A model generated the notes under the pieces. It made no database searches, was not told the origin of the DNA, and saw only the letters and a program-made list of their open reading frames with translations. A stretch of 9,448 nucleotides of DNA, from IMG/VR virus record IMGVR_UViG_2547132281_000004, one strand, 5' to 3'. The translations under genes and the position numbers were made by a program. The DNA comes from a virus (taxonomy: Duplodnaviria; Heunggongvirae; Uroviricota; Caudoviricetes). Positions 1 to 9,448 of this stretch are shown here, piece after piece (positions within the stretch are counted from its first letter, which is position 1; the number at the start of each line of letters is the position of its first letter).

Positions 1-1272
1 CAGCGTCCGTTGCGTCAGACCCGCACCCGTAAGCCGTTCCCTGAATCACTACCCCGTGACGAAAAGCGACTGTTGCCTGCGGCGCCGTGCTGCCCGAACT
101 GCGGCGGTTCACTGAGCTATCTGGGCGAGGATACCGCCGAACAGCTGGAGTTGATGCGTAGTGCCTTCCGGGTTATCCGGACGGTACGGGAAAAACATGC
201 CTGTACTCAGTGCGATGCCATCGTGCAGGCACCTGCACCTTCGCGGCCCATCGAGCGGGGTATCGCCGGACCGGGGCTGCTGGCCCGCGTGCTGACCTCG
301 AAGTATGCAGAGCACACCCCGCTGTATCGCCAGTCAGAAATATACGGCCGGCAAGGTGTGGAGCTGAGCCGTTCACTGCTGTCGGGCTGGGTGGATGCAT
401 GCTGCCGGCTGCTGTCTCCGCTGGAAGAGGCGCTTCATGGCTATGTCATGACTGACGGCAAACTCCATGCCGATGATACCCCGGTCCAGGTACTGCTGCC
501 GGGTAATAAGAAGACGAAGACCGGGCGGTTGTGGGCGTATGTTCGTGATGACCGCAATGCCGGGTCAGCGTTGGCACCTGCAGTGTGGTTCGCTTACAGC
601 CCGGACAGAAAAGGCATCCATCCGCAGACTCATCTTGCCTGCTTCAGCGGTGTGCTGCAAGCGGATGCGTACGCCGGGTTCAACGAGCTGTATCGCAATG
701 GTGGGATAACGGAAGCTGCCTGCTGGGCTCATGCCCGCCGAAAGATCCACGATGTGCACGTCCGCATCCCGTCAGCACTGACGGAAGAAGCCCTGGAGCA
801 GATCGGTCAGTTGTACGCCATAGAGGCGGATATAAGGGGAATGCCGGCAGAGCAGCGGCTTGCTGAACGTCAGCGAAAAACGAAACCGCTGTTGAAATCC
901 CTGGAAAGCTGGTTGCGTGAAAAGATGAAAACCCTGTCGCGACACTCAGAACTGGCGAAAGCGTTCGCATACGCCCTGAACCAGTGGCCGGCGCTGACGT
1001 ACTATGCAGATGATGGCTGGGCTGAGGCGGACAATAACATCGCTGAAAATGCGTTGCGGATGGTCAGTCTGGGCCGCAAAAACTACCTGTTCTTCGGTTC
1101 GGATCATGGAGGAGAGCGGGGAGCGCTGCTGTACAGCCTGATCGGGACGTGCAAACTGAACGGAGTGGAGCCAGAAAGCTACCTCCGCTATGTCCTTGAC
1201 GTCATAGCCGACTGGCCGATAAACCGGGTCGGCGAACTGCTCCCCTGGCGCGTAGCACTGCCGACTGAATAA
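1..1272 (+). CDS. IS66-family transposase (large TnpC-type ORF), 3' portion; 5' end lies outside the window
   Basis: Open frame runs from the window edge to a stop at 1270-1272. Translation carries an N-proximal CxxC...CxxC pair (CCPNCGG...CTQC) and conserved-looking blocks ([66 protein letters not shown]) that I recognise as IS66 TnpC. The Met at 10 is internal, not the true start. Confidence 0.9.
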
Positions 1273-1278
1273 CACATC

Positions 1279-1309
1279 CCCGTCAATACGGTTCTTGCTG
1301 CACGCTTAC
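1279..1309. repeat. Terminal inverted repeat (right end) of the IS66-family element
   Basis: Outer end ...CTGCACGCTTAC at 1298-1309 is the reverse complement of GTAAGCGTGCAG. The partner repeat is outside the window, so the inverted symmetry cannot be verified here. Confidence 0.55.
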
Positions 1310-1345
1310 AAAAAAATAATAGTTTTTTTTAACTCTGAACCAGCA

Positions 1346-1537
1346 ATGGTAGTGCCAGTGATGACCGGAGTTAACACCATCATGCGTGAATATCCAAATG
1401 GCGAAACAACACACCTCACTGTAATGGCTGCAGGGTTTCCATCTCTGACCGGAGATCATAAAGTCATTTATGTAGCAGCGGATCGACATGTAACTTCAGA
1501 AGAAATTCTGGAAGCAGCAATGAGACTCTTGAATTGA
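1346..1537 (+). CDS. Hypothetical small protein (63 aa); possibly the 3' remnant of a gene interrupted by the IS66 insertion
   Basis: ORF MVVPVMTGVNTIMREYPNGETTHLTVMAAGFPSLTGDHKVIYVAADRHVTSEEILEAAMRLLN. The track ORF starting at 1295 begins inside the IS terminus, so that start is an artefact. No clear Shine-Dalgarno before ATG 1346. Family not recognised. Confidence 0.3.
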   Translation: MVVPVMTGVNTIMREYPNGETTHLTVMAAGFPSLTGDHKVIYVAADRHVTSEEILEAAMRLLN

Positions 1538-1631
1538 TTTGATTCTAATGCATTGATAATAAATGATAATCATCTTTATCTGTTTGTGTGAAATTTAGAC
1601 CGTCGTATGTTGATTATTGCGATGTTTCATC

Positions 1632-1660
1632 TTATCTTTTATACGTTTGCTCCATATAAT
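1632..1660 (+). promoter_or_regulatory. Candidate sigma70 promoter for the Gns-like gene (perfect -10 TATAAT at 1655-1660, weak -35-like TTATCT at 1632-1637)
   Basis: TATAAT hexamer about 50 bp upstream of the 1710 start in an AT-rich leader; the -35 match is poor (3 of 6). Pattern-based only. Confidence 0.2.
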
Positions 1661-1709
1661 TGACACTACTGTGTACCAGGACAGTCATAACAGACTAAAA
1701 GAGGAAATG

Positions 1710-1883
1710 ATGAACATTGAAGAGTTAAAAACAAAAACAGAAGCAGATATTTCTGAATATATAACAAAAAAAATCATTGAGCTTAAGAAAAAGACCGGGA
1801 AAGAAGTTACCAGTATCCAGTTTACTGCACGGGAAAAAATGACTGGTCTTGAAAGCTATGATATCAAGATTGATTTAATCTAG
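1710..1883 (+). CDS. gnsB: Gns-family small protein (GnsA/GnsB-like)
   Basis: 57-aa product MNIEELKTKTEADISEYITKKIIELKKKTGKEVTSIQFTAREKMTGLESYDIKIDLI aligns along its full length with my recollection of E. coli GnsA/GnsB (MNIEELK...TGKEV..I.FTAREKMTGLESYD.KI). GAGG at 1701-1704 gives good spacing to ATG 1710; the track ORF from 1617 is an upstream in-frame extension. The gnsB symbol is chosen from the prophage context. Confidence 0.6.
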   Translation: MNIEELKTKTEADISEYITKKIIELKKKTGKEVTSIQFTAREKMTGLESYDIKIDLI

Positions 1884-2178
1884 CATGTTTATAGTATTAG
1901 CATCAATTTCTCATCAGATGCTATTCAACAATACAAATTATCCATAAACCTCGTTTTTACGGGGTTTTGTTATATTTAAACATTACCGAATAGATATAAA
2001 TCTCGATTGTCGATGGTATTGGTTGTGTGACAATACCTAGTCTTTCCGGTATGCCTGAAGAGAATACAAACGACAGATTATGTAAGGGAAACGCGCTGAA
2101 ACTTTCACTCTTTCATGCTGAGTGATTTGACGTTATATTTTTAGCCGCAAGTGAAGAGCAAACGAATGGAGCGACAAA

Positions 2179-2385
2179 ATGCATAAAGATCAATACACTG
2201 ATGCCCCCTCCCAGGAGCAGGTTCGTGTAAAAACTATGCTTAATAGCACCATTTCGATGGGTTACCCGGATGTTGTAATTGCATGTATAGAACATCAAGT
2301 ATCTCTGGAAGCATTCAGGGCAATTGAGGCCGCGTTAGTAAAGCACGATAAGAATACGAAGGATTATTCCCTGGTGGTTGACTGA
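2179..2385 (+). CDS. Hypothetical small prophage protein (68 aa)
   Basis: [71 protein letters not shown] with GGAG at 2167-2170, 8 nt before the ATG. It sits between the Gns-like gene and the terminase small subunit, the position occupied by ynfO/ydfO in K-12 Qin as I recall the map; identity not verified. Confidence 0.5.
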
Positions 2386-2754
2386 TCACCATAACTGCTA
2401 ACCATTCTGACCATTTCACAAGTGACAGAGTCAATATCGTATTCTGTCACTGTAATGCTAATACAGTACTGCAATTCAACTACAGCAATGCCTCGTATTT
2501 AGGTGAATTTACAATATCGTCCAGTTCGGATGCCGGCTGCATTTCTGAAGATAAGGCATTTCGGTTCGCGTATTTTCCCCTCATGCTCGTCAGTCCTGCG
2601 CGTAGTAAGAAACAGGACACTCACACTAATTTGTGTGAGCATGCTGTGATGTCCTTCTGAATTATCCCCATGCCATTATGTAACGCTCTGTTTCAGATGC
2701 TCGTCACGGTTGTCAGGCTGTCGGGTCCTCCCAGTGGGGGTCCCTGCCACGGGG

Positions 2755-2790
2755 CGGGAGCGTCGCGGAAAAAGACTAGTTTTTGCATTT
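2755..2790 (+). other. Candidate lambda-like cos site (cosN-like core about 2762-2773)
   Basis: ACGGGGCGGGAGCGTCGCGGAAAAAG resembles the lambda cos junction ...ACGGGGCGGCGACCTCGCGGGTTTTCG (12-nt cohesive end GGGCGGCGACCT) as I remember it. It lies about 175-185 bp upstream of the terminase small subunit start, as Nu1 does relative to the lambda left end, and is followed by AT-rich DNA. Confidence 0.4.
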
Positions 2791-2947
2791 CCATGGCGGC
2801 GGCAGCATGTTTGGTAATTTATTGATAATTAAAAGTTATTTCTCTTTTCACCTGTACAATATTTTTTTCTCCCTGTCATTAGACCAGTTTGCAATTAATT
2901 GAAATATATAAATAAACCTGATTTTCACCTGCCAGATGGAGTTGCTT

Positions 2948-3475
2948 ATGTCAAATGTGAGCGGGATCGGTGATGCTTATTACTGGAGTGTTTTTAAAAT
3001 CGCCGAGGCCTTTGGGCTTCACCGGGACACAGTAAAAAAACGGCTCCTCGCGGCCAACACTCCTGTGGCTGCGACTGTCAGGGGGAACCCCGTTTACGCC
3101 CTGCAGCATGTCGGGCCCGCCCTGTTTAGTGTGAAGCATGAGGCAGCAGACTCTGTTCATGATCCATCCCGTATGGAGCCGAAAGAGAGAAAGGACTGGT
3201 ACCAGTCTGAAAATGAAAGGATCAAGCTGGAAAAGGAGCAGCGAAAACTCATCCCAGTTGATGAAGTAGTCATCGTCTATTCGTCCATGAGAAAGGCTGT
3301 CGTCCAGGTTCTGGAGACAATTCCGGATGTTCTTGAACGCGATTGCGCCCTGACTCCTCAGGCCGTCGGCGTTGTACAGCAGGCCATTGATGACCTGCGA
3401 TACACTCTTCAGGAAAAATCCTACGAGGCTTGTGCTGCTGAATTAATTCCTGATGAGGAAGGAGAGAGTCTCTAG
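2948..3475 (+). CDS. Phage terminase small subunit (Nu1-like DNA-binding packaging protein)
   Basis: Immediately upstream of and coupled to the large terminase subunit. N-terminal helix-turn-helix-like segment (SVFKIAEAFGLHRDTVKKRL) and a charged block (ENERIKLEKEQRKL) resemble lambda Nu1 (AERDAEIENEKLRRE). GGAG at 2938-2941 favours ATG 2948 (MSNVSG...); ATG 2936 is an in-frame alternative. Confidence 0.8.
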   Translation: MSNVSGIGDAYYWSVFKIAEAFGLHRDTVKKRLLAANTPVAATVRGNPVYALQHVGPALFSVKHEAADSVHDPSRMEPKERKDWYQSENERIKLEKEQRKLIPVDEVVIVYSSMRKAVVQVLETIPDVLERDCALTPQAVGVVQQAIDDLRYTLQEKSYEACAAELIPDEEGESL

Positions 3476-3483
3476 GAGGAATA

Positions 3484-5583
3484 ATGGGTTTTTCATCAGC
3501 CCGAAATTTGGGAAGGGACATATCGGCAGGATTTTCCCCACCACGTCGCATGCCGATTTCGGAGGCTGTTAAAAAATTCATGCGTGTTCCCAAGGGGGCT
3601 GGTAACTCGGTGCCATGGGATCCTGAACTGACACCCTACATCATTGAGCCCATGAACTGCCTGGCATCGCGTGAATACGATGCGGTGATTTTTGTTGGTC
3701 CTGCGCGAACAGGGAAGACCATTGGTCTGATCGATGGATGGATTGTCTATACCATCGTTTGCGATCCTTCGGACATGCTCGTTGTGCAGATGACCGAAGA
3801 TAAGGCCCGCGAGCATTCTAAAAAGCGCCTTGACAGAACGTTCAGAAGCAGTGCGGCGGTAAAGAAAAGAATGAGTCCACGTCGTAACGACAATAATGTC
3901 CATGATAAGACGTTCAGGGATGGCTCGTTCCTTAAAATTGGTTGGCCCTCGGTCAATATTATGTCGTCGTCGGATTACCGGTTTGTCGCCTTAACCGATT
4001 ACGACCGTTTTCCGGAGAATATCGACAGCGAGGGTGATGGTTTCTCCCTGGCCTCAAAACGTACCACCACATTTATGTCCGCCGGGATGACTCTGGTGGA
4101 GAGCTCGCCGGGACGTGACATCTGCGACAGCAAATGGCGACGTAAGTCGCCTCATGAAGCGCCACCGACGACTGGTATTCTTTCCCTTTACAATCGTGGT
4201 GACCGCCGCCGCTGGTACTGGCCATGTCCGCACTGCGGTGAATATTTTCAGCCAGCTATGGATGCCATGACCGGCTACCGTAATGAACCGGATCCCTTTA
4301 AAGCCAGTGAGGCGGCGTATCTACTTTGCCCGCACTGCAGCGGCATTATCACTGCGGAGAAAAAGCGTGAGCTCAATAGTGCAGGAGTCTGGTTGCGTGA
4401 AGGTCAGGTCATTGATCGTAACGGCAACGTTTCCGGTGAACCGCGCCGCTCCCGTATCGCCAGTTTCTGGATGGAAGGGCCAGCTGCTGCGTATCAGACC
4501 TGGGCGCAACTGGTTTACAAATTACTGACTGCAGAACAGGAGTATGAAGCGACAGGAAGCGAAGAAACACTCAGGGCGGTTATCAACACCGACTGGGGAT
4601 TGCCTTATCTTCCTCGTGCCAGCATGGAGCAACGAAAAAGTGAACTGCTTGAGCAGCGGGCAGAGCCAGTTCCTTCCCGCAGTGTTCCGGATGGCGTTAA
4701 TTTCCTTGTGGCGACAGTGGATGTGCAGGCGGGACGTCATCGCCGTTTTGTGGTTCAGGTAACGGGCTATGGCAGCCGTGGCGAACGCTGGATTATTGAT
4801 CGTTACAACATCACGCAGTCATTGCGCAGTGACTGCGACGGGGAGAGCCAGCGAATTGATCCGGCCAGCTATCCGGAAGACTGGGATGTCCTGCTGACGG
4901 ATGTTTTTCATAAAAGCTGGCCGCTGGCCTCCGATCCTTCTCAACAAATGCGACTGATGGCAATGGCGGTGGACTCCGGCGGTGAAGACGGGGTCACTGA
5001 TAATGCCTATAAATTCTGGCGTCGTTGCCGTCGTGATGGCCTTGGTAAACGTATTTACCTGTTTAAGGGCGACAGCATCCGGCGCGCAAAACTGATCAGC
5101 CGTACATTCCCTGATAACACCGGACGAACGGGCCGCCGGGCGCAGGCCGCAGGTGATGTGCCGCTCTGGCTTCTTCAGACGGATGCCCTGAAAGACCGGG
5201 TGAATAACGCGTTATGGCGTGACTCGCCAGGTCCAGGCTATGTGCATTTCCCTGACTGGCTGGGGAGCTGGTTTTACGACGAACTGACGTATGAAGAGCG
5301 GAGCAGTGACGGGAAATGGAGTAAGCCGGGTCGCGGTGCCAACGAAGCTTTTGACCTGATGGTGTATGCCGAGGCTCTGGTCATTCTGCATGGATACGAA
5401 AAGATCCGCTGGCCGGATGCACCGGAGTGGGCGAGCCGGGAAACCTGGCTGGAGTGTGTCCCGGACAGTACCGAACCGTCACCCTCACCGGAACCGGTAC
5501 CCACGCCTGTTAAAAAACAAAAACGGAAGAAAACAGTAACTGACGATGTTAACCCCTGGCTGACTTCCGGAGGATGGTTATGA
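3484..5583 (+). CDS. Phage terminase large subunit, GpA (lambda A) family
   Basis: 699-aa uninterrupted ORF with strong SD AGGAGGA at 3474-3480. Walker A-like GPARTGKT; paired CPHCG...CPHCS motifs. Blocks align with lambda gpA from memory (VGPARTGKT vs KSARVGYSK; CPHCGEYFQ vs CPHCGEEQY; VDVQAGRHRRFVVQVTGYGSRGERWIIDRYNI vs IDSQLDRYEMRVWGWGPGEESWLIDRQII). Confidence 0.95.
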   Translation: MGFSSARNLGRDISAGFSPPRRMPISEAVKKFMRVPKGAGNSVPWDPELTPYIIEPMNCLASREYDAVIFVGPARTGKTIGLIDGWIVYTIVCDPSDMLVVQMTEDKAREHSKKRLDRTFRSSAAVKKRMSPRRNDNNVHDKTFRDGSFLKIGWPSVNIMSSSDYRFVALTDYDRFPENIDSEGDGFSLASKRTTTFMSAGMTLVESSPGRDICDSKWRRKSPHEAPPTTGILSLYNRGDRRRWYWPCPHCGEYFQPAMDAMTGYRNEPDPFKASEAAYLLCPHCSGIITAEKKRELNSAGVWLREGQVIDRNGNVSGEPRRSRIASFWMEGPAAAYQTWAQLVYKLLTAEQEYEATGSEETLRAVINTDWGLPYLPRASMEQRKSELLEQRAEPVPSRSVPDGVNFLVATVDVQAGRHRRFVVQVTGYGSRGERWIIDRYNITQSLRSDCDGESQRIDPASYPEDWDVLLTDVFHKSWPLASDPSQQMRLMAMAVDSGGEDGVTDNAYKFWRRCRRDGLGKRIYLFKGDSIRRAKLISRTFPDNTGRTGRRAQAAGDVPLWLLQTDALKDRVNNALWRDSPGPGYVHFPDWLGSWFYDELTYEERSSDGKWSKPGRGANEAFDLMVYAEALVILHGYEKIRWPDAPEWASRETWLECVPDSTEPSPSPEPVPTPVKKQKRKKTVTDDVNPWLTSGGWL

Positions 5584-5792
5584 ATCAGAATGATATTGAA
5601 GCCATGATTCAGCGTTATACGGAAGCTGAAATGGCGGTGCTGGACGGAAAATCCGTCACTTTTAATGGTCAGCAGATGACCATGGAAAACTTATCTGAGA
5701 TCCGGCAGGGGCGGCAGGAGTGGGAGCGCCGCCTTGCGGCTCTGATTACACGACGACGGGGGCATCCCGGGTACCGGCTGGCGAGGTTCTGA
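5580..5792 (+). CDS. gpW-like head-tail joining / head completion protein
   Basis: 70-aa product MNQNDIEAMIQRYTEAEMAVLDGKSVTFNGQQMTMENLSEIRQGRQEWERRLAALITRRRGHPGYRLARF resembles lambda gpW (...[55 protein letters not shown]). ATG 5580 overlaps the terminase stop (ATGA) with GGAGG at 5569-5573; position after the large terminase matches lambda gene order. Confidence 0.75.
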   Translation: MNQNDIEAMIQRYTEAEMAVLDGKSVTFNGQQMTMENLSEIRQGRQEWERRLAALITRRRGHPGYRLARF

Positions 5793-5981
5793 TGGCAATT
5801 CTTGATGATGTGATTGGCGTTTTTTCACCAGGATGGAAAGCGGCAAGGCTGCGTTCCCGTGCGGTGATCCAGGCTTATGAGGCCGTAAAAACGACGCGGA
5901 CACACAAAGCCCGACGGGAGAACCGAACTGCCGACCAGTTAAGCCAGTACGGGGCCGTGTCGTTACGTGAGCAGGCCCGTT
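5792..5981 (+). pseudogene. Portal protein gene, N-terminal fragment only (about 63 codons), truncated by internal deletion
   Basis: ATG 5792 overlaps the gpW stop (TGATG). [63 protein letters not shown] looks like the start of a lambda-family portal protein in the gene-B position, but near 5981 the frame runs into tfa-derived DNA and stops at 6031. Confidence 0.55.
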
Positions 5982-6431
5982 ATTGCACCACCAGATATTC
6001 CTGCTGGCTTTGTGGCTGTTTTCAACAGTGATGAGGCATCGTGGCATCTCGTTGAAGACCATCGGGGTAAAACGGTTTATGACGTGGCTTCCGGCGACGC
6101 GTTATTTATTTCTGAACTCGGCTCATTACCGGAAAATGTCACCTGGTTATCCCCGGAAGGGGAGTTTCAGAAGTGGAACGGCACAGCCTGGGTGAAAGAT
6201 GCAGAAGCAGAAAAACTATTCCGGATCCGGGAGGCGGAAGAAACAAAAAACAGCCTGATGCAGGCAGCGAATGAGCATATTGCGCCACTTCAGGATGCTG
6301 TAGATCTGGAAATCGCAACGGAGGAAGAAAACTCGTTGCTGGAAGCCTGGAAAAAGTATCGGGTGTTGCTGAACCGTGTTAATACAACAACTGCACCGGA
6401 TATTGAATGGCCAGTAGCACCTATAGGGTAA
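5982..6431 (+). CDS. Tail fiber assembly protein (Tfa), C-terminal ~150 aa; 5'-truncated fragment fused to the portal remnant
   Basis: From [47 protein letters not shown]...[33 protein letters not shown] the translation closely matches E. coli prophage Tfa proteins as I remember them (...[19 protein letters not shown]...[11 protein letters not shown]...PDIEWP...). The family N-terminal ~45 aa are absent; the ATG at 5967 (MSRPV) lies in portal-derived DNA. Confidence 0.8.
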
Positions 6432-6514
6432 ATTCGTAATGATTACCTAAATACGTTATTCTTTTGTTCAAAAAGTGATTTTGCTATAGGTAGGGAGTAT
6501 GTTCTTGGATTAAG

Positions 6515-6547
6515 AATAAAAAATCGCCATGAAAGAGCTTCATGGCG
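6515..6547 (-). terminator. Candidate intrinsic terminator, minus-strand orientation
   Basis: Perfect 9-bp stem CGCCATGAA/TTCATGGCG with a 5-nt loop at 6525-6547; on the minus strand it is followed by ATTTTTTATT (plus-strand A-run at 6515-6524). No T-run follows it on the plus strand. Confidence 0.4.
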
Positions 6548-7020
6548 AGTACATAAACGTACAAAATGTGATGAAAGTAGAGTGGCGTAAGCCACTATAT
6601 TAAGATATGACAATAGCGAACAAAAGTAAATAACATTTTATGGACGTTTAATTGTTAATTATAAAAACTAGAGTGCCCGATATTGTTTATCTTGCTTTAA
6701 AATAATGTACTCAAACCAAATTTTTGAGCTAAAAGCTCAAATAATATAAATGCAATGATAATGTTTAATAAGACAATTAGCTTGCTTTGTATTTTCATTT
6801 CGGAATACTGTTAAGTAACTTTGATGACCCTAACAATAGATCGGAATTTTCTTAGAGTCAATGGTCACTGTTTTTGTTTGCAAAGCAAATGTTTTGGTGG
6901 TTATAAGTTTTCCTAATATAGTCACCTATGCAACTTGTTCCGTGTGGAGATTAAAGGTTAAAATTTAATGCGAGGATGGAATTATAATATATTTTTTTAT
7001 AATTAATTTAACCTTAACAT

Positions 7021-7118
7021 CGTTGCTGGCGGCATGGAAGAAATATCGGGTCTTGCTGATATCGTGTTGGCACTTCCTTAGTGCGGTTATCGAATGGCCA
7101 GCTGTACCTGTGGGGTAA
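7021..7118 (+). repeat. Second, diverged direct copy of the tfa 3' end (last ~32 codons plus stop), detached from any tfa body
   Basis: Aligns base-for-base with 6334-6431 at roughly three quarters identity by eye. Its translation stays in frame ([32 protein letters not shown]) and keeps the Tfa C-terminal motifs WKKYRVLL and IEWP, so it derives from a once-functional tfa allele. Confidence 0.7.
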
Positions 7119-7250
7119 AAACTTTATATGGATGCTATTTTTATAATAGCTGGTAAAAACTGGCCGAACTGAAATTCACTGTTGATAAAAAAGATGTGTT
7201 TGAGTGTATGTCATTGTTTTCTTAATGGAATCCACTAGAATGCAGCGAAT

Positions 7251-7448
7251 TTAAGAAGGTGGGTTTTTATTGGAATATAAACTACAATAATGCTCAACTC
7301 GTTCGTAGAATTGTTTTTTCTTATTTCTTGGAATGCTAACCATTATATGCATTATGGGGGCGATACTTCCTGATAATTTACATGATGCATACATTGAAGC
7401 AATAAATTCAATATCATTGTCATCAAAGTTAAAGCTTTCTCCGTCCAT
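7251..7448 (-). CDS. Hypothetical small protein (65 aa) inside the second AT-rich cassette
   Basis: Minus-strand ORF MDGESFNFDDNDIEFIASMYASCKLSGSIAPIMHIMVSIPRNKKKQFYERVEHYCSLYSNKNPPS with AAGGA 6 nt upstream of the ATG. Uninterrupted frames of this length are less expected by chance in such AT-rich DNA, but a 63-aa plus-strand ORF (7333-7524) overlaps it and no family is recognised. Confidence 0.25.
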   Translation of the reverse strand: MDGESFNFDDNDIEFIASMYASCKLSGSIAPIMHIMVSIPRNKKKQFYERVEHYCSLYSNKNPPS

Positions 7449-7776
7449 TTCAATTCCTTATGTGTTTGGCACAACTGATGCTGTATCCCATGAGAATTTA
7501 TGCAAGTTGTTATGTTTGATTTGATATTGCAATGATAATTGTAGCTAATTGTTTTCAATTGAGTGAAAGTTTATTTCGAGTGATTAAGTCGAAAAAAAAG
7601 ATTTCTCACGGTTAGTAAGCATATTAGGTCAGTATTCAGATATGAATGGTATTAATGACTAAATTTTCAATCATATATGGATTTTTATGCTGATGAAGAT
7701 GTTTTATTTGGCGATTCGTCAAGCATCTTCACTTAAGTAATCGTATATTTTAAGAGTGCAAAAGAGAAAGGGACAA

Positions 7777-7876
7777 CGTTGCTCGCACTCTGGATTAAAT
7801 ATAGGGTGTTGTTAAACTGCGTTGATACATAATTGTACCGGATATTGAGTGGTCTGAAGTCCCAGTCATTAAGTAA
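7777..7876 (+). repeat. Third, more decayed direct copy of the tfa 3' end
   Basis: CGTTGCTCGCACTCTGGATTAAATATAGGGTGTTGTTAAAC...CCGGATATTGAGTGG...TAA translates to TLLALWIKYRVLLNCVDT* then, in a shifted frame, PDIEWSEVPVIK*. Tfa motifs are recognisable but the frame is broken. Confidence 0.65.
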
Positions 7877-8164
7877 TCGTTTCGTGATATGCCGCAGAAA
7901 CGTTGTATGCAATAACGTTCTGCGGTTGGCTGATGCACTTTCGAGAGTGTATTGAATAATTTCAAGCCGTTATTGTTTTTACGCGTAACACCATGAAAAG
8001 ACTGCTTATCTGTTGGGGTGTTTTTTGGGGCATATATGGGACAGAAATAGGCCACAGATAGATAGTAAGATCGAACTCAGGATGCTTTTGAAAAAATGTA
8101 ACTATCTGAAAAAACCTAGAAAGCGCCAAGGAAACCACAGAATGAGAAAAAACATCTGTGAATT

Positions 8165-9448
8165 ATGGATTTCCAGTTATATTCGCTCGGCGCAGCGTTA
8201 GTGTTTCATGAAATATTTTTTCCTGAATCATCAACGGCAATGGCGTTAATTTTGGCAATGGGAACCTACGGTGCAGGTTATGTGGCGCGTATTGTCGGAG
8301 CATTTATTTTCGGCAAAATGGGCGACAGAATAGGGCGTAAAAAAGTGCTCTTTATTACCATCACCATGATGGGGATCTGTACCACCTTAATTGGTGTGTT
8401 ACCGACCTATGCACAGATTGGTGTTTTTGCCCCCATCTTGCTGGTGACGCTGCGTATTATTCAGGGGTTGGGTGCAGGTGCGGAAATTTCCGGTGCCGGT
8501 ACGATGCTGGCGGAATATGCACCAAAAGGTAAGCGCGGAATTATCTCCTCATTTGTAGCTATGGGAACTAACTGCGGAACCTTGAGCGCAACGGCAATCT
8601 GGGCCTTTATGTTCTTCATTCTCAGTAAAGAGGAACTGCTGGCGTGGGGATGGCGTATACCGTTCCTGGCGAGCGTTGTCGTGATGGTCTTTGCTATCTG
8701 GTTACGTATGAATCTGAAAGAAAGCCCGGTCTTTGAGAAGGTTAATGACAGCAACCAACCCACAGCAAAACCTGCACCTGCTGGTAGCATGTTCCAGAGC
8801 AAATCCTTCTGGCTGGCAACAGGGCTGCGTTTTGGTCAGGCGGGTAACTCCGGGTTAATTCAGACTTTCCTTGCAGGCTATTTAGTGCAGACGTTATTGT
8901 TTAACAAAGCAATTCCAACAGATGCATTGATGATTAGTTCGATTCTCGGCTTTATGACCATTCCGTTCCTTGGTTGGTTATCCGATAAAATTGGTCGCCG
9001 GATCCCGTATATTATTATGAATACCTCCGCGATTGTGCTGGCATGGCCAATGCTTTCTATCATTGTAGATAAAAGCTATGCCCCGAGCACCATTATGGTT
9101 GCACTGATTGTGATTCATAACTGTGCGGTGCTGGGATTATTTGCTCTGGAAAACATTACCATGGCAGAAATGTTCGGCTGTAAAAACCGCTTTACCCGGA
9201 TGGCTATTTCTAAAGAAATTGGTGGTCTTATCGCTTCCGGTTTTGGTCCTATCCTGGCGGGTATTTTCTGCACCATGACGGAATCCTGGTATCCGATCGC
9301 CATTATGATCATGGCATATTCAGTAATTGGTTTAATCTCTGCGCTGAAAATGCCAGAGGTGAAAGACCGTGATTTAAGTGCGCTGGAAGACGCTGCGGAA
9401 GATCAACCGCGTGTTGTAAGAGCTGCGCAACCTTCCAGAAGTCTGTAA
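8165..9448 (+). CDS. ydfJ: MFS transporter, metabolite:H+ symporter (MHS) family, lacking the N-terminal ~30 codons (ydfJ-like 3' portion; may be a pseudogene fragment)
   Basis: 427-aa ORF, multi-helix hydrophobic, with MFS signature GKMGDRIGRKK and a second motif LSDKIGRR. Aligns with ProP from the region FDFSVYGF...FFP onward, so the first helix and the family N-terminal motif are missing. No SD before ATG 8165. Length and N-terminus match my recollection of K-12 YdfJ (427 aa), whose 5' part is separated by the Qin prophage. Confidence 0.8.
   Translation: MDFQLYSLGAALVFHEIFFPESSTAMALILAMGTYGAGYVARIVGAFIFGKMGDRIGRKKVLFITITMMGICTTLIGVLPTYAQIGVFAPILLVTLRIIQGLGAGAEISGAGTMLAEYAPKGKRGIISSFVAMGTNCGTLSATAIWAFMFFILSKEELLAWGWRIPFLASVVVMVFAIWLRMNLKESPVFEKVNDSNQPTAKPAPAGSMFQSKSFWLATGLRFGQAGNSGLIQTFLAGYLVQTLLFNKAIPTDALMISSILGFMTIPFLGWLSDKIGRRIPYIIMNTSAIVLAWPMLSIIVDKSYAPSTIMVALIVIHNCAVLGLFALENITMAEMFGCKNRFTRMAISKEIGGLIASGFGPILAGIFCTMTESWYPIAIMIMAYSVIGLISALKMPEVKDRDLSALEDAAEDQPRVVRAAQPSRSL

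Follow-up and report, generated by a model that had tools for sequence, protein, structure and literature searches.

A lambda-type cos site and intact terminase genes in a lambdoid prophage with a probably recent deletion at the ydfJ locus of Escherichia coli

Main finding

We analysed a stretch of 9,448 nucleotides (IMG/VR record IMGVR_UViG_2547132281_000004), hereafter the window. From sequence comparison we identify its element as the right arm of a lambdoid prophage inserted in ydfJ, the Qin site of E. coli, and resembling Tritos (OV696610; prophage 3 of E. coli LF82) and cdtI (AB285204). The packaging region belongs to a known kind of defective prophage, and its cos site and terminase are real and intact. 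This intactness reflects recency, not selection. The most probable history (roughly 0.88) is a recent origin by a single deletion, in which the packaging module survived by the chance position of the deletion endpoint and has had no time to decay.

Host locus and prophage context

The left end of the window (1-1309, plus strand) is the right part of an IS66-family element, comprising the 3' part of tnpC and a terminal repeat ending in GCACGCTTAC. It was recognized by the tnpC ORF and by the IS66 annotation in strain MS6192. The insertion abuts ynfN, whose ATG it has replaced. The IS66 element is absent from a sister assembly (L020), which reads ATTATG|AAAAAAAT at that point and retains a Q-holin-lysozyme-Rz late operon further upstream. 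The prophage element ends on the right in ydfJ' (8165-9448, plus strand). This is the 3' portion of a host gene for an MFS transporter, interrupted by prophage insertion and annotated in RefSeq relatives as 'ydfJ ... missing N-terminus'. Comparison with relatives places ydfI-ydfZ-rspR-ydfG-dcp beyond ydfJ'. The context in these relatives is ordinary for a lambdoid prophage and includes Q, holin, lysozyme, Rz, dicB, hokD, int, and xis. In the window, no phage structural genes lie between the tail-fibre-assembly remnant tfa' and ydfJ' at 8165.

The deletion junction

E. coli D6 (NZ_CP010148) carries a prophage at the ydfJ locus with the gene order terS-terL-W-portal-...-J-lom-stf-tfaQ-ydfJ'. Against D6, the window shows both synteny with an intact prophage and internal loss of essential genes, which identifies it as a defective lambdoid prophage at ydfJ/Qin. 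The window aligns to D6 positions 15736-18995 and 38679-42150 with a 6-nt overlap, so that 19,689 bp are missing from the window relative to D6 and the fusion point lies at 5982|5983. The overlap, seen in the alignment to D6, is a 6-bp microhomology, CCGTTA (5977-5982). To its left lies a portal stub (5792-5982, plus strand; PHROG 21, portal) made of the first 63 codons, collinear with the Tritos and cdtI portal genes up to 5982. Past the junction its ORF stays open, outside its native context, until a stop codon at 6031. To the right lies tfa' (5983-6431, plus strand; Pfam Caudo_TAP), the 3' part of a tail-fibre-assembly gene that matches PHROG 105 at profile positions 56-202 and has no 5' end. 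It aligns to D6 tfaQ from 38679, the gene start in D6 being at 38552. The earlier note had described a remnant stripped of its structural genes, and the portal stub and tfa' are indeed what is left of them in the window.

We propose that one recent illegitimate-recombination event at the 6-bp microhomology removed the region from portal codon 64 through the 5' part of tfa. The cos site, terS, terL, and W would owe their survival to chance, the deletion having begun just downstream of them, and the remnant module would be unchanged because mutations had too little time. Left with no portal, capsid, or tail, the remnant would carry a packaging module that could not work on its own and could decay freely.

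The junction was present in 0 of 5,426 complete genomes, and the junction ORF was found on 15 contigs only. An assembly artefact was considered as the source of the junction and rejected, because at least five independent NCBI assemblies share it, as does one SRA-derived contig. Assemblies that carry the remnant include GCA_000166615.2 and GCA_049980945.1.

The cos site

The pattern GGGTCCT-N22-ACG GGGCGGGAGCGT CGCGG occurs once in the window, at 2723-2768, and in 0 of 200 shuffles. Its first part is a cosQ-like heptamer, GGGTCCT (2723-2729, plus strand), which is identical to lambda 48473-48479 and lies 22 nt before the top-strand nick, compared with 23 nt in lambda. The heptamer is conserved in Tritos, cdtI, PhiR47_1, and D6, whereas the sequence to the left of it differs. 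Such conservation of cosQ is high across lambda-like cos phages (PMC4669245). The cosN core (2752-2763, plus strand) would provide the cohesive end GGGCGGGAGCGT, placed from the record starts of Tritos and cdtI and from alignment with the lambda ends. These two independently deposited records both begin at window position 2752, with 2751 as the last position of the Tritos record. We infer a top-strand nick at 2751|2752 and a bottom-strand nick at 2763|2764, the cohesive-end length of 12 nt being assumed by analogy with lambda and Gifsy-1 (PMC4669245).

The core reads ACG|GGGCGGGAGCGT|CGCGG in the window and ACG|GGGCGGCGACCT|CGCGG in lambda. The cosQ heptamer, the flanking ACG and CGCGG, and cohesive-end bases 1-6 are identical, whereas bases 7, 8, 9, and 11 differ. 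Natural cosN variants likewise vary in bases 7-11 (PMC4669245), and the Gifsy-1 cohesive end was reported to be different at 8, 9, and 11 (Feiss et al. 2015, PMC4669245). The window thus has the marks of a lambda-like cos: a cosQ at short distance, the left cosN half GGGCGG, and CG steps at the nick sites. The terS start lies 185 nt (ATG 2936) or 197 nt (ATG 2948) from the left end, compared with 191 nt in lambda. A lambda-type cos at the typical distance before terS, as the earlier note had claimed, is therefore present, and the alignment to lambdoid cos sites that it had suggested revealed similarity to the lambda cos. An Rfam search returned nothing in the cos/terminase region, and the strict cosQ/cosN pattern had no match in a 5-kb stretch of Gifsy-2.

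Between cosN and terS lies an A+T-rich, cosB-like region (2764-2947, plus strand), assigned from its position, repeats, and an IHF pattern. It contains a palindrome at 2771-2784 and otherwise only short repeats. An exact IHF consensus on the minus strand at 2815-2827 is weakly above chance, with 17 of 200 shuffles giving at least two matches window-wide. Only 2 nt of the region differ from Tritos (2775 and 2871). This analysis places the cos of the Tritos/cdtI-type phages with DUF1441 terminases in the lambda-like group beside Gifsy-1.

The packaging genes

The terS gene (2948-3475, plus strand) encodes a DUF1441-type small terminase subunit of 175 aa (Pfam DUF1441, E 1.7e-44; PHROG 141, 'terminase small subunit', E 8e-65), and an alternative start at ATG 2936 would give 179 aa. 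BLASTP against lambda Nu1 was not significant, and Pfam gave DUF1441 only. In a reciprocal profile comparison, terS matched the Nu1 family PHROG 57 at 1e-09 and Nu1 matched PHROG 141 at 5.6e-08. The product is probably a distant relative of Nu1, and its position suggests that it would work in a Nu1-like way.

The terL gene (3484-5583, plus strand) encodes a gpA-type large terminase subunit with the Pfam domains GpA_ATPase and GpA_nuclease, both full length (PF05876, E 5e-81, profile positions 2-247 of 247; PF20454, E 1.8e-86, profile positions 1-294 of 294). The protein of 699 aa is equal in length to cdtI orf2 and to the RefSeq proteins, and is 24% identical to lambda gpA. The Pfam and PHROG matches agree with the earlier reading of a small subunit gene followed by an uninterrupted large subunit gene of 699 codons.

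The third gene (5580-5792, plus strand) encodes a W-like protein of 70 aa that matches PHROG 118, 'head-tail adaptor', at E 8.5e-37. The gene had previously been read as gpW. An intact head-tail adaptor gene is present, but its product does not match the gpW family: Pfam gpW gave no match, DUF6148 alone appeared at E 0.0013, under its cut-off, BLASTP against lambda W gave no match, and lambda W is assigned to PHROG 75. The coupled overlaps described along with it hold for terL/W (ATGA) and W/portal (TGATG), but terS and terL are separated by an 8-nt gap (TAGGAGGAATAATG). The AlphaFold2 model of the W-like protein is a helix-hairpin-helix (pLDDT 82). It shares with gpW its size, its place in the gene order, the coupling to terL and portal, and the predicted fold, and may work in a gpW-like way.

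Judging from these families, the module would have functioned in the parent phage as in lambda. TerS would bind cosB with the DNA bent by IHF, and TerL would nick cosN, leaving 12-nt 5' ends. The DNA would then be pumped rightward into the prohead until packaging ended at the next cosQ/cosN, and the portal would be capped by W.

Probable recency and lack of constraint

Over positions 2723-5792, the window has 0 nucleotide differences (100% identity) from two complete prophages (L007 and L015), and it is 99.94% identical to both over 1310-5982. Because the module is identical to that of intact prophages, its intactness indicates recency rather than selection. Within the assembly collection, 5,254 blocks list an identical TerL protein, and all 10 places among the matches listed are complete prophages. 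Copies of this terL type covering at least 80% of the gene occur in 1,883 of 5,426 genomes. Further truncated terL copies were also seen in the genome survey.

The earlier note had asked whether the module is retained for a purpose. Under such a reading, selection would have kept it, the element being a phage satellite (a cos element of the P4 or PICI kind) or the terminase having been domesticated for a host function, for example in defence or as a cos decoy. The four intact parts beside a total loss of structural genes would fit this, as would the presence of cos and terS in every deletion variant seen at the ydfJ locus. We nevertheless regard it as extremely improbable and already largely refuted, since zero nucleotide divergence from intact prophages accounts for the intactness with no selection at all. 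A satellite would be expected to have integrase, regulator, primase/replication, and packaging- or capsid-redirecting genes and no late operon; none of these hallmark genes is in the window, and the surroundings in relatives are ordinary lambdoid genes. The confinement of the junction to 15 contigs also argues against selection.

Close relatives speak against retention as well. Among strains with the same locus, whose shared left part is 97.5-100% identical, independent deletions cut terL at three positions, namely nt ~794 (ZY22049), ~1282 (MS6192), and ~1388 (13C1079T and eight identical matches among the matches listed). Other independent endpoints lie at W codon ~65 (E14 clone) and in the protease/capsid gene (fox isolate and APEC O78). 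Within the same deletion lineage, sister assembly L021 (GCA_049980125.1) has the same junction and matches the window over 8,139 nt except for a missing 7 bp that shifts the reading frame of terL near codon 480. This frameshift corresponds to loss of one copy of a tandem repeat, GCTGGCC GCTGGCC (4916-4929, plus strand), and, coming from one draft assembly, could be an assembly error. A terminase ORF disrupted, and seemingly unconstrained, in close relatives was what the earlier note had named as evidence against its own proposal, and the frameshift in L021 and the three deletion types are of that kind. For the left part, cos and terS, weak selection is conceivable.

A dN/dS analysis of the remnant is without power, as cos, terS, terL, and W have no substitutions relative to L007 and L015. 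The argument for relaxed selection is accordingly drawn from the relatives. The nonsynonymous share among terL differences is low (5 of 19 against cdtI and 2 of 13 against Tritos), which reflects selection in the functional phages and not in the remnant.

With recent deletion as the preferred reading, the packaging-module remnant has little importance beyond correct annotation. It does offer a clean, dated example of prophage decay, in which a 19.7-kb microhomology deletion was followed in different sisters by IS66 insertion or by slippage over 7 bp that put terL out of frame. It also illustrates that an intact terminase beside deleted structural genes does not mean domestication unless divergence and relatives have been checked.

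Possible packaging by a helper

The remnant might still be mobilized by a helper. A co-resident or superinfecting phage of the same cos specificity would supply proheads and tails, the intact cos would be cut, perhaps by the terminase that the remnant itself encodes, and the element or the adjacent chromosome would be packaged. We consider this unlikely. It is physically conceivable, and the published precedent in defective O157 prophages (PMC2669165) means that it would not be new. There, O157 Sakai prophages without head or packaging genes are packaged via other prophages, and Sp4 probably uses the terminase of Sp14 through a near-identical cos (PMC2669165). Chromosomal DNA between two cos sites can be packaged in situ by a helper, with termination independent of cosB specificity (PMC4669245). 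The cos region of the window shows 100% identity with intact prophages and differs at 2 nt from the functional phage Tritos, helpers would be plentiful given how common the terminase type is, and the late operon is kept upstream in L020. The size of the element weighs against helper packaging. If its left arm is D6-like, the remnant would measure ~26-28 kb (the D6 prophage of ~45.3 kb minus 19.7 kb), which is ~57-62% of the helper genome. Lambda packages units shorter than ~75-78% of its genome length poorly, and a dimer of the remnant would exceed the packaging capacity. The window contains no capsid-size-redirecting, integrase, excision, or replication genes, and a lone chromosomal cos would have no downstream cosQ/cosN to stop packaging. 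Even if it occurred, helper packaging would be an accidental capacity, and the frameshifted sister L021 argues against selection for it.

We give even less credence to the idea that the chromosomal cos and its cognate terminase become active in situ on induction of, or superinfection by, a Tritos-like phage, starting host packaging or reducing helper yield. If true, either ydfJ', ydfI ... dcp would be packaged in one direction, as a cos-phage counterpart of lateral transduction, or the packaging machinery of the helper would be titrated or misdirected, lowering its yield.

Comparison with known systems

Over window positions 2752-5982, the window is 99.35% identical to Tritos and 99.04% to cdtI, and shares with them the cos core, terS, terL, W, and the start of the portal gene. 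The late region before cos in Tritos also has cspI, ynfN, gnsB, and ybcW. Tritos makes virions and plaques (PMC9928086). The window differs from both phages in the absence of 19.7 kb of head and tail genes and in being fixed in ydfJ with IS66 upstream, and the tail-fibre regions of both phages differ from its own. The D6 prophage occupies the same ydfJ (Qin) site. Its right end (tfaQ, a 65-aa ORF, and ydfJ') is 99.86% identical to the window and its packaging module from cosQ onwards 99.69%, but it retains the 19,689 bp from portal through tfaQ, and left of cosQ it bears no relation to the window sequence. The Qin prophage of K-12, comparable to the window element as a defective lambdoid prophage, presumably carries a Nu1-type nohA remnant, not a DUF1441 terS.

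Lambda resembles the window in the gene order terS-terL-W-portal, in a similar distance to terS, and, putatively, in an IHF-consensus site in the cosB-like region. The two differ in the low TerL identity noted above, in a terS of DUF1441 rather than Pfam Nu1 type, and in the PHROG of W (118 versus 75). The defective prophages of O157 Sakai are also lambdoid and have morphogenesis deletions or IS insertions with cos and terminase kept (Asadulghani et al. 2009, PMC2669165). Some of them are packaged through inter-prophage complementation (PMC2669165), as established by experiment. The cos satellites, P4 and PICIs such as EcCICFT073, have a helper-compatible cos and most or all virion genes absent, as in the window (PMC6739421, PMC6092414). 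They differ from the window in possessing an integrase, regulators, a primase/replication module, and genes that redirect packaging or capsids, and they usually lack a terminase (PMC6739421, PMC6092414), whereas the genes that surround the window element belong to an ordinary lambdoid late operon.

Prophage arm in ydfJ

A map of the window was built from the ORF listing, family scans and the RefSeq annotation of near-identical loci. The window covers the right arm of a lambdoid prophage that has integrated into ydfJ, where Qin sits in E. coli K-12. It matches positions 2-9449 of contig AELE01000002.1 (GCA_000166615.2) at 100% identity; that contig starts inside the right part of an IS66-family element (1-1309); the source contig breaks at this point because of that element. 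The element stops exactly at ynfN (1310-1537), with the IS end in place of its ATG. L020, a sister assembly with the same deletion junction, has no IS at this position and reads ...ATTATG followed by AAAAAAAT. Between ynfN and the cos region lie gnsB (1710-1883) and a ybcW-like small gene (2179-2385).

At the right end, the 3' part of a tail-fibre-assembly gene (5983-6431) and the 3' part of the host gene ydfJ (8165-9448) enclose an A+T-rich spacer of 1.7 kb (6432-8164; 30-36% G+C). The spacer has one conserved ORF of 65 aa, on the minus strand (7251-7448), which is hypothetical in RefSeq for all relatives and has no Pfam or PHROG match; it is a candidate moron or att-proximal cargo gene. An Rfam IS009 match (6193-6391, plus strand; 212 bits, gathering score 117) falls entirely within the tail-fibre-assembly gene, and what Rfam models there as an RNA family may be no more than conserved coding sequence of tfa.

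cos site

By sequence, region 2723-2947 has the hallmarks of a lambda-like cos, and the coding capacity for TerS, TerL and the adaptor is intact. In megablast against phage records, those of Tritos (OV696610) and cdtI (AB285204) both start at window 2752, with 99.4% and 99.0% identity from there onward. The final bases of the Tritos record (…CCCCTGCCACG) agree with the window through 2751, so that, once joined, the phage ends run collinear with the window over 2751/2752. The lambda record reads GGGTCCT-N23-ACG/GGGCGGCGACCT/CGCGG and the window GGGTCCT-N22-ACG/GGGCGGGAGCGT/CGCGG; the cohesive ends differ at positions 7, 8, 9 and 11. Lambda-like cos phages are defined by exactly these cosQ and cosN features (Feiss et al., PMC4669245), and by sequence the cos in the window is a Gifsy-1-like variant. 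The window has a single match to the combined cosQ/cosN pattern, against none in any of 200 shuffles. The left end lies 185 or 197 nt from the start of terS (191 nt in lambda). The cosN-like sequence at lambda-typical distance, noticed earlier, thus holds on alignment with lambdoid cos sites. An exact IHF consensus (2815-2827), statistically weak when taken alone, lies in an A+T-rich stretch ahead of terS.

The cos pattern is kept in Tritos, cdtI, PhiR47_1 and the D6 prophage, an intact E. coli prophage at ydfJ (NZ_CP010148), and their sequences are unrelated left of cosQ. Homology between D6 and the window starts exactly at cosQ (window 2723; D6 15736), and in the mosaic phages (D6, cdtI and PhiR47_1) the shared sequence opens exactly at the cosQ heptamer. 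The boundary between recombination modules therefore falls where cos functionally begins.

Terminase and adaptor genes

terS (2948-3475) belongs to Pfam DUF1441 and PHROG 141, annotated as terminase small subunit. terS matches the PHROG of lambda Nu1 weakly, as Nu1 does that of terS, which makes terS a distant Nu1 relative. In the family scan, the gpA-type terL (3484-5583) has complete GpA_ATPase and GpA_nuclease domains, and its 699 aa equal the length of cdtI orf2 and the RefSeq models, in line with the uninterrupted large subunit of the earlier note. The protein called gpW there (5580-5792) is a 70-aa head-tail adaptor of PHROG 118. It has no Pfam gpW or BLASTP match to lambda gpW (lambda W is PHROG 75), so that by sequence neither gpW membership nor homology to lambda gpW is demonstrable. 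Its AlphaFold2 model (pLDDT 82) is a helix-hairpin-helix, the topology of gpW. Coupled start/stop overlaps are present at terL/W (ATGA) and W/portal (TGATG); terS and terL are 8 nt apart with no overlap, and that part of the statement wants correcting.

Relatives of the mEp460, Ayreon and O157 types show ~85% identity in terL only from nt 97 (window ~3580) on, with no match to the window's terS or cos. It seems that the first ~32 terL codons move together with the terS/cos module. The N-terminus of lambda gpA binds TerS, and such joint movement would fit this role.

Origin and age of the deletion

D6 holds a complete prophage of ~45.3 kb at the same site (int-xis-…-Q-lysis-terS-terL-W-portal-protease/capsid-…-J-lom-stf-tfaQ-ydfJ'). 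The window aligns with it up to the counterpart of 5982, at the end of a 63-codon portal stub (5792-5982), and the alignment resumes at the counterpart of 5977. The hexamer CCGTTA is found at both D6 sites flanking the missing segment; the blocks overlap there, and the window thus lacks 19,689 bp. This break is the signature of one microhomology-mediated deletion.

From cos through W (2723-5792), the window and two complete prophages (L007 and L015) agree at every nucleotide. Over 1310-5982 the identity to them is 99.94%, and all three differences are in the portal stub, at positions that vary among intact prophages. An identical TerL protein is listed in 5,254 assembly-collection blocks, with complete prophages in 10 of 10 contexts among those listed. 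Of 5,426 complete E. coli genomes, 1,883 have terL-like DNA over 80% or more of the gene; none has the deletion junction, and the 79-aa fusion ORF of the junction occurs in 15 contigs only. L020 matches window 1310-9448 at 100% identity and keeps the Q-holin-lysozyme-Rz-cspI genes upstream. Since it has the same junction without the IS66 element, the IS insertion is younger than the 19.7-kb deletion.

Decay in relatives

L021, another junction-bearing sister assembly, departs from the window only once over 8,139 nt: of the two tandem GCTGGCC heptamers (window 4916-4929; around 5318 in L021) it keeps one, which shifts the terL frame at ~codon 480 and brings a stop after 488 residues. The repeat appears to be a slippage site, the loss being read from the draft assembly GCA_049980125.1. 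Other strains at this locus, with flanks 97.5-100% identical, have independent deletions, and each side keeps DNA missing from the other. Their left ends lie at terL nt ~794 (ZY22049), ~1282 (MS6192) and ~1388 (13C1079T and eight further genomes with an identical match), at W codon ~65 (E14 clone) and in the protease/capsid gene (fox isolate and APEC O78). More truncated terL copies occur among complete E. coli genomes. In 13C1079T, gnsB (L001 6398-6573) is also annotated as frameshifted, a further sign that this prophage arm is decaying bit by bit.

The scattered endpoints and the frameshift within the same deletion lineage match the prediction of neutral decay, which speaks against retention of the terminase under constraint. 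Such disruption of the terminase ORF in close relatives, with no sign of constraint, is what the earlier note itself counted against its reading. The nonsynonymous share of differences from cdtI and Tritos is low; it reflects selection in working phages and is uninformative on the remnant. The observation of a retained packaging module is thus confirmed and sharpened to exact cos coordinates and an exact deletion, whereas its suggested significance is not supported: the remnant is a recent, accidental truncation.

Possible packaging by a helper

On the lambda model (PMC4669245), TerS would bind cosB and IHF would bend the DNA, TerL would nick cosN to give 12-nt 5' ends, packaging would proceed rightwards from 2752 and be ended by cosQ and cosN of the next unit, and W would bind the filled head at the portal. 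The remnant is without portal, scaffold/capsid and tail, so that packaging cannot be completed without a helper. Packaging by a helper phage is conceivable, as the cos of the remnant does not differ from that of live prophages, its type of terminase is common, and O157 Sakai defective prophages with no head or packaging genes are packaged via inter-prophage complementation (PMC2669165). However, the single chromosomal cos has no downstream cosQ/cosN to terminate packaging, and integrase, excision and replication functions fall outside the window. If the left arm outside the window is D6-like, the remnant would be ~26-28 kb, or ~57-62% of a 45-46 kb genome. Efficient packaging in lambda takes at least ~75-78% of genome length, and the window contains no capsid-size-redirecting gene.

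For the helper-packaging question of the earlier note there is a published precedent. Nothing in the window resembles P4- or PICI-type satellites; the element is a member of a known phage type, truncated recently and by accident.

Follow-up and report, generated by a model that had tools for sequence, protein, structure and literature searches.

A portal–tfa deletion junction in a Qin-type ydfJ prophage of Escherichia coli and its relation to other deletion alleles at the same site

The 5′ end of ydfJ is the integration site of Qin prophages, and Qin-locus prophages span 11–97 kb across 189 strains (PMC6379469). The Qin prophage of K-12 also abuts ydfJ; it contains the flanking accessory genes cspI, ynfN, and gnsB, and it has lost morphogenetic genes from within its late operon, the joined ends overlapping by 2 bp. 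Relatives in which the late region is preserved include the functional phages mEp460 and mEp460_ev081 and the prophage of CFSAN061769, which share the gene order terS-terL-W-portal...stf-tfa and keep the head and tail genes, amounting to about 19.8 kb.

The locus described here resembles both. The term “window” denotes the whole stretch of DNA analyzed, 9,448 nucleotides in length, which is 100% identical to positions 2–9449 of NCBI contig AELE01000002.1. Like K-12 Qin, the window has the ydfJ attachment site, the same flanking genes, and a late operon shortened by an internal deletion, again with 2 bp of overlap. Like mEp460, mEp460_ev081, and CFSAN061769, it follows the terS-terL-W-portal...stf-tfa order, with W and portal residues 1–64 100% identical to theirs; unlike them, it lacks the head and tail genes (approximately 19.8 kb). 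We conclude, with a probability of about 0.93, that one illegitimate, homology-independent recombination deleted this DNA from a Qin-type ydfJ prophage and joined the portal gene to tfa.

Prophage type and surviving packaging genes

The window represents the right arm of a lambdoid E. coli prophage that is of the Qin type and integrated in ydfJ. When the entire window was compared by megablast with 5,426 complete E. coli genomes, positions 1310–9448 were identified as the right arm of the ydfJ prophage. The attachment site is marked by ′ydfJ (8165–9448, plus strand), the 3′ portion of an MFS transporter gene whose N-terminus was cut off by the prophage insertion; RefSeq annotates it in syntenic loci as “ydfJ, missing N-terminus.” In two such loci (L008 and L006), ydfI, ydfZ, rspR, and ydfG lie beyond the remnant. 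Thus, insertion at the 5′ end of ydfJ has left a truncated gene beside ydfI, which is one mark of the Qin type; another, the accessory genes of the late region, is represented in the window by ynfN and gnsB. Locus L006, the portal–tfa junction of which is identical to that of the window, carries Q, a holin gene, a lysozyme gene, Rz, and a cspI/CSD gene upstream.

The accessory region (1310–2935, plus strand) was delineated using syntenic annotations, Pfam, and PHROGs. It comprises ynfN, which has lost its start codon; gnsB (1710–1883, inside an ORF at 1617–1883; Pfam GnsAB_toxin); a gene for a 68-aa protein of phrog_657 (2179–2385); and a non-coding stretch preceding the terminase genes. At the other end of the arm, the segment between tfa and ydfJ (6432–8164) is AT-rich (33.5% GC), and is collinear and near-identical in CFSAN061769, E14, ZY22049, and 13C1079T. 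Its sole conserved annotated ORF encodes 65 aa on the minus strand (7251–7448; WP_001421370.1) and has no match in Pfam or PHROGs; an 86-aa ORF of the same segment has no match in PHROGs. A strong terminator-like hairpin is found here on the minus strand (6548–6524).

Positions 1–1309 (plus strand), with which the source contig starts, are the 3′ part of an IS66-family element, including a tnpC transposase ORF (10–1272; Pfam DDE_Tnp_IS66, E = 3.5e-106). Prophage homology begins at 1310, right after the end of the element, and the right end of IS66 adjoins codon 2 of ynfN, displacing its ATG: at the 1309/1310 boundary L006 reads ...TATGAAAAAAATA, whereas the window reads ...TTACAAAAAAATA. Because the portal–tfa junction also occurs in L006, which lacks this IS, the IS66 insertion is an event separate from the deletion.

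Three packaging genes on the plus strand follow the accessory region. The small terminase gene (2948–3475) encodes a full-length, 175-aa protein of the DUF1441 type (PF07278, E = 1.7e-44; phrog_141, E = 7.9e-65), which is 100% identical to WP_001389340.1 of LR882493 (L005). The large terminase gene (3484–5583) encodes a full-length, 699-aa protein of the gpA type with Pfam domains GpA_ATPase and GpA_nuclease; it is 99.1% identical to its LR882493 counterpart over 699 aa. The third gene (5580–5792) encodes a full-length W-like head-tail adaptor of 70 aa (phrog_118, E = 8.5e-37), 100% identical to the proteins of mEp460_ev081 and LR882493. The initial annotation had described the packaging genes as intact, and the agreement of all three, at full length, with LR882493, a prophage that keeps the full portal gene, upholds that description.

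The junction and its occurrence

The junction was resolved by ungapped three-way alignments of the window with portal genes (of mEp460_ev081 and two prophages) and tfa genes (of E14 and CFSAN061769). The T at position 5980 is of the portal type, the TA at 5981–5982 (plus strand) is common to both parents, and the sequence from 5983 onward is of the tfa type. DNA and protein alignments agree in placing the switch out of portal at 5982 and the beginning of tfa at 5981. It had been proposed from inspection of the sequence that a portal frame, recognizable for about 63 codons from 5792, is fused at about 5978–5984 to the middle of tfa, which is read in another frame. The alignments establish each of these points: portal homology covers 191 nt, i.e., 63 codons plus 2 nt; the crossover dinucleotide falls inside the proposed range; and portal residues 1–64 are followed by residues 45–193 of Tfa.

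Database searches gave the same boundaries. In a megablast search with positions 5400–5990, the terL, W, and portal DNA of 1,871 records matched up to 5982, where homology on the portal side stops, with identities of up to 99.8%. With positions 5574–6431, tfa genes of complete E. coli genomes matched from 5977 onward at 99.8%. All BLAST E-values were given as 0; the portal and tfa matches are therefore far beyond chance. A single place spanning both halves was found in none of the 5,426 complete RefSeq E. coli genomes.

Microhomology between the intact partners amounts to the TA only, i.e., 2 bp. It sits within an imperfect match of CCGTTA to CCGATA (5/6), or 8/11 over positions 5972–5982, which is suggestive at most. 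One copy of TA is kept at the junction and no bases are inserted. An overlap of this length is within chance expectation, since by our calculation two randomly joined ends would share at least 2 bp with a probability of about 0.16; for this reason, we tie the mechanism to no particular pathway. Examination of 5981–5982 revealed no IS end, filler, scar, foreign bases, or recombinase site.

It could be argued that the region is a normal gene boundary at which a naturally short portal-like ORF precedes a naturally short tfa. Indeed, gene callers predict two proteins at this place, a “hypothetical protein” of 79 aa and a Caudo_TAP protein of 139 aa, and the Caudo_TAP domain of the latter remnant is complete. 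However, the 79-aa ORF departs from its portal match exactly where tfa DNA begins, and it is devoid of most of the portal Pfam domain, while the tfa DNA corresponds to the internal part of a gene for 193 aa and begins in the middle of a codon. Full-length portal proteins measure 490–502 aa and full-length Tfa proteins 191–193 aa. This supports the initial reading of the site as a deletion junction; a normal boundary is, in our opinion, highly improbable.

At least 15 contigs, drawn from NCBI, Logan, and ENA assemblies, carry the exact 79-aa ORF of the junction; contigs of 4.94 Mb and 5.24 Mb are among them. The exact protein is on record for 13 contigs, the longest of which is a chromosome of 4.94 Mb, and it bears the name “hypothetical protein” in E. 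coli TW14425, a strain that appears in papers on enterotoxigenic E. coli. All seven loci retrieved, L006 among them, come from independent assemblies (NCBI, Logan, and ENA) and are identical over a 66-nt string across the junction. Among the junction-bearing contigs is ENA metagenome contig ETEC16-1 (L012), which differs from the window by 13 SNPs over 1,304 bp (window positions 5099–6125) and represents either the deletion allele in a more diverged background or a metagenome assembly that blended prophage paralogues. The junction is present in 0 of the 5,426 complete RefSeq E. coli genomes, and a search of the GTDB species-representative genomes for the exact 24-nt junction returned no match.

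These occurrences bear on whether the junction might be a chimeric join of repeated lambdoid prophage sequences created during assembly of a draft genome. Such an error is conceivable, as the draft contig begins inside an IS66 element and E. coli genomes harbor several similar prophages, with a median of three tfa-like places per genome. Nevertheless, both flanks are collinear with one locus, and the identical junction recurs in independent assemblies and, with 13 SNPs, in a metagenome contig. Because it is found in at least 15 public contigs, we do not regard the junction as an assembly artefact, an explanation to which we assign very little credence.

The missing interval and the two remnants

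The size and content of the missing DNA were determined from CFSAN061769, which has an apparently complete prophage at the rspB/ydfJ site, extending from an integrase and an excisionase gene beside rspB to tfa beside ′ydfJ. In this locus (L013) the breakpoints map to position 214 in portal and 20006 in tfa, and removal of 215–20006 (19,792 bp) recreates the window junction. Agreement on the right flank, i.e., tfa and downstream, is 3466/3468 with no gaps, and in the portal part 189/191. The interval holds 16 whole genes, the rest of portal, and the first 131 nt of tfa (43 codons plus 2 nt). The lost head genes are a ClpP-protease/major-capsid fusion and two small head genes; the lost tail genes are those for tail completion, U, the tube, the G and T chaperones, the tape measure, an M-like protein, L, a K-like protein, I, and J; lom and the side tail-fibre gene stf are lost also. 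Thus, as the initial annotation had suggested, a single deletion suffices to remove the head, tail, and tail-fibre genes and to reproduce the junction. With these genes gone, the prophage can no longer make particles.

The same gene order is found in mEp460_ev081, where portal is at 2831 and tfa at 22163. From tfa through to ydfJ, CFSAN061769 is 99.9% identical to the window. The terminase alleles differ from those of the window in mEp460 and CFSAN061769, the large subunit being 87% identical and the small subunit 42%. Judged by sequence comparison, CFSAN061769 is best regarded as a mosaic relative of the prophage in the window, and not as its literal ancestor.

In the mechanism that we propose, the deletion would have run from portal nt 192 to tfa nt 131, the ends being joined at the 2-bp TA, perhaps through replication slippage or microhomology-assisted end joining. 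We favor a single event over nested ones, bearing in mind that successive nested deletions could have erased earlier junctions. A history of several successive deletions, or of an adjacent deletion mediated by an IS that was later lost, would accord with the deletion-prone nature of the locus, for which at least six junction types are seen, with the IS elements found there (IS66 in the window; IS1, IS2, or IS903B in other strains), and with the 249-bp filler in the LR882493 junction, which suggests a complex history in that strain. The window junction itself, however, has no IS remnant, filler, or scar at 5981–5982, and searches of E. coli genomes found no strain sharing just one of the two breakpoints; a multi-step history is therefore judged unlikely. 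Site-specific recombination by a Pin/Gin-type invertase of the tail-fibre region is a further alternative, brought to mind by the pinQ or serine recombinase gene located just downstream of tfa in K-12 Qin and mEp460. The sites at which such invertases cross over are located in stf and neither in portal nor at codon 44 of tfa. Moreover, the prophage variant in the window has no pin gene downstream of tfa, and the two breakpoints have only 2 bp in common, leaving this alternative with a negligible probability.

What the deletion left on the portal side is the 5′ remnant of a lambda-family portal gene (5792–5982, plus strand; 191 nt), which starts at the ATG at 5792. Its ORF runs on to a stop at 6029–6031 and thus encodes 79 aa, consisting of 64 portal residues and 15 out-of-frame residues. 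Residues 1–64 are 100% identical to portal proteins of 490–502 aa from phage mEp460_ev081 and E. coli prophages; Tyr64 is conserved by coincidence, its codon being TAT in the window and TAC in the portal gene. The ORF has no Pfam hit. The portal domain PF05136 (Phage_portal_2; about 354 model positions) occupies residues 35–372 of the 490-aa homologue (E = 3.4e-82). The 79-aa ORF is accordingly a gene fragment and not a portal protein.

Clustering at 90% identity places this ORF among 133 portal N-terminal fragments of 59–104 aa, some of them on contigs of 4.4–5.2 Mb. Some members of the cluster may be further independent portal truncations, and others are partial genes at contig ends. Three PHROGs of unknown function (phrog_26857, phrog_12037, and phrog_20042) match the portal N-terminus only.

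The remnant on the other side is the 3′ part of the tail-fibre assembly gene tfa (5981–6431, plus strand), with whole codons 45–193 from 5982, followed by the stop codon. Its DNA is identical to tfa of E14 and CFSAN061769 (WP_001613101.1, 193 aa), and its protein is 100% identical to residues 45–193 of WP_001613101.1. The first 131 nt of the gene and its native start codon are gone, and the cognate stf, which is adjacent to a complete tfa, is absent. The Caudo_TAP domain (PF02413) is nevertheless covered over model positions 1–130 of 131 (E = 5.2e-44), and the remnant also matches phrog_105. The only candidate start codons are GTG at 5967 and GTG at 6012, neither with an obvious Shine-Dalgarno sequence; gene callers use the latter to obtain the 139-aa Caudo_TAP protein, and an exact look-up of the 154-aa ORF started at the former (5967–6431) found no record.

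Several ways in which the remnant could be expressed were considered. An in-frame fusion of portal to Tfa was rejected, the portal frame (5792 mod 3 = 2) and the tfa frame (0) being different and the former closed by the stop at 6029–6031. Translational coupling was rejected as well, since the ATG overlapping with the stop of the portal ORF (TGATG, 6029–6033) is out of the tfa frame. A scan of 5500–8300 for promoters and terminators found five promoter-like sites, compared with a mean of 8.1 in shuffled sequence, and gave no sign that the tfa remnant has acquired a new promoter.

Both scar ORFs, the 79-aa portal fragment and the tfa 3′ fragment, are pseudogene remnants. It should be noted that database entries in which the first is a “hypothetical protein” (79 aa) and the second a “tail fibre assembly protein” (139 aa) describe the halves of one deletion scar, and that both ought to carry a pseudogene label. 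The junction also provides a clean lineage marker; the named sources of the assemblies include enterotoxigenic E. coli (TW14425 and a metagenome sample labelled ETEC).

The sole Rfam hit of the window, IS009 (RF02111; 6193–6391, plus strand), covers model positions 1–199 of 199 with 212 bits, compared with a gathering score of 117, and lies wholly inside the tfa coding remnant. This region of tfa is kept in every deletion allele seen at the locus, and the deletion in the window, which cuts deepest on the right among them, stops 211 bp short of it. Repeated loss of head and tail genes by the ydfJ prophage could in principle reflect domestication that preserves specific parts in place of neutral decay. 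If so, the intact terS-terL-W genes might serve other resident lambdoid prophages in trans or have a role in transduction; alternatively, the preserved part might be the 3′ end of tfa, with Caudo_TAP and the IS009 candidate sRNA, which every junction type seen retains. In GCA_049980125.1 (L007, 3852–5944), which has the same junction, a 1-nt gap splits terL into ORFs of 488 aa and 208 aa; unless it is a sequencing error, this split is a hint of ongoing decay, as opposed to selection acting on the packaging genes. We consider domestication quite unlikely. The deletion described here is a case of ordinary cryptic-prophage decay, a process documented in general terms and unsurprising to the specialist.

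Deletion alleles at the ydfJ prophage

At least five junctions besides that of the window are found among prophages at this site (loci L001, L002, L003, L005, and L014). The prophages of E14, ZY22049, 13C1079T, and LR882493 have the same backbone as the window, at 96–100% identity, and have likewise lost head and tail genes by clean internal deletion. In E14, W is joined to lom with a 6-bp BLAST overlap; in ZY22049, terL is joined at about nt 794 to lom (16-bp BLAST overlap); and in 13C1079T, terL is joined at about nt 1388 to the 3′ end of stf (2-bp BLAST overlap). In LR882493, as in APEC O78, the protease gene is joined to stf, and between the two lie 249 bp of unmatched filler. All four prophages keep tfa whole, whereas the window deletion, which joins portal nt 191 to tfa nt 132 at a 2-bp microhomology, is the only one seen to cut into tfa. 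Each allele keeps sequence that others have lost; hence, no allele derives from another.

K-12 Qin differs from the window in more than its junction. In MG1655, the Nu1 homology of nohA extends to about nt 529, where stf homology starts with a 2-bp overlap, about 955 nt from the end of stf; terL, W, and portal are wholly gone, while the 3′ end of stfQ and the whole of tfaQ are kept. K-12 has a small terminase of the lambda Nu1 type (PF07471, nohA being a full Phage_Nu1 match), whereas that of the window is of the DUF1441 type, and the two have no detectable similarity. Downstream of tfa, K-12 has pinQ, ydfK, and ynfT, in place of which the window has its AT-rich module. TfaQ of K-12 is 91% identical to the Tfa of the window.

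The initial annotation had noted that K-12 Qin has a different breakpoint and had surmised an independent deletion in the same prophage region. Both points hold: the Nu1–stfQ and portal–tfa junctions differ, and neither can be derived from the other. Since the terminase types are unrelated, the K-12 and window remnants come from different mosaic relatives at one site and not from one identical ancestor, which strengthens the claim of independence. The alleles at the ydfJ locus are parallel deletions that arose on mosaic relatives sharing an attachment site. Together with the five other junctions, that of the window makes a tidy case of parallel prophage decay, and such deletions agree with the 11–97 kb size range of Qin-locus prophages (PMC6379469).

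Follow-up and report, generated by a model that had tools for sequence, protein, structure and literature searches.

The prophage remnant and its three tfa ends

The window, by which we mean the whole stretch of 9,448 nucleotides that was analysed, contains a degraded, lambda-like prophage of the Qin type. Here, the 5' stub of a portal gene (5792..5976, plus strand), recognized by the PHROG portal N-terminus family phrog_21 (E 3e-5) and by truncated-portal PHROGs (E 6e-43), is fused to nucleotide 128 of the tail fiber assembly gene tfa (window position 5977) through a large internal deletion, which accounts for the absence of all the intervening head and tail genes. This tfa gene (5977..6431, plus strand; Pfam Caudo_TAP PF02413, E 5e-44) lacks its first 127 nt, covers nt 128-582 of the 582-nt gene, and has 99.8% identity to an intact tfaQ, that of strain UPEC-245U. 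Moreover, the product of 5967-6431 is an open frame that matches positions 1-130 of the 131 in PF02413, which places it in that family. At the other end, the right arm of a Qin-type prophage (7986..8164), with 85-87% identity to the K-12 Qin DNA directly upstream of ydfJ', runs up to attR at the truncated ydfJ (8165..9448, plus strand), a host MFS transporter gene cut by prophage integration and labeled in RefSeq as 'MHS family MFS transporter YdfJ, incomplete, missing N-terminus'. The sole recombination-type gene in the window is an IS66 transposase (10-1272).

Between these features, the 3' end of tfa occurs three times in direct orientation (6334-6431, 7021-7118, and 7777-7876), as found by a repeat search and in agreement with a MAFFT alignment, with the first copy (plus strand) being the last 98 nt of the window tfa at the end of its reading frame. 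The corresponding three-copy direct repeat family lies at 6333-6372, 7020-7059, and 7776-7815 (85% and 73% identity to copy 1), and additional repeat matches pair 6397-6432 with 7084-7119 and 6389-6417 with 7831-7859. Across the full ~100 nt, the identities are 73% for copies 1 and 2, 71% for copies 1 and 3, and 63% for copies 2 and 3, and BLAST E-values between the copy types of 1e-10 to 5e-10 are far beyond chance. The DNA between the copies has a GC content of 24.5-39%, versus 49-55% in tfa. An earlier note on this DNA had described just such direct tfa ends split by AT-rich DNA, and on this point all of these measures agree with it. Its view of copies 2 and 3 as former gene ends also stands, although, unlike the window tfa, both are now non-coding fragments. 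The proposed gradient from an intact to a progressively decayed copy does not, as copies 2 and 3 belong to different tfa end types and are about equally far, at ~22% divergence, from the nearest intact ends that were found (78% identity for copy 2 and 77% for copy 3). No intact full-length parent with >80% identity to copy 2 or copy 3 was found.

Copy 2 (7021..7118, plus strand) is a dead tfa 3' stub that corresponds to tfa nt ~484-582. The earlier note had called it in frame, which is true only by way of compensating +1 and -1 indels relative to its closest in-frame relative, and a sister copy in strain GF50, with the +1 indel alone, is annotated as frameshifted. That closest relative is the tfa end preceding a Bcr/CflA cassette in loci L017 and L018 (78% identity), which identifies the donor type of copy 2. 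Its start is a true junction at 7011-7021, with a 10-nt filler (7011-7020) separating it from cassette 1, and an anchored alignment test gave no tfa homology upstream of it. The same cassette 1-copy 2 junction is present in identical form in loci L001 and L019, where it is the Bcr/CflA cassette, and not cassette 2, that comes after copy 2.

Copy 3 (7777..7876, plus strand) is a dead stub of the lambda type that, as had been claimed, is frame-broken, with a premature stop and a frameshift. It aligns with the end of lambda tfa, including the 3-nt longer C-terminus and lambda's downstream hairpin, and the same stub is found behind cassette 2 in L007 (91% identity). The tfa homology of copy 3 probably reaches ~60 nt further upstream, to ~7717, as a decayed extension (7717..7776, plus strand) equivalent to tfa nt ~424-483. 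Here, a boundary-anchored alignment outscores all 1058 of 1058 control positions (z ~3.4), the Rfam IS009 covariance model (located within tfa) gives a collinear alignment that spans the copy-3 boundary, and 7717..7776 is 93% conserved relative to L007, much like copy 3 itself and unlike cassette 2 (65-85%). Unanchored local alignment to tfa of the DNA upstream of copies 2 and 3 was not significant, and a distant-mode blastn search of all E. coli genomes returned neither a tfa match for 7620-7776 nor an intact tfa relative. Were the extension not real, the starts of the two stubs would differ by just 1-10 nt, a notable coincidence. Of the common start near CGTTGCT that the earlier note had proposed for all three copies, then, the copy 2 start is real, copy 1 has no 'start' as such, and that of copy 3 is probably further upstream. 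Copy 3 is followed by a lambda-type post-tfa element (7877..7985, plus strand), the native sequence behind the tfa stop codon, which has a 15-16-bp hairpin at 7891-7926 (folding energy -21.5 kcal/mol, z = -2.5) without a U-tract. The first 51 nt of this element, with which cassette 3 begins, match lambda 22558-22608 at 96% identity, and the element recurs after tfa or cassettes in L006, L007, L013, L015, L020, and K-12 Qin.

Cassettes and cargo genes

Cassette 1 (6432..7010) is an AT-rich moron that was located in 830 of 5426 complete E. coli genomes, at 940 places and with no more than four per genome. In five loci (L005, L006, and L008-L010), which include the sequenced isolated phages ev099, mEp332, and PhiR70_1, it directly follows an intact tfa; homology with the window stops at 'aattta' (~7010), and no tfa stub comes after it. 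This runs counter to the flanking pair of repeats that a site-specific element of the tRNA-island type would have. A 15-nt resemblance, 'agagtgcaaaa(a)ga', between the DNA downstream of cassette 1 in L005 and L008 and the sequence before copy 3 was taken as chance.

The cargo gene of cassette 1 is a small hydrophobic ORF of 33 residues (6697..6798, minus strand; MKIQSKLIVLLNIIIAFILFELLAQKFGLSTLF), which scores 25 bits (E 1.3e-5) against the NCBIfam YncL model NF000537. As the curated cut-off is 35 bits, we rejected its assignment as the YncL stress-response membrane protein and describe it only as YncL-like. The ORF is intact in all cassette-1 variants and, when compared with an 81%-identical allele (11-12 synonymous and 7 non-synonymous changes), has a dN/dS of 0.075-0.09. 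It is annotated only in PhiR70_1, as a 37-aa hypothetical protein, and is unannotated in every RefSeq match listed. Upstream of it, a consensus scan predicts a sigma-70-like promoter (6833..6861, minus strand; TTGACT, 17 nt, TATTGT), the -35 hexamer of which is kept in four cassette-1 variants. The minus-strand unit would end at a predicted intrinsic terminator (6524..6548, minus strand), an 11-bp stem followed by TTTTTTATT that is conserved in the variants and has a folding energy of -15.2 kcal/mol (z = -5.1).

Cassette 2 (7119..7716), likewise an AT-rich moron, is found in 590 of the same 5426 genomes and, with 80% identity, immediately behind the intact tfa of the L007 prophage, though in none of the 50,697 records of a phage collection. 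Over its first ~35 nt, it is similar to the beginning of the Bcr/CflA cassette. A partial match to 7620-7776 (H220/L016) turned out to come from this array too, in a version with a short replaced segment within cassette 2, and not from an independent junction. The cargo gene is a 65-aa ORF (7251..7448, minus strand; RefSeq WP_001421370.1, hypothetical protein) with 74% amino-acid identity to its L007 homologue and a dN/dS of 0.28. Among 5.8 billion clusters searched, its homologues are E. coli hypothetical proteins only; no Pfam, PHROG, or PADLOC family was matched, and a GlgS match (E 0.037, 14 bits) was dismissed as noise. In fact, searches of the ORFs in both cassettes against Pfam, PHROGs, NCBIfam, and PADLOC yielded nothing beyond the sub-threshold YncL match, and the Rfam scans of the region revealed no known sRNA in the cassettes, with the sole match (IS009) being embedded in tfa. 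The predicted promoter and strong terminator are both on the minus strand of cassette 1, and no such signals were identified for cassette 2. The cargo looks genuine from its sequence, with the 33-aa and 65-aa ORFs both under purifying selection, as judged by dN/dS, and it may be expressed.

The array itself, in most or all of its extent, adjoins ydfJ in 573 of the 5426 genomes, and the intact prophages at L002 and L003 have the order J, lom, stf, tfa, array, and ydfJ'. Matched separately, cassettes 1, 2, and 3 occur in 830, 590, and 2719 genomes, and each is found directly behind an intact tfa somewhere, with cassette 1 also lacking a downstream repeat. The cassettes are thus independent, exchangeable units, much as the earlier note had held. 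Intermediate arrays at ydfJ (for instance, with cassette 1 alone missing) were not found, and the form of cassette 3 at ≥95% identity is present in 579 genomes, about equal to the 573 with the array, so expansion or contraction in progress is not demonstrated.

Origin of the array

Two linkages are constant, that of cassette 1 to copy 2 and that of cassette 2 to copy 3. The unit proposed earlier, a replacement tfa end plus its cassette, is not supported, since cassette 2 in the L007 prophage is preceded by an intact end of the copy-1 type and copy 2 can precede the Bcr/CflA cassette instead. What co-varies with the downstream cassette is the last ~20-25 nt of tfa, with the preceding ~70 nt varying independently and with tfa matches typically ending at tfa nt 563-565 (5417 genomes). 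As each cassette type has its own last ~17-25 nt of tfa, the cargo does carry a short 'replacement end'. The 5' ends of the stubs are scattered along tfa, at nt ~423 (L012/L013), 440 (L001, L002, L010, and mEp460), ~466 (L012, L014, L017, L018, L021, and about ten phages), 475-484 (copy 2), and 500 (the cdtI phage), which argues for independent, non-site-specific joints and against a common site. The stub lengths vary accordingly, from 57 to >160 nt, and many cassette-bearing phages have no stub at all.

Identity along the array is mosaic. Relative to L001, the window is 70-82% identical over 6432-6900, 96% over 6901-7020, and 93% in copy 2, where there is a single mismatch in the first ~62 nt and many in the last ~37; relative to L007, it is 65-85% identical in cassette 2 and 91-93% over 7717-7876. 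Such a pattern points to recombination breakpoints both inside tfa and inside the cassettes.

We consider it likely that the stubs are scars of rare illegitimate joins between lambdoid phages, and that homologous, partly unequal recombination then stacked the cassettes. The tfa-to-attR region is the accessory ('b-region' or moron) slot of a Qin-type lambdoid prophage, which in its native form, as in lambda, has the tfa stop codon followed by the conserved hairpin element, and in which cassettes with minus-strand genes are placed. We infer that each extra tfa end arose once, when the region downstream of one phage's tfa was joined illegitimately inside the tfa of another lambdoid phage, giving a hybrid with the left arm (tfa and cassette) of one phage and the right arm (tfa 3' stub and the DNA that follows) of the other. 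As tfa is ~92-96% conserved among related phages up to nt ~565, such a stub would be a ready homology arm; pairing with the intact tfa of a co-resident or superinfecting phage, through RecA or the phage Red/RecET systems, could add the downstream cassette by unequal exchange. The window would then read, in order, as tfa, cassette 1, a stub from a Bcr/CflA-type phage, cassette 2, a stub from a lambda-type phage, the hairpin, the Qin right arm, and ydfJ', with the two extra tfa ends being scars and not working parts. The same punctuation by tfa stubs is found in other lambdoid phages, where it accompanies a YbcY-like methyltransferase cassette and then a hydrolase gene with ompT (L012/L013), cdtABC after nleH/cif (L020), and sitABCD (L021). 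The sit locus as a chromosomal attachment site was considered and rejected, sitABCD being inside the phage ev207 genome.

The stubs and adjacent cassette ends are better conserved than the cassette bodies, which selection on the stubs could also explain. One such reading, unlikely in our estimation, is that the tfa 3' end is a selected docking sequence that requires no dedicated recombinase, with cassettes bearing a distal stub being stacked or swapped into any lambdoid phage by Red, RecET, or RecA. If this were true, the post-tfa slot would resemble an integron in its outcome, with promoter-bearing cassettes accumulating in an array whose divisions are marked by a common repeat, and this would extend to phages with cdt, sit, Bcr/CflA, ompT, T3SS effectors, and small membrane peptides. 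A further reading, to which we attach only a slim chance, is that the stubs are kept because the tfa 3' end functions as RNA or DNA, whether as the candidate sRNA IS009, as a regulatory site, or as an element that insulates or terminates converging units. In keeping with this, the stubs plus ~60-120 nt of the adjacent cassette end are 91-96% conserved versus 65-85% for the cassette bodies, tfa stubs recur in many phages, and the Rfam IS009 model scores 212 bits on tfa, with weak matches of 41 and 33 bits to the two stubs. Those two scores, however, fall far short of the IS009 gathering threshold (117), the regions of high identity take in cassette ends that are not tfa (which fits recent shared ancestry by recombination), and the variable stub lengths and the many stub-less phages noted above are also at odds with a functional element.

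The explanation favored in the earlier note, which we now regard as quite improbable, was that a replacement tfa end with its cassette is a mobile unit that inserts at a fixed site (CGTTGCT), as tRNA islands do, and displaces the old end downstream. Mobilisation would be in trans or via a circle (Campbell-type). Such a model does predict an intact proximal copy with dead distal ones, a particular last ~20 nt of tfa for each cassette type, and cassettes found independently, and Campbell-type homologous re-integration of a looped-out circle would produce the same linkages as unequal crossing-over. As the note had stated, there is no integrase, with no such ORF in 6432-8164; moreover, no tRNA/tmRNA gene, Chi site, or att-like core of relevance was found in the region, nor is there a shared motif or inverted repeat at the cassette ends. 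Together with stub boundaries that spread from nt ~423 to ~500 in related phages, a copy 3 that probably extends upstream of CGTTGCT, the exchanged linkages of cassette 2 and copy 2, and the stub-less cassette 1, this leaves serial insertion of the tRNA-hotspot kind without support, and no integrase, tRNA gene, or att-like core is needed for the array. Overall, then, the earlier interpretation is partly supported.

Still less probable is a decayed multi-fibre locus, in which nothing but the tfa ends of tandem, complete stf-tfa pairs would have survived internal deletions. Lambdoid and P2/Mu-type phages can have more than one fibre/chaperone set, and alternative fibre modules do abut tfa stubs in L002, L012, L014, L017, and L018. 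Yet cassettes 1 and 2 have no fibre-gene similarity in the 5426 genomes (their matches are annotated as 'none' or 'hypothetical protein'), lie directly behind intact tfa stop codons in other phages, and hold minus-strand genes under purifying selection. We also looked for a related genome in which stf/tfa bodies stand where the window has its cassettes, and found none. With no full-length tfa paralogues of that kind, and with cassettes that do occur apart, neither of the findings that the earlier note had named as contrary to it was encountered. Finally, a remnant of a Pin-type invertible tail-fibre segment that lost its recombinase gene can be dismissed almost entirely, for although K-12 Qin has pinQ right behind tfaQ in the corresponding place, the three copies are all direct and not inverted, there is no invertase ORF, and matches in the region to AAACCNNGGTTT, which we take to be the half-site core consensus of Din-family invertase crossover sites, are at chance level with none at the copies, just as the earlier note had set this arrangement apart from that of Pin/Gin.

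Significance and relation to known systems

The value of our preferred reading, that of scars stacked by homologous recombination, is mostly for annotation and for the reading of prophage mosaics. Where short features labeled 'tail fiber assembly protein, incomplete' follow tfa, they indicate the boundaries between cassettes that were acquired independently, and can be used to delimit morons, including those with toxin or transporter cargo (cdtABC, sitABCD, and Bcr/CflA). The native slot is also defined, as the tfa stop codon, cargo, and the conserved hairpin element, and two small cargo genes under purifying selection are flagged, with one, the 33-aa YncL-like predicted membrane peptide, being carried by sequenced phages. 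Moreover, the array offers a tractable and concrete case of short conserved gene ends as possible homology arms by which accessory genes are stacked in temperate phages.

Among the known systems, integron-type features are missing, with neither an integrase nor, by repeat search, inverted repeats at the cassette boundaries. The tRNA/tmRNA islands share with the array an intact proximal end that is supplied by the insert and a displaced, dead distal copy, but the array has no integrase, tRNA gene, or fixed crossover point, and includes cassettes that elsewhere lack the distal repeat. Likewise, the Din-family switches (Mu Gin, P1 Cin, e14 Pin, and p15B Min) involve the fibre/tfa region, and K-12 Qin has its pinQ here, though they use inverted repeats in the fibre gene and a recombinase, whereas the array consists of direct tfa ends without one. 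In the Mu G and P1 C systems, the crossover sites are in the fibre gene and not in tfa.

A closer resemblance is found in the DLP12-type phages PhiR26_1 and 2G7b, with the order tfa, YbcY-like methyltransferase, tfa fragment, hydrolase, and ompT. Here, too, a minus-strand cassette lies between an intact tfa and a direct tfa fragment, with more cargo to follow, although there is only one stub, which starts at nt ≤423 and has a different, truncated 3' end. The E. coli K-12 DLP12 counterparts are presumably the pseudogenes tfaD, ybcY, and tfaX. In phage cdtI (AB285204), a tfa stub (nt ~500-582, up to the stop codon) lies between the nleH/cif cassettes and cdtABC, and an element like cassette 3, with its hairpin, is found behind cdtC; the differences are the toxin cargo and the absence of a detected intact tfa in the stretch examined.

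Our literature search gave no prior description of arrays punctuated by tfa stubs, and turned up general precedents only (EEL, the SopE-cassette, and P2 moron positions). The SopE-cassette of Salmonella is a cargo gene with constant flanks that is sporadic in different lambdoid and P2-like prophages, and homologous recombination is proposed as its route from one prophage to another (PMC7380047, which cites Mirold et al. 2001); it differs from the array in cargo and host. P2-like phages have an analogous moron position behind the tail fibre gene G (PMC3573123), and in lambda-like prophages, those at ydfJ among them, effector loci sit 'at the very end' (PMC8112680). As with the b-region/EEL morons, the array occupies the slot after the side-tail-fibre and tfa genes, at the prophage end next to attR, and holds AT-rich, variably present, self-contained genes. 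The cassettes lie between tfa and attR (in the window, between tfa and ydfJ'), are dispensable or variably present, and, for cassette 1, occur in sequenced isolated phages, with other contents filling the same slot in lambda, K-12 Qin, and L005-L021. Unlike the EEL, whose cargo is T3SS effectors or toxins, the array carries two very small ORFs (33 and 65 aa) and has tfa 3' stubs at the cassette boundaries. It is best read as an ordinary case of the known lambdoid cargo hotspot, rather than as a new insertion system.

Gene order and the three tfa ends

A degraded lambdoid prophage of the Qin type occupies ydfJ, and the window covers its right-hand part. Here, an IS66-family transposase ORF (10–1272) that reaches the left window edge adjoins a GnsB homolog (GnsA/GnsB-family, PF08178; 1617–1883), this neighborhood being a Qin-like lysis-proximal accessory region, and two small PHROG families without known function are found at 1295–1537 and 2179–2385. 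There follow a DUF1441 protein in the small-terminase position (2936–3475), a gpA-type large terminase (3484–5583), a head-tail adaptor (5574–5792), and a 61-codon portal stub (5792–5976) joined directly to nucleotide (nt) 128 of the tail fiber assembly gene tfa. Through this single large deletion, from portal stub to tfa, the head and tail genes of the prophage were all lost, and tfa in the window, which ends at 6431, is thus itself 5'-truncated and read as a 154-residue fusion ORF (5967–6431). Between tfa and the 5'-truncated host gene ydfJ (8165–9448) lies 1.7 kb of AT-rich DNA; intact relatives read J, lom, stf, tfa, the same array (described below), and ydfJ'. The Rfam candidate sRNA family IS009 has a full-length, high-scoring match (212 bits) wholly within the tfa coding sequence (6193–6391), and perhaps this family is only a model of conserved tfa DNA.

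The three direct-orientation copies of the last ~98 nt of tfa described in the earlier note are indeed present at 6334–6431 (copy 1), 7021–7118 (copy 2), and 7777–7876 (copy 3), and its observation is real and accurate in outline. Their pairwise identities are 73%, 71%, and 63% (BLAST E ~1e-10), with a spacer GC content of 24.5–39% versus about 50% in tfa. The array is a common haplotype, as at least 80% of 5900–8250 is found in 573 of 5426 complete E. coli genomes, with 98.3–100% identity among matches sampled across the ranking. A 5' junction can be demonstrated for copy 2 alone among the three: cassette-1 homology with other phages stops at ~7010 and is followed by 10 nt of filler and then tfa nt 484. 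Copy 2 was also described as in frame, which it is only via compensating +1/−1 indels; its two alleles are one base apart over the first ~62 nt and many over the last ~37. For copy 3, the ~60 nt upstream align collinearly with tfa (the anchored alignment tops all 1058 control positions), a similarity too weak for detection by unanchored alignment or blastn, and the IS009 model aligns unbroken across the supposed boundary. Rather than a further-decayed copy 1, copy 3 is a lambda-type tfa end.

Independent cassettes and their cargo

Checked one by one, the AT-rich cassettes behind the three copies each also occur apart from the array. Across complete E. coli genomes, cassette 1 (6432–7020) is found at 940 places in 830 genomes (maximum four per genome), cassette 2 (7119–7776) in 590 genomes, and cassette 3 (7877–8164) in 2719. 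Cassette 1 sits directly 3' of an intact tfa stop codon in other prophages (L005 and L006) and in three sequenced phages (ev099, mEp332, and PhiR70_1), none of which has a detached tfa 3' fragment (stub) after the cassette. Cassette 2 (80% identity) directly follows an intact tfa in L007, a prophage adjoining prfC, where copy 3 (91%) and then the beginning of cassette 3 come after it. Over its initial 51 nt, cassette 3 shares 96% identity with the post-tfa DNA of phage lambda, and the remainder is the Qin right arm common to K-12, in which pinQ, ydfK, and ynfT occupy the equivalent slot. These cassettes are genuine exchangeable morons. In the one within-array variant looked at (L016; NZ_CM128549.1, 3400–3501), cassette 2 positions 431–604 are swapped for ~100 nt of other sequence.

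On the minus strand, cassette 1 has a promoter-like site (6861–6833), a hydrophobic 33-residue ORF (6798–6697), and a predicted strong intrinsic terminator (6548–6524). This ORF resembles YncL (E 1.3e-5, under the curated cut-off), is encoded in phages ev099, mEp332, and PhiR70_1, occurs in up to four copies per genome, and corresponds to no annotated RefSeq feature among the cassette-1 matches listed. It is intact in every cassette-1 variant, with a dN/dS of about 0.08–0.09 against an 81%-identical allele, and, judged from such sequence comparisons, the predicted ORF is under strong purifying selection. Cassette 2 has a predicted minus-strand ORF of 65 residues (WP_001421370.1) with 74% identity to its L007 homolog (dN/dS 0.28), no family assignment, and homologs restricted to E. 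coli.

Immediately behind the tfa stop codon, cassette 3 includes a conserved hairpin element with a 15–16-bp stem and no U-tract (7891–7926), which is 96% identical to its lambda equivalent (22558–22608; L011 2602–2652), though the adjoining tfa stub is only 77% identical. The element is also found behind tfa or cargo in K-12 Qin, L006, L007, L013, L015, and phage cdtI (L020, AB285204.1; 6670–6755, after cdtC), and in several phages it lies at the distal end of the cargo, as if an edge marker of the slot.

Cassette linkage and stub boundaries

The earlier note had taken the unit to be a replacement tfa end plus its cassette, but the data instead fit a cassette plus the stub behind it. In prophage loci L001 and L019, cassette 1 meets copy 2 at a junction that matches the window nucleotide for nucleotide, but a Bcr/CflA transporter cassette (36 genomes) follows copy 2 in place of cassette 2. 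In L007, the cassette 2–copy 3 junction recurs behind an intact tfa end that is copy-1-type (91%), not copy-2-type (75%). Such linkages are expected if one phage's left arm (tfa and cassette) was joined to another's right arm (part of tfa and downstream DNA). In L017 and L018, an in-frame tfa end (...VDTSVAPDIEWPAAPIG, then stop) precedes the Bcr/CflA cassette. Copy 2 has its closest relative in this end, an indication of what type of phage its donor was. Cassette 2 and the Bcr/CflA cassette are homologous over their first ~35 nt (7119–7155 versus L001 6875–6906), this unrelated cargo having a common short leader after the tfa stop codon.

Among the compared phages, tfa is 92–96% conserved, with matches typically ending at nt 563–565. 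The last ~20–25 nt change in perfect step with the cassette that follows, whereas the preceding ~70 nt vary independently, and thus each cassette supplies about six final tfa codons of its own; to that extent a replacement end exists, though the rest of the idea is not upheld.

Nor is there a common insertion site in tfa, as stubs in related loci and phages start at differing positions of the 582-nt gene: ~423 in the methyltransferase-cassette phages L012 and L013; 440 behind S74-peptidase fiber modules in L001, L002, and L010, and in mEp460; 466 behind another fiber/chaperone module in L012, L014, L017, L018, L021, and about ten lambda-like phages; ~475–484 in copy 2; and ~500 in phage cdtI. 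Some stubs are truncated on the 3' side too (nt 466–522 in ev207). In L002 (2361–6143), L001, and L010, stf has a C-terminal S74 peptidase (self-cleaving chaperone) domain and precedes the stub from nt 440; fiber-module replacement made tfa redundant in these loci, with its 3' end left behind.

Identity profiles are mosaic: against L001, the window shows 70–82% identity across the bulk of cassette 1 but 96% in its final 120 nt and 93% in copy 2; against L007, 65–85% in cassette 2 but 91–93% over 7717–7876. Together with the co-variation at the tfa end, the differences between the copy-2 alleles, and the leader common to cassette 2 and the Bcr/CflA cassette, these mosaics are evidence of homologous exchange. 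The higher conservation of the stubs could also stem from selection for an RNA or regulatory role, but the conserved blocks take in non-tfa DNA and stub extent varies. A site-specific or circular-cassette mechanism, of the tRNA-island kind, is unlikely, as every defining feature tested is absent. The region has no integrase, tRNA gene, Chi site, or invertase-type site, and the cassette ends show neither inverted repeats nor shared motifs. Decay of a multi-fiber locus and a Pin remnant are both contradicted.

Array origin and comparison with known cargo loci

Lambdoid phages have a known hotspot for cargo in their post-tfa slot. Lambda-like prophages, those in ydfJ included, have exchangeable effector loci at their extreme end (PMC8112680), and P2-like phages have an analogous moron position (PMC3573123). 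Ordinary lambdoid mosaicism at this hotspot accounts for the array, which is no new mobilization system. Its most likely history begins with two illegitimate joints, at each of which the cassette end of one phage would have been joined inside another phage's tfa, giving one cassette–stub block. The array would then have been built and spread by homologous recombination at tfa, some of it through unequal exchange of a stub with an intact tfa.

For the Salmonella SopE-cassette, homologous recombination is the proposed transfer mode (PMC7380047), which equals that suggested for the window array. Likewise, tfa stubs punctuate a YbcY-like methyltransferase cassette preceding a hydrolase gene and ompT, as well as cdtABC and sitABCD. 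Phage cdtI has an unannotated stub (4001–4085; nt ~500–582) between the nleH/cif effector genes and cdtABC. The sitABCD iron/manganese transporter operon, also found in L001, L006, L015, and L017–L019, directly follows a tfa stub inside the lambda-like phage ev207 (L021, NC_049949.1; 3073–6057), and is thus phage cargo of the post-tfa slot rather than chromosomal flank.
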